In this document: positions 1-64,000 of the stretch, piece after piece
Layout of the letters: every line of letters starts with the position of its first letter
Numbering within the stretch: the first letter of the stretch is position 1
Assembly (NCBI GenBank): GCA_024653205.1
Contig: JANLFO010000003.1
Location: forward strand, 19,901 to 83,900
Direction of reading: 5' to 3'
DNA length: 64,000 nt
Source: Clostridia bacterium
Lineage (GTDB): Bacteria > Bacillota > DSM-521 > Neomoorellales > SLTJ01
The notes under the pieces: generated by a model
Told to the model about the DNA's origin: nothing
Seen by the model: only the letters and a program-made list of their open reading frames with translations
Databases searched by the model: none
Made by a program: the position numbers and the translations under genes

Positions 1-36
1 CTGGAAGCCAAGGAAGAGGAGATCCTGGCCTCCTAG
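1..36 (+). CDS. frr: 3' end of ribosome recycling factor (partial, enters from window start)
   Basis: Frame 1 reads LEAKEEEILAS* then TAG at 34-36. The K/E-rich tail and the conserved frr-uppS-cdsA order that follows support the call. Confidence 0.45.
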   Translation: MEAKEEEILAS

Positions 37-46
37 GTGACGCGTC

Positions 47-271
47 TTGACCCTGCCGCCCGAAATGCCGGATCTAATCGGCCTGCCGGAGAAGGAAGCC
101 CGGGCGCGCCTGGCGGAATTGGGGATGGCGGTGGAGATCCGGGTTACAGTGCCTCCCCGCAAGAAAACCTCCGAAGAACCACTGAGGGTGGTACGGCAGA
201 GGCTCCTGGCCCCCGGGCGCGTGGAATTGGTGCTGGCCGCCTTTCCCGAAGGAATACGGGAATCGGTCTGA
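47..271 (+). CDS. small PASTA-domain-like protein (74 aa)
   Basis: TTG start 6 nt after AGGTGA. The sequence MPDLIGLPEKEARARLAELGMAVEIRV...RVVRQ...GRVELVLA fits the PASTA pattern (PdlvGl..eeA...L...Gl.v). Confidence 0.45.
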   Translation: MTLPPEMPDLIGLPEKEARARLAELGMAVEIRVTVPPRKKTSEEPLRVVRQRLLAPGRVELVLAAFPEGIRESV

Positions 272-340
272 TTGTGGCTTCCACTTCCTTTTTCCTGCCC
301 GACGAGCTTTGAGCCCCCTTCCTGCGAGGGGGTTAATAAG

Positions 341-1147
341 TTGAAGGAAGGTAAATCGAGCGTGGTCGCGTGGCTATGGCGGAACCGAAGGGTATGGCGG
401 CGTCTCCAAGCGCGACGGCTCAGGCGGCGCATAGATCCCAATCGCCTTCCACGGCACGTAGCCATAATCATGGACGGCAACGGCCGCTGGGCCCGGCGCC
501 GTGGCCTTCCCCGAGTGCTGGGGCATCGGGCGGGCGTGGAAGCCCTGCGTTCAATAGTGGAAGCCTGTATTGACGTGGGCATCGGCGTACTTACGGTTTA
601 CGCCTTTTCCACCGAAAACTGGAAACGGCCGCCGGAGGAAGTCAACTCCCTGATGGAGCTCCTGGTTGAGTACCTGCAAAAGGAACTTGCGGAATTGAAG
701 CAGAACGGGGTGCAAATCCGACCTATCGGCGACCTGGAATCGCTGCCCCCGCGGGTCCGGGCCGAACTGCGGAAAGCCCAGGAGGAAACCAGGGAAGAAC
801 ACAACCTGATCCTTAACGTAGCGGTCAACTACGGCGGTCGGGCCGAACTGGTACGGGCAACGCGGCTGATCGCGCAGGCGGCGGCCAGCGGCAAGCTGTC
901 TCCGGAGGCCATTGATGAGCGCACCCTGGCCGAATACCTCTATACTGCCGGCCTTCCTGATCCCGACCTTATAATCAGGCCGTCCGGGGAAATGCGTCTG
1001 AGCAATTTTCTGCTCTGGCAAAGTGCCTATAGCGAACTGTGGGTCACTCCCACCCTTTGGCCGGATTTCAGCCCCGCCGAACTGTGGGCGGCCATAGCCG
1101 AATTCCAGCGGAGGCATCGGCGCTTTGGCGGACTCGAGCCTGAGTAG
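341..1147 (+). CDS. uppS: isoprenyl transferase / undecaprenyl diphosphate synthase
   Basis: HVAIIMDGNGRWA and RPSGEMRLSNFLLWQSAYSE motifs. The ORF opens at 272; TTG 341 is preferred because GAGGGGG lies 8 nt upstream and gives a homologue-like length of about 268 aa. Confidence 0.93.
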   Translation: MKEGKSSVVAWLWRNRRVWRRLQARRLRRRIDPNRLPRHVAIIMDGNGRWARRRGLPRVLGHRAGVEALRSIVEACIDVGIGVLTVYAFSTENWKRPPEEVNSLMELLVEYLQKELAELKQNGVQIRPIGDLESLPPRVRAELRKAQEETREEHNLILNVAVNYGGRAELVRATRLIAQAAASGKLSPEAIDERTLAEYLYTAGLPDPDLIIRPSGEMRLSNFLLWQSAYSELWVTPTLWPDFSPAELWAAIAEFQRRHRRFGGLEPE

Positions 1148-1916
1148 ACGTGCATTTACGGCTGCGATAGGCATCCCCCTGCTGCTGGCTCTGGCCTATG
1201 CCGGTGGCTGGCCCTGGCTGGCGGCGGTCGCCCTCTTGCAAGGCCTGGCTACCGCCGAGGCAAGACGAATGGGTGCCCATCTGGGATGGGAACTGCCGGC
1301 ATTGCCGGATTACATACTTGCCGTTTTTTTTCAGTTGGCGGTGTATTTCTGCGGATTGCCGGGCTATGCTGGGGCCGTACTGGTTGCCTTGGCCGTACGG
1401 GTGGGCGTTTTCCTCCTCGCCTATCCGCGCTACCCTTTGGTTTCGGTAGCCGTCGGCTGGCTGATCGGTACCTATTTGGGGCTCTTTTCTTTTCTGGTAA
1501 TGATCGAAAGAAGCCTGGGGTGGTCTTTCTTGTGGAGCCTCTTGTTCATTACCTGGGCCAACGATACCGGCGCCTACCTGGTCGGCCGGAAGTACGGCCG
1601 GCACCGTCTGGCACCCGTACTGAGCCCCGGTAAGAGCTGGGAGGGGACCATCTCGGGATGGATGGCGGCAGTGGCAGCAGGTTTGATCCTGGCCCACTGG
1701 TTTTCCGGCCCCGCAGTAGAATGGGCGGCATTCGCCTGGGTCCTGGCCGTAGCGGGCCAGATCGGGGACCTCTGGGAATCGGCGCTCAAGCGCCAGGCGG
1801 AGATGAAGGACGCAGGTGCACTCCTGCCGGGGCACGGGGGGGTGCTGGATCGTTTCGACAGCCTGATGTTCGCGGCCCCCGTAGCCTTTTTCTTGGTCCC
1901 CGCCCTTGGCCTTTAG
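1125..1916 (+). CDS. cdsA: phosphatidate cytidylyltransferase
   Basis: Polytopic membrane protein carrying the CDS signature SALKRQAEMKDAGALLPGHGGVLDRFDS. It follows uppS as in most Firmicutes. Confidence 0.92.
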   Translation: MADSSLSRRAFTAAIGIPLLLALAYAGGWPWLAAVALLQGLATAEARRMGAHLGWELPALPDYILAVFFQLAVYFCGLPGYAGAVLVALAVRVGVFLLAYPRYPLVSVAVGWLIGTYLGLFSFLVMIERSLGWSFLWSLLFITWANDTGAYLVGRKYGRHRLAPVLSPGKSWEGTISGWMAAVAAGLILAHWFSGPAVEWAAFAWVLAVAGQIGDLWESALKRQAEMKDAGALLPGHGGVLDRFDSLMFAAPVAFFLVPALGL

Positions 1917-1975
1917 GCGCAATTGGGAAGGCACTCTAACCGAGCCTTCCAGGGTCCCTCAAAGAGGAGGAGAGC

Positions 1976-3055
1976 ATGAGAAACCGGCTTGTCCGGATAC
2001 AACGATTAGGCATAGTGATCTTCCTGGTACTTGCCAGCCTTTACCTCCTGTATTATCACCTCCTGCCCGCTCTCTGGCAAGTACTGAGAACGGTGGTTCC
2101 CTGGGTACTGCCGTTTGTGGCCGGCTGGTTTCTCGCCGCGCTGCTCGACCCGGCAGTAGACTGGCTGGAACACCGGGCCCGCTGGCCGAGGACGTTGGCC
2201 TCTGCAGTGCTGGTGCTCCTGGCAACCATCGTCCTGTCGCTGTTCCTGGCCGTATTGGTAGCCAAGATGGTTGCCGAACTCGCACACCTGGCGGTAGAAC
2301 TCCCCCGCTACGGAGCCCTTCTTAAGGAAGGGATACTGCAGCTTGACGCCCTCTACAAACAACTTCCACCCCAGGTACTCGAGGCCACGCAGGGCTCGAT
2401 CGAAACCCTGATGGGTTACCTGCGAGGTCTGCTAACCCGGGTAGTTCAAGACCTGGTCGGGGTGGCCGCCGGCATTCCCCGGGGGTTCATTGCCCTAATC
2501 GTGGCCCTGGTGGCTTCCTTCTTCTTCAGTCGGGACCGGGATCTCATTCGCAAAGGGACCCTTTCACTCTTCCCGTGGTTATACCGACCGCAGGTGGCCG
2601 ACGTCTTGCGAGAAGTAGGCGCGGGAGTAATAGGGTATTTTAAGGCCCAGGGATTACTCATAGGGTTCACCGCACTCCAGGTACTGGCCGGCCTTTACCT
2701 CCTGAAGGTGAAGTACGCGCTGACCCTGAGCCTTTTTATCGCCTTGCTGGACATCCTACCGGTGGTGGGACCGGGCACGGTGTTCCTGCCCTGGGCGGGC
2801 TGGGAATTGGTCAACCGGCACTACGGCCTCGGGTTGGCCTTGATCGCTCTTTATGCTACCATAACCGTAGTCCGCCAGATTCTAGAACCCAAGGTGGTGG
2901 GCCGGAACCTGGGCCTGCATCCTTTGGCCGCTCTGGCCAGCATCTTTATCGGCATCCAGGCTCTGGGCCTGGTTGGAGCCGTACTGGGACCGCTGCTGCT
3001 CGTGTTCCTGAAGGCAGCCTACCGGGCGGGATTGCTTCGCAGGCAACAACCTTAG
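1976..3055 (+). CDS. AI-2E family transporter / sporulation integral membrane protein YtvI-like
   Basis: ATG follows the AAGAGGAGGAG RBS. It is a 359-aa multi-TM protein with a PerM/YtvI-like layout (FFFSRDRD..., long C-terminal TM bundle). Confidence 0.7.
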   Translation: MRNRLVRIQRLGIVIFLVLASLYLLYYHLLPALWQVLRTVVPWVLPFVAGWFLAALLDPAVDWLEHRARWPRTLASAVLVLLATIVLSLFLAVLVAKMVAELAHLAVELPRYGALLKEGILQLDALYKQLPPQVLEATQGSIETLMGYLRGLLTRVVQDLVGVAAGIPRGFIALIVALVASFFFSRDRDLIRKGTLSLFPWLYRPQVADVLREVGAGVIGYFKAQGLLIGFTALQVLAGLYLLKVKYALTLSLFIALLDILPVVGPGTVFLPWAGWELVNRHYGLGLALIALYATITVVRQILEPKVVGRNLGLHPLAALASIFIGIQALGLVGAVLGPLLLVFLKAAYRAGLLRRQQP

Positions 3056-3075
3056 GTGGAGAAGGGAAGGAACAG

Positions 3076-4233
3076 GTGAGCAAGGGAGTAGCCGTGTTGG
3101 GGTCCACCGGGTCTATCGGCCGACAGGCCCTGGAGGTGATCCGGGCCTTCCCCGACCGCCTCCGGGCCGTTGCCCTGGCCAGCCGGGGCAAAGACCCGGC
3201 ACTGCTGCGGCAACAGGCGGTGGAGTTCCGGCCAAAGCTGGTAGCCGTGGCCGATCCCCAAACCGCCGCCGCCCTCAAGACCGAGCTTCCCCCGGGAACC
3301 GAAGTGGTGTGGGGCGAGGAGGGCCTTGCGGCCTGCTGCAGCCTGGCGGAGGTGTCGCTGGTGTTAAACGCGGTAGGCGGGGTGGAGGGGCTTGCCGCCA
3401 GCCGCGCGGCGGTACACGCCGGAAGGCATCTGGCGCTCGCCAACAAGGAAAGCCTGGTTGTGGCCGGAGCGCTCCTGCTAAGGGAGGCGGAGGCTCGCGG
3501 CGTTTGCCTCCTCCCGGTGGATAGCGAGCACGCCGCGCTCCACCAGTGTCTTGCCGGCCGATCCCGACCCGTGGCACGACTCATACTTACCGCCAGCGGG
3601 GGTCCGTTCCGAGACTGGCCCGTGGAGAGACTGCCTCAGGTTACCCCGGAAATGGCCCTGCGGCACCCCACCTGGCGAATGGGTCCCAAGATCACCGTAG
3701 ACTCCGCCACGCTGGCCAACAAGGCCTTGGAGGTCATCGAGGCCCACTGGCTCTTTGGGGTACCCTATTCCCAGATCGAGGTGATCTTACACCCCCAGAG
3801 CTTGGTGCACTCGCTGGTAGCCTTTGCCGACGGCAATCTCCTGGCCCAACTCGGGCCTCCCGACATGCGGCTGCCGATTCAATATGCCCTGAGTTACCCG
3901 GAAAGCTGGCCTTCGCCCTTCGGAGCCTGGAACTGGGAAGGCATACCACCCCTAACCTTTGAAACCCCGGACCAGGACCGTTTCCCCTGCCTGCGCCTGG
4001 GTTACTGGGCGGGGCGGCAAGGGGGTACCTACCCGGCGGTGCTGGCAGGTGCCGACGAGAGTGCAGTAGAACTCTTCCTGGCCGGCATCATAGGTTTCGA
4101 AGAGATCCCCAGGCTAATAGAGGAGGCGTTGACCTGCCACCGCCCCGTCGCCGAACCCACCTGGGAAGAGGTTAAGGAGGCCGTGGCCTGGGCGCGGCGG
4201 TGGGTAAAAGAGAGGAAGGGTGGGCGCTGGTGA
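3076..4233 (+). CDS. dxr: 1-deoxy-D-xylulose 5-phosphate reductoisomerase
   Basis: N-terminal VLGSTGSIGRQALEV (NADPH site), plus LANKESLV, DSEH and PDMRLPIQYAL motifs. Confidence 0.96.
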   Translation: MSKGVAVLGSTGSIGRQALEVIRAFPDRLRAVALASRGKDPALLRQQAVEFRPKLVAVADPQTAAALKTELPPGTEVVWGEEGLAACCSLAEVSLVLNAVGGVEGLAASRAAVHAGRHLALANKESLVVAGALLLREAEARGVCLLPVDSEHAALHQCLAGRSRPVARLILTASGGPFRDWPVERLPQVTPEMALRHPTWRMGPKITVDSATLANKALEVIEAHWLFGVPYSQIEVILHPQSLVHSLVAFADGNLLAQLGPPDMRLPIQYALSYPESWPSPFGAWNWEGIPPLTFETPDQDRFPCLRLGYWAGRQGGTYPAVLAGADESAVELFLAGIIGFEEIPRLIEEALTCHRPVAEPTWEEVKEAVAWARRWVKERKGGRW

Positions 4234-5249
4234 GCCCTCAGGAGATATTGATAGCCCTCGTGTTCTTTTCGCTCCTGATAGCCGTACATGAGTTCGGTCA
4301 CTTCCTGGCCGCCAAACTATGCCGGGTACGGGTAGAGGAGTTTTCCGTGGGCATGGGGCCGTTGTTGGTCGGGAAGAAGTGGGGTGAAACCTTCTATTGC
4401 CTTCGGGCGGTGCCGCTGGGCGGCTACAACAAGATGGCGGGAATGGAACCGGAAACGCTTGACGACCCCCGGGGCTTCTATCGGCAGAGCGCCGGGCGGC
4501 GCCTGGCGATCCTGATTTCCGGATCCCTGATGAACTTTCTCCTGGCGGTTCTGATTTACGCTTTCATCTTTTGGGCCCTGGGCTCTCCGTCCAACCAACC
4601 GGTGATCGGCCGGGTATTGCCGGATTGGCCGGCCCAGGAGGCAGGCCTGGCCGCCGGCGACCGGATAGTGGCCATAAACGGCCGGTCGATAGACTACTGG
4701 CAGGATATGGTGAGCATAATCCACCGGAGCCCGGGAATGCCGCTGGAACTCACGGTAGAGCGGAAGGGCCGGGTGTTCAGGGTAGAAATCGTGCCCCGGC
4801 TGGATCCCCAGAGCCAGGTGGGAATGATCGGGGTCGAACCCTCCCTGATACGATTCAGCCCGTTCGGGGCCCTGGGGCAGGGAATACGACAGACCGCGTT
4901 GGTGCTCTACCTGGTCCTGGTAGGTCTGGGCCAGATGTTTGCCCGACAGGTGCCGGTAGACCTGGTCGGGCCGGTGGGCGTAGTGCAGCTACTGGGTGAG
5001 GCGGCGCGCTTCGGAACCGCCAGCGTACTGAGCTTTGCTGCTTTTATCAGCCTAAACCTGGGCCTCTTCAACCTGTTTCCCATTCCGGCTCTGGACGGAA
5101 GTCGCCTGCTGTTCCTGGCCGTGGAGGCCCTACGGGGCCGTCCCGTGGACCCCCGCAAGGAGGGACTGGTCCACCTGGTCGGCTTCGCCGTTCTGGTCGG
5201 TATGCTGCTAATCATCACCTACCGCGATCTGCTGCGGATATTCGGCTAG
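4230..5249 (+). CDS. rseP: RIP metalloprotease RseP/RasP (M50 site-2 protease)
   Basis: HEFGHFLAAK zinc motif, internal PDZ (AGLAAGDRIVAING), and a C-terminal NLFPIPALDG motif. The GTG start overlaps the dxr stop (GTGA). Confidence 0.93.
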   Translation: MSPQEILIALVFFSLLIAVHEFGHFLAAKLCRVRVEEFSVGMGPLLVGKKWGETFYCLRAVPLGGYNKMAGMEPETLDDPRGFYRQSAGRRLAILISGSLMNFLLAVLIYAFIFWALGSPSNQPVIGRVLPDWPAQEAGLAAGDRIVAINGRSIDYWQDMVSIIHRSPGMPLELTVERKGRVFRVEIVPRLDPQSQVGMIGVEPSLIRFSPFGALGQGIRQTALVLYLVLVGLGQMFARQVPVDLVGPVGVVQLLGEAARFGTASVLSFAAFISLNLGLFNLFPIPALDGSRLLFLAVEALRGRPVDPRKEGLVHLVGFAVLVGMLLIITYRDLLRIFG

Positions 5250-5261
5250 GGGAGGGCAAAT

Positions 5262-6326
5262 ATGCGCCGGCCCAGCCTGGCTCTGCGCATCGGAACGGTC
5301 ACCGTGGGGGGCGGCGCCCCGGTAGTGGTGCAGTCCATGACCAAGACCGACACCCGGGATGCCTCGGCCACCCTTGCCCAGATCCGAAAACTGGCCGCAG
5401 TGGGCTGTGAACTGGTCCGCGTGGCGGTACCCGATTGGGAGGCGGCCGCCGCGCTGAAAACCATCAAGGCCCGGTCGCCTCTGCCGGTAGTGGCCGACAT
5501 CCACTTCGACTACCGGCTGGCGCTGGCCGCCCTGGAGGCCGGGGTAGACGGGTTGCGCCTGAATCCCGGCAACATAGGAGGCCCGAAACGCATCAAGGAA
5601 GTGGTTCGCGAGGCGGCGGCCAGGCAGGTGCCCATCCGCATAGGCGTTAACGCCGGTTCCCTGGAGAAAGACCTGCGCGGCCGTTACGGTCGTCCCACGC
5701 CCGAAGCGCTGGTGGAAAGCGCCCTGCGCCACATCCGGCTGTTGGAAGATCTCGGGTTTACGCTGATAAAGGTCTCGCTTAAGGCCGCCGACGTACCCCT
5801 GACGGTAGCCGCCTACCGGCTGCTGGCCAACCAGGTACGCTATCCGTTACACCTGGGTATCACGGAAGCCGGGCCTCTGGTTAGCGGAAGTGTGAAGTCC
5901 GCCCTGGGCATCGGCATTCTTCTGGCGGAGGGCATCGGCGATACCATCAGGGTTTCGCTTACCGCGGAGCCCCGCTGGGAGGTAAAGGTAGCCTACGACA
6001 TCCTGCGCAGCCTGGACCTGCGCCGGCGGGGAGTGGAAATCATCTCCTGCCCTACCTGCGGCCGGTGCCACATTGATGTGGCCGCCCTGGCCCAGGCGGT
6101 GGAAGAAAGGCTGTCCGGCGTCGCCGAGCCCCTTCGGGTGGCGGTAATGGGCTGCGAGGTTAACGGGCCGGGAGAGGCCCGGCAGGCGGACGTCGGTGTG
6201 GCCGGGTCCCGCCGAGGCGGGGTGATCTTCCGCCGGGGCGAGATAGTGAGACGGGTGAGCTCGGAGGCGCTGCTGGAGGCCTTGACCGAAGAAGTAGCCC
6301 AAGTCCTGGGTCGACCTATCCACTAG
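5262..6326 (+). CDS. ispG: 4-hydroxy-3-methylbut-2-en-1-yl diphosphate synthase (flavodoxin)
   Basis: GcpE-type sequence: [19 protein letters not shown], and C-terminal CPTCGRC...[10 protein letters not shown] cluster ligands. Confidence 0.96.
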
Positions 6327-6342
6327 ACGGAGGTGTTCGCCG

Positions 6343-8052
6343 ATGCGGTTTTCCGCTCTTCTCGCGCCTACCCTGCGGGAAGTACCGGGTGAGGCCGAAG
6401 TGGTCAGCCACCAGTTGCTCCTGCGTGCCGGGATGATTCGCCGGGTGGCGGCAGGAGTTTATACCTACCTGCCTTTGGGGTGGCGGGTGGCAGAAAAGAT
6501 TATGCGCATAGTACGGCAGGAGATGGATCGGGCCGGCGGACAGGAATTGCTGCTTCCCATCATTCAGCCCGCCGAATTGTGGCAGGCTACGGGCCGCTGG
6601 GACGTGTACGGTCCGGAAATGTTCCGGCTGAACGACCGCCACGGCCGGCCCTTCTGCCTGGGGCCCACCCATGAAGAGCTCATTACCGCTCTGGTCAGGG
6701 CGGAGGTCCGCTCCTATCGACAGTTACCCCTGCTTCTCTACCAGATCCAGAACAAGTACCGGGACGAGCGCCGGCCGCGTTTTGGCCTCCTCCGGGGCAG
6801 GGAATTCATCATGAAGGACCTCTATTCCTTCGACCGGGACGAAGCCGGAATGCAGGCCAGCTACGAACGCATGTACGAGGCCTACTGCCGGACTTTCAGC
6901 CGGCTGGGACTGAGCTTCCGGGTGGTGGAGGCAGATCCCGGAGCCATCGGCGGTGGGCTCTCCCAGGAATTCATGGTTACCGCCGCCACCGGGGAGGCGG
7001 GAATAGTGTTCTGCCCGGCCTGCGGCTATGCCGCGGACGTGGACAAGGCCCCCTGCCGTCCCCAGGAGTTGCCGCCGGAGGAACCCCAACCTCCCAAAGC
7101 CGTTCCCACCCCAGAGGCGCGTACGGTTGAAGAGGTGGCCGCCTACCTGGGAGTGCCGACCGATCGCATTCTCAAGACCCTGTTCTACATAGCCGACGGC
7201 CGCCTGATAGGCGTAATACTGCGCGGTGATCGGCGGTTAAACGAGGCCAAGCTGATCAACCTCCTGAGGTGCACCTCTTTAGAGATGGCCGAAGACCGGC
7301 AGATCGAAGAAGCTACGGGGAGCCCGCCGGGCTTCGTTGGACCGGTGGGCCTGGAACAGGTCCCGATGTACGCCGACCAGGAAGTGTTCTACCTCACCAA
7401 TGCCGTCGCCGGAGCCAATCGCGAAGGATACCACCTGGTGAACGTGAATCCCGGCCGGGACTTCCGGGCCCTCAAGGGCGATCTCCGCTGCGCGGAGGCT
7501 CAGGACCCCTGCCCGCAATGCGGGCGGCCCCTGGAGGCAACGCAGGGAATCGAGGTAGGCCAGATTTTCCAGCTGGGCACCAAGTACAGCCGTGCTCTGG
7601 GCGCCACCTACCTGGATGAGCGGGGCGCGGAGCGCCTTATCGTGATGGGCTGTTACGGAATCGGCATTAGCAGGACCATGGCTGCGGCAGTCGAGCAGCA
7701 CCACGACGATGCGGGCATCATCTGGCCGGCCTCCATAGCTCCCTATCAGGCGGTAGTAGTGGCGGTCAACCCTGCCGAATCCCGCCAGCGGGAGGTGGCG
7801 GAAGCCCTCTACGGGCAGCTCCAGGCGGCCGGAATAGAAGTGGTTCTGGACGACCGTCCGGAGCGGGCGGGAGTGAAATTCGCCGATGCCGACCTCATCG
7901 GTTTTCCCTGGAGGATAACCGTGGGCAGGAAGGCGGCAGAACAGAGCCGGGTGGACGTCCGGCGCCGGGGAACCGCGGACGAGATCTCCCTGCCTCCCGA
8001 GGGGGTACGGGAATACCTGAAACGGCAATTGACCGAAGAAGGTATAAACTAG
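6343..8052 (+). CDS. proS: proline--tRNA ligase (bacterial type with INS editing domain)
   Basis: 569 aa. Class II motifs ([55 protein letters not shown]). Confidence 0.96.
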
Positions 8053-8088
8053 GGCGGTCCGGCCCAGAATCTTCCTGGGTGGCGGATC

Positions 8089-8709
8089 GTGTCAATCTCG
8101 GTAATCATTCCGGCCTACAATGAAGAACGGACCGTGGGGAGCATAGTCAGGGCGGCTCTGGCCGCCCGTCCCCTGGTAACACAGGTGATCGTGGTAGACG
8201 ATGGTTCCGGCGACGGCACGGGAGCGGAGGCCCGGCGCGCCGGCGCCGAGGTGTTGGCCTGCGCACACAACCGGGGTAAGGCCGAGGCACTGCTCCGGGG
8301 AGCGGAAAACGCCGGCCAGGACACGCTGATGTTCCTGGACGCCGACCTCCTGGGGCTCAAACCGGAGCACGTGCGGGCCCTGGCCCTGCCGGTAGTCGAA
8401 GGCCGCGCTCATATGACCATAGGAGTCTTTCGGAACGGACGCCCGGCCACCGATCTGGCCCAGCGCCTGGCGCCCCAACTCTCCGGACAACGCTGCCTCA
8501 CCAAGGCGATGTTCGCGGACACGCGCCCTCTCCTGGGGCCCGGATACGGAGTGGAGAAGGCGTTGAACCTTTATGCCCGGCGCCACGGCCTGACCGTAAC
8601 CCATGTCCCCCTGGTAGGAGTAAGCCACGTCATGAAGGAAGAGAAGCGGGGTCTGTGGAGGGGAATCGAGGCCCGGGTCCGGATGTACCTGGACCTTTGG
8701 CGGGCCTGA
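8089..8709 (+). CDS. small family-2 glycosyltransferase (206 aa)
   Basis: ISVIIPAYNEE...VIVVDDGSGDGT...FLDADL (GT-A fold with DxD). Specific substrate not inferable. Confidence 0.7.
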   Translation: MSISVIIPAYNEERTVGSIVRAALAARPLVTQVIVVDDGSGDGTGAEARRAGAEVLACAHNRGKAEALLRGAENAGQDTLMFLDADLLGLKPEHVRALALPVVEGRAHMTIGVFRNGRPATDLAQRLAPQLSGQRCLTKAMFADTRPLLGPGYGVEKALNLYARRHGLTVTHVPLVGVSHVMKEEKRGLWRGIEARVRMYLDLWRA

Positions 8710-8774
8710 GCCGCCGGAGCAGGCGGTGAAACCCTGGGGCGAGAATGCCGAGACGGGGGCAGACGCAAGCTGCC

Positions 8775-8803
8775 TTGCGGGCGCCGGTGAAGTATGGTAT
8801 ACT
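8775..8803 (+). promoter_or_regulatory. sigma-A-type extended -10 promoter for the rimP-nusA-infB operon
   Basis: TTGCGG (8775-8780), 17-nt spacer, TGG-TATACT (-10 at 8798-8803). It lies in the 196-nt gap before rimP. Confidence 0.5.
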
Positions 8804-8905
8804 AGAGTTGCATAAGCCGGGGGAATGACTTTGCGCTACTCAGAGTGGGTGAAGGAGACTACCCACTCTTTATTTTGGTGGGTTGAGCCAAAAGGAGGAC
8901 TGCAG

Positions 8906-9361
8906 TTGACGGAAAGGGCCAAGGATAAGCTGACCGCCCTTCTCGAACCGGTAGTGGAGGAGACCGGTTATGAACTGGTAGACCTTGAGTACCAGAAAGA
9001 AAGCGGACACTGGGTCTTGCGCCTGTTCATTGACCGTCCGGAGGGCATCACCCTGGACGATTGCGAAGCGGTGAGCGAGAGGGTGGGGCGTTACTTGGAC
9101 GAGGTGGACCCCATCCCCCACCGGTACTTTCTCGAGGTTTCCTCGCCGGGGGTGAACCGCACCCTGCGAAAGGACAGGGATTTCGAGCGGTTCCGGGGGC
9201 AGAAAGTGTGGGTGCGCACCTACGGGCCGGTCGAAGGGCGTCGCCAGTTTCGGGGGCAACTCCAGGGATTAGAGGCCGGCTGCGTACTGGTTCGGGAGGG
9301 GGACATGGTATGGCGCATCCCCCGCGAAGCGGTGGCCAAGGCCAGGCTGGAGGCGGAGTAA
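8906..9361 (+). CDS. rimP: ribosome maturation factor RimP
   Basis: The ORF opens at 8825. TTG 8906 follows AAAGGAGGA and gives 151 aa. Sequence LLEPVVEETGYELVDLEY...LEVSSPGVNRTL is typical of RimP. Confidence 0.88.
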   Translation: MTERAKDKLTALLEPVVEETGYELVDLEYQKESGHWVLRLFIDRPEGITLDDCEAVSERVGRYLDEVDPIPHRYFLEVSSPGVNRTLRKDRDFERFRGQKVWVRTYGPVEGRRQFRGQLQGLEAGCVLVREGDMVWRIPREAVAKARLEAE

Positions 9362-9381
9362 GCAGGGGAGGACCAGAAAGC

Positions 9382-10419
9382 ATGAACGCGGAGTTTATGG
9401 AGGCTTTGAGAGAGATCGAGCGGGAGAAGAGCATACCTCTGGAGATGCTACTCGAGGCCATCGAAGCCGCCCTTCTGTCTGCCTACCGGAAAAACTTCGG
9501 TACGGCGCAAAACGCACGGGTGGAAATCGATCGCACCACCGGCGCCCTAAGAGTACTGGCGCAAAAAACCGTGGCCGAGAAAGTAGACGATCCGCGAGAA
9601 GAGATCGGCCTGGAGGAAGCCCAGCGGCTTAACCCCCGCTATCAGCCCGGCGACAAGGTGGAGGTAGAGGTCACGCCCCGGGATTTCGGGCGCATCGCCG
9701 CCCAAACCGCCAAACAGGTGGTAGTCCAACGTATCCGTGAGGCCGAGCGCAACCTGATCTACGACGAATTTTCCGGCCGGGAACAGGATATCGTCACCGG
9801 CGTTGTACGGCGGGCGGAGATGAAGACCGTATTCGTAGATTTGGGTAGAACCGAGGCCATCCTGGCTCCCGCCGAACAGGTGGCTACCGAAGTCTACCGG
9901 CAGGGAGACCGGATAAAAACCTATATTGTCGAAGTCAGGAAGACCACCAAGGGGCCGCAAATCCTGGTTTCCCGTACCCACCCGGGTTTGGTCCGTCGTC
10001 TTTTCGAGCTGGAGGTGCCAGAAATCCACGAGGGTGTGGTAGAGATCAAAGCAGTGGCCCGCGAGCCCGGCCTGCGCACCAAGATCGCCGTGCATTCCCA
10101 CGATCCTAACGTGGACCCCATTGGCGCGTGCGTGGGGCCCCGAGGCGTAAGGGTGCAAACCGTAGTCAACGAGTTGCGGGGCGAGAAGATCGACATTATC
10201 CGCTGGAGTCCGGACCCGGCCGAGTTCGTGGCCAGTGCCTTGAGCCCGGCCAAGGTGGTTTCCGTAGAGCTGGACGAGGACAGCCACGCCGCCAGAGTGG
10301 TAGTTCCGGATTACCAGCTCTCCCTGGCCATAGGGCGCGAAGGACAGAACGCGCGCCTGGCGGCCCGCCTTACCGGGTGGAAAATAGATATCAAGAGCGA
10401 ATCCCAGGTAGCCGGGTAG
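9382..10419 (+). CDS. nusA: transcription termination/antitermination factor NusA
   Basis: The true start is ATG 9382 (MNAEFMEALREIEREKSIP...). S1 and two KH domains are present (GACVGPRGVRV, AIGREGQNARLAA). The track ORF's 107 extra N-terminal codons are an artefact. Confidence 0.95.
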   Translation: MNAEFMEALREIEREKSIPLEMLLEAIEAALLSAYRKNFGTAQNARVEIDRTTGALRVLAQKTVAEKVDDPREEIGLEEAQRLNPRYQPGDKVEVEVTPRDFGRIAAQTAKQVVVQRIREAERNLIYDEFSGREQDIVTGVVRRAEMKTVFVDLGRTEAILAPAEQVATEVYRQGDRIKTYIVEVRKTTKGPQILVSRTHPGLVRRLFELEVPEIHEGVVEIKAVAREPGLRTKIAVHSHDPNVDPIGACVGPRGVRVQTVVNELRGEKIDIIRWSPDPAEFVASALSPAKVVSVELDEDSHAARVVVPDYQLSLAIGREGQNARLAARLTGWKIDIKSESQVAG

Positions 10420-10440
10420 GCGGCCGGGGGCGACCGGAAC

Positions 10441-10737
10441 ATGGTCAAACCCAAGAGGATCCCGGAACGAATGTGCGTGGGGTGCCGGGCCAAGCGTCCC
10501 AAGAAGGAACTGGTGCGGGTGGTAAGAACCCCGGAGGGGCAGATCCTGGTGGACGCTACGGGCAAACAGGCAGGGCGGGGGGCCTATATATGTCCCGAGG
10601 AAGCCTGCCTTAACCGGGCGGTCAAAAGCAAGGCCTTGGAAAGGGCCCTGGGCGTTCCCGTTCAGACGGAGATCCTGGTCGACCTGGCGGTCCAGATCCG
10701 GCGGCGCAAGGAAGAGCAACTGCACGGGGGTGACTGA
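10441..10737 (+). CDS. ylxR: YlxR/RnpM family (DUF448) RNA-binding protein
   Basis: RMCVGCRAKRPKKELVRVV...GRGAYICP motif, in the conserved position between nusA and infB. Confidence 0.88.
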   Translation: MVKPKRIPERMCVGCRAKRPKKELVRVVRTPEGQILVDATGKQAGRGAYICPEEACLNRAVKSKALERALGVPVQTEILVDLAVQIRRRKEEQLHGGD

Positions 10738-13020
10738 ATGACGAAAAGGCGAGTATACGAGCTGGCCAAGGACATGGGCCTGGGCACCAGAGAACTGGTG
10801 CGTATTCTGGAGATCCTTGGCATGACGGTAAAGTCCCATATGAGCACGGTGGAACCGGACGTAGTGGACAAGGTGGCCGAATACCTTAGGCAGGGCAGGG
10901 GACAGGGCAAACCCCCAGCGGAAGCGCGAGCCGTGGTTGCTCCGCCCAAGGAAGAACCCAGGGCGAAGTCTGCTCCGCCCAGAGCGGGAGCACGCGACCG
11001 GACTGCACCCGCGCAGCCTCCTGCGGCTGCGGCCAGGGCACCAACCGGGGAAGGCAAGACCGGTGCCCCCACGACAGAGAAGGCCGCCGCCGCACCGGCA
11101 CGCGGAACCCCCGCACCCCCGGCTCCGGATAAGCGCCGGGTAAGACCGGTTCAGGTAGCAGCCCATTCCTACCTGCCGGAGCTGGAGGAAGAAGAGGAGC
11201 CCCGGGTGAGACCCCGGCGCCGCAAGAAGGCCAGAGCCTTTCGGGAAGGACCACCCAAGCCGCCTACGGCGCCGGCCAAGAAGGTGACCCTGGAGGGCAG
11301 CCTTACCGTGCAAGAGCTCGCCAACAGGATGGGTCGCCAGGCCAACGAGATCATTCGCAAGCTCATAAGCCTGGGTATCATGGCCGGGCTAAACGACGAG
11401 CTCGATCAGGAAACCGCTGCCCTGGTCGCCGGCGAGTTCGGAGTAGAGGTTCGGCTGAGGACTGAACGCCCGGCAACCGAAATCGAGGAGCCGAAAGACG
11501 ATCCTTCGGCCATGCGCGAGCGCCCGCCGGTGGTCACGGTGATGGGGCACGTGGACCACGGCAAGACTTCCCTCCTGGACGCCATTCGGCATACCAACGT
11601 GACCGCCCAGGAGGCCGGAGGCATTACCCAGCACATCGGCGCCTACCAGGTAGAGGTTAACGGCCGCAAGATAACCTTTATCGATACCCCCGGGCACGAG
11701 GCCTTCACCTCCATGCGGGCGCGGGGCGCGCAGGTAACGGACATCGCCGTACTGGTGGTGGCGGCCGACGACGGAGTAATGCCCCAGACTGTGGAAGCCA
11801 TCAACCACGCTCGGGCTGCCGGAGTGCCCATAGTGGTGGCCATAAACAAGATGGATAAACCGGATGCCAATCCGGAACGCGTGAAACAGCAGCTTGCCGA
11901 GCACGGTCTCATTCCCGAAGAATGGGGCGGGGAGACCATCTGCGTTCCGGTTTCCGCCCTCAAGCACCAGGGCCTGGAGGATCTCCTGGAAATGCTCCTT
12001 CTGGTGGCAGATCTTCAGGGACTGTCGGCCGATCCCACCCGACCGGCCAAGGGCGTGGTTCTGGAGTCGGAGCTGGACCGCGGTCGCGGCCCCGTCGCCA
12101 CCGTCCTGGTGCAAAAAGGCACCCTGCGTGTGGGGGATAACTTCGTAGTCGGGGCCAGTTTCGGCCGGGTTCGGGCCATGCTGGACGACCAGGGCCGGAC
12201 GGTAAAGGAGGCCGGCCCTTCCATGCCGGTGCGGGTGTTAGGGCTGGAGGAGGTTCCCCAGGCGGGGGATATTCTCCAGGTTGTTCCCGACGATAAGACC
12301 GCCCGAGAAGTAGCCGAGGCGCGACGGGCCGAACAGCGGCGCGGCCTGCCTCAGGAGCGGCCGACTTCCCTGGAGGATCTTTTCCGGCAAGTAGAAGCCA
12401 AGGAAACCAAAGAACTAAACGTGATCGTAAAGGCCGACGTACACGGTTCGGTGGAGGCGGTAAGGCACGCCCTGGAGAGACTGGGCAACGAGGAAGTCAA
12501 GATCCGGGTAATCCACGGCGGAGTAGGCGCCATCAGCGAAAGCGACGTGATGTTGGCGTCGGCTTCCCGGGCCATGATAGTGGGCTTCAACGTGCGGCCG
12601 GAGCCGGGGGCCCGGCACGCGGCCGATGAGGAGAAGGTAGAAATACGGCTGTACCGGGTGATCTACGAACTTCTGGAGGAGATGAAGTCCTTACTCAGCG
12701 GCCTGCTGGAGCCGGAAATCCGGGAGGTGCAGCTGGGCCGGGCCGAAGTCAGGGCCACGTTCCATGTGCCCAAAGTGGGAGTGGTGGCCGGGTGCTACGT
12801 GCTGGAGGGTAAGGTAGCCAGGAATGCCTTGGCCCGCCTGATCCGAGACGGAAAGGTAATCTACGAGGGCCGGGTCGGCTCACTTAAGCGCTTCAAGGAC
12901 GACGCGCGCGAGGTAGTGCAGGGCTACGAGTGCGGTATCGGGCTGGAGAATTATAACGATATCAAGGTAGGAGATACCATCGAGGCCTACGTGCAGGAAA
13001 AGGTCAAGAGGGAACTGTAG
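10738..13020 (+). CDS. infB: translation initiation factor IF-2
   Basis: 760 aa. Ala/Pro/Arg-rich N-terminal region, then the GTPase domain ([26 protein letters not shown]) and C-terminal domains. Confidence 0.97.
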
Positions 13021-13040
13021 GCGGAAGAGGGGAAGAAGCC

Positions 13041-13442
13041 ATGGCCCGGCAACGGGTACAGCGGGTGGCCGAGCAGATAAAGAAGGAGATAGCGTCCATT
13101 CTGAAGCACGAGATGAAAGATCCCCGGCTCGGTTTCGTCAGCGTAACCGACGTGGAGCTATCTCCCGACCTTCACTACGCCAAGGTCTACGTCAGTGTTC
13201 TGGGGGATGATCAGGCCCAGAGGGAGAGTCTGGAGGTACTCAACAAGGCCACCGGCTTCGTCCGTCGCGAGATCGGTGAGCGGCTATCCCTCAGATTCGT
13301 TCCGGAGCTGGCCTTTAGGTTCGATCCTTCCATCCAGCGGGGAGCCCGCATCGCCGAGCTTCTACACCAACTGCGGCGGGAGCAAGGGGAGACCTCAGGA
13401 ACAGATAACGGAGAAAGCAAGCATGAACCGGCCGATGAATGA
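13041..13442 (+). CDS. rbfA: 30S ribosome-binding factor RbfA
   Basis: RVAEQIKKEIASIL...DPRLGFVSVTDVELSPDLHYAKVYVSV is canonical RbfA. An acidic tail follows. Confidence 0.93.
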   Translation: MARQRVQRVAEQIKKEIASILKHEMKDPRLGFVSVTDVELSPDLHYAKVYVSVLGDDQAQRESLEVLNKATGFVRREIGERLSLRFVPELAFRFDPSIQRGARIAELLHQLRREQGETSGTDNGESKHEPADE

Positions 13443-14412
13443 TGACCTAACCGCCTTGGCAACGGTCCTGGAGGATGCCGAGGAGCTACTGGTAGTCACC
13501 CACCAGATAGCCGACGGCGATTGTTTGGGCTCCATGCTGGCAGCCTACCTGGCCTTTAATCGGGGCCGCCGCCGGGTCCGGGCGGTGCATCCCGAACCGG
13601 TTCCGGCCATTTACCGCTTCCTGCCGCGCTGGGAGGCAATAGAGCCGCCCCGAGTTCTTACCGAGGCGCCCAGGGCGGCGCTGGTGCTGGACTGTACGGA
13701 CCCGGCCCGGGTGGGGCAGGAACTGGCGTTGCTGCTGGAGAGAGTTTCTCTCATTGTCAACGTGGATCATCACCTGGGCAACCGTTATTTCGGCCACCTC
13801 AACTACGTGCGACCCGAGGCGGCGGCCACCGCCGAGTTGATTTACGACCTGCTGGAAACCATGGGTATCGGCCTTACGCCGGAAATAGCCCTGGCCCTTT
13901 ACACCGGGCTGGTAACCGATACCGGTTGCTTCCAATTCGAGAACACTTCCCCCCGCAGTCACCTTATTGCCGCCCGCCTGCTGGAGGCGGGTGTGGCTCC
14001 CCAGGAGGTACACCGGCAACTTTGGGAGGAAAAGCCGCTGGTCACCCTGCGGCTACTGGAAAAGGTGCTATCTACCTTAAGCTTTGCCGCCGACGGTCGG
14101 GTAGCCTGGGTCACGGTAACTCAGGCGGTGCTGGCCGCCGTAGGGGCAGAGGCGGAACACTGCGAGGGGCTGATCGAATACCCCCGGTCGGTGGCCGGAG
14201 TAGAAGTGGCCTTACTCTTTCGAGAAACCGAAACGGGCGAAACCAAGGTGGGCTTTCGCTCTAAGCAGAAGGTTGACGTAAACCGTCTGGCGGCAAGGTT
14301 CGGTGGGGGTGGCCACCGCCGCGCCGCCGGCTGTCGCCTCCGATTGCCGCTGGAACGGGCCGTACCCCTGGTGGTGGAGGCCGCCGCCGAAGCCCTGCGC
14401 GAAGAGGACTAG
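13423..14412 (+). CDS. nrnA: DHH/DHHA1 phosphoesterase (NrnA-like bifunctional oligoribonuclease/pAp phosphatase)
   Basis: ADGDCLGS, NVDHH, DTGCF and GGGH motifs. ATG 13423 overlaps the rbfA tail by 20 nt; ATG 13435 is an alternative. Confidence 0.85.
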   Translation: MNRPMNDDLTALATVLEDAEELLVVTHQIADGDCLGSMLAAYLAFNRGRRRVRAVHPEPVPAIYRFLPRWEAIEPPRVLTEAPRAALVLDCTDPARVGQELALLLERVSLIVNVDHHLGNRYFGHLNYVRPEAAATAELIYDLLETMGIGLTPEIALALYTGLVTDTGCFQFENTSPRSHLIAARLLEAGVAPQEVHRQLWEEKPLVTLRLLEKVLSTLSFAADGRVAWVTVTQAVLAAVGAEAEHCEGLIEYPRSVAGVEVALLFRETETGETKVGFRSKQKVDVNRLAARFGGGGHRRAAGCRLRLPLERAVPLVVEAAAEALREED

Positions 14413-14413
14413 C

Positions 14414-15334
14414 ATGGACGGCTTCCTGTGCGTACTCAAGCCTCCCGGCATGACCTCCCATGACCTGGTAGCGGAGGTCCGGCGGCTGACCGGGCAGAGA
14501 CGGGTGGGCCACGCCGGTACTCTGGATCCCGACGCCGCCGGGGTGCTCCCCATGGGACTGGGTAAGGCCACCCGTCTGCTGGAGTTTGCCCGGGACGAGC
14601 CGAAGGCCTACCGCTGCCAGATGATACTCGGACTGACCACCACCACCCAGGATCTGAGCGGGGCGGTGCTGGAACGCCGTCCGGTAGGCGACCTAACGCC
14701 CGGGCAGGTCCGCGAAGTGCTGCGAGAGTTCGAGGGTGAGTATCGGCAGCTACCCCCGATGTTCAGCGCCCGGCACCACCGGGGGCGCCGCCTGTACGAG
14801 TGGGCCCGTGAGGGGATAGAAGTAGAGCGCCGGCCGCACCCGGTTTACATCTACGGTATCAGGCTCTTGGACCTCCGGCGGGAACAGGGGCGGTGGGGGG
14901 TTCTCCTGGACGTGAGTTGCTCCTCGGGCACCTATATACGCACCCTCTGCGCAGACATAGGCACGAGGCTGGGCTGCGGAGGCTGCCTGGCCTTTCTCAT
15001 CCGTACCCGCGTAGGCCCGTTCCGGTTGGAGGCCAGCCTTACCCGCGAGGAACTGGCCGACGCAGGCCGAGAAGGCATAAATCGGACTTTCCTTCTTCCT
15101 CCGGATTTCGTCCTGCAATCGCTGCCCCAGGCCCGGGTGCCGCCGGCGGTTCTCAGACCGGTCCTCAACGGCAACCCCGTTCCCGTCACGACCGTAGAAT
15201 GGGCGGGGAAAGGTGTCGCGGAGGAAGGCCGGCCGGTGCGGCTCTATGCCCCCGACGGCCGGCTGGTAGCCGTGGGAAGGGTAGAGGGATCCCGCATCAA
15301 TATGCTCAAGGTGCTGGGTTGGGAGGAGAAATAA
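14414..15334 (+). CDS. truB: tRNA pseudouridine(55) synthase
   Basis: MDGFLCVLKPPGMTSHDLV...GHAGTLDPDAAGVLP catalytic Asp motif. C-terminal PUA-like region. ATG 14414 comes directly after the nrnA stop. Confidence 0.94.
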   Translation: MDGFLCVLKPPGMTSHDLVAEVRRLTGQRRVGHAGTLDPDAAGVLPMGLGKATRLLEFARDEPKAYRCQMILGLTTTTQDLSGAVLERRPVGDLTPGQVREVLREFEGEYRQLPPMFSARHHRGRRLYEWAREGIEVERRPHPVYIYGIRLLDLRREQGRWGVLLDVSCSSGTYIRTLCADIGTRLGCGGCLAFLIRTRVGPFRLEASLTREELADAGREGINRTFLLPPDFVLQSLPQARVPPAVLRPVLNGNPVPVTTVEWAGKGVAEEGRPVRLYAPDGRLVAVGRVEGSRINMLKVLGWEEK

Positions 15335-15335
15335 G

Positions 15336-16271
15336 GTGAAAGTCATCGTCCCTCCGCCTTACCCGTTCCTGTCCGATTCGATAGTCACCGTGGGTAGCTT
15401 CGACGGCATCCACCTGGGACATGCCCGACTTATCCGCCGGGCGGTGGCCGGGGCCAACCGGGACGGCCTGCCGGCGGTTCTGCTCACCTTTTCTCCGCAC
15501 CCCCAGGAGGTATTAAAGGGCAGGCCGCTGCCCCAGTTGCTGTCCCCGGCGGACCGGGAAGCGCTGCTGGCGAGCCTGGGGGTCCAGGTGTTGGTCTATT
15601 GGCCTTTTTCTACCCGGCTAATGTCCCTATCCCCGGAAGAATTCGTGGAGCGCCTTCTGGTGCCGCATTTCCGGCCCCGCGCCGTGTTCGTAGGCTTCAA
15701 CTTTACCTTCGGCCACCGCGCCAAGGGAACGGCCGAAACCTTGAGGGCTTTGGGCCACAAGGCCGGATTCGAAGTCTGGGTTGAGCCGCCGGTGACGGTG
15801 GACGGGCTGGTGGTAAGCAGCAGTGCGGTGCGCGCCGCCCTCGGCCGGGGCGACGTCCTTACCGCCCGGAGACTCCTCGGTTACTGGCCGTTCCTTCGCG
15901 GCCGGGTGGCCCCCGGGGAAGGCCGGGGCCGCCACCTGGGTTTTCCCACGGCCAACCTCGAGCCTCCCGAGGAAGTCCTGTGCCCGCAGGAGGGCGTGTA
16001 CGCCGCCTTTGCCGACCTCGGGCCCCAACGTTGGCCGGCGGTACTGAACATAGGCCACCGCCCCACCTTCGGTTGCGACCTTCCCCGGACGGTGGAGGTC
16101 TTTCTTCTGGACTACCGGGGGGAAGAGCTTTACGGTCGGGAACTCAGGGTCGAGTTCAGAGGACGGCTGCGCCCGGAGCGCCGGTTCACCCACGCGCAGG
16201 AACTGGCTGCCCAGATTGCCAGGGATGTGGCCGAGGCCAGACGCCTGCTGACCGCGTCCGTGGAACCCTAA
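15336..16271 (+). CDS. ribF: bifunctional riboflavin kinase / FAD synthetase
   Basis: GSFDGIHLGH (nucleotidyltransferase), and a C-terminal kinase module GRHLGFPTANL...GVYA...NIGHRPTF. Confidence 0.94.
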   Translation: MKVIVPPPYPFLSDSIVTVGSFDGIHLGHARLIRRAVAGANRDGLPAVLLTFSPHPQEVLKGRPLPQLLSPADREALLASLGVQVLVYWPFSTRLMSLSPEEFVERLLVPHFRPRAVFVGFNFTFGHRAKGTAETLRALGHKAGFEVWVEPPVTVDGLVVSSSAVRAALGRGDVLTARRLLGYWPFLRGRVAPGEGRGRHLGFPTANLEPPEEVLCPQEGVYAAFADLGPQRWPAVLNIGHRPTFGCDLPRTVEVFLLDYRGEELYGRELRVEFRGRLRPERRFTHAQELAAQIARDVAEARRLLTASVEP

Positions 16272-16335
16272 GCACGCCCTTCCGGCCGGAAACGTAATAT
16301 GGGTTAGGCAAGGCTGGGCCGGGAAGGGATGACAG

Positions 16336-16563
16336 GTGCGGGTCATTCTCAGCCGACACGCCCGCCGTCGGCTCATGGAATTGAGGCAAGAAGGAATCAC
16401 CTTGGAGGACGTGGTGGACGCGGCCCGGCGCCTGCCGGGGCGTCTGCCGACGGCTACCCGCTTCCGGGGTTTCATCTCCGTCGGCGGCCGGGTATTCGAC
16501 CTGGTAGCCAAGGATACGGTTGCCGGCCGCCTGGTAATAACTATAATCGGTCAAAAAAATTGA
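16336..16563 (+). CDS. hypothetical small protein, DUF4258-like (75 aa)
   Basis: GTG start 6 nt after GGGAAGGGA. ILSRHARRRLMELRQEGITLEDVVDA...LVITII resembles the DUF4258 pattern (HA..Rm.eRgIt.edv ... viTv). No adjacent partner ORF. Confidence 0.4.
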   Translation: MRVILSRHARRRLMELRQEGITLEDVVDAARRLPGRLPTATRFRGFISVGGRVFDLVAKDTVAGRLVITIIGQKN

Positions 16564-16564
16564 G

Positions 16565-16593
16565 TTGCTAAGCGTACAGGCTTACACTATAAT
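16565..16593 (+). promoter_or_regulatory. sigma-A-type promoter for rpsO
   Basis: TTGCTA (16565-16570), 17-nt spacer, TATAAT (16588-16593), 35 nt upstream of the rpsO start. Confidence 0.65.
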
Positions 16594-16628
16594 TATTGCA
16601 GGATTGGGTTAGGCAGGAGGTGAAACCG

Positions 16629-16898
16629 TTGGGGCTAGAAACGGCCAGAAAGAGAGAGATAATCGGCGCCCATCGGCGGCACGAACAGGATACCGGGTCC
16701 CCTGAGGTACAGATAGCCCTGCTCACCGAGCGCATAAACCATCTGACCGAGCACCTGCGGACCCACCGCAAGGATTTTCACTCGCGGCGGGGCCTGCTGA
16801 AGATGGTCGGCCACCGGAGGCGCTTGCTCAACTACCTGCAGGAGAAGGATGCCGACAGGTATCAAGAACTGTTGAAGGCGCTGGGGCTACGGCGGTGA
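16629..16898 (+). CDS. rpsO: 30S ribosomal protein S15
   Basis: TTG 16629 lies 8 nt after AGGAGG and gives the canonical 89 aa. The sequence [23 protein letters not shown]...[20 protein letters not shown] is typical. Confidence 0.95.
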
Positions 16899-16918
16899 AA
16901 GCCCACCCCGCTTTTTTT
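16892..16918 (+). terminator. putative intrinsic terminator/attenuator between rpsO and pnp
   Basis: GC stem (GCGGTG / CACC(CC)GC with a 2-nt bulge, loop AAAGCC) followed by TTTTTTT at 16912-16918. Confidence 0.5.
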
Positions 16919-16950
16919 ATGGTTGCAAAAGGAGGTCAACGATAGCGTAG

Positions 16951-19161
16951 ATGTCGGTTTTGCGGAAGACTTTGTCTTTGGCAGGGCGAGACTTGATTGT
17001 GGAAACCGGCAGGGTAGCCGGTCAGGCCGGAGGCAGCGTGCTCGCCAGCTACGGCGATACCGTGGTGCTGGTAACCGCTACCGCCTCTGCCGAACCGCGG
17101 GAAGGGATCGACTTCTTCCCCCTTACCGTCGACTACGAGGAGAGGCATTATGCCGTCGGCCGCATTCCCGGCGGCTTCATCAAGCGCGAAGGCCGTCCCA
17201 GCGAGAAAGCCATCCTGTCCGCGCGTCTCATCGACCGCCCGATCCGGCCGCTGTTTCCCTCCGGCTATCGGAACGACGTACACGTGGTGGCTACCATTTT
17301 GTCCGTCGATCAGGACAACCCGCCCGACGTCCTGGCGGTCAACGGGGCTTCGGCCGCCTTGACCCTGAGCGAGATCCCCTTTGGCGGGCCTATCGGCTGC
17401 GTATTGGTCGGTCTGGTAGACGACGAACTGGTGGTCAATCCCACCCTCCAGCAACAGGAGAAGAGCCGCCTCCACCTGGTGGTAGCCGGAACCAGGGAAG
17501 CGGTGATGATGGTGGAGGCCGGAGCCGAGGAGGTTCCCGAGGAAGTAGTCCTGGAGGCCATTGCCCTCGGGCATCGGGAAATACAGAGGATCGTCGACTT
17601 CCTGGAGGATCTCCGGCAGGAGGCCCTAAACTCAGGTCTGGCCAAGGAGAAGCAGAGCGTTACCGAACCGGTACTGCCTGCAGAATGGGAAGAAGACCTG
17701 GCGCCCCCCGCCGAGGACATTCTCCGCGCGGCGCTGGAATCCTGTCTTAGCCAACGGGCCGATAAGAAAGCGCGCGAGCAGCGCCTCGAAGAGGCCAAGC
17801 AGGCCGCGTGGGAGAAATTCCTTGAGCTGTCGGGCACTCAAGAGCCGGACGAGCAGTTAGGCAGCCTGGTAAAGGCTTTTCTGGATAAGCTGGCGAAGAA
17901 TCTGGTTAGGCAGATTATCGTCAATCGAGGGCTGCGTCCCGACGGGCGCAGGTGGGAGGAGATCAGACCGATAAGCTGCGAGGTCGGGGTCCTGCCCAGG
18001 ACGCACGGTTCCGCCCTGTTTACGCGGGGTGAAACCCAGGTGCTGACCGTGGCCACACTGGGAGCGGTAAGCGACGAGCAGATCCTGGACGGCCTGGGAG
18101 TGGAAGAATCTAAGCGTTTCATGCATCATTACAACATGCCCCCCTACAGCACGGGCGAGGCCCGTCCCATCCGCGCTCCCTCGCGCCGGGAGATCGGGCA
18201 CGGCGCCCTGGCAGAGAGGGCTCTCGAAAGGGTACTCCCCGGGGAAGAGGAGTTTCCCTATACCATTCGTCTCGTTTCCGAAGTACTGTCCTCTAACGGT
18301 TCAACCTCCATGGCCAGCGTCTGCGGGAGTACACTGGCCCTGATGGATGCCGGCGTGCCCATCAAGGCGCCGGTGGCAGGTATAGCCATGGGCCTGGTCA
18401 AGGAAGGGGACGCCACCGTGGTGCTCTCCGACATCCAGGGTCTGGAAGACGCCCTGGGGGACATGGACTTTAAGGTGGCAGGGACGGAAAAGGGAATCTG
18501 CGCCCTGCAAATGGACATCAAGGTCCCGGGAATAGGGACGGAGCTCCTGGCCCGCGCCCTGGAGCAGGCCCGCCGGGGCCGGCTGGAGATTCTGCAAAAA
18601 ATGCTGGCGGTCATAGACAAACCTCGGCCGGAAATCTCGCCCCTGGCTCCGCGTATACTCCGAATCAAGGTCGACCCGGACAAGATCCGGGATATCATCG
18701 GTCCGGGCGGGAAGATCATCAAGAAGATCATCGATGAAACCGGTGCTAAGATAGACATCGAAGACGACGGTACGGTCTTCATCGCCGCAGCGGACGGCGA
18801 GGCCGGCCGGCGCACGGTGGAAATCATCGAAGCCTTAACCAAAGAGGTAGAAATCGGCCAGATCTACACCGGCCGCGTGACCCGGACTACCGATTTCGGG
18901 GCGTTTGTGGAGATCATCCCGGGCGTGCTCGGCCTACCGGGTAAGGAAGGCCTGGTGCACATCTCGCAGCTGGCCGAAGGGCGGGTAGGCCGGGTGGAAG
19001 ACGTGGTGAAGCAGGGAGAAGAAATTCTGGTTAAGGCCATTGGCTTTGATCCGCAAGGACGATTGCGCCTCTCGCGCCGGGAGGCGGTAAGGGCAGAGGT
19101 GCAACCGGATAAACCCGGCGGCTATAGCCGGGTACGGCCGAAAAGGCGGCGGCCGCAGTGA
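16951..19161 (+). CDS. pnp: polyribonucleotide nucleotidyltransferase (PNPase)
   Basis: 736 aa. Two RNase PH domains, KH ([12 protein letters not shown]) and S1 ([18 protein letters not shown]), with a basic tail. Confidence 0.97.
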
Positions 19162-19210
19162 GCCGGTCGCCTTTCTAGTTTTCCGGTTCAAGGGGGGAGG
19201 AATAAAGGCT

Positions 19211-20059
19211 ATGGAGGTAAAAAAGATCTTGGTGGTAGGCGCGGGACAGATGGGCGCCGGAATCGCCCAGGTAGCCGCTCAGGCCGGACTGGAGGTAGTC
19301 GTAAACGACGTGGCCGATGAGTTCCTGGAGCGCGGGCTGAGGATTATTGACCAGAATCTGGAACGCAACGTGGCCAAAGGGAAGCTCACGGCCGAGGAGA
19401 AGGCTGCAGTCATGGGCCGGATTCGCACCAGCCTTGACCTGGCGGCCGGGGCCGACGCGGATCTGGCCATAGAGGCGGTAATCGAGAACCTGGAAACCAA
19501 GAAGCGGGTATTCCAGAACCTGGATGCGGTGCTTTCCTCCGAAGCCATCCTGGCGAGCAACACCTCTTCCCTTTCTATCACCCAATTGGCAGCCTTCACC
19601 AAGAACCCGGCCCGGGTGGTGGGAATGCATTTCTTCAACCCGGTGCCGGTCATGCAACTGGTGGAGGTTATATCCGGCCTGGCCACCAACCCGGCAGTAG
19701 TGGAGACGGCCATGGAAACCTGCCGCCGGGTAGGGAAGACTCCCGTACTGATCAAGGATTCTCCCGGCTTTGCCGTGAACCGCCTGCTGATTCCCATGCT
19801 CAACGAGGCCATCTACGCCGTGTACGAGGGCGTGGGTTCACCGGAGGACATCGATACGGTGATGAAACTGGGGGCCAATCATCCCATGGGTCCCCTGGCG
19901 CTGGCAGACTTGATCGGGCTGGATACGGTGCTGGCCATCATGGAAGTGCTGTACCAGAATTTCGGCGATCCCAAGTACCGACCCTGCCCGTTGCTGCGCC
20001 AATACGTGCAGGCGGGCTGGTTGGGTCGCAAGACCGGACGGGGCTTCTACCAGTACTAG
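19211..20059 (+). CDS. hbd: 3-hydroxybutyryl-CoA / 3-hydroxyacyl-CoA dehydrogenase
   Basis: VVGAGQMGAGIAQV Rossmann motif, SNTSSLSIT, HFFNPVPVMQLVEV, GFAVNRLL, HPMGPLALADLIGLD. Confidence 0.92.
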   Translation: MEVKKILVVGAGQMGAGIAQVAAQAGLEVVVNDVADEFLERGLRIIDQNLERNVAKGKLTAEEKAAVMGRIRTSLDLAAGADADLAIEAVIENLETKKRVFQNLDAVLSSEAILASNTSSLSITQLAAFTKNPARVVGMHFFNPVPVMQLVEVISGLATNPAVVETAMETCRRVGKTPVLIKDSPGFAVNRLLIPMLNEAIYAVYEGVGSPEDIDTVMKLGANHPMGPLALADLIGLDTVLAIMEVLYQNFGDPKYRPCPLLRQYVQAGWLGRKTGRGFYQY

Positions 20060-20212
20060 CACAGCCGGCGGGCTGACAAGGTGGCGGCTGCGGGGGTCCG
20101 GCCAACGGGTCGTTTCCCCCAGTCGCCCTTTGTTGTGTCCGGGCCACCACGGACCCGTAGTCACCATGACCCCTGCAGTTACATTAACAGAGGAGGACGC
20201 ATTCCGACCGAC

Positions 20213-21478
20213 ATGTACCAGAAAACAGTACTACCAAACGGCACCCGCCTGGTGGTCGAGGAAATCCCGTATTTCCGCTCTGCAGCCATCGGGATATGGG
20301 TGAGGGCGGGCTCGCGAGACGAGGATCTGTCGATCCGCGGGGTTTCGCATTTTCTCGAGCACCTGCTCTTCAAAGGCACTTCGCGCCGCTCCGCCAGACA
20401 GATCGCCCAGGAGCTGGACGCCGTTGGCGGCGTGCTCAACGCCTTTACCACCAAGGAATACACCTGCTTTTACGCCAAGGTCCTGGCCGAACACCTTCCG
20501 ATGGCGGTGGACGTTCTGGCGGACATGTTCTTCAATTCCCTGATGGCGGAGAGAGACATCGAACGGGAGAAGCGGGTTATACTGGAGGAAATCCGCCTGT
20601 ACGACGACTCGCCCGACGAACTCGTGCACGACTTGTTTGCCCAGGCCCTGTGGCCCCACCACCCGCTGGGATGGAGCGTGCTGGGCACGTACGACACCGT
20701 AGGCGGCCTTAACCGGTCACGAATCCTTTCCTACTACCATGACCTCTACACGCCCGAGAATACGGTGGTGGCCGTGGCCGGAGGGGTATCGGCCTCCCAG
20801 ACCGTAGAACTCCTGGCCCCCGTATTCGGCTCCCGAAAGGGTCAGGGCCGGAACCGCTCAACCGAGCCGCCCCGGTCCCAGGCCACGGTTCGGCTTACGC
20901 CCCGGGACACGGAGCAGGTCCAGCTCTGTCTGGGTACCCCCGGGCTGGCCCAGGACGATCCCCGCGTTTACGCCCTTCAGATCCTGAATAACGTGACGGG
21001 CGGGGGCTTGAGCTCCCGGCTCTTTCAGGAGGTCCGGGAAGAGAGGGGGCTGGCCTATTCCGTGTATTCCTACCACAGCGCCTACATGGACGGGGGTCTT
21101 TTCGCCGTGTATGCCGGGACCGGTCCGGGCGCGGTGAAGGAGGTAGTGGGCCTGGTCTTGAAGGAATTGGGGCGGCTCAAGAGGGAGCCCATCAGTGAGG
21201 AAGAGCTGCACCGGGCCAAGGAGCAGATCCGGGGGAATCTCTTGCTCAACCTGGAGAACGTGAGCTATCGTATGAGCCGGCTGGGAAAGAGCGAGCTGTG
21301 CTACGGCCGGATCATAACTACCGAGGAGATATTGGAGAACGTCAATAAGGTTACCCGCGAAGAGGTGCAGGAGGTGGCCGAACGCCTGTTCGTGCCGGAG
21401 AAATTCGCTCTAACCGCCATCGGCCCTCTAGGCAGGGAGGTCGATCTGGAAGGCCTGCTTGCCGAGGCGGGGCTGTAG
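20213..21478 (+). CDS. M16 family zinc peptidase (YmxG/MlpA-like)
   Basis: ATG 20213 follows AGAGGAGGA. Inverted zinc motif HFLEHLLFKG and EREKRVILEEI. 421 aa. The track ORF's extra 44 codons are an artefact. Confidence 0.9.
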   Translation: MYQKTVLPNGTRLVVEEIPYFRSAAIGIWVRAGSRDEDLSIRGVSHFLEHLLFKGTSRRSARQIAQELDAVGGVLNAFTTKEYTCFYAKVLAEHLPMAVDVLADMFFNSLMAERDIEREKRVILEEIRLYDDSPDELVHDLFAQALWPHHPLGWSVLGTYDTVGGLNRSRILSYYHDLYTPENTVVAVAGGVSASQTVELLAPVFGSRKGQGRNRSTEPPRSQATVRLTPRDTEQVQLCLGTPGLAQDDPRVYALQILNNVTGGGLSSRLFQEVREERGLAYSVYSYHSAYMDGGLFAVYAGTGPGAVKEVVGLVLKELGRLKREPISEEELHRAKEQIRGNLLLNLENVSYRMSRLGKSELCYGRIITTEEILENVNKVTREEVQEVAERLFVPEKFALTAIGPLGREVDLEGLLAEAGL

Positions 21479-21496
21479 GGCAAAGGGGGCAGCCGA

Positions 21497-21868
21497 ATGG
21501 ATAAGCTGGAAGCAATCTTTGCCCGCCAGCGGGCCCTGGACGAATTCCTGGTTCGGGCACGGGACATTTCTTTTGACCTGCCCACCTGGTTGGAGAAGGA
21601 GGTCCTGGCCCTGTTGGCCGAACTGGGAGAGCTGCTTCAGGAGCTCAACTTCCGCTGGTGGAAGGACCCCCGGCCTTTGAACCGGGAGGCGATTAAGGAG
21701 GAGGTCGTAGACCTACTTCACTTCCTGGTCAGCCTGTGCCTGAAGCTGGAAATCGGGCCGCAGGAGCTTTACGAAGCCTACCTGGCCAAGAACGAAGAGA
21801 ATCTCCGGCGCCAACAGGGTCTAAGCCACAGGGAGGGTTATGCTGCACCCCGGCGAGAGCAGGTCTAA
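21497..21868 (+). CDS. dimeric-dUTPase-like / MazG-like all-alpha NTP pyrophosphohydrolase (123 aa)
   Basis: Helical protein with the E..ELLQE...W...EE.VDLLHF pattern of the dUTPase_2/MazG superfamily, in the position after ymxG seen in Clostridia. The assignment is from memory of the family. Confidence 0.5.
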   Translation: MDKLEAIFARQRALDEFLVRARDISFDLPTWLEKEVLALLAELGELLQELNFRWWKDPRPLNREAIKEEVVDLLHFLVSLCLKLEIGPQELYEAYLAKNEENLRRQQGLSHREGYAAPRREQV

Positions 21869-21954
21869 GGTCCGGGACCCCCACATAAGTATGGGGTGGA
21901 GGCGAGGGTGATGTATCCCCAGTCTGCCGGCAGAAGGCGGGGATAACTCAGGGG

Positions 21955-22287
21955 GTGAGGGTGTTGACCTGGTTTGCCGGTCTGCTCGCCTGCCTCATAC
22001 TCGGTTCCGTGTGGATGCGGGTGCTCAACCTCCGGCACCGTGCCTGGCGGACCAGGGAACTGCCTACCGATCCCATACCTTCTCTGCTTTCCCGGGCGCT
22101 GACGCAGTTGCTGGGCGTGGCTGGGGGAATCTACCTGGTTCTGGTCATGGGGGTTTCGTTTCTCAGACTCTCCGTTCCCTCCGAGGTACGGTGGTTCGGG
22201 ATCACCGTGGAGCCCCTGGCCTTTGTATCCATAGTACTGGCCGCCGTTCAACCCTTCCTGGAGCGCCTGCAGCCGCGCCAGGGCTAG
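21955..22287 (+). CDS. hypothetical small membrane protein (110 aa, 3 predicted TM segments)
   Basis: Hydrophobic stretches WFAGLLACLILGSVW, LLGVAGGIYLVLVMGV, LAFVSIVLAAV. No recognisable family. Confidence 0.45.
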   Translation: MRVLTWFAGLLACLILGSVWMRVLNLRHRAWRTRELPTDPIPSLLSRALTQLLGVAGGIYLVLVMGVSFLRLSVPSEVRWFGITVEPLAFVSIVLAAVQPFLERLQPRQG

Positions 22288-22309
22288 GGAGAGCGCGATC
22301 CGGAGCGCC

Positions 22310-22576
22310 ATGAAGCTCAGCGAGTTCATAGGCAAGGAAATCGTAAACGTGCACGACGGCACCCGCCTGGGGGTAGTCGGTGAAGCCGACCTGCTGCTCG
22401 ACGGAGAGACCGGCGCCATAGAGGCCATAGTGGTGCCCGGCCGGGGAGGGCTTATGGGGCTGTGGCCCGACCGCCAGCCGGTAGTCATCCCCTGGACGGC
22501 GGTAAAGAAGATCGGCACCGAATTGATCATCGTGGACCTGGGTCAGGCCCACCTCCGCCGACACTATCCTTTCTAG
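22310..22576 (+). CDS. YlmC/YmxH family sporulation protein (PRC-barrel)
   Basis: MKLSEFIGKEIVNVHDGTRLGVVGEADLLLD..TGAIEAIVVP is the canonical YlmC/YmxH N-terminus. Confidence 0.85.
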   Translation: MKLSEFIGKEIVNVHDGTRLGVVGEADLLLDGETGAIEAIVVPGRGGLMGLWPDRQPVVIPWTAVKKIGTELIIVDLGQAHLRRHYPF

Positions 22577-22749
22577 ACCCCACCCGGCATTACGCCGGAA
22601 CAAATCCCACCCTCATGCTCCTTCCGGGCCGCTCCGGCCCATTCGACTCTTCCGCCCGACCATCGGCAGGTAAAAAGTATATCCGTGTGCAAATATGTCT
22701 AACCTGTAGACAAGCTCTAGCCCCGCCGGGGCCGGGAAAGGAGGGACGG

Positions 22750-23550
22750 GTGTTGATCAGAGTGGTAGTAACCGGAGCCGGGGGAAGGATGGGCAGAGAG
22801 GTCTGCCGGGGCGTCCTGCACGACCCGGAGCTGGAACTGGCAGGCGCGGTAGACGTCCGGTCCGTCGGTGCGGACATAGGCGATCTGATAGGCGAGAGAC
22901 CGGTCGGGCTGCGGGTTACGGAGGACCTCAGGCGCTGTCTGGAAACCGGCCAGGCCTCCGTAGTGGTGGATTTTACGAACTCCCAGGCCTGCATGGGCAA
23001 CGCGCGGTTGGCGGTTCGGTTCGGCCTGAACCTGGTAATCGGTACCACCGGCATGTCTACCCGGGAGATTGATGAATTGCATGCCCTGGCCGAAGAGCAG
23101 GGAGTCGGAATCCTGCTGGCGCCCAACTTCGCCCTGGGAGCCGTGTTGATGATGCACTTTGCCCAAACCGCCGCCCGCTACTTTCCTCAGGTGGAGATCA
23201 TCGAGATGCACCATGACCAGAAACTGGATGCGCCATCCGGAACTGCGCTCAAGACTGCCGAGCTGATTCTGTCGGCCCGGGGCGAGGCTCCCGGAGCCAA
23301 GGTGCAGGAACAGGAACGCCTGGCCGGGTGCCGGGGCGGCAACTACGAGGGCGTCCGCATCCACAGCCTGCGTCTGCCGGGCTTCGTGGCCCACCAAAAG
23401 GTGGTCTTTGGCGGCAACGGACAGACGCTCAGCATCCAGCACGATAGTCTGAGCCGGGAATCCTTTATTCCCGGCGTATTGCTGGCCATCAAAGAGGTCG
23501 GACGGCTAAGGGGTCTGGTATACGGGCTGGAGAATATCCTGAACCTGTAG
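22750..23550 (+). CDS. dapB: 4-hydroxy-tetrahydrodipicolinate reductase
   Basis: GTG 22750 (or TTG 22753) follows AAAGGAGGGA. IRVVVTGAGGRMGREV, IEMHHDQKLDAPSGTA, GFVAHQKVVFGG motifs. Confidence 0.93.
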   Translation: MLIRVVVTGAGGRMGREVCRGVLHDPELELAGAVDVRSVGADIGDLIGERPVGLRVTEDLRRCLETGQASVVVDFTNSQACMGNARLAVRFGLNLVIGTTGMSTREIDELHALAEEQGVGILLAPNFALGAVLMMHFAQTAARYFPQVEIIEMHHDQKLDAPSGTALKTAELILSARGEAPGAKVQEQERLAGCRGGNYEGVRIHSLRLPGFVAHQKVVFGGNGQTLSIQHDSLSRESFIPGVLLAIKEVGRLRGLVYGLENILNL

Positions 23551-23610
23551 GCGTTCACGGCAACTACCGGGGATGCCGGGTTACCTTTCCCCGGCGGGCG
23601 GCGGGCACGC

Positions 23611-23638
23611 ACGCCCCGCCCCGCTTCGCCATATAATA
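23611..23638 (+). promoter_or_regulatory. sigma-K-like sporulation promoter upstream of dpaA-dpaB
   Basis: AC (23611-12), 17-nt spacer, CATATAATA (23630-38) matches the AC-N16/17-CATAnnnTA consensus. The RBS and GTG start follow 13-31 nt downstream. In B. subtilis spoVF (dpaAB) is sigma-K dependent. Confidence 0.5.
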
Positions 23639-23668
23639 GCCAGCAGCAGGGGAAAGGAGGTCAAGGCC

Positions 23669-24613
23669 GTGCAATCCAGACTGCTGGCGAACCTCACCGT
23701 CTCGGTGGTGGGGGGGGACGATCGTGAACTCATCCTCATTCCCGCCCTGGTCGACCACGGCGCATCGGTGAGGGTAGTGGGATTCCCCGGTCTTTCCTTC
23801 CGGGGGGCAGTGGCCATGGCCGACCTTCAGGCCGCGGTACAAGGGGCCCATGTCGTCATTTTTCCCACCCCGGGGACCGACGAACGCGGGGCGGTGCACG
23901 CGGTCTACAGCCCTTCCCCGCTTCTGCTGAACGAGGAAACAGCCTCTCGCATTTCCCCCGGAACCGTAGTGATCATCGGGCAGGCCCGACCTTTCTTCCA
24001 ACAATGGGCGCTCCGCTACGGCTGGAAGCTGGTAGAAACGGCCCGAGAAGACGAGGTGGCAATCTTAAATTCCATCCCAACGGCAGAGGGCGCCATCCAG
24101 CTGGCCATGCAGGAGTTGCCCATCACCATTCACGGGTGCCGGGCCCTGGTCCTGGGGTTCGGACGCGTGGGCCAGACCCTCGCCGGCGACCTTCTGGGGC
24201 TGGGAGCCAGGGTGGCCGCGGCCGATCGCAGTCCGGCGGCGCTGGCGCGGGCCTTCGCCATCGGGTGCCGCCCGGTACCGATGGCCTTCCTGGCCGACGA
24301 AGTGGCCGATACCGACGTGATCTTCAATACCGTGCCCGCACCGGTCCTGAATGCGCGTCTATTGGCCCGAGTGTCCTCGCAAAGCCTGATCATCGATTTG
24401 GCCTCACCGCCCGGCGGTACGGACTTTGAGACCGCCTCTAGACTGGGTATCAAGGCCAGGCTGGCCCCGGGGCTTCCCGGTAAGGTCGCTCCCCGAACCG
24501 CAGGTGACATACTGGCCCGGGTCATCCCCCGACTAATCCGGCAGCACCTGGGTCTGGATCCTCTGCCCGAGGATCAATGGGGGGGTGCTACGCGTGCGTC
24601 TGCAGGGGGTTAG
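23669..24613 (+). CDS. dpaA: dipicolinate synthase subunit A
   Basis: GTG 23669 lies 8 nt after GGAAAGGAGG. VSVVGGDDRE..., GFGRVGQTLA Rossmann motif. 314 aa. Paired with dpaB. Confidence 0.88.
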   Translation: MQSRLLANLTVSVVGGDDRELILIPALVDHGASVRVVGFPGLSFRGAVAMADLQAAVQGAHVVIFPTPGTDERGAVHAVYSPSPLLLNEETASRISPGTVVIIGQARPFFQQWALRYGWKLVETAREDEVAILNSIPTAEGAIQLAMQELPITIHGCRALVLGFGRVGQTLAGDLLGLGARVAAADRSPAALARAFAIGCRPVPMAFLADEVADTDVIFNTVPAPVLNARLLARVSSQSLIIDLASPPGGTDFETASRLGIKARLAPGLPGKVAPRTAGDILARVIPRLIRQHLGLDPLPEDQWGGATRASAGG

Positions 24614-25196
24614 GGTCGGATTTGCCCTTACCGGCTCGCATTGCACTCTGAACAGGGTTCTACCCGAGCTGAGGCGGTTGGTGGCCGAAGGCGCCGAAGT
24701 CTGTCCCATACTCTCCCCGGCGGTGGAGACTACCGATACTCGTTACGGCCGGGCCGCCCAGTGGGCGGAGGAGGTCACGGCCATTACCGGGCGACGGCCC
24801 ATTACCAGCATTGCCGAGGCCGAGCCCATCGGGCCGCAGAAACTGCTCGACGTACTGATAATCGCGCCCTGTACCGGCAACACGCTGGCCAAACTGGCCA
24901 ACGGAATCACCGATAACGCGGTGCTTATGGCCGCCAAAGCCCAGTTGCGCAACCAGCGGCCGGTAGTGCTGGCCATCTCCACCAACGACGCGCTGAGTGC
25001 CAACGCTAAGAACCTGGGCTTGGTGCTGAACATGAAAAACGTCTACCTGGTCCCCTTCGGCCAGGACGACCCGTACAACAAATGGGCCTCGGTCGTAGCC
25101 AAGATGGAACTGTTGCTCGACACCACCCTGGCGGCACTGGAAGGCAGGCAGATCCAGCCCCTCTTGGTGGGTTCCGGTGCCGTCTCCGCCCGGTAA
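24585..25196 (+). CDS. dpaB: dipicolinate synthase subunit B (flavoprotein)
   Basis: VGFALTGSHCT...IAPCTGNTLAKLANGITDN flavoprotein motifs. 203 aa. Overlaps the dpaA end. Confidence 0.9.
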   Translation: MLRVRLQGVRVGFALTGSHCTLNRVLPELRRLVAEGAEVCPILSPAVETTDTRYGRAAQWAEEVTAITGRRPITSIAEAEPIGPQKLLDVLIIAPCTGNTLAKLANGITDNAVLMAAKAQLRNQRPVVLAISTNDALSANAKNLGLVLNMKNVYLVPFGQDDPYNKWASVVAKMELLLDTTLAALEGRQIQPLLVGSGAVSAR

Positions 25197-25251
25197 GGAG
25201 TCCGGGCAATCCGGCCTCCCGGTTCTCCCGCCCCCCTGAACCGCCGGACAC

Positions 25252-25274
25252 CGAACGGGGCAAAGCCCCGTTCG
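25252..25274 (+). other. perfect 10-bp GC hairpin downstream of dpaB (no U-tract)
   Basis: CGAACGGGGC-AAA-GCCCCGTTCG. A degenerate copy, CGAAGGC-AAA-GCCGTTCG, occurs at 25511-25528. Confidence 0.6.
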
Positions 25275-25363
25275 CTCCTGGCCGGCGGCCGAACGAGGGC
25301 GGCCGGCATGCCGGTAGGGCGACCCGGTATCCCGGGAAAGTCGGCGGATACTCACTCTCTTGA

Positions 25364-25566
25364 GGGCAGTGCTGGTTTTGCCCGAGTGCCTAAAGCGTCC
25401 GGGCTGCCGAACCGGGCGAGAGCCGAGCGCGAGGCACACGCCAGGCTCATGAATGACCGGGCCCGGCCGGCGCTCCGGACGGTTCTTACGCGGGGAGCCA
25501 GCCGAAAGCGCGAAGGCAAAGCCGTTCGGCCGCCTGAGCGACCGGCACGAGGGGACAGCACTGCCC
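25364..25566 (+). ncRNA. candidate structured RNA in the asd leader (lysine-riboswitch-like? unassigned)
   Basis: An 11-bp long-range helix, GGGCAGTGCTG (25364-74) with CAGCACTGCCC (25556-66), closes about 200 nt. Internal hairpins are present. GGGGAGCCAGCCGAAAGC resembles the L-box core GGGGAGCGUCGCCGAAGC. It sits upstream of asd-dapA. Other L-box boxes were not confirmed. Confidence 0.3.
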
Positions 25567-25646
25567 CGGGACAAATTGGGGATGGCTCAGGGCAAAAAAG
25601 TGCTACCGCATCGGGCGAGAATGCGCTAAAATGGGGACAAATACGC

Positions 25647-26675
25647 ATGGCAGGAGGTGCTGGGATCTTGGCCGGCCTAAGGGTTGCGGTAGTGGGTACG
25701 GGAGCCGTGGGGCAGGCCATGCTCCAGGTGCTGGAAGAAAGGTCCTTTCCGGTGTCACAGGTGCGGGTCCTGGCCACCAGCCGCTCGGCGGGCAAGAAGG
25801 TAATGTTTGCCGGTGAAGAGGTCACGGTAGAGGAGACTACGCCAACCTCTTTTCGGGGCGTGGACCTGGCCCTCTTCGCAGGCGGAGCGGCCAGCAAGGA
25901 GTTCGCCCGGCCGGCAGTCTCCTGCGGGGCCGTAGTCATCGACAACAGCAGTACCTTCCGCCTGGAGCCCGATGTGCCCCTGGTGGTGCCGGAGGTCAAT
26001 CCGGAGGCGGTAAAGGATCACCAAGGCATCATAGCCAATCCCAATTGCTCCACCATCCAGATGGTGGTGGCCCTCAAGCCCCTTCACGACGCCGCCCGCA
26101 TCAGGCGGGTAGTCGTATCCACCTATCAGGCGGTCTCCGGAGCGGGAGCAGAGGCCATGGAGGAACTGCGTTCCCAGGTACCGGCCGTTCTTTCCGGCCA
26201 AACGGTTCAGCCGGAGGTATTTCCCTGGCCCATAGCCTTCAATCTCTTCCCCCATATTGACGTGTTCCTGGAAAACGGATACTGTAAGGAAGAAATGAAG
26301 ATGATCCTCGAAACCCAAAAGATCATGGCCGCTCCGGAGATGAGGATTACCGCCACCACGGTGCGGGTACCGGTTTTCGTAGGACACTCGGAAGCGGTCA
26401 ATGTGGAAACGGAAAAGAAACTTACCGCCGAGGAGGCGCGCCGCCTGCTTGCGGCAGCACCCGGCGTGGTGGTGGAGGATGACCCGGCCCGGAATCTCTA
26501 TCCTCTTCCCATAAGAGCTGCCGGCCGGGACGAGGTTTTCGTAGGACGCGTACGCGAGGATTTCAGTGTAGAATGCGGTCTTAACCTCTGGATCGTGGCC
26601 GACAACCTGCGCAAAGGCGCCGCCACCAATGCGGTACAGATTGCCGAGCTCTTACTCCGGTACGGGCTTCTCTGA
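25647..26675 (+). CDS. asd: aspartate-semialdehyde dehydrogenase
   Basis: [40 protein letters not shown] (active-site Cys), [20 protein letters not shown]. The start is ATG 25647, or TTG 25668 as an alternative. The 113 upstream codons in the track are an artefact. Confidence 0.93.
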
Positions 26676-26704
26676 GCCCGGGGACAAACTCGGAGGTGGG
26701 ATCC

Positions 26705-27595
26705 TTGCGTGATTTCGGCCGTGTAGTTACGGCCATGATCACCCCTTTCACTTTGGACGGGGCGCTGGACGTGGAGGGTGCCCAAGTTCTCGCCCGCTGG
26801 CTGGTGGACAACGGCAGCGACGGGTTGGTGGTGGCCGGCACCACCGGAGAATCGCCCACGCTCTCGAGGGAGGAGAAGCTCACCCTCCTGAAGGCGGTCA
26901 AGGAGGCGGTGGGCAGCCGGGCGGCGGTGATTGCCGGTACCGGCTCCAACCACACGGCGGCCAGTATTGAGGCGACCGTCCAGGCTACGGCCGCCGGAGC
27001 GGACGGGATCATGCTGGTGGTCCCTTATTACAACAAGCCCAGCCAAGAGGGGATGTACCAGCACTTCTCCGCCTGCGCCCGCGCCACCGACCTGCCGGTA
27101 ATGCTCTATAACGTTCCCGGCCGGACCGGGGCCAATTTGCTGCCCGAAACCGTGGCCCGTCTGGCCGAGATATCCAACATCGTGGCCATAAAGGAAGCCA
27201 GCGGGAACCTGGACCAGGTGAGCGAGATCAGGCGCCTGGTGCCCCCCGCCTTCAAAGTATACAGCGGCGACGATTCCCTCACCCTGCCCATGATGGCCCT
27301 CGGGGCCTACGGGGTGGTGAGTGTGGCTTCCCACCTGATCGGCCGCGAGCTGAAGGCCATGGTGGAGGCAGCGGCCTCCGCCCGCATGGAAGAAGCACAG
27401 AGTCTGCATTTGCGCTTCTTCCCCCTTTTCAAGGCTCTCTTCCTGGCTCCCAACCCGGTACCGGTAAAGACCGCACTTTCCTGGCTGGGCCTTCCTTCCG
27501 GCAGGCCGCGCCTCCCTTTGGTGGGTTTAGCCCCGGGCGAGGAGGAACGTCTCAAGAAGGCGCTGGAGGAAACGGGAATATCTTTAGGGCGCTAA
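26705..27595 (+). CDS. dapA: 4-hydroxy-tetrahydrodipicolinate synthase
   Basis: [41 protein letters not shown] (Schiff-base Lys). TTG 26705 follows GGAGGTGGG; GTG 26696 is an alternative. Confidence 0.94.
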
Positions 27596-27619
27596 ATTGC
27601 CGAATAACGAGCTTGCGGC

Positions 27620-27648
27620 TTGAGCAGGGCAGAAAAACGGTTTATAAT
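27620..27648 (+). promoter_or_regulatory. sigma-A-type promoter for RNase J
   Basis: TTGAGC (27620-25), 17-nt spacer, TATAAT (27643-48). A leader hairpin CCGGCAC-GAGGA-GTGCCGG follows at 27671-27689. Confidence 0.7.
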
Positions 27649-27731
27649 AGGCCCGGAGAGACGCTGGCCGCCGGCACGAGGAGTGCCGGTGCTTTACTGT
27701 TCGCGGGCGGGGTGGTTCGGGAGGTGTATGG

Positions 27732-29396
27732 ATGCCCAATTCGGATGCCAAGCTGACCATTATTCCTTTGGGCGGCCTGGGTGAGATCGGCAAGAACATG
27801 CTGGCCATCCGCTACGGCGGTCACCTGTTGGTAATCGACTGCGGTCTCATTTTCCCGGAGGACGATATGTTCGGGATCGACGTGGTCATCCCGGACATGA
27901 CTTATCTGCTGGAGAATAGGGGCCAGCTGCGGGGAATAGTCCTCACCCACGGCCATGAGGACCACATCGGAGCCCTGCCTTATCTCCTCCGCGAACTGGA
28001 CGTGCCCATATACGGCACCAAACTCACGTTGGGATTGGTTGAGGCCAAACTGCGCGAACAGGAGGCTCGGGCTACCCGCCTGTGCTGCCTCAAACCCCGG
28101 GAAGTGGCCAAGGTGGGACCGTTCCGGATAGAGCTGATCCGGGTGAGCCACAGCATAGCCGACGCCGTGGCGGTGGCGGTGCATACCCCGGTGGGAACAA
28201 TAGTGCACACCGGTGATTTCAAGTTCGATCCCACGCCGGTAGACGGCGAGGTTACGGACTTCTACAAGTTCGCCGAGCTGGGGGAGAAGGGCGTACTGGT
28301 GCTGCTGTCGGACAGCACCAATGTGGAGCGTCCGGGACACACCCTTTCCGAACGCACGGTCGGCGAGGCCTTTGCCGAGGCCTTCGGCCAGGCTAAAGAG
28401 AGAATTATCGTGGCCAGTTTCGCCTCCAACATCCCCCGCATCCAGCAGGTAATCAACCTGGCGGGCAAGTTCAACCGCCGGGTGGCGGTGGCGGGACGCA
28501 GCATGGTGAACGTGGTTTCCATCGCCACCGAACTGGGCTACCTGCACATTCCCCCGGGAACCCTGGTCGACCTGGAGGAGGTCAACCGTCTGCCCCTCCA
28601 ACAGGTGGTTATCCTGACCACCGGCAGTCAGGGTGAGCCCATGTCCGCCCTGAGCCGCATGGCGGCTGCCGATCACCGCCAGCTGGGCATTGTGCCCGGC
28701 GATACGGTGCTCATCTCCTCCAATCCCATCCCGGGCAACGAGAAGATGGTAGGCCGGGTGATCGATCAACTGTTCCGGCAGGGGGCGGATGTAATCCACG
28801 AGGCCATATCCGGGATTCACGTGTCGGGCCACGCCAGTCAGGAGGAACTCAAACTCATGCTGAACCTGGTACGGCCACGATTCTTCGTACCCGTGCACGG
28901 CGAATACCGCATGCTGGTCAAGCACGCCCGCCTGGCAGAACAGGTAGGGATACCTCGCCAGAACATCTTCGTGTGCGAGAACGGGCAGGTGCTGGAGTTT
29001 ACCAAAGAAAAGGGAGTGGTTTCCGGCACGGTACCGGCCGGCCGGGTGTTGGTAGACGGGCTGGGCGTGGGCGACGTGGGGAACATCGTGCTGCGGGACC
29101 GGAAACAGCTGGCGCAAGACGGCATCCTCATTGTGGTGGTAACCCTGGACCGGGAGGCGCACGCGGTAGTGGCCGGTCCGGACATCGTGTCCCGCGGGTT
29201 CGTCTACGTGCGGGAGGCAGAAGCCTTGCTGGAAGAAGCCAAGGAGAAGGTGAATGCCGTCCTTTGCGAGTGTCTGGAAAGACAGGCCAGCAACTGGGGA
29301 GCCATCAAGGGCAGCGTTAGGGAGTCTCTGGGTCGCTTCCTCTACGAACGGACCGGGCGTCGGCCCATGATACTCCCGATCATTATGGAAGTCTAG
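27732..29396 (+). CDS. rnj: ribonuclease J
   Basis: Metallo-beta-lactamase/beta-CASP fold: LTHGHEDHIGALPYL, SDSTNVE, VSGHASQEEL. 554 aa. Confidence 0.95.
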   Translation: MPNSDAKLTIIPLGGLGEIGKNMLAIRYGGHLLVIDCGLIFPEDDMFGIDVVIPDMTYLLENRGQLRGIVLTHGHEDHIGALPYLLRELDVPIYGTKLTLGLVEAKLREQEARATRLCCLKPREVAKVGPFRIELIRVSHSIADAVAVAVHTPVGTIVHTGDFKFDPTPVDGEVTDFYKFAELGEKGVLVLLSDSTNVERPGHTLSERTVGEAFAEAFGQAKERIIVASFASNIPRIQQVINLAGKFNRRVAVAGRSMVNVVSIATELGYLHIPPGTLVDLEEVNRLPLQQVVILTTGSQGEPMSALSRMAAADHRQLGIVPGDTVLISSNPIPGNEKMVGRVIDQLFRQGADVIHEAISGIHVSGHASQEELKLMLNLVRPRFFVPVHGEYRMLVKHARLAEQVGIPRQNIFVCENGQVLEFTKEKGVVSGTVPAGRVLVDGLGVGDVGNIVLRDRKQLAQDGILIVVVTLDREAHAVVAGPDIVSRGFVYVREAEALLEEAKEKVNAVLCECLERQASNWGAIKGSVRESLGRFLYERTGRRPMILPIIMEV

Positions 29397-29419
29397 AGTG
29401 CCGATTGGCGGGGGTAGGG

Positions 29420-32400
29420 ATGCTAAGGAGCGAGGCGCTTTTTCGGGAGACGGAAGAAAAATTCCGGGAGGTGTTGGCCGCCCAACAGCCGGCGCTCGCC
29501 GACCTCGGCGAGGTCGATCTGGTCATAGGAATCCCCTTTTACAACGAGGCCGATACTCTGGACCGGGTGATCCAGGAAGCGGCAGAAGGGGTGAGGACCT
29601 ACTACCCGGAAGGCAGGGTGGCGCTCGTATGCGTGGGTTCTCCAGCCGGGGTAGCCGCGCTGGAAAGCGTGCGGGAGCGCTCGCCTGACGGACGGTTGCA
29701 GAAGCTGGCCTTTCTCCTGCCGGATGAGGCCCTCAACGGGCGCGGCTGGGCTATAAGAGCCATTATGGAATTGTCCCACCGGCTGGGAGCGGACCTGGCC
29801 CTACTGGAGGCCGACCTGATCGAGGCCAACGGCGAGAAGGGGCTACACGGGCAGTGGCTGCCCGCCCTCCTGCAGCCGATACGCGAGGGCGGATTTGACC
29901 TGGTGCTGGGCCAGTTCAACCGTCACTACTGCGAGGCCACGGTGACCCGGCATTTGGTATATCCTTTGTTGGCATCTCTCTACAATTACAAGATTCGTGA
30001 TCCTCTAAGCGGGGTTATGGGCATTCACCGCCGCCTCCTCAGACAGTTTTTAGAAAATCCGAGAATCTGGCACGGAGACGTGGGCGGATACGGGGTAGAC
30101 CCGTGGCTCGTTACCACCGCCATATGCGAGGAGGCCAAGATCTGCGAGGCCAGGCTCGGCTCCAAGCCCCGCCATTACTCCGCCGGCAAGCGGGAACTGG
30201 TCTTCCGTCAGGTGGCCAAGACCCTCTTTGAAAGCTACATTGCCCAGCGGGAACGGCTGGCCGGCATCTACTCCGGGCCGGTACAGTACGCGGACCAATA
30301 CGGCGCCTTGACCGTCCCGAGCCCTTCCGGACCGGAACTGCACCCGGCGGATGTGGTGTCGCGCTTCCGCCAGGGCTTTAACCTCTTCTACAGCACCTTG
30401 CTGCCCAGGGTCCTGCCGGAGGAAGCTTTTGAGGAGCTGGCAGAGCTGGCAGAAGCTCCTCCGGAACGTTTCCGGTTCTCCGCGCGGCTCTGGGCCCGAA
30501 CCGTGTATTCCTTCCTCCTGGCCTTCAAGTTCCGGCAGGACATAGCCCGGGGAGACCTGCTCAACGCCCTGGTCTATCTTTACCAGGGCCGGGTGGCCGG
30601 CTGGCTGAACGAACTCGGCACCACCAGGGACTACTTCGACCGCCTGCTGCCCGAACAGGCCGAGCACCTGATTTCCCTGGAGGCGGAACGTCTGATCGAG
30701 GACCAGGTCCAGGAGTTTCTCCGGGAAAGATCTTCCTTCCTGGATGGCTGGAAGAAGGAGGAGGGCAGGCGACCCGTACTCCCCAAGATTACCTACCACG
30801 AATTCATCCCCGGGGTACCCCTGGTGCTGCCCCAGGAAGTGGCTGCCGCCTCGGGGGAAAGGGTGGAGCTGGCACCGATCTACGAGGACCTGCTGGCCCG
30901 CTACCGCCGCCGGTTCGATACTTTCGTACATGAACGCCTGAATCTACCTCCCTCGGCGGATTCCGTCAGCATAGCTCAGGGGATCCGGGATTTTCTGAAA
31001 CGGGGGGAGGACATCTTGGCACGGGAACTCCTGCGCGGCGACCTGCACACGGTAGAGGGAACCCGTCAGGTGGTGGAAGCGATTTTCGATAACCTGCCAC
31101 ACGGGCCGGTTTTTGCCCTGAACCCGGAGGTGATCAGCCAGCTGCTTTGGAGCCATCCGCCGGTTAATCTCCTGACCCTCCTGGGCTATGAAGAAGTGGT
31201 GGAGCTGTTCTCCCAGTGGTCGCCCGAGGAGGCCCTGGCTCTGGCGAGCTGGTCGGAAGAGCGAGAGTACATGCACCGAATTTGGGATTGGCTGAAGAAC
31301 AACGCCGGGCCGGAGCACTTTATCACCGCGCGACTGAAGCCCCTGGTGGTCAGTCACGAGGACTTCCCCTCGCTTGCGGAAATGAAGGAGGCCAGTGCCC
31401 TCAGCCGCCTCACCGGTACGGTGGTGGTCAGTAACCTCCGCAAGGGCAGGGGGGGAGAATTCCCTTACCTCCGGTACTTTACCCTGATCGGCAAGCACAT
31501 AGTTGAGGCGGAACGGTTCAGCGCCATCTGGCAGGAGTACGCCCACGAACGGAAGGACTTCGCCAGGCGCGTTATCAACTCGCTTACCGGGCACTGGGGT
31601 AGGAGCCCGCTCTCGGCCCACAACTTCTTCGAGAACGGCCACCAACGGGTTCTGGCACAGCGTTTTGGCCAAATGGCGGTCGATCTCGGCCGTCGCGCCG
31701 GAGAAGAGGCCAGACCCGGGCTGGCGCAACTGGCGCGCTTCCTCGAGGACATGGTTTTCTCCTACCATTTGGCTCAGACCATGCCCGACGGTCGCTTCAT
31801 TCCTTGCTCGGCCTGGACCTGGGCCAGCTACAGCTTCAAGGGAGGCAGGGGCGTTCCCACCCCGCTTTCCCTGCACGTAGAGCGCGACTGGTTTACCCGC
31901 CAACTCCTGGAGGCGGTGTACGGTGCGCTGGGAGGGGACGCGGCAGGGATCGAGGCCCTCATAGCCGAGCTCATGGGCGAGGGCAGGGAAGCAGAGGAAT
32001 TGACGGAGGAACTCTGGGGCACTCCGATTCAAAAGGAGTTGCTGCTGGTCCAGCATTTGCCGGCCAGACAACCGGCGGCAGAGCCGCTCGTGCGTTACCC
32101 GGGCAATCCCATACTGGCCCCGGTGCCCGAGCACTGGTGGGAATCCAAGTACGTGCTGAATACCGGTGCCCTGCGCCTCCAGGACAAGGTATACCTGTTC
32201 TATCGGGCGCTAGGCAACGACGATGTGTCGCGCATCGGCCTGGCCATCAGCAAGAACGGATTGGAGATTGAGGAGCGGCTGCCGGAACCGGTATTCGTTC
32301 CCGTGGGAGAAGCAGAAAGCCGCGGCTGCGAGGACCCACGATTGGTGGTGCTGGACGATCGCATATATATGCTCTACACCGCCTACGACGGCACCACCGC

Positions 32401-33070
32401 CCAGATCGCCCTGGCCTCCATAAGCTGCGAGGACTTTCTGGCCCGCAGGTGGGAGGCCTGGCGGCGGCACGGCATGGTCTTTCCCGGCTACTGGAACAAG
32501 GATGCCGTGCTCTTCCCGGTCCGGTTCAAGGGCCGCTACGCCCTCTACCACCGGATCATGCCCAGCATATGGCTTACCTATGCCGAGGAACTGACCTGCC
32601 CCTGGCCGCAGAACCAGCACCACATCGTCATAGGGCCGCGTTCGGGCATGATGTGGGACGCGCTCAAGATCGGCGCCGGCTCGCAGCCTCTCCGGACCCG
32701 CTACGGGTGGCTTCTCATCTACCACGGGGTGGACTACTCCCGGGTATATCGGTTGGGAGTCATACTGGTGGCCGCGGACGACCCGGGCAAGGTGCTCTAC
32801 CGCTCTCCCAATCCGGTGCTCGCGCCGGACACCGAGTTCGAAATCGGTCAACCCGGGGTGAGCTGGGTTCCCAACGTAGTGTTTACCTGCGGGGCGGTGC
32901 CCCGGGAAAACCGGGAGATACTAGGCGATGAAGACGAAATCCTGGTCTACTACGGGGCTGCAGATACGGTAATAGGAGTGGCCACCGCCAGGGTAGGGGA
33001 TCTCATACCGGCGGAGGTCAGACGGGAGCTCAAGACCAACCGGCTTAACGGCGCACGCTCACGCAGGTAG
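29420..33070 (+). CDS. large multidomain protein: N-terminal GT-A-like glycosyltransferase, about 600-aa central region of unknown function, C-terminal GH130/DUF377-type glycoside phosphorylase-like beta-propeller
   Basis: The N-terminus has VDLVIGIPFYNEADTLDRVI...LLEADL. The C-terminus (about 32090-33010) has GCEDPRLV, YTAYDG, NKDAVLFP, IGAGSQP, LIYHGVD, YRLGVILV..DDP, PNVVFTCG and YYGAADT, all typical of GH130. The ORF opens at 29405 (TTG); ATG 29420 is preferred. Confidence 0.75.
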   Translation: MLRSEALFRETEEKFREVLAAQQPALADLGEVDLVIGIPFYNEADTLDRVIQEAAEGVRTYYPEGRVALVCVGSPAGVAALESVRERSPDGRLQKLAFLLPDEALNGRGWAIRAIMELSHRLGADLALLEADLIEANGEKGLHGQWLPALLQPIREGGFDLVLGQFNRHYCEATVTRHLVYPLLASLYNYKIRDPLSGVMGIHRRLLRQFLENPRIWHGDVGGYGVDPWLVTTAICEEAKICEARLGSKPRHYSAGKRELVFRQVAKTLFESYIAQRERLAGIYSGPVQYADQYGALTVPSPSGPELHPADVVSRFRQGFNLFYSTLLPRVLPEEAFEELAELAEAPPERFRFSARLWARTVYSFLLAFKFRQDIARGDLLNALVYLYQGRVAGWLNELGTTRDYFDRLLPEQAEHLISLEAERLIEDQVQEFLRERSSFLDGWKKEEGRRPVLPKITYHEFIPGVPLVLPQEVAAASGERVELAPIYEDLLARYRRRFDTFVHERLNLPPSADSVSIAQGIRDFLKRGEDILARELLRGDLHTVEGTRQVVEAIFDNLPHGPVFALNPEVISQLLWSHPPVNLLTLLGYEEVVELFSQWSPEEALALASWSEEREYMHRIWDWLKNNAGPEHFITARLKPLVVSHEDFPSLAEMKEASALSRLTGTVVVSNLRKGRGGEFPYLRYFTLIGKHIVEAERFSAIWQEYAHERKDFARRVINSLTGHWGRSPLSAHNFFENGHQRVLAQRFGQMAVDLGRRAGEEARPGLAQLARFLEDMVFSYHLAQTMPDGRFIPCSAWTWASYSFKGGRGVPTPLSLHVERDWFTRQLLEAVYGALGGDAAGIEALIAELMGEGREAEELTEELWGTPIQKELLLVQHLPARQPAAEPLVRYPGNPILAPVPEHWWESKYVLNTGALRLQDKVYLFYRALGNDDVSRIGLAISKNGLEIEERLPEPVFVPVGEAESRGCEDPRLVVLDDRIYMLYTAYDGTTAQIALASISCEDFLARRWEAWRRHGMVFPGYWNKDAVLFPVRFKGRYALYHRIMPSIWLTYAEELTCPWPQNQHHIVIGPRSGMMWDALKIGAGSQPLRTRYGWLLIYHGVDYSRVYRLGVILVAADDPGKVLYRSPNPVLAPDTEFEIGQPGVSWVPNVVFTCGAVPRENREILGDEDEILVYYGAADTVIGVATARVGDLIPAEVRRELKTNRLNGARSRR

Positions 33071-33077
33071 GTAAGGA

Positions 33078-33836
33078 GTGCTTTTCGGATTGGGCGCGCA
33101 CAGGCGGTTGGCCAAGGCCTTGGCCGACCTGGGGGTAGCCTCGCGGCGTCGGGCCGAGGAGTTGATCCGGGCGGGCCGCGTGCGGGTAAACGGGGTAACG
33201 GTCACCGATCCCGCCCGAGGAGTGGGGGAGGGCGACGTGCTGGAGGTAGACGGAAGGCGTCTTCGGCCTGCCCCCGAGCGCGTCGCCTTGTTGTTGTACA
33301 AGCCTGCGGGCTACCTCTCCACGGTTACCGACCCTTTCGGCCGGCCCACGGTGCTGGACCTGGTGGGGCCGCAACCCTACCGGCTCTATCCCGTGGGCAG
33401 GCTTGACCTGGACGCCGAAGGCCTGCTGCTTCTCACCAATGACGGAGAGCTGGCCTTCCTGCTTACCCATCCCCGGCACGAAGTGGAGAAGACCTACCGC
33501 GTACTGGTGAAGGGCCGGCCCGGGCCCGGCGCACTGGAGCAGCTACGGCAGGGAGTAAGACTTGAGGACGGTCGGACCTCACCCGCGCGGGTCCGGCAGG
33601 TAGGGCGGAGGGGAAGCGATACCTGGCTGGAAATCACGGTTCACGAGGGGCGCAAGCGGCAGATCAAGCGCATGTGCCGGGCCGTAGGGCATCCGGTCCT
33701 GTCTTTGACCCGCACGCGCCTGGGTTTTCTTACCCTTAAGGGACTGGCCCCGGGTCGGTACCGACGGCTGACCGCCGAGGAGATTGGTCGCCTGAAGGCG
33801 CTGGCCCGCGGGCAGGGGAAAGAATTACCTACCTAG
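33078..33836 (+). CDS. rluB: 23S rRNA pseudouridine synthase, RsuA/RluB family
   Basis: S4 domain (RLAKALADLGVASRRRAEELIRAGRVRVNG) and catalytic GRLDLDAEGLLLLTNDGE. Confidence 0.9.
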   Translation: MLFGLGAHRRLAKALADLGVASRRRAEELIRAGRVRVNGVTVTDPARGVGEGDVLEVDGRRLRPAPERVALLLYKPAGYLSTVTDPFGRPTVLDLVGPQPYRLYPVGRLDLDAEGLLLLTNDGELAFLLTHPRHEVEKTYRVLVKGRPGPGALEQLRQGVRLEDGRTSPARVRQVGRRGSDTWLEITVHEGRKRQIKRMCRAVGHPVLSLTRTRLGFLTLKGLAPGRYRRLTAEEIGRLKALARGQGKELPT

Positions 33837-33865
33837 AGCTTCTCCTGCGAAATCATAATAAGTCT

Positions 33866-35056
33866 ATGGATCCCAGGTTGTCTCCCCGGACCATCGTGGC
33901 CACTTACGTAGGCACGGTGGTGGGTGCGGCTTTCGCCTCCGGCCAGGAGATCCTGCAGTTCTTCGGGTACTTCGGCGCCTGGGGGCTGGCCGGGCTGCTC
34001 CTGACCACCGTCCTCTTCATCCTCTTCGGCTACCTGATCATGGAAGGCGGACACCGCCTGGAGGCGCGGTCCTACCGGGCCGTGATCATGGAGGCCGGAG
34101 GCCCGTGGCTCGGCCGGGCACTGGACGGGGTGGTCACCTTTTTCCTTTTCGGCGCCCTGCTGATCATGGCCGCCGGTGCCGGAGCCTTTTTCCGTCAGCA
34201 CTTCGGACTCCCCTTCGCCCTGGGCAGTGCGGCCATGGTGGTGGCCGCCGCGGCCACGGTTCTCGCCGGGCTGGGCGGGGTCATTGCCGCCATAAGTATC
34301 ATCGCCCCCGCGTTATTGCTGGGCGCCCTGGGGCTGGGGGCTTATACGGTCATCAGTGCCTGGCCGGGAACATCCGGCGGGTTCTTCTGGTCGCTGCCGC
34401 AAGAGGCGCCCGTGCCGTCCTGGCCCCTATCCTCGGTCCTGTACGCCTCCTATAACCTGCTGTTGGCCGTGGCGGTGCTGGCGCCTATAGGCCCTCGGGC
34501 ACGCCGGAAGGATCTCTGGTTGGGCGCGCTGGGCGGAGGTACCGCCCTAGGCCTGGCGGCCACCTCCATTTTTCTGGCCCTCATGGCCCAGGGAAGGGCA
34601 GGCGCGGCCTCGGAGCTACCCATGCTGGCCGTGGCCGCCAGGCTGGGTCCGCTCGTGGCCTGGAGCTACGGCCTGATACTGCTCGCCGAGATCTATACCA
34701 CGGCGGTAAGCAGCCTTTTCGGCTTTGCCTCCCGGCTTGGCACCGAAGGAGCCCGCTTCCGGCTGGCGGTTTCCGCCGCCGGCGCCGCGGCCTTCATCCT
34801 GGCCCAGTTCGGCTTTTCCGTGCTGGTGGGAACGATCCTTCCCGCAGTAGGGTATGCCGGGCTGCTCTTCTTGGGCGCCCTGGCCCTGGGGTACCGGCCC
34901 CTGAGGGAGGCCTGGCCACGAGTGGCACGACTCGTCGCCGCGCCGCACCCTCTCAGGAAGGCCTTTCCCAGAGGGCGGGTCGTGGAGAAAGAGCCCCATG
35001 GGAACGCACCGAAGAACGGTCAGGAGGCCCCCAGGGACGAGTCTCCGCGGAGATAA
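33866..35056 (+). CDS. YkvI family membrane protein (putative transporter)
   Basis: N-terminal VATYVGTVVGAAFASGQEILQFF is the YkvI hallmark. About 11 TM segments. Confidence 0.7.
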   Translation: MDPRLSPRTIVATYVGTVVGAAFASGQEILQFFGYFGAWGLAGLLLTTVLFILFGYLIMEGGHRLEARSYRAVIMEAGGPWLGRALDGVVTFFLFGALLIMAAGAGAFFRQHFGLPFALGSAAMVVAAAATVLAGLGGVIAAISIIAPALLLGALGLGAYTVISAWPGTSGGFFWSLPQEAPVPSWPLSSVLYASYNLLLAVAVLAPIGPRARRKDLWLGALGGGTALGLAATSIFLALMAQGRAGAASELPMLAVAARLGPLVAWSYGLILLAEIYTTAVSSLFGFASRLGTEGARFRLAVSAAGAAAFILAQFGFSVLVGTILPAVGYAGLLFLGALALGYRPLREAWPRVARLVAAPHPLRKAFPRGRVVEKEPHGNAPKNGQEAPRDESPRR

Positions 35057-35251
35057 AGCCGGTTTTACGGGCTGACGCAGGCGAGCAGGCGAGGGAAGAT
35101 AATCTCGGAGGTCCCGCTACGGGTGACTTTCCCGGCATATAACTTCCGATAAGAAATATTATGTTAACCTAGGTAGGAACAACCGCCGCTGGATAAGGGC
35201 GGTAGCACCGGCTTGCGGCGCCCCTCGGGGCCGCAGGCACCGTTGGCAGGA

Positions 35252-36031
35252 CTAAGACCCAGCAGAAGGCCGGTAGACTTCCTGCCACAGGCGCGCCGGC
35301 AGCACTTCGCGCAGCAATACCTGACCGTAGTCCGTCTTGCCGCTGAAGGCATTCTTATCAGTCCAGTCTTCCGGCCGGAGGTCCGGAGCGTCGGCTTCAT
35401 TTATGGGAAAGCCTTCTGGGCCCGCGCACTCCAGCAGGAGGCGCACCAGTTCGTCCTGGCCGAGATTAACCAGCGTTTCTCTCAGGCGCCGCGCCCGGCG
35501 GGTCACCGGGCTGCACAGGTAGGTTCTGCACACCAGCGGCCGCAAATCGTACCGTCGGCACAGGCCGGCCTGCCGGTCCAGCAGCACGCACTCCCCTTCT
35601 TCCCCGCGCCTTAGTGTTATGTCAACCGCGCGGCCCCAGACCCCTACCCAGCCGTAGGCCCTCACCGCCTTCAGCGCGCGCCCGGCCGTCTCCCCTGCCG
35701 CCGGTTCGCCCGCCTTCTCGGGCCGGAAACGGCCTTCCGAAAGCCCTCCCCTGCCCCGGCCCGCTTCCGGCCCCGTCCCCGCCGCCTTCCCGCCGCCGGC
35801 CGACCGCTCACCCAGCCGGAGGGCATCAATACTGGTGAGCGGGATGCGCTCCGCGCAGCAGCGCGGGCACCCGTAGCAGGCTCCGCCAGGGTTCCGGCGC
35901 CGGGCCAGACGCGGTTCGGCGCTCAGAAGCTCCATGGCCCGCAGGTAGTCGCCCACGGTGGCCCGGGAATCGAGTACCAGCAGGTCGTAGCCGCATTCGC
36001 CGCCAAAAGGCACCAACTCTACTCTTACCAT
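35252..36031 (-). CDS. YkgJ family cysteine-cluster protein (UPF0153/PF03692-like) with a low-complexity insertion
   Basis: CYGCPRCCAE (CxxCxxCC) and CVLLDRQAGLCRRYDLRPLVCRTYLC. A Gly/Ala/Arg/Glu-rich insert separates the halves. Confidence 0.65.
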   Translation of the reverse strand: MVRVELVPFGGECGYDLLVLDSRATVGDYLRAMELLSAEPRLARRRNPGGACYGCPRCCAERIPLTSIDALRLGERSAGGGKAAGTGPEAGRGRGGLSEGRFRPEKAGEPAAGETAGRALKAVRAYGWVGVWGRAVDITLRRGEEGECVLLDRQAGLCRRYDLRPLVCRTYLCSPVTRRARRLRETLVNLGQDELVRLLLECAGPEGFPINEADAPDLRPEDWTDKNAFSGKTDYGQVLLREVLPARLWQEVYRPSAGS

Positions 36032-36064
36032 CGGCCCTCACTCTTATCTCCGGAAGCCCGCACC

Positions 36065-37489
36065 TCACGGCCCACCGCGGGCCCGCTCGGAGGCCCACAG
36101 CTCCCGCATGGTGGCCCGGAGGTGGTACGGGTACAGGCTCCTGAGCCTGCCCTCCTCTCCGCGCGCCCATCCCAGCGAGAAGCCGCCCACCGTGACCAGC
36201 ACCCATCCCGGCGGCGTCCGGGCTTCCAGCGCCTCGCCCCGCAGGTAGGAGCGCAGCGCCCGGTCCTCGGGGGCAAAATCGTGCACCTGCCGCGCCCGGC
36301 CGGGGTCCAGAGCCACGGCCAGGGCGTGGTTGGGCTCGAACCTTCCCTTGCGCACCCTTCCCAGCCACCAGCCCGGCCGCAAGACCCGCAGCCCCTCCCA
36401 CGCCTTGGGTGACAGCGGGGGTCGGAAGAGCTCGTTCCCCTGCTCTACGACTTCTTCCTCCGGCACCGGCAGTTCCCGAAGGTACTCCCGGCAGAACTCG
36501 AGATACCGGTCGCGGGCCTCCGGGGACAGCGGCGGCAGCGGCGCGGGCTTCCGCCTGGGAGCGGGCCCTTCGCGCCGACGGAGGAGGGCGTAAAAGTGGC
36601 CGTGCCCCTCTCCCCGCTGCGGCCACAGCCGCACCGCCCGCTCCAGCTCTCCGGCGCCGTCCGGCAGCCATTCCGGGTGCCCCCGATCGAACCGGAGCGC
36701 CGGCGGAGGCTCCACCAGCTCGAACTCCCGGTGGTGCCTGAGGAAGCGATGCACCACCCCCTCGTTCTCTTCCGGAGAAAAGGAGCAGGTGGCGTAAAGC
36801 AGCCGGCCACCCGGCCGGACCAGCCTGGCCCCCTCCTCAAGCACGGCCAGTTCCCGGCGCGCGCACCGGATAACGGTTTCCGGGCTCCAGTAGCGGGCCG
36901 CCCCGGGATTCCGCACCAGGAGGGCTTCGCCCGAGCAGGGGGCGTCGATCAGCACCCGGTCGAACCAACCGGCCCAGCGCGCCGCCAGCCGCTGCGGGGA
37001 CTCGTTGGTGATGAGGGCGTTGGTTACCCCCATCCGCTCCAGATTCCAGGCCAGGACCGAGGCCCGCCGGGGTTGTATCTCGTTGGCCACCAGGCACCCG
37101 GTATTCCCCATGCGCGCCGCCAGGTGGGAGGCCTTGCCCCCGGGCGCGGCGCACAGGTCCAGCACCCACTCTCCGGGCCGCGGATCGAGCAGCAGGGCCG
37201 CGGCCATGGTGGCCAGATCCTGGGGGTAATAAAGCCCGGCGTAGTAGAAGGGGTGCGCGCCCGGCCTGGCCCCGCTATCGGTAAAGACGAAGCCCTCCGG
37301 GCACCAGGGCACGGAGGCCAGGGCAAAAGGCGAGCGGCTCCGGAATTCTTCCGGGGTTACCTTTAAGGTATTGACCCGCAGTCCGGCCCGGTAGGCGGTC
37401 AAAGCGGCCTCAAAGGCCGGAAACTCCGGTCCGAGCCAGCCGGCCATGCGGGCGGCAAAGCTACGGGGTAACTGCGACGAACCGGCCAT
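36065..37489 (-). CDS. rsmF: NOL1/NOP2/Sun family rRNA (cytosine-C5)-methyltransferase, RsmF/YebU-like
   Basis: DLCAAPGGKASHLAARM (SAM site), DAPCSGEA and ATCSFSPEENE catalytic Cys motifs. ATG 37489 gives 474 aa. The track ORF's upstream 370 codons are antisense to pfkA. Confidence 0.88.
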   Translation of the reverse strand: MAGSSQLPRSFAARMAGWLGPEFPAFEAALTAYRAGLRVNTLKVTPEEFRSRSPFALASVPWCPEGFVFTDSGARPGAHPFYYAGLYYPQDLATMAAALLLDPRPGEWVLDLCAAPGGKASHLAARMGNTGCLVANEIQPRRASVLAWNLERMGVTNALITNESPQRLAARWAGWFDRVLIDAPCSGEALLVRNPGAARYWSPETVIRCARRELAVLEEGARLVRPGGRLLYATCSFSPEENEGVVHRFLRHHREFELVEPPPALRFDRGHPEWLPDGAGELERAVRLWPQRGEGHGHFYALLRRREGPAPRRKPAPLPPLSPEARDRYLEFCREYLRELPVPEEEVVEQGNELFRPPLSPKAWEGLRVLRPGWWLGRVRKGRFEPNHALAVALDPGRARQVHDFAPEDRALRSYLRGEALEARTPPGWVLVTVGGFSLGWARGEEGRLRSLYPYHLRATMRELWASERARGGP

Positions 37490-37669
37490 GCGCTCTCTTC
37501 GCCGTCCTTTCTCCACCCTTACTGGTTTCTCCGCTTTCGGCGGCAGCCCTTCCCGGCCGGGTGGCCGGGAGCCCCGGCAGAGGTAAAGGCGGGCCGATTT
37601 CAAGAGGGCCCGTCTCCCCCTTCCGTATGTTATAATAAGCCAAACTGCCGGTAAATCCGTGCGGACGGG

Positions 37670-38758
37670 GTGAGAACGGTGCCGAAACTGGGTATACTCA
37701 CCGGCGGCGGAGACAGTCCCGGTCTCAACGCCGTAATCCGGGCGGCAGCCAAGACCGCCTTCAGACAGGGCTGGGAAGTGACCGGCTTCCTGCAGGGCTA
37801 CAGCGGCCTGGTAGAGGAACGCTACGTCATACTGGACCAGAGCGCCATCAGCGGGCTCCTGCACCGGGGCGGAACCATCCTGGGCGCCAACAACCGCGAT
37901 AACCCCTTTCACTACCCGGTCCGGGAAAACGAGCGGATCGTCTACCGGGATCTGTCCGACCGGGCCCTCCTCAACCTGGAGCGCCTGGGAATACAGGCTC
38001 TCATAACCATCGGCGGCGACGGCACCCTGGCCGCGGCCTCCGAGCTGGCGGCCAAGGGAGCGCGCATAGTGGGCGTGCCCAAGACCATAGACAACGATCT
38101 CCTGGCCACGGACCAGACCTTCGGCTTCGACACCGCCGTGACCGTGGCCACCGAGGCCCTGGACCGCCTGCACACTACCGCCGAATCCCACCACCGGGTC
38201 ATGGTGCTGGAGCTGATGGGCCGCTACGCGGGCTGGATCGCCCTGCAGAGCGGCGTGGCCGGAGGAGCCGACGTGATCCTCATCCCGGAAATCCCCTGGC
38301 GCATCGAGAAGGTGGCGGAAAAGATTCTGGAACGCAAGGCCCAGGGGAAGCCCTTCAGCATCGTGGTGGTGGCCGAGGGGGCCAAGACTCCGGAAGGCAC
38401 CCACGTGGTGCGGCAGTGGGTGGAGGGCAGCGTGGAGAAAGCCCGGCTGGGCGGTATCGGCGAGGTGGTGGGCAGGATGATCGAAGAGCACACCGGCATC
38501 GAAACCCGGGTAACGGTGCTGGGGCACATCCAGCGCGGCGGCTCCCCTACTCCTTTCGACCGGGTGCTGGCCACCCGCTTCGGCGTCCTGGCCGCGCAAC
38601 TGGCCATGCAGGGCGTGTACAACGTGATGGTCCGGCTCCAGGGGCTGGAAGTGGGGTACGTACCCCTGGAGGAGGCGGTTCGCGGCACCCGCAAGGTGCC
38701 GCCGGAAGGCCAGCTGGTACAGGCCGCCCGGGCCATAGGCATAAGCTTCGGCGACTGA
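37670..38758 (+). CDS. pfkA: 6-phosphofructokinase (group-III-like)
   Basis: [52 protein letters not shown]. Confidence 0.93.
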
Positions 38759-38780
38759 GCCGCAGGGAGGCGAGCGAGAC

Positions 38781-39992
38781 TTGAACGCTTTCGATACCGC
38801 ACAGGATCTGCCCGACGCGCGGGGCTACTTCGGCCCCTTCGGCGGCCGCTACGTTCCCGAGGTGCTCGTTCCCGCGCTGGTAGAGCTGACCAGCGCCTAT
38901 CAGCAGGCCGTCGCCGACCCCGGGTTTCGGCGGGAACTGGAGGAACTCCTCAGACGCTGGGCCGGGCGCCCTACCCCGCTGTGGTTTGCGGAGAGGCTTA
39001 GCCGCCACTGCGGCGGAGCCCGCATCTACCTCAAGCGGGAGGACCTCGCCCACACCGGCGCCCACAAGATCAATAACGCCCTGGCCCAGGCCCTGCTGGC
39101 CCGCAGAATGGGCAAGCACCGCGTCGTGGCCGAAACCGGTGCCGGCCAGCACGGGGTGGCGTCAGCGGCGGCCTGCGCCGTGCTCGGGCTGGAGTGCGTG
39201 GTCTACATGGGCGAGGAGGACGTGCGGCGGCAGGCCCTCAACGTCTTCCGCATGCGGCTGTTGGGCGCCGAGGTGCGGCCGGTGTCGGCCGGAAGCCGCA
39301 CCCTCAAGGACGCCATCAACGAGGCCATCCGCGACTGGGTAACCAACGTGGGCACCACCCACTACCTCCTGGGCTCGGCCGTGGGGCCCCATCCCTACCC
39401 GGTGATGGTGCGCGAGTTCCAGGCGGTAATCGGCAGGGAGGCGCGGGAACAGATGCTCGAGCAGACCGGAGCCCTGCCCGACTGCGTGATCGCCTGCGTG
39501 GGAGGCGGCTCCAACGCCATCGGGATCTTCAGCGCCTTCATCCGCGACCCCCAGGTCCGCCTGGTGGGCGTGGAGGCCGGCGGGCGGGGCCTGGATACCG
39601 GCGAACACGCCGCCTCCCTGGTGGCCGGGAGCGTCGGGGTGCTGCACGGCGCCAAGATGTACCTGCTGCAGGACGAGCACGGACAGATCGGCACCACCCA
39701 CAGCATTTCCGCCGGGCTGGACTATCCCGGGGTGGGGCCCGAGCACAGCTTTCTCAAATCCGTCGGCAGGGCCGAATACGTGGCGGTCACCGACGAGGAG
39801 GCTCTGGAGGCCTTCCGGCTCCTCTGCCGGACGGAAGGCATCCTCCCCGCCCTGGAGCCGGCCCACGCTCTCGCCTACGCCACCCGCCTGGCCCCCGCCC
39901 TGGGCCCGGCAAAGTCGATCCTGGTCAACCTTTCCGGACGGGGCGACAAGGATATGGACATCGTGGCTTCCGCCCTAGGAGGGAGACTATGA
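38781..39992 (+). CDS. trpB: tryptophan synthase beta chain
   Basis: [16 protein letters not shown] (PLP Lys), [19 protein letters not shown]. Confidence 0.96.
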
Positions 39993-40819
39993 GCCGCATC
40001 GGCGCGATATTCTCGCCCGGCCGCCCGCCTGCCCTCATACCCTACCTTACCGCGGGCTACCCGGATGAGCGGGCCACCCTGGAAGCGGTGAGGTTGCTGG
40101 CAGCCGAAGGTGCCGACCTGGTGGAACTGGGCATCCCCTTTTCCGACCCTCTGGCCGACGGGGTTACCATCCAGAAGGCCAGCCACGAGGCGCTGAGCGC
40201 CGGAACTACCGCCGAGCGGTGCCTGGAGATGGCCCGGGAACTGCGCCGGCAGGTAGAAATCCCCCTGGTGTTCATGACCTACTACAACCCGGTGCTGCGC
40301 TACGGGCCGGAGGCCTTCTGCGCCCACTGCGCCCGGGCAGGGATCGACGGCCTAATCGTGCCGGATCTTCCCCCCGAAGAAGGCGGCGAACTGGAGGCCG
40401 CCTGCCGGGCGCACGGGCTGGACCTGATCTACCTCTTGGCCCCCACCAGCACCCCGGAGCGCATCCGTCTGGTGGCCGGCCGCTCCACCGGCTTTATTTA
40501 CCTGGTTTCCGTTACCGGCGTTACCGGCGCCCGCGACACCCTGCCCCCGGAACTGGCCGACCTGGTGGCGGCGGTCAGGCAGCACACCCGCCGGCCGGTA
40601 TGCGTGGGCTTCGGCATTTCCACGCCCGGGCAGGCGGCCGAAGTGGCCCGCTTGGCGGACGGGGTCATAGTGGGAAGCCGCATCGTGCAGATAATGGGTC
40701 AGGGAGAGAACTGGCGCTCGGAACTCACCCGGTTTGCCCGGCAGTTGAGGCAGGCGCTGGATAACAGCGCCGCCGACCCCCGCCGCGCCGGGCCTACTTC
40801 ACCAGCCGGCCGCGCATGA
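39989..40819 (+). CDS. trpA: tryptophan synthase alpha chain
   Basis: ATG overlaps the trpB stop (ATGA). [40 protein letters not shown]. The track ORF's 265 upstream codons are an out-of-frame overlap with trpB and are not coding. Confidence 0.94.
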
Positions 40820-41585
40820 GCCGGACCGGCAGGTTGAACAGGAGGCCGGCCACCACGGCCAGCCAGAGGGCGTGGGTCCAGAGAGACGAGCTCACGGCCC
40901 CCAGGACGAACGCCCGTACCAGGGCCACCGAGTGATAGAGCGGGGTGAGCCAGCTCAGGCTGCGCACCACGGCCGGCAGACCTTCCACGGGAAAGAAAAC
41001 CCCGCCGAAGAGAAACATGGGGGTGATCAGGAGGGTGAAGAAGTAGTTGAAGGTCTCGATTCGCGGGGCAAAACTGGTCCAGACCATGGAAAGCTCGGCG
41101 AAGATCAGGCCGGCCAGGGCCAGCACCGGCGGCGCCAGCAAGACCCAGGGAGAGGCCACCAGACCCAGCAGGCAGAGCACGACGATTATTACCGAACCGT
41201 AGAGCACGCTCTTGAAGGCGCCGTAGAACATCTCCGCGGCAATCAGTTCCTCTACGCTCACCGGCGTGGCGGTAATGGCCTCGTACACCCGCTGGTAATG
41301 CAGCCGCACGAAGCTGTCGTAGGTGCATTCGGCCGCCGTGGCCCACATGGCCGAGGAGGCCACCAGACCCGGGGCCACGAATTGCAGGTAACTCATGCCC
41401 TCTATGTTCTGGACGTAGCTCCCCAGGCCGTACCCCATGGCCACCAGGTACAGCACCGGCTCGATGAAGTTGAACATGAGGTTGGACTTCCAGTTCTTCT
41501 TGAAGACCACCAGGTTGCGGTAGCATACGGTCCAGACCAGAGGGGTGAGCCTCGGCCACAGGAACAGGGGCAGCGGGTTCTTCAA
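40794..41585 (-). CDS. ABC-2 type transporter permease (NodJ/DrrB-like)
   Basis: A 263-aa six-TM protein. The TTG start overlaps the ATPase stop (TTGA). Its 3' end overlaps the trpA 3' end by 26 nt (convergent). Confidence 0.85.
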
Positions 41586-42547
41586 TCCCCTATCCCCCTC
41601 CCGGTCAGCTTGAAGAACACGTCTTCCAGGTTGGCGGGACGCACCCGGCGGTACGGCAGAGGAAATGAAAGCCGCGGCAGGACTTCTTCGGAAAGGCCGT
41701 CGCCGTCGAAGGGAAAGAAGAATACCTCGCCCACCCGGTAGTAATCCCGGCAGTACGGCCGCAGGCGCTCCAACAGCTCCGCCTGCCACTCCGGTGCCAC
41801 GCTTACCTCCAGCACCTGCCGGCCGATGTGCTTGGCCACCAGGGCCTGGGGTTCCCCAATTTCCAGTATCCGACCCCGGTCCATTACGGCCAGGCGGTCG
41901 CACAGGGCGTGGGCCTCTTCCAGGTAGTGGGTGGTCAGTATCAGCGTGAGCCCCTCTTCCCTCAGGTGGCGCAGCCGCTGCCACACCAGCTGCCGCACCT
42001 GAGGGTCCAGACCGGCGGTAGGCTCGTCCAGAACCAACAGGGCCGGCCGGTTCACCAGGGCCCGGGCCAGGGTGAGCCGCCGCTTCAACCCGCCGGAAAG
42101 CTCCTCCACCGGCCGGTTAGCCCTATCGGCCAGATCCATGAATTCCAGCAGTTCCCACGCCCGCCTTCGGGCCTCCGCACCCTTCAGGCCGAAGTAGCGG
42201 GCGTAGACCAGCAGATTCTCCAGCACGGTCAGCTCGGGATCGAGATTGTCGCTCTGGGAAACCACTCCCAGGCGCTGCTTGATCTCCCGGGCCTGCCTGA
42301 GCGGTGAGCGTCCCAGAACCCGCAACTCGCCCCCGCCCGGAGGCAGGGAGCAGCAGATCATCCTTACGGTGGTGGTCTTGCCGGCGCCGTTGGGCCCCAG
42401 GAAACCGAAACACTCCCGGTACGAGATGGCAAAATCGATTCCGTCCACGGCCTTAAGGCCGGAAAAATCCTTGGCCAGGCCTCTGGCCGTTACTGCGTAT
42501 TCGTTCTCCGGTGCGTACATCGGCGCGTCACCCGCGAAACCGGCCAC
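41582..42547 (-). CDS. ABC transporter ATP-binding protein (NodI/DrrA-like)
   Basis: Walker A GPNGAGKTT, signature LSGGLKRRL, Walker B LLVLDEPTAGLD. The start is uncertain (GTG 42547 or ATG 42520). Confidence 0.92.
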   Translation of the reverse strand: MAGFAGDAPMYAPENEYAVTARGLAKDFSGLKAVDGIDFAISYRECFGFLGPNGAGKTTTVRMICCSLPPGGGELRVLGRSPLRQAREIKQRLGVVSQSDNLDPELTVLENLLVYARYFGLKGAEARRRAWELLEFMDLADRANRPVEELSGGLKRRLTLARALVNRPALLVLDEPTAGLDPQVRQLVWQRLRHLREEGLTLILTTHYLEEAHALCDRLAVMDRGRILEIGEPQALVAKHIGRQVLEVSVAPEWQAELLERLRPYCRDYYRVGEVFFFPFDGDGLSEEVLPRLSFPLPYRRVRPANLEDVFFKLTGRGIGD

Positions 42548-42610
42548 GGCGGCAAGAAACGGGCCCCTCTGCCAGGAGCCTCCCGCCCCGGACAGCCGGG
42601 CCGGGAACGT

Positions 42611-43543
42611 CTACCAGGGGAACCCCCGGGAGGGAACCGCAAGGGCCTGCGGCCGCGGCCCCGATCGGGCCAGGATCGCGCCGGTCAGAGCGCCGAAAAC
42701 CAGGTTGGACCCCGCCAGCTCCATCAGGTGGATCCTGGCTACCGCCTCCGGCATGTACGGGTTGGGCAGCAGCAGCTGCAGGCTCCAGACCGAGAAAAGC
42801 ATCGCCGTGGCCAGGCATACCTCCCAGCGCCCGCCCGGGTGCACTCCGATCACGGGCAGGGCAAGGACAGCCCAAAGCAGGCCGCGAAAGGCCTGAAAGG
42901 CAAACATCCAGGGAGTAGAATCCCACACCGCAGCCACCTGGGCGACGAGGCTGGCGGCCTCGGCACCGCCGTAGAAGGCGCGCACCTCGGGCCTTGCCCA
43001 GGCCACGAAGTATCCGAAGCAGAAGTATAACGCCACGTAGATTCCCGCTACCGCCGCCAGCCGCCAGACCCAGCCCCAGGCCGAACGGCGTAAACCCGGC
43101 AGCCTGGGTGCGGCCACCAGCCGGGCCTGCCACTTCCCCAGCAGGGCCACCGCCGCTACCGCAAAGACGGCGGCCACCAGCGCGCCCGCTCCAATCAGCC
43201 GGGTTACGGTGTCCGGCGGCAGGCCCAGGTATACCAGGGATTCCAGCTGGTTAATCAGGGTGTTAAGGCCGAAAAAGGCCACGAACACCGTGGCCGCCAG
43301 TGCCCAGCCGGTTTGTCGCGCCCGCAGGATCAGGTAGGTCATCACCGCCGCCTCGGCCAGGCCGACCAGGAACAGCAGCGCCAGGGTGCGGCCCCCCTCG
43401 GCCGCCAAGGCCTCCGCGTCGATCTCCCCTGCGGCCGGCACGCCTACCAGGACGGAGAATAGGGGGGTACAAACCGCCAATACCACCGCGAGCAGCACTA
43501 TCTTGGCTACAAGAACCCCTGCCCGCCTTGAGCCTCGAGACAA
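42611..43543 (-). CDS. hypothetical polytopic membrane protein (310 aa), first gene of the ABC-2 module
   Basis: TTG start follows GGGGAGGAGG. About 8 hydrophobic segments. No family recognised by eye. Confidence 0.6.
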   Translation of the reverse strand: MSRGSRRAGVLVAKIVLLAVVLAVCTPLFSVLVGVPAAGEIDAEALAAEGGRTLALLFLVGLAEAAVMTYLILRARQTGWALAATVFVAFFGLNTLINQLESLVYLGLPPDTVTRLIGAGALVAAVFAVAAVALLGKWQARLVAAPRLPGLRRSAWGWVWRLAAVAGIYVALYFCFGYFVAWARPEVRAFYGGAEAASLVAQVAAVWDSTPWMFAFQAFRGLLWAVLALPVIGVHPGGRWEVCLATAMLFSVWSLQLLLPNPYMPEAVARIHLMELAGSNLVFGALTGAILARSGPRPQALAVPSRGFPW

Positions 43544-43929
43544 AAGGCCTCCTCCCCTCTCTCGGACGAATGGCCGCGAGCCCTCCGGACCCGCCGTTTT
43601 CCCTCTCCCCTATAGTTCTCGCCCGAGAGAATTTTCCCTCCCCAAGCCGGGCTGGGATTCACTGCAATCCGGCATGGTAAGTCCCCGGATACAGGCTCCG
43701 ACGTCATTGTCTACCAGGTCAATTTGGGAAACGTGACGGCCGAGACATGGCTCTCCAGACGGCCGGCGCCAGGCTTCTCTCAGACACGCTGCAGCCAAGC
43801 GCAGTCGAAATGGGTAGGCCCGCGTCCGGTTCAATCCCCTTTTTTCAGCACGATCACATTGACCGCCAACGCCTCTGCACCCCCCCTGAGCACATTAGGG
43901 CAATGGTCTAACGGACTAAAATCGTACGC

Positions 43930-45540
43930 TCCCAATCCTGACGGAAGCAGCTCACAAGAAGGCCGTTTTTACGATAAAGGCTGAGAGACAGCAAGCATCC
44001 ATAATACAGAAGTACGATCCTGGTAGTTGTTTGAATTACTGGGCTTGCTCGTTGCCATGACCATTAGCAAGCATTGAGTCGAGAATCCTGGGCAATACTG
44101 TTTCACATGTTCCGCAGGCCTTAAGTATTCTACCATGGTCAAAGCGATCGATATGCACATCGAATCGGCCCCTTAACGCAGGTACCAAACTTGCGTCAGT
44201 GTCAACCACGATCATCTTCTGATTCTCATTCGTTGCCATAGATCTCGAGATGATCTTGGTTATGTAGGCGTCAGATTCAGAGAATGAGTATCCAACGATT
44301 ATCAGGACAGCTGCTTCTTCAATGCTCTGCCTTGCATAATTCCATATATCTACCAAGCTTGGAAACATTAAGAACTTGAATGATAGAGGAGGAACTAGCA
44401 GCGGCCGACGCAAGCCGCCGCACTTTTTGCAAATGCCGAGTACCGGGTAACTAAGTGTGTCCGCCTCGAATATTTTCTTCACTTCAAGCAAATTAAATTC
44501 GCGTACATCCTGGCAGGAACTACAGTATGACCAGTTTATAGAGCCGTGCATTTTGATCAATTGAACGGCATTCGGATTATCTTCGTTTTTTCCGCTAATC
44601 GTTCCTCTAAGGGTAATTTTCTCAGTTAGCAGTGCTTCATCCATGCAACCGTCATAGTTCGTTGTAATAATCGTTGTGTGATTATGCTTTTGAATGAAAT
44701 TAACAATGGCCTTGTGTGTTTCATTAGGAGGTGCAGCAATCATAGTACTCGTTAGGAGACCAAACAACGTTTGTAGAGTATCCTGGAGAAAACCAATGGA
44801 CGATACGTCTGCCATAATTCGCCTAATGCTTCCGAAGGTTTCACCCTCCCCACCAACTTCTTGACCCATAGAGTACAAGAAATAATCAACTAGGGCAGTA
44901 ATATGTCTGTTCTTAGCGATAAAATCAGAAACATAAGCGGCAGTCAGCAGATCTTCTATATTCTTTATTTGTCGCCTGTCACACCACCTGCGTAGGTTCT
45001 CCAAGTCTTCACGGCCTATTTTTCTCGCTCTATTCCACAGCTCCGGCAGCAACTGCTTGACCGTGGGGATGCCTGAGTAGGCAGAAGCTCCAGCACCTAG
45101 CAAGAAGGTAACCTTAGTGTCATTACTAACCCTTATGCCCCATACTTCTTTATCTATTACAGGTTCCTCTTCTACTGACATTATCGCTTGACTGATTTCC
45201 TTGATTATAGCCGGAGGGAACCTATCTGCGAATACCTCATACTTTCGCCATATCTCTACCCACCTCGGATCCAACGGTTCGTCCTCTGGTTTCCGTTGTA
45301 GAAACTCATGCATAATGCGGATGGCAAATGTAACAGGGGGGTATTGTTCCAATCTTGTCAATACATGTTGTTGTCGTGGAGAAATGTCTGCCATTTCATC
45401 ACCTCCTAGTAGTGATTTTGCGGTTCCACCCTCATGGTTTACCGCTCGTTCGCCTCTAGCTGTTGATTATGGTCACAAACCGTTCCAGTCCCTCGTCGGC
45501 TCAGTGTTCCGATTGCACGGCGAATTCTTTACACCCTGTA
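43930..45540. other. low-GC islet (putative horizontally acquired insertion) carrying only the SIR2-like gene
   Basis: Hand counts of 60-nt lines give 35-52% GC inside, against about 60-73% in the flanks. Codon choice is AT-rich. No integrase, transposase, tRNA or clear direct repeats. Confidence 0.7.
44036..45394 (-). CDS. SIR2-family protein (SIR2_2-like NAD-binding/NADase fold with sirtuin-like Zn ribbon), 452 aa
   Basis: ATG lies 7 nt after AGGAGGTGA. Motifs are FLLGAGASAYSGIP (res 97-110), ITTNYDGCMDEAL (243-255), KMHGSINW (His283), CSSC(291-294)...CKKCGG(322-327)LRRP, and IIVGYSFSESD (365-375). The N-terminal 95 aa are unassigned. Confidence 0.8.
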   Translation of the reverse strand: MADISPRQQHVLTRLEQYPPVTFAIRIMHEFLQRKPEDEPLDPRWVEIWRKYEVFADRFPPAIIKEISQAIMSVEEEPVIDKEVWGIRVSNDTKVTFLLGAGASAYSGIPTVKQLLPELWNRARKIGREDLENLRRWCDRRQIKNIEDLLTAAYVSDFIAKNRHITALVDYFLYSMGQEVGGEGETFGSIRRIMADVSSIGFLQDTLQTLFGLLTSTMIAAPPNETHKAIVNFIQKHNHTTIITTNYDGCMDEALLTEKITLRGTISGKNEDNPNAVQLIKMHGSINWSYCSSCQDVREFNLLEVKKIFEADTLSYPVLGICKKCGGLRRPLLVPPLSFKFLMFPSLVDIWNYARQSIEEAAVLIIVGYSFSESDAYITKIISRSMATNENQKMIVVDTDASLVPALRGRFDVHIDRFDHGRILKACGTCETVLPRILDSMLANGHGNEQAQ

Positions 45541-45698
45541 CCCCTTTGGACCTACAGTCCACGCCGGGCAACCAAGCGTCGCGCCGCCTTCGGCCATCGA
45601 CCAGCCTCAGCCGCCGGTATCTTCGACACGTCGCCTCCTAGATATCATTCGAGGTCGACGACAGGATTCCTCCTACTATCTGGCAACTCATGGAGGAA

Positions 45699-46481
45699 TT
45701 ACCGGCGCCCGGTGCCGCATAAGGGGCAGTCGGGGTTGCGCTCTATCTTCACTTCCCGGAAGGACATGCAGAGGGCGTCGAAAAGAAGGAGCCTGCCGGC
45801 AAGGGGGCTGCCCGCCCCCAGGATGAGCTTTAGCGCCTCCGCCGCCTGAATGACGCCGATGACGCCGGGTGCCACGCCCATTACCCCGGCCTCGCGGGCG
45901 CCGGCCACCGCGCCGGCCGGTGGCGGAACCGGGAAGAGGCACCGGTAGCAGGGGCTCTGCCCGGGGAGGATGGTGGTCACCATGCCCTCCCAGCGCAGGA
46001 CCCCGGCCTCAATCAGCGGCTTTCCGGCCGAATGGCAGGCGTCGTTCACCACGTAGCGGCTGGGAAGGTTGTCCACCGCGTCGATCACCAGATCGTAACT
46101 GGCGACGAGGGAAAGGGCATTGTCCGGAGAAAGGGTGAGCGGGTGAGGCTCAACCCTCACCTCGGGGTTGAGGGCTTCCACGGCCTCCTTCGCCGAGAGG
46201 GCCTTGGGCCGGCCGATCCGGCCGGTGGCGTGCAGAACCTGGCGCTGCAGGTTGGAAAGCTCTACCCGGTCGGCGTCCACCAGCCCCAGGGTGCCCACGC
46301 CGGCGGCCGCCAGGTAGAGCGCCGCCGGGGAGCCCAGGCCTCCGGCGCCTACGATCAATACCCTGGCCCGGCGCAGCTTTTCCTGGCCCGCCTCCCCTAC
46401 CTCGGGCAGGACAAGCTGGCGCGAGTAGCGCGCCTGCTGCTCAGGAGTCAGTCCGGATGCTTTCACCCTTTCTCCCCTCAT
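45699..46481 (-). CDS. moeB: ThiF/MoeB family adenylyltransferase (molybdopterin-synthase or sulfur-carrier adenylyltransferase)
   Basis: YSRQLVLPEVGEAGQEKL...VLIVGAGGLGSPAALYLAAAGVG, plus CYRC...CPLC zinc ligands. Confidence 0.88.
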   Translation of the reverse strand: MRGERVKASGLTPEQQARYSRQLVLPEVGEAGQEKLRRARVLIVGAGGLGSPAALYLAAAGVGTLGLVDADRVELSNLQRQVLHATGRIGRPKALSAKEAVEALNPEVRVEPHPLTLSPDNALSLVASYDLVIDAVDNLPSRYVVNDACHSAGKPLIEAGVLRWEGMVTTILPGQSPCYRCLFPVPPPAGAVAGAREAGVMGVAPGVIGVIQAAEALKLILGAGSPLAGRLLLFDALCMSFREVKIERNPDCPLCGTGRR

Positions 46482-46585
46482 CCCGAGATTCGGACGGTAA
46501 CGTACTCGCCGGTTCGACTAGACAATATTATACTATATGAAGGTGGGGCCGGGGGCGAACCGCGGCAGGCCCGCCGGCACCGGAG

Positions 46586-46632
46586 CCGGGGGCGGGACCG
46601 TCCCGACGGGCAAGAAGTCCGGCCGCCCCCGG
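46586..46632 (-). other. strong stem-loop immediately downstream of spoIVA (10-bp GC stem, no U-tract)
   Basis: On the minus strand CCGGGGGCGG pairs with CCGCCCCCGG, and there is an inner CCGTC/GACGG hairpin. Confidence 0.55.
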
Positions 46633-46634
46633 TT

Positions 46635-48113
46635 CTAGATGATTATGCATATCAGGCCGCCGCTGCCCTCGTTGACTATGCGCTCCAGCGTCTCCCTGAG
46701 TTTGGCCTGGGCGTTTTCCGGCATGCGGTAGAGCTTGCTCTGGATTCCTTCCCGCACCAGCTGGCTCAACGGCTTGCCGAAGATGTTGGTCTGCCATATC
46801 TTCTGGGGATCGTCCTCGAATTCGTCCAGCATGTAGCGCACCAGTTCCTCGCACTGGCGCTCGGTGCCGATGAGGGGCGTGATCTCGGTGGTGATGTCGG
46901 CCCGGATCAGGTGGTAGCTGGGCGCGGTGGCCTTGAGCCTCACGCCGAAGCGCCCGCCCTGGCGGATAAGTTCGGGCTCGGAGAGTTCCATCTCGTCTAC
47001 ACCGGGGGTGACGATGCCGTAGCCGGTGTTGCGCACCTCGGCCAGACCCGCCGCCACCTTGTCGTACTCCCGCTTGGCCAGGGCCAACTCGCGCATCAGG
47101 CGCAGCAGTTCGTGCTCGCCGCGAATGCTCAACCCGCTTACTTCTTCCAGAATGCCGTGGAATACTCCGTCCTCCAGCGCCACTTCCACCGTGGCCACGC
47201 CGGTCCCCAGGTCCATGTGCTTCAAAGCCGCCCGGGCCACCTTCTCTTCCCGGCCGAGGTTTTCCACCAGGCGGTCAACGTCCCGCAGGCGCCGCACCTG
47301 ATCCACTTCCCGGGCCACCGCCTCCTCCAGCCGGCGCCGCAGCCAGTGTTCCGGTTCCAGCTCCTGCACCCACAGAGGCAGGTTCACGTTGACTTCTACC
47401 ACCGGGAACTCGTAGAGCACCTGCTCCAGGATGTTTAGCAGGTCGGACTCGCCCAGGTTGAGGCAGTCCACCGGGATAACCGGCACCCCGTACTGCTGCT
47501 CCAGCTCCTGAGCCAGGCTCACGGTTTCCGCCGCCAGCGGGTGGGCGGAGTTGAGCAGGACCAGGAAGGGCTTCTCCAGCTCCTTCAGCTCCCACACCAC
47601 CCGCTCCTCGGCAGAGACGTAATTCTCCCGGGGAATGTCGGTCACGCTGCCGTCGGTGGTTACCACCACCCCGATGGTCGAGTGATCGGCGATCACCTTG
47701 CGGGTGCCCAGCTCCGCCGCCTGCTGGAAGGGAATGTCCTCGTCAAACCACGGGGTTCGTACCATGCGCGGACCGGTTTCGGTCTCGTATCCCAGCGCTC
47801 CCTCCACCGTGTACCCCACGCAGTCTACCATTCGCACGCGCATCGGTACGCCTTCGCGAACCGTGATCTCTACCGCCTCGTCGGGAATGAACTTGGGTTC
47901 GGTGGTCATAATGGTGCGACCGGCGCCGCTCTGCGGCAATTCGTCCTTGGCCCGGTCGCGCTCGTTGGGGTTTCTGATGTTGGGAAGAACCAGAAGCTCC
48001 ATAAAACGCTTGATGAAGGTAGACTTGCCCGTACGTACCGGCCCCACTACGCCTACGTAAATGTCGCCGCCCGTACGCTCGGCGATGTCCCGGAAAATAT
48101 CGTGCTGTTCCAC
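46635..48113 (-). CDS. spoIVA: stage IV sporulation protein A (spore coat morphogenetic ATPase)
   Basis: GTG 48113 follows GGGGGAG and gives 492 aa, the B. subtilis length. VEQHDIFRDIAERTGGDIYVGVVGPVRTGKSTFIKRFMELLVLPNI is near-canonical. Confidence 0.96.
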   Translation of the reverse strand: MEQHDIFRDIAERTGGDIYVGVVGPVRTGKSTFIKRFMELLVLPNIRNPNERDRAKDELPQSGAGRTIMTTEPKFIPDEAVEITVREGVPMRVRMVDCVGYTVEGALGYETETGPRMVRTPWFDEDIPFQQAAELGTRKVIADHSTIGVVVTTDGSVTDIPRENYVSAEERVVWELKELEKPFLVLLNSAHPLAAETVSLAQELEQQYGVPVIPVDCLNLGESDLLNILEQVLYEFPVVEVNVNLPLWVQELEPEHWLRRRLEEAVAREVDQVRRLRDVDRLVENLGREEKVARAALKHMDLGTGVATVEVALEDGVFHGILEEVSGLSIRGEHELLRLMRELALAKREYDKVAAGLAEVRNTGYGIVTPGVDEMELSEPELIRQGGRFGVRLKATAPSYHLIRADITTEITPLIGTERQCEELVRYMLDEFEDDPQKIWQTNIFGKPLSQLVREGIQSKLYRMPENAQAKLRETLERIVNEGSGGLICIII

Positions 48114-48185
48114 CCTTCTCCCCCCTGGCCGTGTGGCCCGCCGGCCCCACCGACTGTTCCTGGATTTGGCACGCCTGGACACTAT

Positions 48186-48213
48186 ATTTATATGAGCCGG
48201 CAGGAACAATATT
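48186..48213 (-). promoter_or_regulatory. sigma-E-like sporulation promoter upstream of spoIVA
   Basis: The minus strand reads TAATATT, a 13-nt spacer, then CATATAAAT, against the consensus ZHATAXX-N14-CATACAHT. spoIVA is sigma-E dependent in B. subtilis. Confidence 0.4.
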
Positions 48214-49249
48214 ACCGGCCGCCGGGGAAGAAGGGAGCCAAATCCTCCACTTCGCGAGTCTTGCTGCGCAGCATCAGGCGGGCCACGCCTTCCTGCGGGA
48301 GGCAGCCTTCAAAGAGCACCCGGTAGACCTCGCGGGCGATGGGCATCTCCACCCCGTGGGCCTGGGCCAGCTCGCAGGCGGCGCGGGTGGTGCGCACGCC
48401 TTCCACCACCATACCTACCTGGCGCAGGGTCTGCTCCAGGGTGTGGCCCCGACCCAACAGCAGGCCGGCCTGGCGGTTGCGACTGTGCGGGCTGGTGCAG
48501 GTGACCACCAGATCGCCCAACCCGGCCAGGCCGGCGAAGGTAAGGGGGCTGGCCCCCAGGCGCACGCCCAGCCGGGTGATCTCGGCCAGGCCGCGGGTGA
48601 TGAGCGCCGCCCGGGTGTTGTCCCCGAAGCCCAGCCCGTCGGCCATACCGGAGGCCAGGGCGATCACGTTCTTGAGCGCCCCGCCCAGCTCTACCCCCAC
48701 CAGGTCGGGATTGGTGTATACCCGTAGATGGTGGGTCACGAAAAGGTCCTGCACGGCTTCGGCAGTACCCGGGTCGGCCGAGGCTACCACCACCGTGGTG
48801 GGAAAGTGCCGGCTCACCTCCTCCGCGTGGCTGGGCCCGGAAAGCACGGCCACGCGGGCCGAAGCATCCCCGCCCAGTTCCTGCGCTATTACCTGCGAGA
48901 GCCGGAGCCGGGTGCCCTCTTCCAGCCCCTTGGCGGTGTTGACCAGCAGCGCAGGCGCGGGCAGGTACGGCCGCGCCCGGCGGACGGTCTCGCGCACGGC
49001 GTGCGAAGGGACGCTGAGCACTACCACATCCGCGCTATGTAATGCCTCCTCCAGGTCGGCGGTAACCAGCACCTCAAAGGGGATCACGATTCCGGGGAGA
49101 TAGGCCAGGTTCTCCCGGCGCCAGCGCAGTTCCTCGGCCGCCTCGCGGCGCCTGGCCCACAGTGCCACCCGAAACCCCTTCTCCGCCAGCAGCACCGCCA
49201 GGGTGGTACCCCAGCTGCCCGCCCCCAGGACCGCCACACATTCGCCCAC
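48212..49249 (-). CDS. gpsA: NAD(P)H-dependent glycerol-3-phosphate dehydrogenase
   Basis: VLGAGSWGTTLAVLLA, GALKNVIALASG, GLGDLVVTCTS. Confidence 0.95.
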   Translation of the reverse strand: MGECVAVLGAGSWGTTLAVLLAEKGFRVALWARRREAAEELRWRRENLAYLPGIVIPFEVLVTADLEEALHSADVVVLSVPSHAVRETVRRARPYLPAPALLVNTAKGLEEGTRLRLSQVIAQELGGDASARVAVLSGPSHAEEVSRHFPTTVVVASADPGTAEAVQDLFVTHHLRVYTNPDLVGVELGGALKNVIALASGMADGLGFGDNTRAALITRGLAEITRLGVRLGASPLTFAGLAGLGDLVVTCTSPHSRNRQAGLLLGRGHTLEQTLRQVGMVVEGVRTTRAACELAQAHGVEMPIAREVYRVLFEGCLPQEGVARLMLRSKTREVEDLAPFFPGGR

Positions 49250-49270
49250 GTTTCTCCCTCCCCGCCGGCG

Positions 49271-49867
49271 CTAGCGTCCGCTTCTGCCTGATCCCACCCT
49301 GAACTCCGTACCCTGGCGCAGCCTCCGCAGGTTCGGCCGGTGCTGCAGGACGATAAGCGCGGCCACGGCCGCTCCCAACAGGACGTAGGCTGCCGGCTGC
49401 CCGTAAAGGAGCATGAATACGGGGGTGGAGAGCCCGGCCACTATGGAGCCTACGGAAACGTAGCGCGTGGCCAGGACCGTGACCGCCCAGACCGCCACCG
49501 CGGAAACCGCCACCCAGGGAGCCAGGGCCAGCACGGCCCCGGCGCTGGTAGCCACGCCGCGGCCTCCCCGGCCCCCGAGAAAGATCGACCAGTTGTGGCC
49601 GGCCACCGCCGCCAGCCCGCCCAGGGCGGCCAGGACCGGGCCGCCCACGGCGTGGCCCAACCAGGCGGCTATCGCCCCCTTGGCCACGTCTCCCAGCAGC
49701 ACGGCCAGGCCGGCGGCCGTGCCCAACACCCGGATCACGTTGGTCATGCCGATGTTTCCGCTCCCGTGCTGCCGCACGTCCACACCCTTGAGCCGTCCCG
49801 TCCAGTACCCCACGGGGATGGACCCCAGAAGGTAGCACGCGACCAGTACCAGTACGTAAGAAGACAA
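49271..49867 (-). CDS. plsY: glycerol-3-phosphate acyltransferase PlsY
   Basis: YLLGSIPVGYW...HGSGNIGMTNV...GGRGVAT. 198 aa membrane protein. Confidence 0.95.
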   Translation of the reverse strand: MSSYVLVLVACYLLGSIPVGYWTGRLKGVDVRQHGSGNIGMTNVIRVLGTAAGLAVLLGDVAKGAIAAWLGHAVGGPVLAALGGLAAVAGHNWSIFLGGRGGRGVATSAGAVLALAPWVAVSAVAVWAVTVLATRYVSVGSIVAGLSTPVFMLLYGQPAAYVLLGAAVAALIVLQHRPNLRRLRQGTEFRVGSGRSGR

Positions 49868-49879
49868 GGTCCTCCCTCC

Positions 49880-51187
49880 TTAGACCGAGCCCTTTTCCCT
49901 CACCAGTATCCTCAGCGGCGTGCCTTCAAAGTCGTAGGCTTCGCGTAGGCGCCCTTCCAGGTGCCGTAGATAGGCGGAAGTAAAGCACTCGCTGCGGGCA
50001 ACGAAAAGCACGAAGGTCGGCGGATGCACACCCGCCTGGGCGGCGTAGAAGAGTTTGGCCGGCTTGCGGCTCTTCTGCGGCGGCGGGGTTAGGGCTACTG
50101 CCTCGGTGAAGAAGCGGTTTACCTCGGCGGTAGGAAGGCGCCGGGCAGAAGCGGCAAACACCGCCCGCACCCTGGGCAGGATCTCCGCTACCCGGCGGCG
50201 AGTCAGGGCAGAAACGTACAGTTGCGGCGCCCAGGCCACGAAGGCCAGCTCCCGTTCCAGGAGGGCGGGGTACGCCCGGCGCGCTCCCGCGTCCAGCAGG
50301 TCCCACTTGTTGACCACCACCAGCAGGGCCTTGCGGGCCTCGGCGACCCGCGCCGCCAGACGCTTGTCCTGAGAGGTTACGCCCACAGGGGCCTCGAGCA
50401 CCAGGACCACCACCTGGGCCCGTTCCACCGCCCGCAGCGCCCGGCGTACCCCGTAGTACTCGGTGGGAGTATCGATGCGGGACCGGCGCCGGATGCCGGC
50501 CGTGTCCACCAGGACGAACCTCTGCCCCTCGTGCACCAGCTCGACGTCCACCGCATCCCGGGTGGTGCCCGGCACCTCGCTGACCACCACCCTTTCCGCT
50601 CCCAGCAGCCGGTTGACCAGCGAGGATTTGCCCACGTTGGGCCGGCCCACTATGGCCACCCGAATGGCCTCGGCCTTCTCCTCCTCCGCCCCTCCGCCTA
50701 TTTCCTGCAGCACCCGGTCCAGCAGGTCCCCGGTTCCCCTGCCGTGCAGGGCGGACACGGGAAAGGGCTCGCCCAGCCCCAGGCGAAAGAAGTCCCATGC
50801 CCGGCCTTCCGCCTCCGGGCCGTCCACCTTGTTGACCACCAGGATCACCGGCCGGTCCTGGCGCCGGAGCCAGTCGGCCACCTCTTCGTCCTCGGCGGTT
50901 ATGCCCTGCCGCCCGTCCACCACGAAGAGCAACAGGTCCGCGTCCCGGACTGCCTGCTGCACCTGCCTCTCTACCTGTTCCTCCAGGCGGCCGTCCGGAT
51001 AGCCCAGCCCGCCGGTATCCACCAGCAGGAAGTATTTCCCCCTCCACTCCACCTCTTCCTGGAGCCTGTCCCGGGTGATGCCGGGGCGGTCTTCCACAAT
51101 GGCCACCTGCCGGCCCACCAGCCGGTTGAAGAGGGTGGACTTCCCCACGTTGGCCCGCCCCACTATGGCCACTACCGGTCTTCCCAT
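49880..51187 (-). CDS. der: ribosome biogenesis GTPase Der (EngA)
   Basis: Tandem G domains (GRANVGKSTLFNRL, DTGG, NKVD; GRPNVGKSSLVNRL, DTAG, NKWD) and a KH-like C-terminus. Confidence 0.96.
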   Translation of the reverse strand: MGRPVVAIVGRANVGKSTLFNRLVGRQVAIVEDRPGITRDRLQEEVEWRGKYFLLVDTGGLGYPDGRLEEQVERQVQQAVRDADLLLFVVDGRQGITAEDEEVADWLRRQDRPVILVVNKVDGPEAEGRAWDFFRLGLGEPFPVSALHGRGTGDLLDRVLQEIGGGAEEEKAEAIRVAIVGRPNVGKSSLVNRLLGAERVVVSEVPGTTRDAVDVELVHEGQRFVLVDTAGIRRRSRIDTPTEYYGVRRALRAVERAQVVVLVLEAPVGVTSQDKRLAARVAEARKALLVVVNKWDLLDAGARRAYPALLERELAFVAWAPQLYVSALTRRRVAEILPRVRAVFAASARRLPTAEVNRFFTEAVALTPPPQKSRKPAKLFYAAQAGVHPPTFVLFVARSECFTSAYLRHLEGRLREAYDFEGTPLRILVREKGSV

Positions 51188-52518
51188 GCCACCACCTCGA
51201 GCTGACGGAGCAGGGCTCCGGCCCTGGGTTCCACCGCTACTACCTCAACGCCAAGCTCCCGCTGCAGATCTTCCAGCCGATAACCGTCCAGGAACAGGCT
51301 CCCCTCCCGCAGGGCAACCCGGGGCAGAAACACCACCGTCCCTTCGCGGCGAAGCCGCGAGCGCAAGGGCGCCAGGGCCCGAACGACGTCCCCGCCGGTG
51401 AGCAGCCCGGCTGCGGAAACCGACGGGCCGAAGAAGCGGTTGGTGACGGGCAGGAGCTCGATCCTAAGGCCCGGCCGGCGCCGCCGCAGGCCGGCCAACA
51501 ACGGAAGCCAGACGGCGGCCGCGGCCCGGCCGGTAACCAGCATCACCGGCCGCCCGCGCTCGGGACGGTAGGAGAGCTGCCGCAGCTCTTCCTCCCACTC
51601 GGCCCGGAAGTCGGCCACCAGGCCCACCCCGTTCTCGAGCTGGGGAAAGCCCTCGTATTCCTCGGCCGGGGGAAAGGGCCACCCGCTCAGGTGGTAGAAC
51701 TCGTCGGCGGCGAACACCAGCCGGCTGCCCAGGCGGCGCAAAAACTCGTGCTGCCGCCTGTGTACCTGGTTCAGCACCGCCACGGCCGAGGCGGCGTCGA
51801 AGGGGACGAGCGGAAAGAGCCGCTGCCGGTAGCGGGTAAGGCCCACCGGCACCACCGCCACCGATCTGACCTGGGGCCACAACGAGGCCAGAAAGCGCAG
51901 GGTTTCTTCCAGGAAGGCGGCGTCGTTCAGGTGGCGGCAGAGCACCACCTGGCAGTGAAGCTCGATCCCCGCCCGGGCCAGCCGCAGCAGGGGCGGACGG
52001 ACGTCGGCCCGCTCCGCTTCGGCCAGGCCCAGCAAGAGGGCCCGCCGGACCGGGTCAACCGTGTGCACGGAAACGTAGAGCGGGCTCGGTCTTAAGGCCA
52101 GGAGGCGCCGCCAGTCGCGGTCGGTCAGGTTGGTCAGGGTAACGAAATTACCGTACAGGACCGAGTAGCGGTAGTCGTCGTCCTTGACGTAGAGCGAGGG
52201 CCGCAGGCCGGCAGGGAGCTGGTCCACATAACAAAAAAGGCAGCGGTTGCGGCAGCGCCGCAGGCCGTCGAAGCTGTCGACCGAGAAAACCAGACCGAGA
52301 TCCTCGTCCCAGTCCTTGCGCACCGTTACTTCCCGGTGGCCCCAGGGTCCCTCGACCTCCAGCACCGGGTCCGGTTCGGCCGCCGCCCAGCGGTAGTCCA
52401 GCAGATCGCGCAGGGGCTGCCCGTTGATCGCCAGCAGCCGCTCCCCCGCCCGCACCCCGGCCCTGGCCGCCGGGCTGCCCGGCTCCACCTTTTCCACCAG
52501 GCCTCCTCTTGCCGCCAC
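51172..52518 (-). CDS. DUF512 domain protein (PDZ + radical-SAM-like + DUF512)
   Basis: N-terminal PDZ (VEPGSPAARAGVRAGERLLAING), cysteine motif CRNRCLFCYVDQLP, and the conserved position upstream of der in Clostridia. Confidence 0.8.
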   Translation of the reverse strand: MAARGGLVEKVEPGSPAARAGVRAGERLLAINGQPLRDLLDYRWAAAEPDPVLEVEGPWGHREVTVRKDWDEDLGLVFSVDSFDGLRRCRNRCLFCYVDQLPAGLRPSLYVKDDDYRYSVLYGNFVTLTNLTDRDWRRLLALRPSPLYVSVHTVDPVRRALLLGLAEAERADVRPPLLRLARAGIELHCQVVLCRHLNDAAFLEETLRFLASLWPQVRSVAVVPVGLTRYRQRLFPLVPFDAASAVAVLNQVHRRQHEFLRRLGSRLVFAADEFYHLSGWPFPPAEEYEGFPQLENGVGLVADFRAEWEEELRQLSYRPERGRPVMLVTGRAAAAVWLPLLAGLRRRRPGLRIELLPVTNRFFGPSVSAAGLLTGGDVVRALAPLRSRLRREGTVVFLPRVALREGSLFLDGYRLEDLQRELGVEVVAVEPRAGALLRQLEVVAWEDR

Positions 52519-52548
52519 CCCCGGGCTTCACCTCCGCTCGCTGGCCCC

Positions 52549-52577
52549 ATTATCCCCCATTGCCGGAGGAGCGTCAA
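52549..52577 (-). promoter_or_regulatory. sigma-A-type promoter for the DUF512-der-plsY-gpsA block
   Basis: The minus strand reads TTGACG (52577-72), a 17-nt spacer, then GATAAT (52554-49), 31 nt upstream of the GTG start with a GGAGGTGA RBS. Confidence 0.65.
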
Positions 52578-52679
52578 GGTAGTGCGGGACCGGCGCGCCC
52601 GTCCGCGCTTCGGGTGCCCGGCGGGAACGAAACCGCCGCCGGCGCGCACGGTCCGGGCTTCCCGGCCGGGCCGGTCGTA

Positions 52680-52871
52680 CTAGTGACGCACTATCACGTA
52701 CACCCCGTTCTCCAGGTCGTGAACCATCCCGTCCAGGATGCGGCTCAGGGCCAGGGCCATTCGGTTCTGCTCCCCGGCATCCGGCGCCACGAAAACCGGC
52801 GCGCCGCCTGCCGCTACCCGGTGCCGCTGGGCCTCCAGCACCACTACGGCCAATATGCGCTCTTCGGCCAT
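52680..52871 (-). CDS. small protein (63 aa) downstream of YIEGIA (capping-complex-subunit-like, name recalled from NCBI family naming)
   Basis: ATG 52871 follows GAAGGTGGGA. MAEERILAVVVLEAQ...ILDGMVHDLENGVYVIVRH. Conserved pairing with YIEGIA genes is recalled, not verified here. Confidence 0.45.
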   Translation of the reverse strand: MAEERILAVVVLEAQRHRVAAGGAPVFVAPDAGEQNRMALALSRILDGMVHDLENGVYVIVRH

Positions 52872-52947
52872 GCGTCCCACCTTCTGCCGCGCGGGGGCGG
52901 GGCCTGCCCGGGCGGGCAAGACCGCTCCTCCCCCACCCTCCGTTCCC

Positions 52948-53838
52948 CTAGTCCTGTGCCAGGCGGCCGGCGGCGGTGGCGAGGGGCCGGCGCTTGGCGC
53001 TTTCCAGCACCGGTACCCGCTTGACCGCCTCGATGAGGGCGGGAAGATCCGGCTCGGCCGGCAGGATAAACAGGGCGATCTCGCCCGTGTCCACGTTCTT
53101 GCGCGCCAGCGGGGCCCAGTCCGGTTCCCCTATCTCCCGCTTGGTGCCGATCAGTGCGGCCGCAGTATGAACGATGGCCTGGCGCTGTCCCCGGTTGTGC
53201 AGGGTGGCGCGGGCGTTATCATTCTTCGGTTTGATTGCCACCGCCAGTCCCTCGCGCAGGAGCTTCTCCCTCGCCTGGGGCAGGCCCACGTTCATCATCA
53301 CCACTTCGCCCACCTTGAGGAAGGCGCCGTCGAACCAGGCCCGGGCCGGTACCACCTCGGCGATGTCCCCCACCATCTCCCCGCGCATGAAGAAGCGGAC
53401 GGCCACGGCCGTGGCCGCGGCAGCCCCCGCCAGGCCTGCCGGCCAGCCCCAGAGTCCGGTAAGGCTGCTGGAGACCAGGGCCACCAGCATGGCCAGGTAG
53501 TTGCGGGCCTCGAAGGTGCGGGCGATGCCTTCGATGTAGTCCGCGCCCCGGGGCACCAGTTCTTCTTCCTCCAGCTTCTCCAGCATCCTCCTCTCCATGT
53601 CCCGGATCTGCCGGAACTCCTGGGCGGCCAGGGCCAGGAAGGTGACGGCGGTGAACTCCCGGGCCTCGAGCGCCGGGACGGCTACCGCTCCAAGGAAGGC
53701 GGCGATAAAACCCAGGGAAAGGTGGGTGACGTGCCCGTGCGGATAGGTGGGGTATTGCCGGTAGTCGCTGCGCAGCATTAGGAAACGGGCCGCGGTCCCG
53801 GCCGCGGTCCCGAGGATGATGGCCGTGCCGTAATCCAT
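52948..53838 (-). CDS. YIEGIA family membrane protein
   Basis: Contains the literal YIEGIA motif (GADYIEGIARTFE). The N-terminal half is hydrophobic. ATG 53838 lies 1 nt after the spoIIP stop and follows GAAGGA. Confidence 0.8.
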   Translation of the reverse strand: MDYGTAIILGTAAGTAARFLMLRSDYRQYPTYPHGHVTHLSLGFIAAFLGAVAVPALEAREFTAVTFLALAAQEFRQIRDMERRMLEKLEEEELVPRGADYIEGIARTFEARNYLAMLVALVSSSLTGLWGWPAGLAGAAAATAVAVRFFMRGEMVGDIAEVVPARAWFDGAFLKVGEVVMMNVGLPQAREKLLREGLAVAIKPKNDNARATLHNRGQRQAIVHTAAALIGTKREIGEPDWAPLARKNVDTGEIALFILPAEPDLPALIEAVKRVPVLESAKRRPLATAAGRLAQD

Positions 53839-53839
53839 G

Positions 53840-55093
53840 TCAGTCCTTCTGGTAGTCCGCGCGCTGCCGGTTGGGATCGGTTTCGGCCCCCCGGGTCTCA
53901 CCTTCCGCCTTTTGGCCCGTCAGGGGCTTGGCCGCCGGCCGCTCCCTCAGACGCCAGTAGAAGCGCCAGCGCCGGGGCCGGCCGCCGAGCCTGCCCCACT
54001 CCCGGGCCAGGAACTCCCGCATGCGCTCCTTCATGCCGGCCAGGCTGCCGGTGCTGAGGTAGAGGTAGCCGGCCACCGAAGCCACCAGGGCGATCACCAC
54101 CCAGAGCACCGACACCCAGTCGGCACCCGCCCCCATCGCACCCGGAGCCAGGGGGGAAGGCGCCACAGCAATTCCCAGCACCCGGGGCAGAGCCTCGGCG
54201 AGCAGGGCGGCGCCCCGCTGGGCCCGCTCCCGGCTGTTGGTGTAGGTTCCCACTTCGACCAGCAGCGAGTGCGGGGAAAGGTCCTGGTTGTAGTTCCCGT
54301 GGGCCAGGAATATCCCCCGCACCAGTCCCGGATAGCGCTCGTCCAGATAGGCCTTGACCCGTTTGGCAAAATCGAGGTTGGCGCCCATATTCTGGTTCTG
54401 CCGCCCTACCACCAGCCTTATCCTCGCCACCGGCTCGCCGGCTACCTGCGCCTGGTAGGTGTCGGCGTTGGGAATGCCGTCCCGGTGGAGGTCAACGATG
54501 GCCGCCGGTCCCTTTTCCGCCAGGCGGAAGGCGGTGCGCCGGGACCGCCGGTACGCGTCCGCATCGTGGGGCTCGTGGGGCTGCTTGTTGTACTCCACCT
54601 GCACGCCCAGGGTGCGGAGCTTCTCGGCGAAGACCTCCCCCACCCTGTAGATGCCTCCGTCCCCCGGGCGGCTGCTGGCGCCGTCGGTGGGAAGATAAGA
54701 CTCGTCGCTGTGGGTATGGTATACCGCCACCAGGTTGCGGCCCCCGCCCTGTACTGCCAGCACCCCCTCGCCGGAGCCGGCCGCGGTGGGCGGTCGCCAC
54801 TGCAGGCGCTCCTTGCCCACCAGTTCGGCGTAGGCGGTGTCTCCCGATACCCGCACCACCCGGTAGCGGTAGTTGTCGGAAGTGATCAGCTCGTCTCCGG
54901 CGTGTACCACCCTCGCCGTCTGGTCGATCACCCGGCCGTGCGCGTCCACGATGGTAAAGTAGGTGCCGTCGGTGCGCTCGTCCGCTTCCCCGGCGGCTGC
55001 GGCGATGGGGCCTGCGGCCGTCCCGGCCGGGCCTGTGGTAGACGTCAAGACCAGGAGCAGTGCCAGGCAGACCAGAGGTACGGTCCTACTCAC
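53840..55093 (-). CDS. spoIIP: stage II sporulation protein P
   Basis: Signal/TM N-terminus, VAVYHTHSDESYLP, DLHRDG, and a C-terminal TM. SpoIIP amidase/peptidase family pattern. Confidence 0.88.
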   Translation of the reverse strand: MSRTVPLVCLALLLVLTSTTGPAGTAAGPIAAAAGEADERTDGTYFTIVDAHGRVIDQTARVVHAGDELITSDNYRYRVVRVSGDTAYAELVGKERLQWRPPTAAGSGEGVLAVQGGGRNLVAVYHTHSDESYLPTDGASSRPGDGGIYRVGEVFAEKLRTLGVQVEYNKQPHEPHDADAYRRSRRTAFRLAEKGPAAIVDLHRDGIPNADTYQAQVAGEPVARIRLVVGRQNQNMGANLDFAKRVKAYLDERYPGLVRGIFLAHGNYNQDLSPHSLLVEVGTYTNSRERAQRGAALLAEALPRVLGIAVAPSPLAPGAMGAGADWVSVLWVVIALVASVAGYLYLSTGSLAGMKERMREFLAREWGRLGGRPRRWRFYWRLRERPAAKPLTGQKAEGETRGAETDPNRQRADYQKD

Positions 55094-55824
55094 CGTTCCT
55101 CGCCTCCCGGTTCCGGCTTGCGGGCCGGGCCGGCAGGGCGAAACCGCGGGGGCCGCAGGGCGGCCAGGAGGCTTCGCGGCCTGCCGGCGGTTGCCACTCC
55201 GCCCTGGAGCCTCTCCCGCAACTCACCCACCACTTCGGCCAGGAGTACGGCCACCACGCCGGAGAGCACCATCACGTCGAAGACCCCCGCGCCGCCCAGG
55301 GCTACCGCTCCCGGCAGGCCGGTTGCGGTCAGCCGGATCCAGTCGGCGATATCCAGGATGAGTACCCCCAGCACGGCGGCGATAAAGGCGGTTCGACGGG
55401 AGCGGCCTACAATGTAGGCCACGCCGCCGGCCACCAAGGGATAGGCGAGCAGGGGGTCTAGCACGTCGGCTCCCCGCTGCCAGGGGTCGCCCCGGCCCAG
55501 CACGCTGTTGAGCACGAAGACTGCCCCGGCGGTGGCGGCGATGGCCAGCAGCGCGCGCCCCCATTCCCGGGCCGAGCCGGCCCGCACCAGGACGTAAACC
55601 GCCAGCGCCACGGGGATCAGGGCCCCGCCCACGTTCAGGGATACGTCTATGGGGCCTCGCAGGAGGGGAATATCGATAAAGCTGCCTACCGCCATGGCCG
55701 CCACCACCGCCAGGGCGGCACTGTCTCCCAGGTAGAGACGGTCCAGAACCCGGTGGGCAAAACCGAAGTAGATGAGGGCGGCAATTATGACCAGGACTAC
55801 CATTCCCAGAGGGAAGCCGGGCAT
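55090..55824 (-). CDS. DUF1614 domain membrane protein
   Basis: ATG 55824 follows GGAGGGG. Polytopic membrane protein (GSFIDIPL...NVGGALIP). Commonly next to spoIIP in Clostridia (recalled). Confidence 0.65.
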   Translation of the reverse strand: MPGFPLGMVVLVIIAALIYFGFAHRVLDRLYLGDSAALAVVAAMAVGSFIDIPLLRGPIDVSLNVGGALIPVALAVYVLVRAGSAREWGRALLAIAATAGAVFVLNSVLGRGDPWQRGADVLDPLLAYPLVAGGVAYIVGRSRRTAFIAAVLGVLILDIADWIRLTATGLPGAVALGGAGVFDVMVLSGVVAVLLAEVVGELRERLQGGVATAGRPRSLLAALRPPRFRPAGPARKPEPGGEER

Positions 55825-55895
55825 AGAAACCCCTCCTACCGCAGTATCCCCGAGCATTCTAAGCTTCCCCCGGAGGAATGAGTATTATGCAGCTC

Positions 55896-56948
55896 TTAGC
55901 GGCGGGCGTAACGGGAAGTGTCTATTCCCCGAAGTCTCAGCCAGTCCTCGGTGGCGCCGGTTATCACCAGCGGGCGGCGCCGCAGTTCGACGGGAGTGCG
56001 CGCGCCCACCAGGGTCATCACGTCTTTCAGCTCCTCCTCCCAGGCCCTTATGAGGGACACCACCTGCTCTGCCGAACCCTCCCGGAGCCTGCGCAGGAAA
56101 GGTCCGGCCGCCCCCGCCATTTCCGCGCCCAGGGCCAGGGCCCGGGCCAGGTCGGTGCCGGAGCGGATACCGCCGGAAGCGATTACCTTGAGCGGCACGC
56201 CGCTCTCCAGAACCTCCACCAGCGAGGCGACCGCCGGTATCCCCCACCCGGCCGAAGACGACCCGGAATCGCCCCGCCGGCGCCTTTCTATACTGAGGAA
56301 ATCCGTTCCTCCCCGGCCGCCGGTGTCCACCCAGCGGACCCCAAGCGCGTAGAGGTGGATGACCGCCTCCCGGGATAGACCGAAGCCCACCTCCTTGACG
56401 ATAACCGGCACCCGGACCGACGCCACCACCCGGGCTATACTGTCCGCCAGGCCCCGGAAGGAGCGCTCCCCCTCCGCCATGGCCAGTTCCTGGGCGGCGT
56501 TGAGATGCAGCTGCAGGCCGTCGGCCTCTATCATCTCGCAGGCCCTCCGGGCCTCCTCCGGCGTGGCCCGGGCGCTCAGGTTGGCCAACAACACTCCCCG
56601 GGGGTTCTTGCGGCGGGCTACGGCATAGCTGGCCGCCCACCGCGGGTCCTCCAGGGCGGCGTGCTGGGAGCCTACGGCCATGGCCACCCCGGTTTCCCGG
56701 GCCACCTCGGCCAGAGCGGCGTTGATTTCCAGGCTTGCCTCCGAGCCCCCGGTCATGGCGTTAATGAGAAGGGGAAGCCGCAAGGGCTTCCCCCACAGGT
56801 CGTAAACCGTACTGATCTCCGCCCGGTCCAGCTCGGGAAGGGAGAGGTTAACGAATTGGACCTCCTCCCATCCCGCTTCCCGGCCGTCCCCCTCCAGTTC
56901 GAGTGCCAGGCGTATATGGTCCAGCTTTCTCTTTTCCCGGAGGTTCAT
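55896..56948 (-). CDS. fni: type 2 isopentenyl-diphosphate delta-isomerase (FMN-dependent)
   Basis: RKLDHIRLALE..., PLLINAMTGG, VIVKEVGFG, ASGGIRSG. TIM-barrel IDI-2 pattern. Confidence 0.93.
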   Translation of the reverse strand: MNLREKRKLDHIRLALELEGDGREAGWEEVQFVNLSLPELDRAEISTVYDLWGKPLRLPLLINAMTGGSEASLEINAALAEVARETGVAMAVGSQHAALEDPRWAASYAVARRKNPRGVLLANLSARATPEEARRACEMIEADGLQLHLNAAQELAMAEGERSFRGLADSIARVVASVRVPVIVKEVGFGLSREAVIHLYALGVRWVDTGGRGGTDFLSIERRRRGDSGSSSAGWGIPAVASLVEVLESGVPLKVIASGGIRSGTDLARALALGAEMAGAAGPFLRRLREGSAEQVVSLIRAWEEELKDVMTLVGARTPVELRRRPLVITGATEDWLRLRGIDTSRYARR

Positions 56949-59216
56949 TTACCGCCTTTCCTCAAAGAGGTTGCCGACCAATTCGCCGATGGTTACTCCG
57001 CCGCTGTCGTTTTCCGTTTCCTGACGCGCCGCCGGCTGACGGGCACCCGTCTCCCGCTGGGCCTGCTTGAGGCTGAGGCTCATGCGCTGGGCGGTCTGGT
57101 CCACCGACAGCACCTTCACCGGGATGATGTCTCCCACCTTGACCACTTCTTCGGGCCTCTCCACCCGCCGGTCGGCGAGCTGGGAAATGTGCACCAGGCC
57201 TTCGATCCCCGGCTCTACTTCCACGAAGGCGCCGAAAGAGGTAAGCCGGAGGACCTTGCCGTTAACTATGCTGCCCGCCGGATAGCGCTCTGCCGCCGTG
57301 TCCCAGGGGTTGGGCTGGAGCTGCTTGAGGCCCAGGGAGACCCGCTCCCGCTCGCGGTCCACCCCCAGCACCTTGACTTCCAGTTCCTGGCCCTCCTGGA
57401 GCACGTCCCGGGGATGCTCCACCCGTCCCCAGGAAATCTCGGATACGTGCAACAGGCCGTCCACGCCGCCCAGGTCCACGAAGGCGCCGAAGTTGGTAAG
57501 CCGGCGCACCACGCCCTTTCTCACCTGACCCTCGGCCAGCGAGGCCCAGGTTTCGGCCCGCTGCTTCTGGTACTCCTCTTCCAGCACCGCCTTCTGGGAT
57601 AGCACCACCTTGTTCTTTCCCCGATCCAGCTCTATTACCTTAAGTCGGAGCGTCTTGCCCACCAGGCCGTTCAGATCCTCCACATAGCCCCGGCCCACCA
57701 GCGAGGCCGGCACAAAGCCCCGTACCCCGAGGTCTACCAGGAGACCGCCCTTCACCACTTCCGAGGCCTGGGCTTCGATCACCCCGCCGCTTTCGTAGGC
57801 CTCTTCCAAGCGTTCCCAGGCCCGCTTGCGGTCCGCCCGGCGTTTGGAGAGAATGGGGTGCCCCTCCTCGTTCTCCGGCCGGATCACGTAGACTTCGAGC
57901 TCGTCGCCCACCTTGACCACTTCCTCCGGCCGCTCTATCCGCCGGTAGGAAAGCTCGGAAAGAGGAATAATGCCCTCGGACTTGGCACCTACGTCTACCA
58001 GTACCTCGCCGTTATTTATCTGCACGACCGTGCCCCGGATAATGTCACCGCGGCGGAAAGTAAAGGAAGACACCATGGCCTCTTCCAGGCCCAGGTTCTC
58101 CCCGTCTGCCTCCGCCGCCCGGGAGCCGGCGCCGACATCTTCCTCTGATTGCGCGCACTGCGCCTCCGAACCTGGACTCTCTTCGGACTCCGCAGCCCGG
58201 GCCTCCGGCTCGGCCGCCTCTGCCCCGCCGGCCTCCACCGGCCGGTCTTCCCCGGGCTTACCCGCCTCCCCCTGTGGTTCCGGTGGCGCCTCAGCGCTAG
58301 CCGCCTCCGCAGGTAGGTTTTGCTGCTCCTTGTTCTCCTCGATCTCCCACATCTTGCGCACAACCTCCTCGATAATCCAGTCTGGGGTTGAAGCACCGGC
58401 CGTTACCCCAACCCGGGAAGCGCGAGCTAACCACTGAGGACACAGATCGCGGGCTTCCTCCACCCGGTAGGTGGGCTTGCCGGAAGCACGGCAGATTTCC
58501 ACCAGTCGCGCGGTGTTGGCACTGTCGGCGCTGCCGACCACCACCAATACCTCCGCCTCCTGGGCCAGCCTCCGGGTCGCCTCCTGCCGCTCGCGGGTAG
58601 CCTGGCAAACGGTCTCCTCCGCAACTACCTCGGTCGCCTTCCTGTGCAGTACCTCTACTACCTGCCGGAAACGCTCAACCGGTTGGGTAGTTTGCGCCAC
58701 AACCCCTACTTTCTGCATGGGAGGCAGGCCTTCCGCCTCCGCCACGCTCGCCAGCACTATGGTATCGGGACCGGACCACCCGACTATACCCTTGACCTCC
58801 GGATGATCTCTCTCCCCTACCACCACTACCCGGTATCCCTGCTCCGCCAGGGACCGGGCGCGCTCCTGAACCCGCCGCACCAGCGGGCAAGTGCAGTCGA
58901 CTACTTCCAGGCCGCGAGATTGAAGCTCGGCCAGGTCCGCCGGGGAGATCCCGTGGGCACGGATGACCACCCGGCCGCTCCGGATCTGCGCCGGATCTTC
59001 CAACGGCTCCAGCCCCTTTTCCCGAAGCCAGTCCACGGCCTGGCGGTTGTGGATCAGCGGCCCCAGCGAATACAGGGGGCCTTTCTCCTTCTCCAGTTCG
59101 GCTTCAACCAGCCGAATGGCCCGCCGCACACCCGGGCAAAACCCGGCATGGGGAGCCACTCTAACCTCCAATGTCGACCGCCTCTTCTCCGCCTCCCGCG
59201 AAATACACGGGTTCAA
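56949..59216 (-). CDS. ispH: bifunctional 4-hydroxy-3-methylbut-2-enyl diphosphate reductase / ribosomal protein S1-like (IspH-S1 fusion)
   Basis: The N-terminal 290 aa are IspH ([28 protein letters not shown]). Next comes a 90-aa acidic linker. Then four S1 repeats (e.g. [32 protein letters not shown]). Confidence 0.92.
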
Positions 59217-59872
59217 GCATTATTATCATTCGTCTCCGCACTATGAAATCCTGCCACGGGGAAAAAATTCGCCTCCCCGTGTCGCAACAACTCGGCTACC
59301 GCCCGCTGGGCGAGCAGAGAATACCGGTCTGCCTCTGCCCCCCTGGCCAGGAGCACCCCCGGGTCGGGCCGGATGGGCGACCCGATGCGCACCTGAAAGC
59401 GGTGAAATACCCCGCCGCGCCCCAGGATACGGTTGGTATCTATGAGGGCGACCGGCACCAGCGGCGCCTGGGTGCGCAGGGCCAGCAGCGCCGCCCCACG
59501 CTGGAACTCCTGCAGGCGCCCCTCCCGAGCTCGCCCCCCCTCCGGGAAAACCCCTACCACCTTACCCTGCCGCAGCAGACGCAGGGCATGGCGCATGGCC
59601 GCCAGGTCTACCTCCCCTCTCCGCACGGGAAAGGCGCCGAGACCCCGCAGCACCAGGCCTGCCACCGGGATGCGGAACAGCTCTTCTTTGGCCATAAAAT
59701 ATACGCGGCGGGGTAATGCTACTCCCACCGCGACCGGATCCCAAAGGCTTATGTGGTTACATACTACCACTACCGGCCCGCGCTGCGGCAGGTTCTCCCT
59801 TCCGGTAACCCGCCAGCGGCAGAAAACCGTAAAGAAGATCCAGAAGATGACCTTACCTATCCAATATAGCAC
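59213..59872 (-). CDS. plsC: 1-acyl-sn-glycerol-3-phosphate acyltransferase
   Basis: NHISLWDP (HxxxxD) and FPEGGR motifs. Confidence 0.92.
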
Positions 59873-60545
59873 CGGTTGCTCCCGTCTCTCCCCGGATTAC
59901 CGCCAAAACCCGCGCCAGGACCTGATCCGCATCCAGGTCGGTGGTATCGATGCAGACTGCGTCCGGCGCCATTGCCAGGGGCGCCACCGCCCTCTGGCTG
60001 TCCAGGCGGTCCCTTAACGCAACCTGTTCCCGCACCTCGTCCAGGCTTACCGCCCGGCCCTGGTCGAGCATCTCCCGCCAGCGCCGGCGGCAACGCTCCT
60101 CAAAGGAGGCGGTAACGAAGAACTTGTGTTCGGCTTCCGGCAGTACCACCGTGCCTATATCGCGGCCGTCCATTACTACCGGATGCTTCTTCGCTATGCG
60201 GCGCTGCAGTTCGGTAAGGCGCGCCCGGACTCCCGGCACCCTCGCCACCAGGGACACCCCGGCATTTATCTCCGGCTCCCGCAGGTGGGCGGTCACGTCC
60301 TGGCCGTCCAGGATCACCCGCGGCCCCTCGGCGTCGGGAACCAGCTCCATGTTAGTGCTCTCGGCCAAGGAAGTCAAGGCCCCTTCGTGTTCCAGGTCCA
60401 CCCCCAGCTGCAAGGCCTTGTAGGTAAGGGCCCGGTACATGGCGCCCGTATCCACGTACAGGTATCCCAACCGGTGGGCCAGGCGCCGCGCCAGGGTGCT
60501 CTTGCCCGCCCCCGCCGGGCCGTCGATGGCTATCCTTGGCGGCAA
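59853..60545 (-). CDS. cmk: (d)CMP kinase
   Basis: IAIDGPAGAGKSTLARRLA...LYVDTGAMYRA...GRDIGTVV. Confidence 0.95.
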   Translation of the reverse strand: MPPRIAIDGPAGAGKSTLARRLAHRLGYLYVDTGAMYRALTYKALQLGVDLEHEGALTSLAESTNMELVPDAEGPRVILDGQDVTAHLREPEINAGVSLVARVPGVRARLTELQRRIAKKHPVVMDGRDIGTVVLPEAEHKFFVTASFEERCRRRWREMLDQGRAVSLDEVREQVALRDRLDSQRAVAPLAMAPDAVCIDTTDLDADQVLARVLAVIRGETGATGAILDR

Positions 60546-61843
60546 TACGCTTCACCTCCGGAAAGTCGGGCCAGCTCCCGGGCGAAATCCGGGAAGGAAA
60601 CGGCTATGCAGTCCGCCTCGCGTATGACGGTCTCGCCCTCGGCCACCAGTCCGGCCACGGCTACGGCCATGGCCACGCGGTGATCACCGTGGCTGTCGCA
60701 AACCGTCCCGTGCAGGCGGGTGGGTCCCCGGATAATAAGTCCATCCGGCGTGGCCTTGACGTCCGCGCCCAGGCGGGAGAGCTCCCGCGCCATGGCCTCC
60801 AACCGGTTGGATTCCTTCACCGCCAGCTCGGCCGCATCCCGGATCACGGTCACGCCCTCGGCCTGGGTTGCGGCCACGGCCAGAATGGGCACCTCGTCGA
60901 TCAGGCGGGGGATGAGCGTGCCGCCCACCTCTACCGCTCTAAGACCGCACGCACGCACCTCCAGGTCGGCCACCGGTTCTTCTCCCAATTGGCGGACGGA
61001 ATCAACCTTGATCTCGGCCCCCATCTCCAGCAGCACGTCCAGCAGTCCGGTCCGGGTGGGATTGATGCCCACACCGGTCAGGTATACCCGGCTGCCCGGA
61101 ACCAAGAGTCCGGCCACCGTAAAGAAGGCGGCGGCGGAGAAATCTCCCGGCACCTCCACCTCCCGGCCTTGCAGCCTCGCCGGGCCCTTCACCCGTACCC
61201 AGGCTTCCTCGCGTGTTATTTCCGCCCCAAACGAAGTCAGCAGGCGCTCGGTATGATCGCGGCTGGGCGAGGGCTCCCACACCGAGGTGACCCCGCCCGC
61301 CTTAAGACCGGCCAGGAGCAGGGCCGACTTCAGCTGGGCGCTGGCCACGGGCAGACGGTACTCCAGGGGCCTAAGCTCCCGATTCCCCAGAATGCTGAGC
61401 GGGGCCAGCCGCCCCCCCTCCCGGCCCCAGATTCGCGCGCCCATAAGGGTGAGCGGCTCCACCACCCGGCCCATGGGCCGGCGGCGCAGCGACCGGTCGC
61501 CGGTAAGCACCGCGTAGAAGGGGCATCCGGCCAGCACACCCAGCAGCAGGCGTATGGTGGTGCCGGAATTACCGGCATCCAGAACGTCCTCGGGCTCCGC
61601 AAGCCCTGCTTTGCCCGCACCCGCCACCCGCACGGTGGTGGGCCCTTCCTGCCTGATCTCAACCCCCAGGGACTGAAGGCAGGAGGCGGTACTCAGGCAG
61701 TCGCGGGCGGGCAAGAATCCCCGGACCAGGGTCTCTCCCTCGGCGAGGGCTCCCAAAATAAGGGCCCGGTGGGATACGGATTTATCCCCGGGCACCCGAA
61801 CCGTCCCGTGCAATCCCAAACACTTGGCCACCTTGAGATCCAT
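60530..61843 (-). CDS. aroA: 3-phosphoshikimate 1-carboxyvinyltransferase (EPSP synthase)
   Basis: VPGDKSVSHRALI, DAGNSGTTIRLL, LRRRPMGRV, DHRVAMA. Confidence 0.95.
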   Translation of the reverse strand: MDLKVAKCLGLHGTVRVPGDKSVSHRALILGALAEGETLVRGFLPARDCLSTASCLQSLGVEIRQEGPTTVRVAGAGKAGLAEPEDVLDAGNSGTTIRLLLGVLAGCPFYAVLTGDRSLRRRPMGRVVEPLTLMGARIWGREGGRLAPLSILGNRELRPLEYRLPVASAQLKSALLLAGLKAGGVTSVWEPSPSRDHTERLLTSFGAEITREEAWVRVKGPARLQGREVEVPGDFSAAAFFTVAGLLVPGSRVYLTGVGINPTRTGLLDVLLEMGAEIKVDSVRQLGEEPVADLEVRACGLRAVEVGGTLIPRLIDEVPILAVAATQAEGVTVIRDAAELAVKESNRLEAMARELSRLGADVKATPDGLIIRGPTRLHGTVCDSHGDHRVAMAVAVAGLVAEGETVIREADCIAVSFPDFARELARLSGGEAYCRQG

Positions 61844-61865
61844 GTCCCGTCCGCTCCCCTATTCC

Positions 61866-62978
61866 CTAGCGGCGCCGGCAGCGCACTCCCGCCGACCGCA
61901 GAATTTCCAGGGCCTGGAGTGCCTCGCTTTCCCGGACGAACCCCAGGCGGATGGAGCCGGCCTCCCCCTCCCGAACGCCCATTATTTCGATGTCCGCAAT
62001 GTTTATCCCTGCCTGTCCGAGCATCCCGGTTACCAGCGCCAGTGAACCCGGCCGGTCGGGGATGGTAACCACCACCTCTTCCAGGCCGGGAAGGTAGGGC
62101 CGCAACCCCGAGGGCAACCGGCGCCGGCCCTCGCGGGCCCGGCACAGCCTTTCCTCCAGAGCGGCCTCGCGGCCCTCGGCCAGGACCGCCGCCAGTTCCT
62201 CCAGGCAGCAGCGGAAGCGTTCCAGCACGAGCAACACCTTCTCCCGGTTGCCGGCCAGGATTTCTCTCCACAGGCCCGGGTCACTGGCCGCCACCCGGGT
62301 AGTATCCCGAAAACCCCTCCCGGCAAGCTTTACCGCCGCCTCGTTCCCGTTAAGGGATTCCACCAGGGCCACGGCCGCCAGGTAGGGCAGGTGGCTGGCC
62401 AGGGCCACGCACAGGTCGTGCTCGCCGGGACTGAGGGTGAGGGGATGGGCTCCCAGCGTGCGCACCAGCCAGGTGACCCGCTCCTCTGCCCGGGGAGTGG
62501 TGCGGGCGGTAGGGGTCAGGGCCCAGACCGCGTTCTCGAAAAGGTAGGGATCGGCCGCCCCGATGCCCGCGCGCTCCGAACCGGCCATGGGGTGACCGCC
62601 GAGATAGGCCACGCCGGGAGGCAGGGACTCCTCCACCTCCCGGCACACCCTCTGCTTGGTGCTGGCCACGTCGGTTACCACCGCGCCCGGAACCAGGTAG
62701 GGTGCGAGATCGCGTGCCACCCGTCCCATCCGGCCGGGAGGGATGGCCAGGATCACCAGCTCGGCTCCGGCCACGCCCTCCGCCACCTCGGTGGTAGCGC
62801 GGTGCACGGCCTCCTGCTGCCGGGCCCGGGCTACCACCTCGGGATCCACGTCAACACCCACAACCTCCGGGCCCCGGTGCCGCTGTACCAGGGCCATACC
62901 GATGGACCCGCCGATGAGGCCCAGCCCCACCAGACACACGCGCCGCGGTTCCTGCAACTCGCTCCTCCTTTGCCACAC
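61866..62978 (-). CDS. tyrA: prephenate dehydrogenase with C-terminal ACT domain
   Basis: VCLVGLGLIGGSIGMAL Rossmann motif, GGHPMAGSE, and a C-terminal ACT-like beta-alpha-beta-beta-alpha-beta region. Confidence 0.9.
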   Translation of the reverse strand: MWQRRSELQEPRRVCLVGLGLIGGSIGMALVQRHRGPEVVGVDVDPEVVARARQQEAVHRATTEVAEGVAGAELVILAIPPGRMGRVARDLAPYLVPGAVVTDVASTKQRVCREVEESLPPGVAYLGGHPMAGSERAGIGAADPYLFENAVWALTPTARTTPRAEERVTWLVRTLGAHPLTLSPGEHDLCVALASHLPYLAAVALVESLNGNEAAVKLAGRGFRDTTRVAASDPGLWREILAGNREKVLLVLERFRCCLEELAAVLAEGREAALEERLCRAREGRRRLPSGLRPYLPGLEEVVVTIPDRPGSLALVTGMLGQAGINIADIEIMGVREGEAGSIRLGFVRESEALQALEILRSAGVRCRRR

Positions 62979-63000
62979 CTCACCGCCTCAGCAGGCGGGC

Positions 63001-64000
63001 CTAGGCGGTACAGACGGCAGCCTGCTCCACGCTCCTGCCCACCGCCGCCGCCACTGCGGCCAGCCTGCGCATGAGGCGGGCGAACTCCTCCGGCCTCAGC
63101 GACTGCGGCCCGTCGGACAAGGCCTCCGCCGGATTGGGGTGCACTTCCACCATGATGCCGTCCGCCCCCGCCGCTACCGCCGCCAGGGCCATGGGCGCCA
63201 CCAACTCGCTCTTGCCCGTACCGTGGCTGGGGTCCACCACTACCGGCAGGTGGGTAAGGCGCTTGGCCAGGGCTACGGCGCTCAAATCCAGGGTATTGCG
63301 GGTGGCGTTTTCAAAGGTGCGTATGCCGCGCTCGCAAAGGATTACCTGGTGGTTGCCGGCGGCCATCACGTACTCCGCCGCCAGAATCCACTCCTCCACG
63401 GTGGCCGACAGGCCGCGCTTGAGCAGCACGGGCTTATTGGCCGAGCCCAGCTCCCGCAGGAGATTGAAGTTCTGCATGTTTCTGGCCCCCACCTGCAGCA
63501 CGTCCGCGTACTCGGCCACCAGGGGAACGGCGCGGGGGTCCATGACCTCGGTTACCACCGGCAGCCCGGTGGCGGCGCGCACCTGGGCCAGGAGCTTGAG
63601 GCCCTCCTCTCCCAGGCCCTGAAAGCTGTAAGGAGTGGTGCGGGGCTTGAAGGCGCCGCCGCGCAGCATGGTGGCTCCGGAGGCCTTGACCGCCTCCGCC
63701 GTGGCCAGGAGCTGGTCGAAGCCCTCAACCGCGCACGGGCCGGCTATAACCTGCACGGCCCGCCCTCCCACTTCTACTCCGTTGCGCACCCGTACTACCG
63801 TGTCCTCCGGCTTGAACTCCCTGGCCGCAAGCTTATAAGGACGCAAGATGGGCACCACTTTCTCCACGCCCTCCATGGCCTCCAGGGTCTCCGGGCCGAG
63901 GCGGCCTTTGTCCCCGACCGCACCGATCACCGTACGGCTTACACCCTGAGAAACGTGCACGACGAAACCCTCGCTTTCCAGCCGCCGGGTAACCCGCCGC
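63001..64000 (-). CDS. aroF: 3-deoxy-7-phosphoheptulonate (DAHP) synthase, type I-beta with N-terminal regulatory domain (5' end beyond the window)
   Basis: [35 protein letters not shown] motifs. The reading frame stays open to nt 64000 (..[19 protein letters not shown]..), so the gene is truncated by the window. Confidence 0.9.

Follow-up and report, generated by a model that had tools for sequence, protein, structure and literature searches.

Within the 64-kb stretch of DNA analyzed here (64,000 nucleotides; hereafter the window), a gene on the minus strand, at 44036..45394, encodes a SIR2-fold protein of 452 amino acids (aa), as judged from the open reading frame (ORF), Pfam, alignment and a structural model. 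The ORF opens with ATG, and a Shine-Dalgarno sequence read directly from the DNA (AGGAGGTGA, 45399..45407, minus strand) precedes it, the end of its GGAGG lying 7 nt from the start codon; the earlier note's 452-aa ORF with a strong ribosome-binding site (RBS) is thereby borne out. The public JGI gene call, at 425 aa, starts 27 residues further in, which we judge too late because the alignment of relatives begins at residue 1. The gene follows a ThiF-family gene (PF00899, 293 bits) directly downstream and occupies a low-GC islet alone (43850..45550, no strand, gradual borders). It has 44% GC and a GC3 of 0.45, against 0.82-0.84 in three measured neighbor genes, and besides one 500-bp bin its region is the sole stretch below 58% GC in the 64 kb. 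With nothing else in the islet, the description of a single gene of foreign composition stands.

Pfam searches of the kind proposed in the earlier note returned both SIR2_2 (41.5 bits, cut-off 24.5) and SIR2 (37.3 bits, cut-off 24) above their curated cut-offs, and the protein, which carries GxGxS, NxD and HG, belongs to the SIR2 superfamily. Each motif reported on first reading was found again at the same residues and nucleotides, all on the minus strand. The NAD-binding loop GAGAS (residues 100-104, 45083..45097; motif reading and alignment) is followed by GIPTV in place of the sirtuin GIPxFR, TTNYD (residues 244-248, 44651..44665) contains the invariant N246 and D248, and a catalytic-type His283, likewise invariant, sits in KMHGSINW (44546..44548). 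Eight residues past this histidine begins a Cys4 zinc ribbon (C291-x2-C294...C322-x2-C325-GGLRRP, 44402..44524; alignment and model), whose CSSC-x27-CKKCGGLRRP spans residues 291-331; the distance is presumably that of Sir2Tm. With all four cysteines invariant and the ribbon at the canonical position, the likeness first drawn to the zinc module of canonical sirtuins is confirmed. Further on, the strand-loop GYSFSESD (residues 368-375, 44270..44293; motif reading and alignment), in an IIVGYSFSESD stretch at residues 364-374, is the SIR2_2-type equivalent of the sirtuin GTS motif. Across 78 full-length relatives, G100, G102, S104, N246, D248, H283, G284, C291, C294, C322 and C325 are invariant, and this constancy of the catalytic and cysteine residues places the motifs beyond chance. 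An intact NAD pocket is supported on the evidence of the sequence.

The AF2 model (pLDDT 86.7, pTM 0.84) predicts six long Rossmann strands, a bridge of just two residues (79-80) and a three-strand zinc module. Compared by Foldseek, as the earlier note had suggested, it matches many sirtuin-fold structures with probability 1.0, the SIR2 proteins of SIR2-HerA systems among the best. Taken with the alignment, the predicted fold is a mosaic: the six-strand core and Cys4 ribbon are sirtuin-like, the motifs are sirim-like, and the FGE and GIPxFR loops are lost (in an alignment to sirtuins, FGE falls on FKF and GIPTFRG on GIPTVKQ, which has no Arg). An enlarged helical small subdomain is modeled at residues 112-236 (44687..45061, minus strand), where the identity profile gives a family mean of 65-68%, a loop at 179-196 excepted. 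The N-terminus is modeled as a family-specific four-helix module (residues 1-92, 45119..45394, minus strand), whose mean pairwise identity of 28% is the lowest in the protein, against 65-76% in the core. It has no Pfam match and a best Foldseek E-value of 1.7, and it is a candidate regulatory or sensor module.

Judging from alignment, the 452-aa protein is a member of a rare family of ~460 aa conserved over its full length. A survey of 185,579 species genomes returned only 11 matches to the family and 6 to a sister group, spread over many phyla of archaea and bacteria at 47-67% identity. The GC of the gene lies below that of its flanks in 18 of 18 family loci, and no synteny was seen among the loci compared; the earlier note had held that a vertically inherited, syntenic housekeeping sirtuin of native GC would speak against a defense role, and the patchy, non-syntenic, low-GC distribution is of another kind. 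Two Chloroflexota genomes have corresponding flanks (62-73% identical), and the slot between these is taken by a family member in one and by a sister-group gene of 35% identity in the other. The viral contigs of IMG/VR yielded no family member, and a search of BFVD returned generic viral sirtuins only. One genome encodes a canonical 233-aa sirtuin 3 kb from the family gene, which is thus not a replacement for it. The family itself sits, by profile comparison, inside a large uncharacterized clade of zinc-ribbon SIR2_2-like proteins of 330-390 aa (1866 representatives at E<=1e-10). The proposal of an undescribed stand-alone variant holds in part: in the PADLOC comparison, no described defense family was matched above weak scores (the best model, Aga_SIR2, gave a partial match of 53.9 bits), but the protein is no one-off, having a family and a large clade around it.

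As first reported, no TIR, HerA, pAgo, STAND or retron gene lies nearby, none being found within +/-10 kb in the Pfam annotation of the source contig. A PADLOC scan of pooled ORFs, covering most of the window and the neighbors of seven related loci, matched 88 families; the 25 that its output lists include no such partner, and matches there are not assigned to individual proteins. Several of these and similar matches were discounted: the mad3 matches as generic (two, checked directly, were taken as ABC transporter ATPases), LeoA as generic and probably the Der GTPase, and HEAT-ARM as generic in appearance; the E1-E2 match is the ThiF gene, as was confirmed, and a 'pAgo' match at one family locus (L016) is a Schlafen/AlbA_2-HTH protein. 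An all-against-all comparison of neighbors and of ORFs of at least 25 aa revealed no conserved partner across 16 non-redundant loci. Defense-like or conflict-like neighbors occur in about 5 of the 16, a raw count from a sample that is small and partly selected on contig size; about 10 of them, the window included, are set in ordinary housekeeping surroundings without a defense gene close by. The co-occurrence with defense genes that the earlier note thought worth checking is only moderate. Conflict-type neighbors in individual loci include HmaC (1071 bits), type II restriction-modification with IS elements, a toxin-antitoxin cluster with a kinase, and SLFN_AlbA_2 proteins; in one locus acetyl-CoA synthetase is encoded 2 kb off.

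The earlier note had set residues 1-95 apart as a region matching nothing recognizable, and the separateness of this least conserved part of the protein is underlined by two relatives (P0076 and P0080) in which a ubiquitin-like (Ubl) domain stands in for this module. An E1-Ubl-E2-JAB operon lies alongside, and the fused domain shares 64% identity with the operon's free Ubl. The Ubl-SIR2 genes form part of a three-gene cassette beside that operon and adjoin a STAND-like gene. P0076 and P0080 resemble Bil-type operons (E1, E2, Ubl, JAB) in carrying the operon's Ubl copy and adjoining it, whereas the window gene has neither such neighbors nor a Ubl domain. The exchange of the N-terminus into a Ubl/STAND operon argues that the core is used as the effector of a conflict system.

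Among described systems, the SIR2 proteins of SIR2-HerA (Nezha; PDB 8w9l, 8yhx, 8sub and 8j4u) give the best profile and Foldseek matches. With a profile built on the wider clade they reach 74, 73 and 44 bits, compared with 41 for DSR2, 39 for KomC, 32 for Sir2-Af1/Af2 and 28 for ThsA; these profile scores place the clade nearest to the SIR2-HerA proteins. Shared with these proteins are the GAGxS, TTNYD and HGSxNW motifs, the lack of an FGE loop and a helical small subdomain that follows strand 1 as an insertion; in SIR2-HerA this subdomain autoinhibits the NADase. Unlike them, the 452-aa protein has an extra N-terminal four-helix module, is only 14-18% identical and lacks a HerA gene both within the window and at all 16 family loci; unlike PsSIR2, with eight strands and no zinc finger, it has a Cys4 ribbon and six strands. 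With DSR1/DSR2 and ThsA it shares a SIR2 effector with N/D/H catalytic residues and the concept of an effector and a regulatory module in one protein. DSR1/DSR2, however, are 1000-1260 aa long with a C-terminal sensor of ~700-1000 aa, and the present protein, as was noted at the outset, is far smaller at 452 aa in total, with no large C-terminal sensor (Dsr1 models score 12.8 and 14.3 bits, cut-off 1400). It differs from Thoeris ThsA in having no SLOG (or Macro/TM) domain and no ThsB TIR gene (13.1 bits to the model), and from SPARSA, where a short pAgo accompanies a SIR2-APAZ protein, in that no pAgo is found in the window or family loci and the Aga_SIR2 match is partial. Bonhomme et al. (2024) describe the cysteine tetrad as 'systematically absent' from sirims, which have at least seven central-sheet strands, and classical sirtuins as having a Cys4 zinc module and exactly six central strands. 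Here the tetrad is present and invariant. The family does have TTNYD, HGSxNW and GYSxxD in common with SIR2_2-type proteins, but the earlier label of a defense-type SIR2_2 domain is too simple because the Cys4 ribbon and six-stranded sheet are retained; the protein is better described, from its motifs, as a SIR2_2-like catalytic core that appears to retain an ancestral zinc ribbon.

We propose, with moderate confidence, that the product of this horizontally mobile gene is a SIR2 effector that consumes NAD+, needs no partner and belongs to the biological-conflict repertoire, of the defense or abortive-infection type. We infer the defense function, the abortive infection and the NADase activity from the catalytic set that is invariant in 78 relatives, the patchy distribution of a mobile gene and the Ubl/STAND module swap; the housekeeping context of about 10 of 16 loci and the weak, partial PADLOC matches speak against it. 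By analogy with the SIR2 of SIR2-HerA and with ThsA, the resting enzyme would be inactive, probably through the enlarged helical small subdomain, the four-helix module or both. Infection or another stress would act as a trigger and lift the inhibition, perhaps by oligomerization, whereupon N246, D248 and H283 would split NAD+ into ADP-ribose and nicotinamide or pass ADP-ribose on to a target; either reaction would bring an infected cell's growth to a halt. The ribbon would most likely serve as a structural element or interface rather than bind acyl-lysine, because FGE and GIPxFR, which are needed for deacylation, are gone.

The alternative that survives best, although we consider it unlikely, is a divergent genuine sirtuin, either a deacylase or a substrate-specific protein ADP-ribosyltransferase, regulatory and not immune, in which the ribbon and helical subdomain would make up a cleft for the substrate, and the gene, spread by transfer, would be an accessory regulator of metabolism. 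A substrate-specific sirtuin would be expected to have a zinc ribbon, a sheet of six strands and a small subdomain as very strongly conserved as this one, which holds its 65-68% across domains of life. Like classical sirtuins (Sir2-Af1/Af2, Sir2Tm and CobB), the protein has a six-stranded Rossmann fold with a three-strand zinc module, GAGxS..GIP, and an invariant Cys4 ribbon 8 residues past the His, after which comes CGG-LRRP-LLV, similar to the sirtuin CGGxLRPxVV (CGG..RP..V); Foldseek E-values reach ~2e-9, and the highest target-normalized TM-scores (0.71-0.74) are to Sir2-Af1. CobB-type models lead the NCBIfam matches, an acetyl-CoA synthetase is encoded 2 kb from one family gene, and most loci are housekeeping contexts. 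Yet those NCBIfam scores fall far under the cut-offs (56 vs 243; 51 vs 320), and the protein departs from classical sirtuins in FGE (FKF), GIPxFR (GIPTV), QNxD (TNYD) and GTS (GYS), in being ~200 residues longer and in being encoded by a mobile rather than a housekeeping gene. FGE and the cofactor-loop F-R are lost, and according to the literature the FGE loop and zinc finger are required for deacetylation. The wider-clade profile is nearer defense SIR2 than sirtuins, a canonical 233-aa sirtuin coexists with the family gene in one genome, and patchy spread, AT-rich composition, missing synteny and the exchange of modules in the Ubl/STAND operon likewise speak against this reading.

It is quite improbable that the effector depends on a partner encoded elsewhere, whether a ubiquitin-like conjugation system, for which the adjacent native E1-like gene of the ThiF/MoeB type might be co-opted, or an unlinked sensor; the gene would then be no true single-gene system. 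The two family members in a cassette beside the E1-Ubl-E2-JAB operon lend this some color, as does the window gene's place directly downstream of ThiF, and a second locus has a ThiF gene ~8 kb off. However, the window ThiF is native in composition (GC3 0.84), 260 aa long, a MoeB/ThiF-like length, and is flanked by no Ubl, E2 or JAB gene; the window protein carries a helical N-terminal module and not a Ubl, and no partner, small ORFs included, is conserved across the 16 loci.

That the gene is foreign to its host genome and was horizontally acquired is supported by its composition. The islet has no tRNA, Rfam match, integrase or transposase and no meaningful flanking direct or inverted repeats, promoter and terminator scans there stayed at chance level, and blastx of both intergenic flanks against all collected neighbor ORFs found no gene remnants. 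An empty-site scan of metagenome contigs carrying the neighboring ThiF protein gave a best match of 61% identity, with neither SpoIVA nor the membrane gene in common on any matching contig, and no close relative emerged from which the insertion borders could be drawn. A recently transferred passenger or decaying gene, non-functional in this host, would suit the extreme codon mismatch (GC3 0.45 vs 0.83), the lack of a recognizable promoter above chance and an insertion for which no mobile-element gene accounts, but is very improbable given an intact full-length ORF with all of the family's invariant residues and a strong, ideally spaced RBS.

If the gene is indeed a defense effector, it would be among the smallest self-contained SIR2 systems, present in archaea and bacteria, and a simple model for how a NAD-consuming enzyme is silenced and then triggered without a partner protein. 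Two recent papers, Bonhomme et al. (2024) among them, describe immune-type SIR2 proteins as being without the zinc-binding module; the 452-aa family and its clade of 1866 representatives contradict this, whatever their function. More tentatively, the family and the 330-390-aa clade could be a living intermediate between sirtuins and sirims, a reading that we hold less likely than not, in which the Cys4 ribbon would predate the split and have been lost in defense SIR2s, and the 452-aa form would be a single-protein immune sensor-effector. What this form responds to would then be set by an exchangeable N-terminus, either the four-helix bundle or a Ubl, and the reading would oppose the FAM118 paper, which suggests that the zinc module arose later, within the deacylase line. 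The zinc-ribbon clade also bears on whether the ancestral sirtuin activity was NAD hydrolysis or protein deacylation. Lastly, the Ubl-fused variant connects a SIR2 effector with a bacterial ubiquitin-like conjugation operon, a link for which our literature search returned no precedent. The E1 and JAB of the adjacent operon match Bil and CBASS models weakly (27-54 bits), and the Ubl-SIR2 arrangement is kept between two contigs whose SIR2 proteins are ~67% identical.

The SIR2 gene is a real open reading frame on the minus strand (44036-45394) that codes for 452 amino acids from an ATG start codon, 7 nt 5' of which ends the GGAGG of its ribosome-binding site (AGGAGGTGA, 45399-45407, minus strand). 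The encoded product, hereafter the window protein, bears GAGAS at residues 100-104, TTNYD at residues 244-248, KMHGS with His283, a zinc ribbon of the form C291-x2-C294 ... C322-x2-C325-GGLRRP, and IIVGYSFSESD at residues 364-374. An earlier note had described this gene accurately: its reading frame, ribosome-binding site and low-GC islet were all found, and every motif lies at the residues and nucleotides that it gave. The public JGI gene call (P0001, 425 aa) begins 27 codons late, at Met28, and omits window positions 45314-45394; because the alignment with relatives starts at residue 1, and because a strong ribosome-binding site lies 5' of the upstream ATG, P0001 is N-terminally truncated.

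None of the curated families in NCBIfam or PADLOC takes in the window protein. Pfam returned SIR2_2 (41.5 bits) and SIR2 (37.3 bits), both above cut-off and over overlapping stretches. In NCBIfam, CobB-type deacylases came closest (50-56 bits; cut-offs, 221-320), in PADLOC the top match was a partial one to the pAgo-associated SIR2 model (53.9 bits), and the PADLOC and NCBIfam models for Dsr1 and ThsA scored below 15 bits. The window protein belongs to no SIR2 system described so far, as it lacks a defining feature of each. An AlphaFold2 model built on the alignment of the family (full-length relatives of ~460 aa) reached a pLDDT of 86.7 and a pTM of 0.84, and comprises four N-terminal helices (residues 6-76), six Rossmann strands, a large helical insertion (residues 112-236) and a three-strand module bearing both CxxC pairs. 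Foldseek against the PDB placed SIR2-HerA SIR2 subunits and classical sirtuins in a tie at E ~2e-9 (TM 0.50 by query for SIR2-HerA SIR2; 0.71-0.74 by target for Sir2-Af1), and PDB sequence searches with either the window protein or the family profile gave the same tie. With HMMER, the zinc-ribbon region aligns with Sir2-Af2 residue by residue (CGGLRRPLLV versus CGSLLRPGVV after the second cysteine pair), which rules out convergence and identifies the ribbon as homologous. Elsewhere in that alignment, the sirtuin FGE loop is FKF and GIPTFRG is GIPTVKQ. The window protein is a mosaic: it shares the zinc tetrad and, in the model, the six strands with classical sirtuins, whereas it resembles SIR2_2 proteins in TTNYD, HGSxNW, GYSxxD and the helix that replaces the cofactor loop. 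In the literature, the zinc module (and, in one paper, the FGE loop) is a hallmark of deacylating sirtuins that is absent from immune SIR2 proteins, and one paper assigns exactly six strands to sirtuins and seven or more to sirims, the immune SIR2_2 proteins.

Autoinhibition by the helical small subdomain has been documented for the SIR2 of SIR2-HerA and for ThsA, and in the window protein this subdomain is enlarged and highly conserved. We infer, with confidence that is evenly balanced, an NAD+-consuming SIR2 effector that is normally silent and activated by a trigger. The helical small subdomain would autoinhibit the enzyme, as in SIR2-HerA SIR2 and ThsA, until a trigger caused it to consume NAD+ through hydrolysis or ADP-ribosyl transfer. 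Since the other deacylase elements are gone, the zinc ribbon probably has a structural or interface role. The main rival holds that the protein is a true substrate-specific sirtuin that acts in regulation, either as a deacylase or as a protein ADP-ribosyltransferase. In its favour are the retained ribbon, the count of six strands and a small subdomain that is strongly conserved, but we regard this reading as unlikely. Neither "sirtuin" nor "sirim," as defined in the literature, covers the window protein, which is best called a predicted NAD-dependent SIR2 effector.

The clearest evidence bearing on function comes from the N-terminus. Residues 1-92 are the least conserved part of the family (28% mean pairwise identity versus 65-76% for the core, helical insertion and ribbon) and, folded alone, give a confident four-helix bundle with neither a structural match (best E 1.7) nor a Pfam match. 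A profile search with this module found no relatives outside the family and did not return the family members themselves. The sister group, whose members are 30-40% identical to the family, has other N-termini, and no such extension is present in the 330-390-aa out-groups. P0076 and P0080, which nest within the family (core 65-67% identical to typical members), carry in place of the four-helix module a ~78-aa domain that is 64% identical (BLASTP E 1e-32) to a free YukD-like ubiquitin-like protein (Ubl) coded a few genes away. In both contigs (L177:5688-15471; L179:2266-14484), the Ubl-SIR2 gene closes a cassette of three genes, following a gene of 451-464 aa with no assigned function and one of 955-966 aa with weak nSTAND3 and HEAT signals. 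The cassette adjoins an operon of E1 (ThiF), Ubl, E2 (UQ_con) and JAB-SH3 that matches the Bil and CBASS models weakly; in L179 an NB-ARC/nSTAND1 gene lies between the two. Between these loci the cassette is 62-67% identical, compared with 92-98% for E1, Ubl and E2. This swap beside an E1-Ubl-E2-JAB operon indicates that conflict-type systems use the conserved SIR2 core as an effector, with the N-terminal module as an exchangeable, context-setting part.

A search among 5.8 billion proteins returned 244 relatives. The best 120 of these carry only generic names in their source annotations, measure ~440-490 aa bar some fragments, and share 47-67% identity over 90-100% of the query; they include archaea (Methanophagales, Theionarchaea, Helarchaeota, Methanobacterium paludis) and bacteria (WOR-3, Planctomycetota and others). 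The family is rare: when 1.84 billion representatives were searched exhaustively with HMMER, only 96 reached E<=1e-30, and many of those are fragments. A pattern-limited scan of 185,579 species-representative genomes yielded 11 family and six sister-group members (ribbon in five of six checked), scattered over WOR-3, Iainarchaeota, Chloroflexota, Planctomycetota, Actinomycetota, Lentisphaerota, Vulcanimicrobiota, Caldisericia and Bathyarchaeota; no family member was found in IMG/VR viral contigs. In a Dehalococcoidales MAG, a canonical 233-aa sirtuin (PF02146; L009:12379-13080) lies 3 kb from a family member, and this coexistence rules out the family as a CobB replacement.

The gene is of foreign origin and solitary in most genomes, and at each of 18 loci its GC is below that of the flanking DNA (difference 0.003 to 0.24). 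Two Chloroflexota genomes hold a family member and a 35%-identical sister-group gene, respectively, in the same slot between flanks that are 62-73% identical, which is the pattern expected for a variable hotspot. The shared flanks (L018:9787-12517 versus L029:5301-14451) include TMEM260-like glycosyltransferases; one slot holds the family member and a Schlafen/AlbA_2-REase-like gene, the other the sister-group SIR2, a DUF3800 gene and several unrelated ORFs. Some loci have defence-like or conflict-like neighbours: a convergent gene for the HmaC AAA+ ATPase of the Hma defence system (PADLOC 1071 bits) adjoins the SIR2 gene in an Actinomycetota MAG (L022:3974-9608), a type II restriction-modification pair and several IS elements lie near one family locus, a kinase with ParE/Phd and HigB/HigA-like modules lies near another, and Schlafen/AlbA_2 proteins adjoin the gene in two more. 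The defence role proposed in the earlier note was a reasonable reading, but about 10 of the 16 non-redundant loci, the window included, have an ordinary housekeeping context, and the association, based on raw neighbour counts, is moderate: suggestive, not strong. Across the 16 loci there is no conserved neighbouring gene or adjacent small ORF, and reliance of the window protein on an unlinked partner seems improbable.

The window is a piece of a 186-kb metagenome contig from a high-GC spore-forming bacterium. The SIR2 gene has 44% GC and a GC3 of 0.45 (versus 0.82-0.84 in the three neighbouring genes measured). Save for one 500-bp bin, nowhere else in the 64 kb does GC fall below 58%, and the gene is the sole content of the low-GC core (~43.85-45.55 kb). 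The islet showed no tRNA, Rfam match, integrase or transposase, and no convincing repeats at its flanks. To one side of it lie SpoIIP, YIEGIA, Der, PlsY, GpsA, SpoIVA and ThiF; to the other, a membrane protein, an ABC-2 transporter, TrpA/TrpB and PFK. Directly upstream is the ThiF/MoeB-type E1-like gene (45699-46481, minus strand; 260 aa, 293 bits to PF00899, native GC). Given the Ubl operon of the relatives this adjacency is striking, yet it is probably coincidental, as the vicinity of the gene holds no Ubl, E2 or JAB and the window protein has no Ubl module. In another family locus (L008), a ThiF gene lies ~8 kb from the family member.

In the 78 relatives aligned, the NAD-pocket residues G100, G102, S104, N246, D248, H283 and G284 are invariant, as are all four ribbon cysteines. 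The pocket of the window protein is intact, and that its gene is a non-functional passenger is the least probable reading of all. C138, C250, P335 and P336 are also invariant; C138 (~44981-44983) and C250 (~44645-44647), the latter straight after TTNYDG, lie outside the ribbon and may contribute to a second metal site, a disulfide or catalysis.

Beyond the family, the nearest out-groups in the exhaustive search (~100 bits, 327-392 aa) nearly all have HGSxNWxxCxxC, and most have the second CxxC and GYSFPDAD. They are named only "SIR2 family protein" in the databases and matched no PADLOC model strongly. This zinc-ribbon SIR2_2-like clade (P0220-P0267; loci L033, L035-L037, L041, L045, L066) includes apparently solitary Bacteroidota members, and similar proteins occur in loci from Bacteroidota, Alphaproteobacteria and Clostridia. 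A profile of the wider clade scored SIR2-HerA SIR2 proteins at 74, 73 and 44 bits, DSR2 at 41, KomC at 39, Sir2-Af1/Af2 at 32 and ThsA at 28; from these profile scores, its N-terminal half appears closer to defence-type SIR2, with the ribbon as the link to sirtuins. The exhaustive search gave 1866 representatives at E<=1e-10 to the family profile, so that SIR2_2-like proteins with a zinc ribbon are common, which contradicts recent papers denying immune-type SIR2 proteins a cysteine tetrad; both this evolutionary point and the Ubl-SIR2 operon make the window protein more interesting. In Clostridia MAGs, a distant protein of this type (407-448 aa; no strong PADLOC match among those tested) ends a conserved four-gene operon (L042:7077-10625; same order in L043, L046, L065, L067, L072, L074 and L091), after genes of ~190 aa (weak SocA/Panacea antitoxin-domain match), ~147 aa and ~446 aa (no Pfam match).

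Follow-up and report, generated by a model that had tools for sequence, protein, structure and literature searches.

Thoeris ThsA, which combines a SIR2 domain with a ligand-binding SLOG (or Macro) domain and is encoded next to the TIR protein ThsB, and SPARSA, in which a SIR2–APAZ protein is paired with a short pAgo, are SIR2 NADase effectors. In the antiphage system SIR2-HerA (Nezha), the SIR2 subunit of about 340–400 aa has an adjacent HerA. DSR1 and DSR2 are encoded by single genes without a partner, are about 1,000–1,250 aa long, and carry an N-terminal SIR2 domain followed by a large C-terminal sensor. Defence SIR2 domains, such as those of ThsA and DSR2, are not known to carry a Zn ribbon. 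Canonical sirtuins, including Sir2Af1/Af2, Sir2Tm, and CobB, are vertically inherited and share a GAGxS...GIPT loop, an N/D pair, a His, and a four-Cys Zn ribbon. A further group was described from CRISPR-Cas loci, where solitary repeat units regulate defence genes inside cas operons, including a standalone Sir2 (10.1101/2024.12.27.630466). This sole-Sir2, of about 440 aa, is encoded beside such repeat units within type I-C cas operons, is DSR2-like with a C-terminal Sir2 domain, and converts NAD+ to ADPR (10.1101/2024.12.27.630466).

Here, we analyzed a 64-kb window, that is, the whole stretch of DNA under study, from an uncultured spore-forming Moorellales-like bacterium. It contains a SIR2-family gene on the minus strand (44,036–45,394; 452 aa; GC 0.444; GC3 0.45; Pfam SIR2_2, E = 1.8 × 10⁻¹⁰; SIR2, E = 3.5 × 10⁻⁹). 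We consider it reasonably probable that this gene forms a recently acquired one-gene cassette of ~1.6 kb in a former CRISPR-Cas slot and is a candidate for NAD+-consuming defence, a function that we infer from the comparisons below.

A maximum-likelihood two-change-point fit placed an islet of GC 0.450 between 43,891 and 45,533, flanked by DNA of GC 0.664 on the left and 0.674 on the right, and a sliding profile in 300-nt windows gave 0.41–0.48 across ~43.9–45.4 kb and 0.63–0.72 on both sides. Among 1.5-kb windows taken across the 2.46-Mb genome (mean GC 0.640, sd 0.036), the islet region (GC 0.453, z about −5.2) was the lowest of all 9,553. A sequence-only reading of this DNA had drawn a low-GC islet from 43,930 to 45,540 and had called the codon usage of the SIR2 gene atypical. 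The computed edges are essentially the same, the sliding-window check that it had proposed revealed a profile distinct from that of the genome, and the GC3 of the SIR2 ORF compares with 0.80–0.85 in the membrane gene, ABC ATPase, moeB, spoIVA, and gpsA. Sliding-window GC was used here, because wrong-frame shadow ORFs distort a ranking of long ORFs by GC3 when the genome is this GC-rich. The SIR2-family gene, which is intact, is the single real ORF within the islet. The islet DNA is foreign.

The islet sits between two native flanks. To the left lie the gene for a 310-aa polytopic membrane protein of native GC (42,611–43,543, minus strand), the first gene of a membrane/ABC ATPase/ABC-2 permease operon, and the conserved upstream region (promoter/5′ UTR) of that operon (43,544–43,659, minus strand), the last sequence shared with a conspecific strain. 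To the right lies a moeB/ThiF-family gene (45,699–46,481, minus strand; GC 0.69; Pfam ThiF, E = 1.2 × 10⁻⁸⁷) that is 78% identical to its same-genus copy. A conspecific contig (L030) aligned to positions 39,917–43,659 of the window with 99.25% identity over 3,743 bp before homology ended, which places the left junction at 43,659|43,660; in a Moorellales MAG (L031), homology ended at about 43,670. Traced from the left flank only, the cargo beyond this junction differs across relatives: the conspecific contigs L030 and L156 encode type III-D CRISPR-Cas (Cas10, RAMP fusions, Csx19, and Cas7-IIId), and in the Moorellales MAG, the same operon is immediately preceded by genes for type III RAMPs, a Card1-like protein, and Csx1/Csm6. 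L156, taken as a whole contig of 15.4 kb, devotes at least 11.6 kb to other cargo, and neither moeB nor an array is reached before its end. In a same-genus genome (G001), the edges of the slot coincide exactly with the ends of two contigs, and in two further genomes (G002 and G003) moeB is followed by other genes; an empty site was obtained in none of these three relatives. Searches for exact copies of the moeB, SpoIVA, and PlsY proteins turned up no second strain, and a metagenome scan with moeB yielded matches of ≤61% identity.

The slot is therefore a pre-existing, strain-variable defence locus with conserved flanks and differing immune cargo. The description of the islet as lying exactly between native operons needs correction in this respect, as the site already served as a defence locus, with type III-D or type III plus Csx1/Csm6 genes in relatives. 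Defence hotspots likewise have conserved flanks, immune cargo that varies between strains or species, and no mobility genes; compared with these, the present slot is tiny (one gene, 2 kb) and retains a recognisable relic of its prior occupant. The SIR2 islet is a clear-cut, if rather ordinary, instance of defence-hotspot turnover.

The relic of the prior occupant lies on the moeB side. A CRISPR-leader hairpin motif, AGGAATCCTGTCGTCGACCTCGAATGAT (45,644–45,671, minus strand), begins about 27 nt past the moeB stop codon and is identical at 25 of 28 positions to the same-genus leader, which directly follows cas1–cas2 in G001. The shared block includes 18 exact nucleotides (45,647–45,664), and its score was reached by 0 of 1,000 shuffles; outside these 28 nt, the leader alignment was not significant alone (194 of 2,000 shuffles). 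The motif is unique in its own genome, all three non-self copies found in 60 relatives lie inside CRISPR leaders, and the same hairpin is present in the leaders of two arrays of another genome (G023). Further along, a degenerate CRISPR repeat (45,482–45,511, minus strand) matches the same-genus repeat GTTTGCAGCCTACCTACGAGGGATTGAAAC at 17 of 30 positions overall. Its 3′ half, ACGAGGGACTGGAAC (45,482–45,496), retains 13 of 15 positions, and the 5′ half is decayed. This 3′ half is the sole match with ≤2 mismatches in the genome, its order and orientation after the leader motif are correct, and the low-GC islet starts just downstream. Judged by sequence, a relic of a CRISPR leader plus one degenerate repeat lies between moeB and the SIR2 gene.

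With respect to mobility, there was no integrase or transposase ORF in 41–48.5 kb, no tRNA in the 64-kb window, and no convincing flanking direct or inverted repeat beyond chance level; the sequence-only reading had likewise reported no integrase, transposase, tRNA target, or convincing direct repeats. A search of the junctions for target-site duplications, which it had advised, found none. We thus rejected a classical integrative genomic island, for which an integrase or transposase, a tRNA/att target, and direct repeats are all absent. The sequence-only reading had proposed an old or minimal acquisition. An old event is unlikely, given that GC3 is unameliorated and that two strains with flanks of 99.25% identity differ at this locus. 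The best reading is the exchange of a defence islet by recombination, which had also been put forward. No close SIR2 homologue was found in 40 relatives, the same-genus genome included, and the conspecific has other cargo at the site. The presence of the same gene at the same locus in all relatives had been named as an observation that would speak against transfer, as had a GC/codon profile like that of the genome's lowly expressed genes. Neither was seen: the gene was not found in the 40 relatives, and other cargo replaces it in the conspecific.

The CRISPR cargo of the conspecific and the leader and repeat relic together indicate that the SIR2 gene took the place of a CRISPR locus or inserted into one, and that it did so recently, with no mobility genes involved. 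In the course of events that we favour, the slot between moeB and the membrane/ABC-2 operon would once have held CRISPR-Cas, as it still does in the conspecific; a leader hairpin and one decayed repeat would have survived, with a promoter-poor SIR2 cassette beginning immediately after them. Recombination, either via the conserved flanks or illegitimately within the array, is the most likely route of the exchange. The surviving scar would date the order of these events, in which a candidate innate effector encoded by one gene appears to have taken over a fixed chromosomal slot from adaptive CRISPR-Cas.

The SIR2 gene is co-oriented with spoIVA–moeB and with the old CRISPR leader, and its ATG at 45,394 is preceded 4 nt upstream by the Shine–Dalgarno sequence AGGAGGTGA (45,399–45,407, minus strand). 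Neither the moeB–SIR2 interval nor the sequence past SIR2 contains a predicted promoter or terminator, and in the low-GC 3′ flank of the gene, which forms the left end of the islet up to the change point (43,891–44,035, minus strand), no intrinsic terminator was predicted and the fold was no better than shuffles. The co-orientation, the perfect Shine–Dalgarno sequence, and the lack of a predicted upstream terminator point to the relic leader, or to read-through, as the probable source of SIR2 transcripts. A riboswitch or non-coding RNA in the islet flanks was considered and rejected, as nothing in the window came near an Rfam gathering score and the flanks folded no better than shuffles. The position of the Shine–Dalgarno sequence favours the 452-aa start over a 425-aa JGI call, and homologues align from residues 1–4 of the 452-aa protein.

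The SIR2 protein has a Rossmann GAGAS motif (residues 100–104), a TTNYD motif (N246 and D248), the catalytic H283, and a four-Cys Zn ribbon (C291, C294, C322, and C325). In an alignment of 45 homologues, G100/G102/S104, N246, D248, H283, and the four Cys were invariant. Pfam found only SIR2/SIR2_2 domains, to which an N-terminal helical extension of ~90 aa and a large, conserved helical insertion (~112–236, about 125 aa) are added; the AF2 model has a pLDDT of 81.5. All the residues that serve NAD+ chemistry in sirtuins are retained. With regard to enzymatic activity, defence role, and trigger, we infer that it is most likely an NAD+-consuming effector (NADase or ADP-ribosyltransferase) that would limit phage replication through abortive infection, the putative sensor being the N-terminal and helical-insertion regions specific to this family.

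We then analyzed the distribution of the family. Among 1.84 billion representatives, 77 clusters at 50% identity were recovered at E ≤ 1 × 10⁻³⁰. The family, with members of about 460 aa, is rare and patchy, spanning archaea and more than 12 bacterial phyla, and the best homologues (64–67% identity) come from Methanophagales, WOR-3, and Iainarchaeum. No homologues were present in IMG/VR viral contigs, INPHARED phages, or PLSDB plasmids. In 28 of 29 species genomes, the GC of the family gene is below that of its flanks (mean 9 points, maximum 22). The gene is solitary everywhere, with no neighbour ORF common to more than two of the loci in these 29 genomes; a partner gene or small upstream ORF was therefore rejected, the upstream 40–49-aa ORFs being unrelated between loci and the neighbours not conserved. 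PADLOC defence families were matched by about 10 of the 102 nearest neighbours of homologues, a modest enrichment and a figure without a proper background control.

The protein reached no curated deacylase or defence-family threshold. Its PADLOC matches were weak and partial (best E = 3.7 × 10⁻¹⁵). The top Foldseek matches were the SIR2 subunits of SIR2-HerA/Nezha (8wld/8su9/8sub; E = 1.6 × 10⁻¹⁰), with a TM of 0.5–0.6 over about 400 columns and about 16% identity. These subunits are similar in size, but HerA is absent here (41–48.5 kb) and beside all 29 homologues. DSR1, DSR2, and sole-Sir2 resemble the present gene in being partnerless, with a SIR2 domain and potential sensor regions, and in occurring in defence contexts, but DSR1 and DSR2 are far longer than 452 aa; Dsr1 scored 14.3 bits against an NCBIfam cut-off of 1,400 (PADLOC E = 0.0044), and DSR2 did not appear within the top 50 Foldseek matches. 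ThsA and the SIR2–APAZ protein of SPARSA share the SIR2 domain, whereas their partners, ThsB and pAgo, are absent from the window and their SLOG and APAZ domains are absent from the protein; the PADLOC E-value for ThsA was 0.0068, the Aga_SIR2 matches were partial only, and the window neighbourhood has no TIR gene. Compared by description, sole-Sir2 differs from the present protein, most of which is taken up by the SIR2 domain and whose gene has neither a cas operon around it nor a spacer-like target.

The protein is also similar to canonical sirtuins, which it resembles as much as it does a defence SIR2. A horizontally acquired non-immune sirtuin, such as an NAD+-dependent deacylase or an ADP-ribosyltransferase regulating host proteins, could have landed in a recombination-prone slot. 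This is a minority possibility that we view as somewhat doubtful. The nearest solved structures by sequence are the Sir2Af1/Af2 deacetylases (PDB phmmer, E about 1 × 10⁻⁵), with which GAGxSxxSGIPT, N..D, HGS, and CxxC...CxxC all align, and in Foldseek, canonical sirtuins (E about 1 × 10⁻⁹) score nearly as well as SIR2-HerA. CobB-type deacylases are the top NCBIfam matches, but their scores are far under the cut-offs (NF001753, the best, 56.3 bits versus 243; prot_deacyl_CobB, 50.6 versus 320). Moreover, where canonical sirtuins have the acyl-lysine-binding FGE motif ((W)FGE/AGE), the family has an invariant LSFKF in an alignment at the sequence level only, and the protein is ~200 aa longer owing to its N-terminal extension and helical insertion. 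Unlike vertically inherited canonical sirtuins, the family is extremely patchy and solitary, compositionally foreign in 28 of its 29 hosts, and devoid of conserved neighbours. In addition, the slot otherwise holds CRISPR-Cas, and the host of one homologue (L023/L124) already has an ordinary 233-aa SIR2 3 kb away.

Another explanation assigns the leader and repeat a present function, either as the source of a crRNA-like RNA through which a Cas complex would supervise SIR2, as in the CRISIS "sole-Sir2" arrangement, or as the site of a Cas1–Cas2 integration at the leader-proximal repeat. SIR2 is immediately preceded by the leader motif and repeat-like element, which share its orientation, and regulation of defence genes by solitary repeat units has a published precedent (10.1101/2024.12.27.630466). 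Nevertheless, we judge this improbable. No homologue of the cognate system (Cas6b, type I-B, or type III) occurs in the genome, which is 98.8% complete and whose only CRISPR locus is a distant type I with a different 37-nt repeat; no cas genes occur in the window neighbourhood, and none of the 29 other family members has a CRISPR array nearby. The 5′ half of the repeat is decayed, and no second repeat was found, including on the left side of the cassette, which also led us to reject the cassette as a "giant spacer". The 16–20 nt after the relic, the would-be spacer, have no match in the genome, even partial, beyond chance; a crRNA-like regulator was rejected on this basis and on the lack of cognate cas genes. 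A chimeric join of a low-GC fragment from another organism into the contig is very improbable, even though the genome is metagenome-assembled and effectively only one assembly exists, JGI contig Ga0417229_000053 being 100% identical to the window. An internal 1.6-kb chimera requires two independent false joins, the foreign piece is internal to a 170–186-kb contig with native sequence on both sides, and the gene is co-oriented with its neighbours and has a perfect Firmicute-type Shine–Dalgarno sequence. Its GC of 0.44, between that of the likely donors (0.35–0.39) and that of the host, is consistent with residence. Hardly credible, finally, is an ancient resident gene with a low GC shaped by selection or level of expression and not by transfer. 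Family GC below that of the hosts almost everywhere could in principle represent a family-intrinsic bias, but the gene was not found in same-genus, same-family, or same-order genomes, the conspecific strain has different cargo at the site, the 37-point GC3 deficit is not attributable to amino-acid composition, and the nearest relatives are archaeal and WOR-3 proteins.

The SIR2 gene is thus most likely a recently swapped-in candidate anti-phage gene, and the locus represents a compact, well-delimited example of strain-level immune-gene turnover. The uncharacterised SIR2 branch to which it belongs behaves like a mobile defence gene in all the genomes analyzed, yet keeps the sirtuin Zn ribbon and motifs. 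If its members are NADase defence proteins, the branch would bridge canonical sirtuins and defence SIR2 families and add a small single-gene system; if they are deacylases instead, the pervasive horizontal transfer and low GC would require another explanation. The further-reaching idea that the family as a whole is an unrecognised, self-contained, single-gene antiphage system that consumes NAD+, entering defence slots as a minimal promoter-less cassette and here displacing a CRISPR array and co-opting its orphaned leader for expression, strikes us as unlikely.

The left end of the slot holds one more feature. The strain-specific DNA begins at 43,660, so that the edge placed at 43,930 by composition falls inside it: the segment 43,660–43,890 has a near-native GC of about 0.58 yet is absent from the conspecific strain. 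No CRISPR repeat-like element was found in this segment. In a search of 60 relatives, it had no match at E ≤ 0.05 in family- or order-level genomes and two short, marginal matches in distant genomes of the same phylum, and it may be a relic of earlier cargo.

The low-GC stretch between moeB (45,699–46,481, minus strand) and the membrane/ABC-2 operon holds one horizontally acquired gene, a SIR2-type defence candidate, within a defence hotspot. Such arrangements are already known; this one goes somewhat beyond routine in that a CRISPR leader and repeat scar reveals what the SIR2 gene replaced, and in that the gene belongs to an uncharacterised, Zn-ribbon-bearing SIR2 family that forms a low-GC islet in almost every host. 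A sliding profile in 300-nt windows gave a GC content of 0.41–0.48 at ~43.9–45.4 kb versus 0.63–0.72 outside. A two-change-point likelihood fit over 42.6–46.6 kb placed the edges at 43,891 and 45,533 (GC 0.664, 0.450 and 0.674 before, within and after), essentially the interval of 43,930–45,540 proposed by the sequence-only reading. At 0.453, the islet has the lowest GC among 9,553 1.5-kb windows (mean 0.640, sd 0.036) of its genome (2,455,280 bp, 51 contigs, mean GC 0.639), in which the next-lowest islands reach minima of 0.495–0.53. Its sole credible ORF, the 452-aa SIR2 gene at 44,036–45,394 (minus strand), has a GC3 of 0.45 versus 0.80–0.85 in five neighbouring genes, a gap so large that expression level and amino-acid composition are excluded as its cause. 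As also anticipated, mobility machinery was lacking: no integrase or transposase ORF was found near the islet, no flanking repeats exceeded chance level, and no tRNA was found in the 64-kb window. An Rfam search returned nothing approaching gathering score.

An SD sequence, AGGAGGTGA, lies 4 nt before the ATG at 45,394, and homologue alignments begin at residue 1–4; we therefore preferred the 452-aa start over the source-metagenome gene call (L112:11169-12446), which begins at Met28 and yields 425 aa. Pfam identified SIR2_2 (1.8e-10) and SIR2 (3.5e-9). Across 45 homologues of 47–67% identity, invariant residues included G100, G102 and S104 (GAGAS), I109-P110, N246 and D248 (TTNYD), H283 (MHGS) and four cysteines (C291, C294, C322 and C325). 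These align with the NAD loop, catalytic Asn/Asp/His and Zn ribbon of Sir2Af1/Af2, the top sequence matches among solved structures (E ~1e-5). The same elements are present in canonical sirtuins such as Sir2Af and Sir2Tm; unlike them, the protein has an N-terminal helical extension of ~90 aa, a helical insertion, strongly conserved, that separates the NAD loop from TTNYD, and LSFKF at the position of the FGE motif. Curated deacylase models all scored far under cut-off (56 bits vs 243), and PADLOC defence-SIR2 models gave weak, partial matches (best 3.7e-15). Judged by its sequence, the protein is not an ordinary sirtuin. An AlphaFold2 model built from the alignment (pLDDT 81.5, pTM 0.75) was closest in Foldseek to SIR2 subunits from antiphage SIR2-HerA/Nezha complexes (E 1.6e-10, TM 0.5–0.6), with canonical Sir2Af and Sir2Tm a close second; identity was ~16% throughout.

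We then compared the site across relatives. JGI contig Ga0417229_000053 matches the window at 100% identity. A contig from a conspecific strain (L030/L156, JGI 3300012949) is 99.25% identical to window positions 39,917–43,659, spanning trpA, the genes for the ABC-2 permease, ABC ATPase and membrane protein, and a further 116 nt upstream of the membrane-protein gene, and its homology breaks sharply between 43,659 and 43,660. Beyond the break lie at least 11.6 kb of other cargo: a type III-D CRISPR-Cas effector module (Cas10, two large RAMP proteins, Csx19 and a 424-aa Cas7-IIId/Csm3-like protein) and, within L156:1-1800, a 94-aa RDD-family protein and an HExxH M48/HtpX-like peptidase fragment. 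Neither a CRISPR array nor moeB was found on this 15.4-kb contig, and none of its cargo was found anywhere in the window's own genome. In a more distant Moorellales MAG (L031), the operon and downstream genes share 70–80% nucleotide identity with the window up to ~43,670; directly upstream of the operon are type III RAMP genes, a Card1-like nuclease and a Csx1/Csm6 CARF-HEPN protein. Two other relatives (G002 and G003) have moeB followed by other genes. The site is a defence locus that varies between strains. G001, a same-genus genome, has its moeB contig (C25) ending within the last moeB codons (window 45,715) and its membrane-gene contig (C3) ending 10 bp upstream of the gene start (window 43,553), which would fit repeats or strain heterogeneity at both edges. 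The 230-bp segment at 43,660–43,890, of near-native GC (0.58), is missing from the conspecific strain at this site and had no convincing match in 60 relatives, apart from a pair of short, marginal alignments to distant genomes (E ~0.01); it may be another relic.

The 304 nt from the moeB stop to the SIR2 start (minus strand) retain a trace of an earlier occupant. A 28-nt block at 45,644–45,671 is identical at 25 positions (18 nt exact) to the sequence right after cas2 on G001:C15, in the leader of a 50-repeat array at a type I-B (plus Cmr6) locus, an alignment score reached by none of 1,000 shuffles. The block forms the first arm of a hairpin that recurs in the leaders of two G023 arrays with the same 30-nt repeat class (GTTTG...GGGATTGAAAC). 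All three non-self occurrences of the motif among 60 relatives fall in CRISPR leaders, and the window's own genome holds one copy only. About 150 nt downstream and in the correct orientation, ACGAGGGACTGGAAC (45,482–45,496) agrees with 13 of the 15 positions in the 3′ half of the G001 repeat and is the only genome-wide match with ≤2 mismatches; the 5′ half is degraded, and 17/30 positions agree over the full repeat. On these grounds we call the sequence a relic comprising a leader and one degenerate repeat, while noting that the leader alignment beyond the 28-nt block is not significant alone. The compositional islet begins directly after the repeat; no second repeat was found on the other side of the cassette.

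The two arrays of the window's own genome have different 37-nt repeats (G000:C9:46053-49700, GTAGCACCCGGCCTTCGGGCCGGGTGGGGATTGAAAC, interrupted by a run of N; G000:C11:76748-78008, GTAGCATCCGTGGTTCGAGCCGCGGCCCCGTTGAAGC), and its CRISPR system is distant type I only. A functional crRNA-like regulator of the kind described for CRISIS systems (10.1101/2024.12.27.630466) is unsupported, as the putative spacer of the relic has no target beyond chance and the genome's own arrays and system are of another type. A 25-codon GTG ORF with a good SD (MSKIPAAEAGRWPKAARRLVARRGL, 45,552–45,629, minus strand) within the relic leader is probably fortuitous.

Because CRISPR-Cas occupies the site both in a second Moorellales lineage and in the conspecific strain, and a scar remains here, it was there first and SIR2 arrived later. 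A recent arrival is indicated by the lack of GC3 amelioration and by the 99.25% identity between the flanks of the two alleles. The sequence-only reading had proposed an old or minimal acquisition seeded by recombination; a defence candidate exchanged by recombination is retained, and the old age gives way to a probably recent one. Given the lack of mobility genes, tRNA target and duplications, likely routes would be allelic replacement after DNA uptake, through homologous recombination via the conserved flanks, or illegitimate recombination inside the CRISPR array. SIR2 shares the orientation of the old leader and of spoIVA-moeB, and no terminator is predicted upstream of it; plausibly, the gene may be transcribed from the relic leader or through read-through.

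Next, we asked how the family is distributed. It is small: when 1.84 billion cluster representatives were searched exhaustively with phmmer, 77 of them passed E ≤1e-30 and 456 passed E ≤1e-10. The nearest proteins (64–67% identity) come from Methanophagales, candidate division WOR-3, Iainarchaeum and metagenome contigs; other hosts include Theionarchaea, Helarchaeota, Methanobacterium paludis, Chloroflexota, Planctomycetota, Myxococcota, Acidobacteriota, Actinomycetota and Omnitrophota. No close homologue occurred in 40 relatives of the window's genome, and searches of plasmids, phage genomes and viral contigs returned no members. In species-representative genomes, gene GC was below that of its own flanks in 28 of 29 loci (mean deficit 9 points, maximum 22), and no neighbouring ORF family was common to more than two of them, which makes the low-GC single-gene islet a property of the whole family. 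The family behaves as a frequently transferred accessory gene. Small upstream ORFs were considered as partners and rejected, those of a few members being mutually unrelated, and no CRISPR arrays were found near other members. In a Dehalococcoidales MAG (L023/L124; 6837-7775, 12379-13080), a member adjoins an IS1595-family transposase, and an ordinary 233-aa SIR2 lies 3 kb off, placing both SIR2 types in one locus.

Approximately 10 of 102 nearest neighbours matched PADLOC defence families at E ≤1e-10 (including ThsB, HmaC, LmuB, pAgo + Aga_SIR2, DolB/PDC-M37B, mad2 and several PDCs), a suggestive association in which some family hits represent one protein and which lacks a proper background control. 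Among loci L122–L148, one homologue (set A2) has a strong ThsB (TIR) match (E 1.7e-121) in its pair of nearest neighbours, and another lies near a pAgo + Aga_SIR2 pair. The balance tips slightly towards the protein being a candidate NAD+-consuming effector in phage defence, given its hotspot location, a family that is both mobile and solitary, its structural resemblance to Nezha SIR2 and earlier examples of single-gene SIR2 defences. The main rival, a transferred sirtuin with no immune role, is supported by the Zn ribbon and the canonical motifs that the protein keeps; we consider this reading unlikely. That the islet is an assembly chimera is very improbable.

The next-lowest islands of the same genome (GC 0.50–0.53) lie outside the window, at G000:C22:158928-162087, C19:19283-21697 and C11:122253-124412. 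By sequence, they encode a type I R-M HsdS-like protein with an adjoining AAA/OLD-type ATPase, an 804-aa HD-domain protein and a 719-aa GNAT-containing protein, and are probably more accessory or defence cargo.
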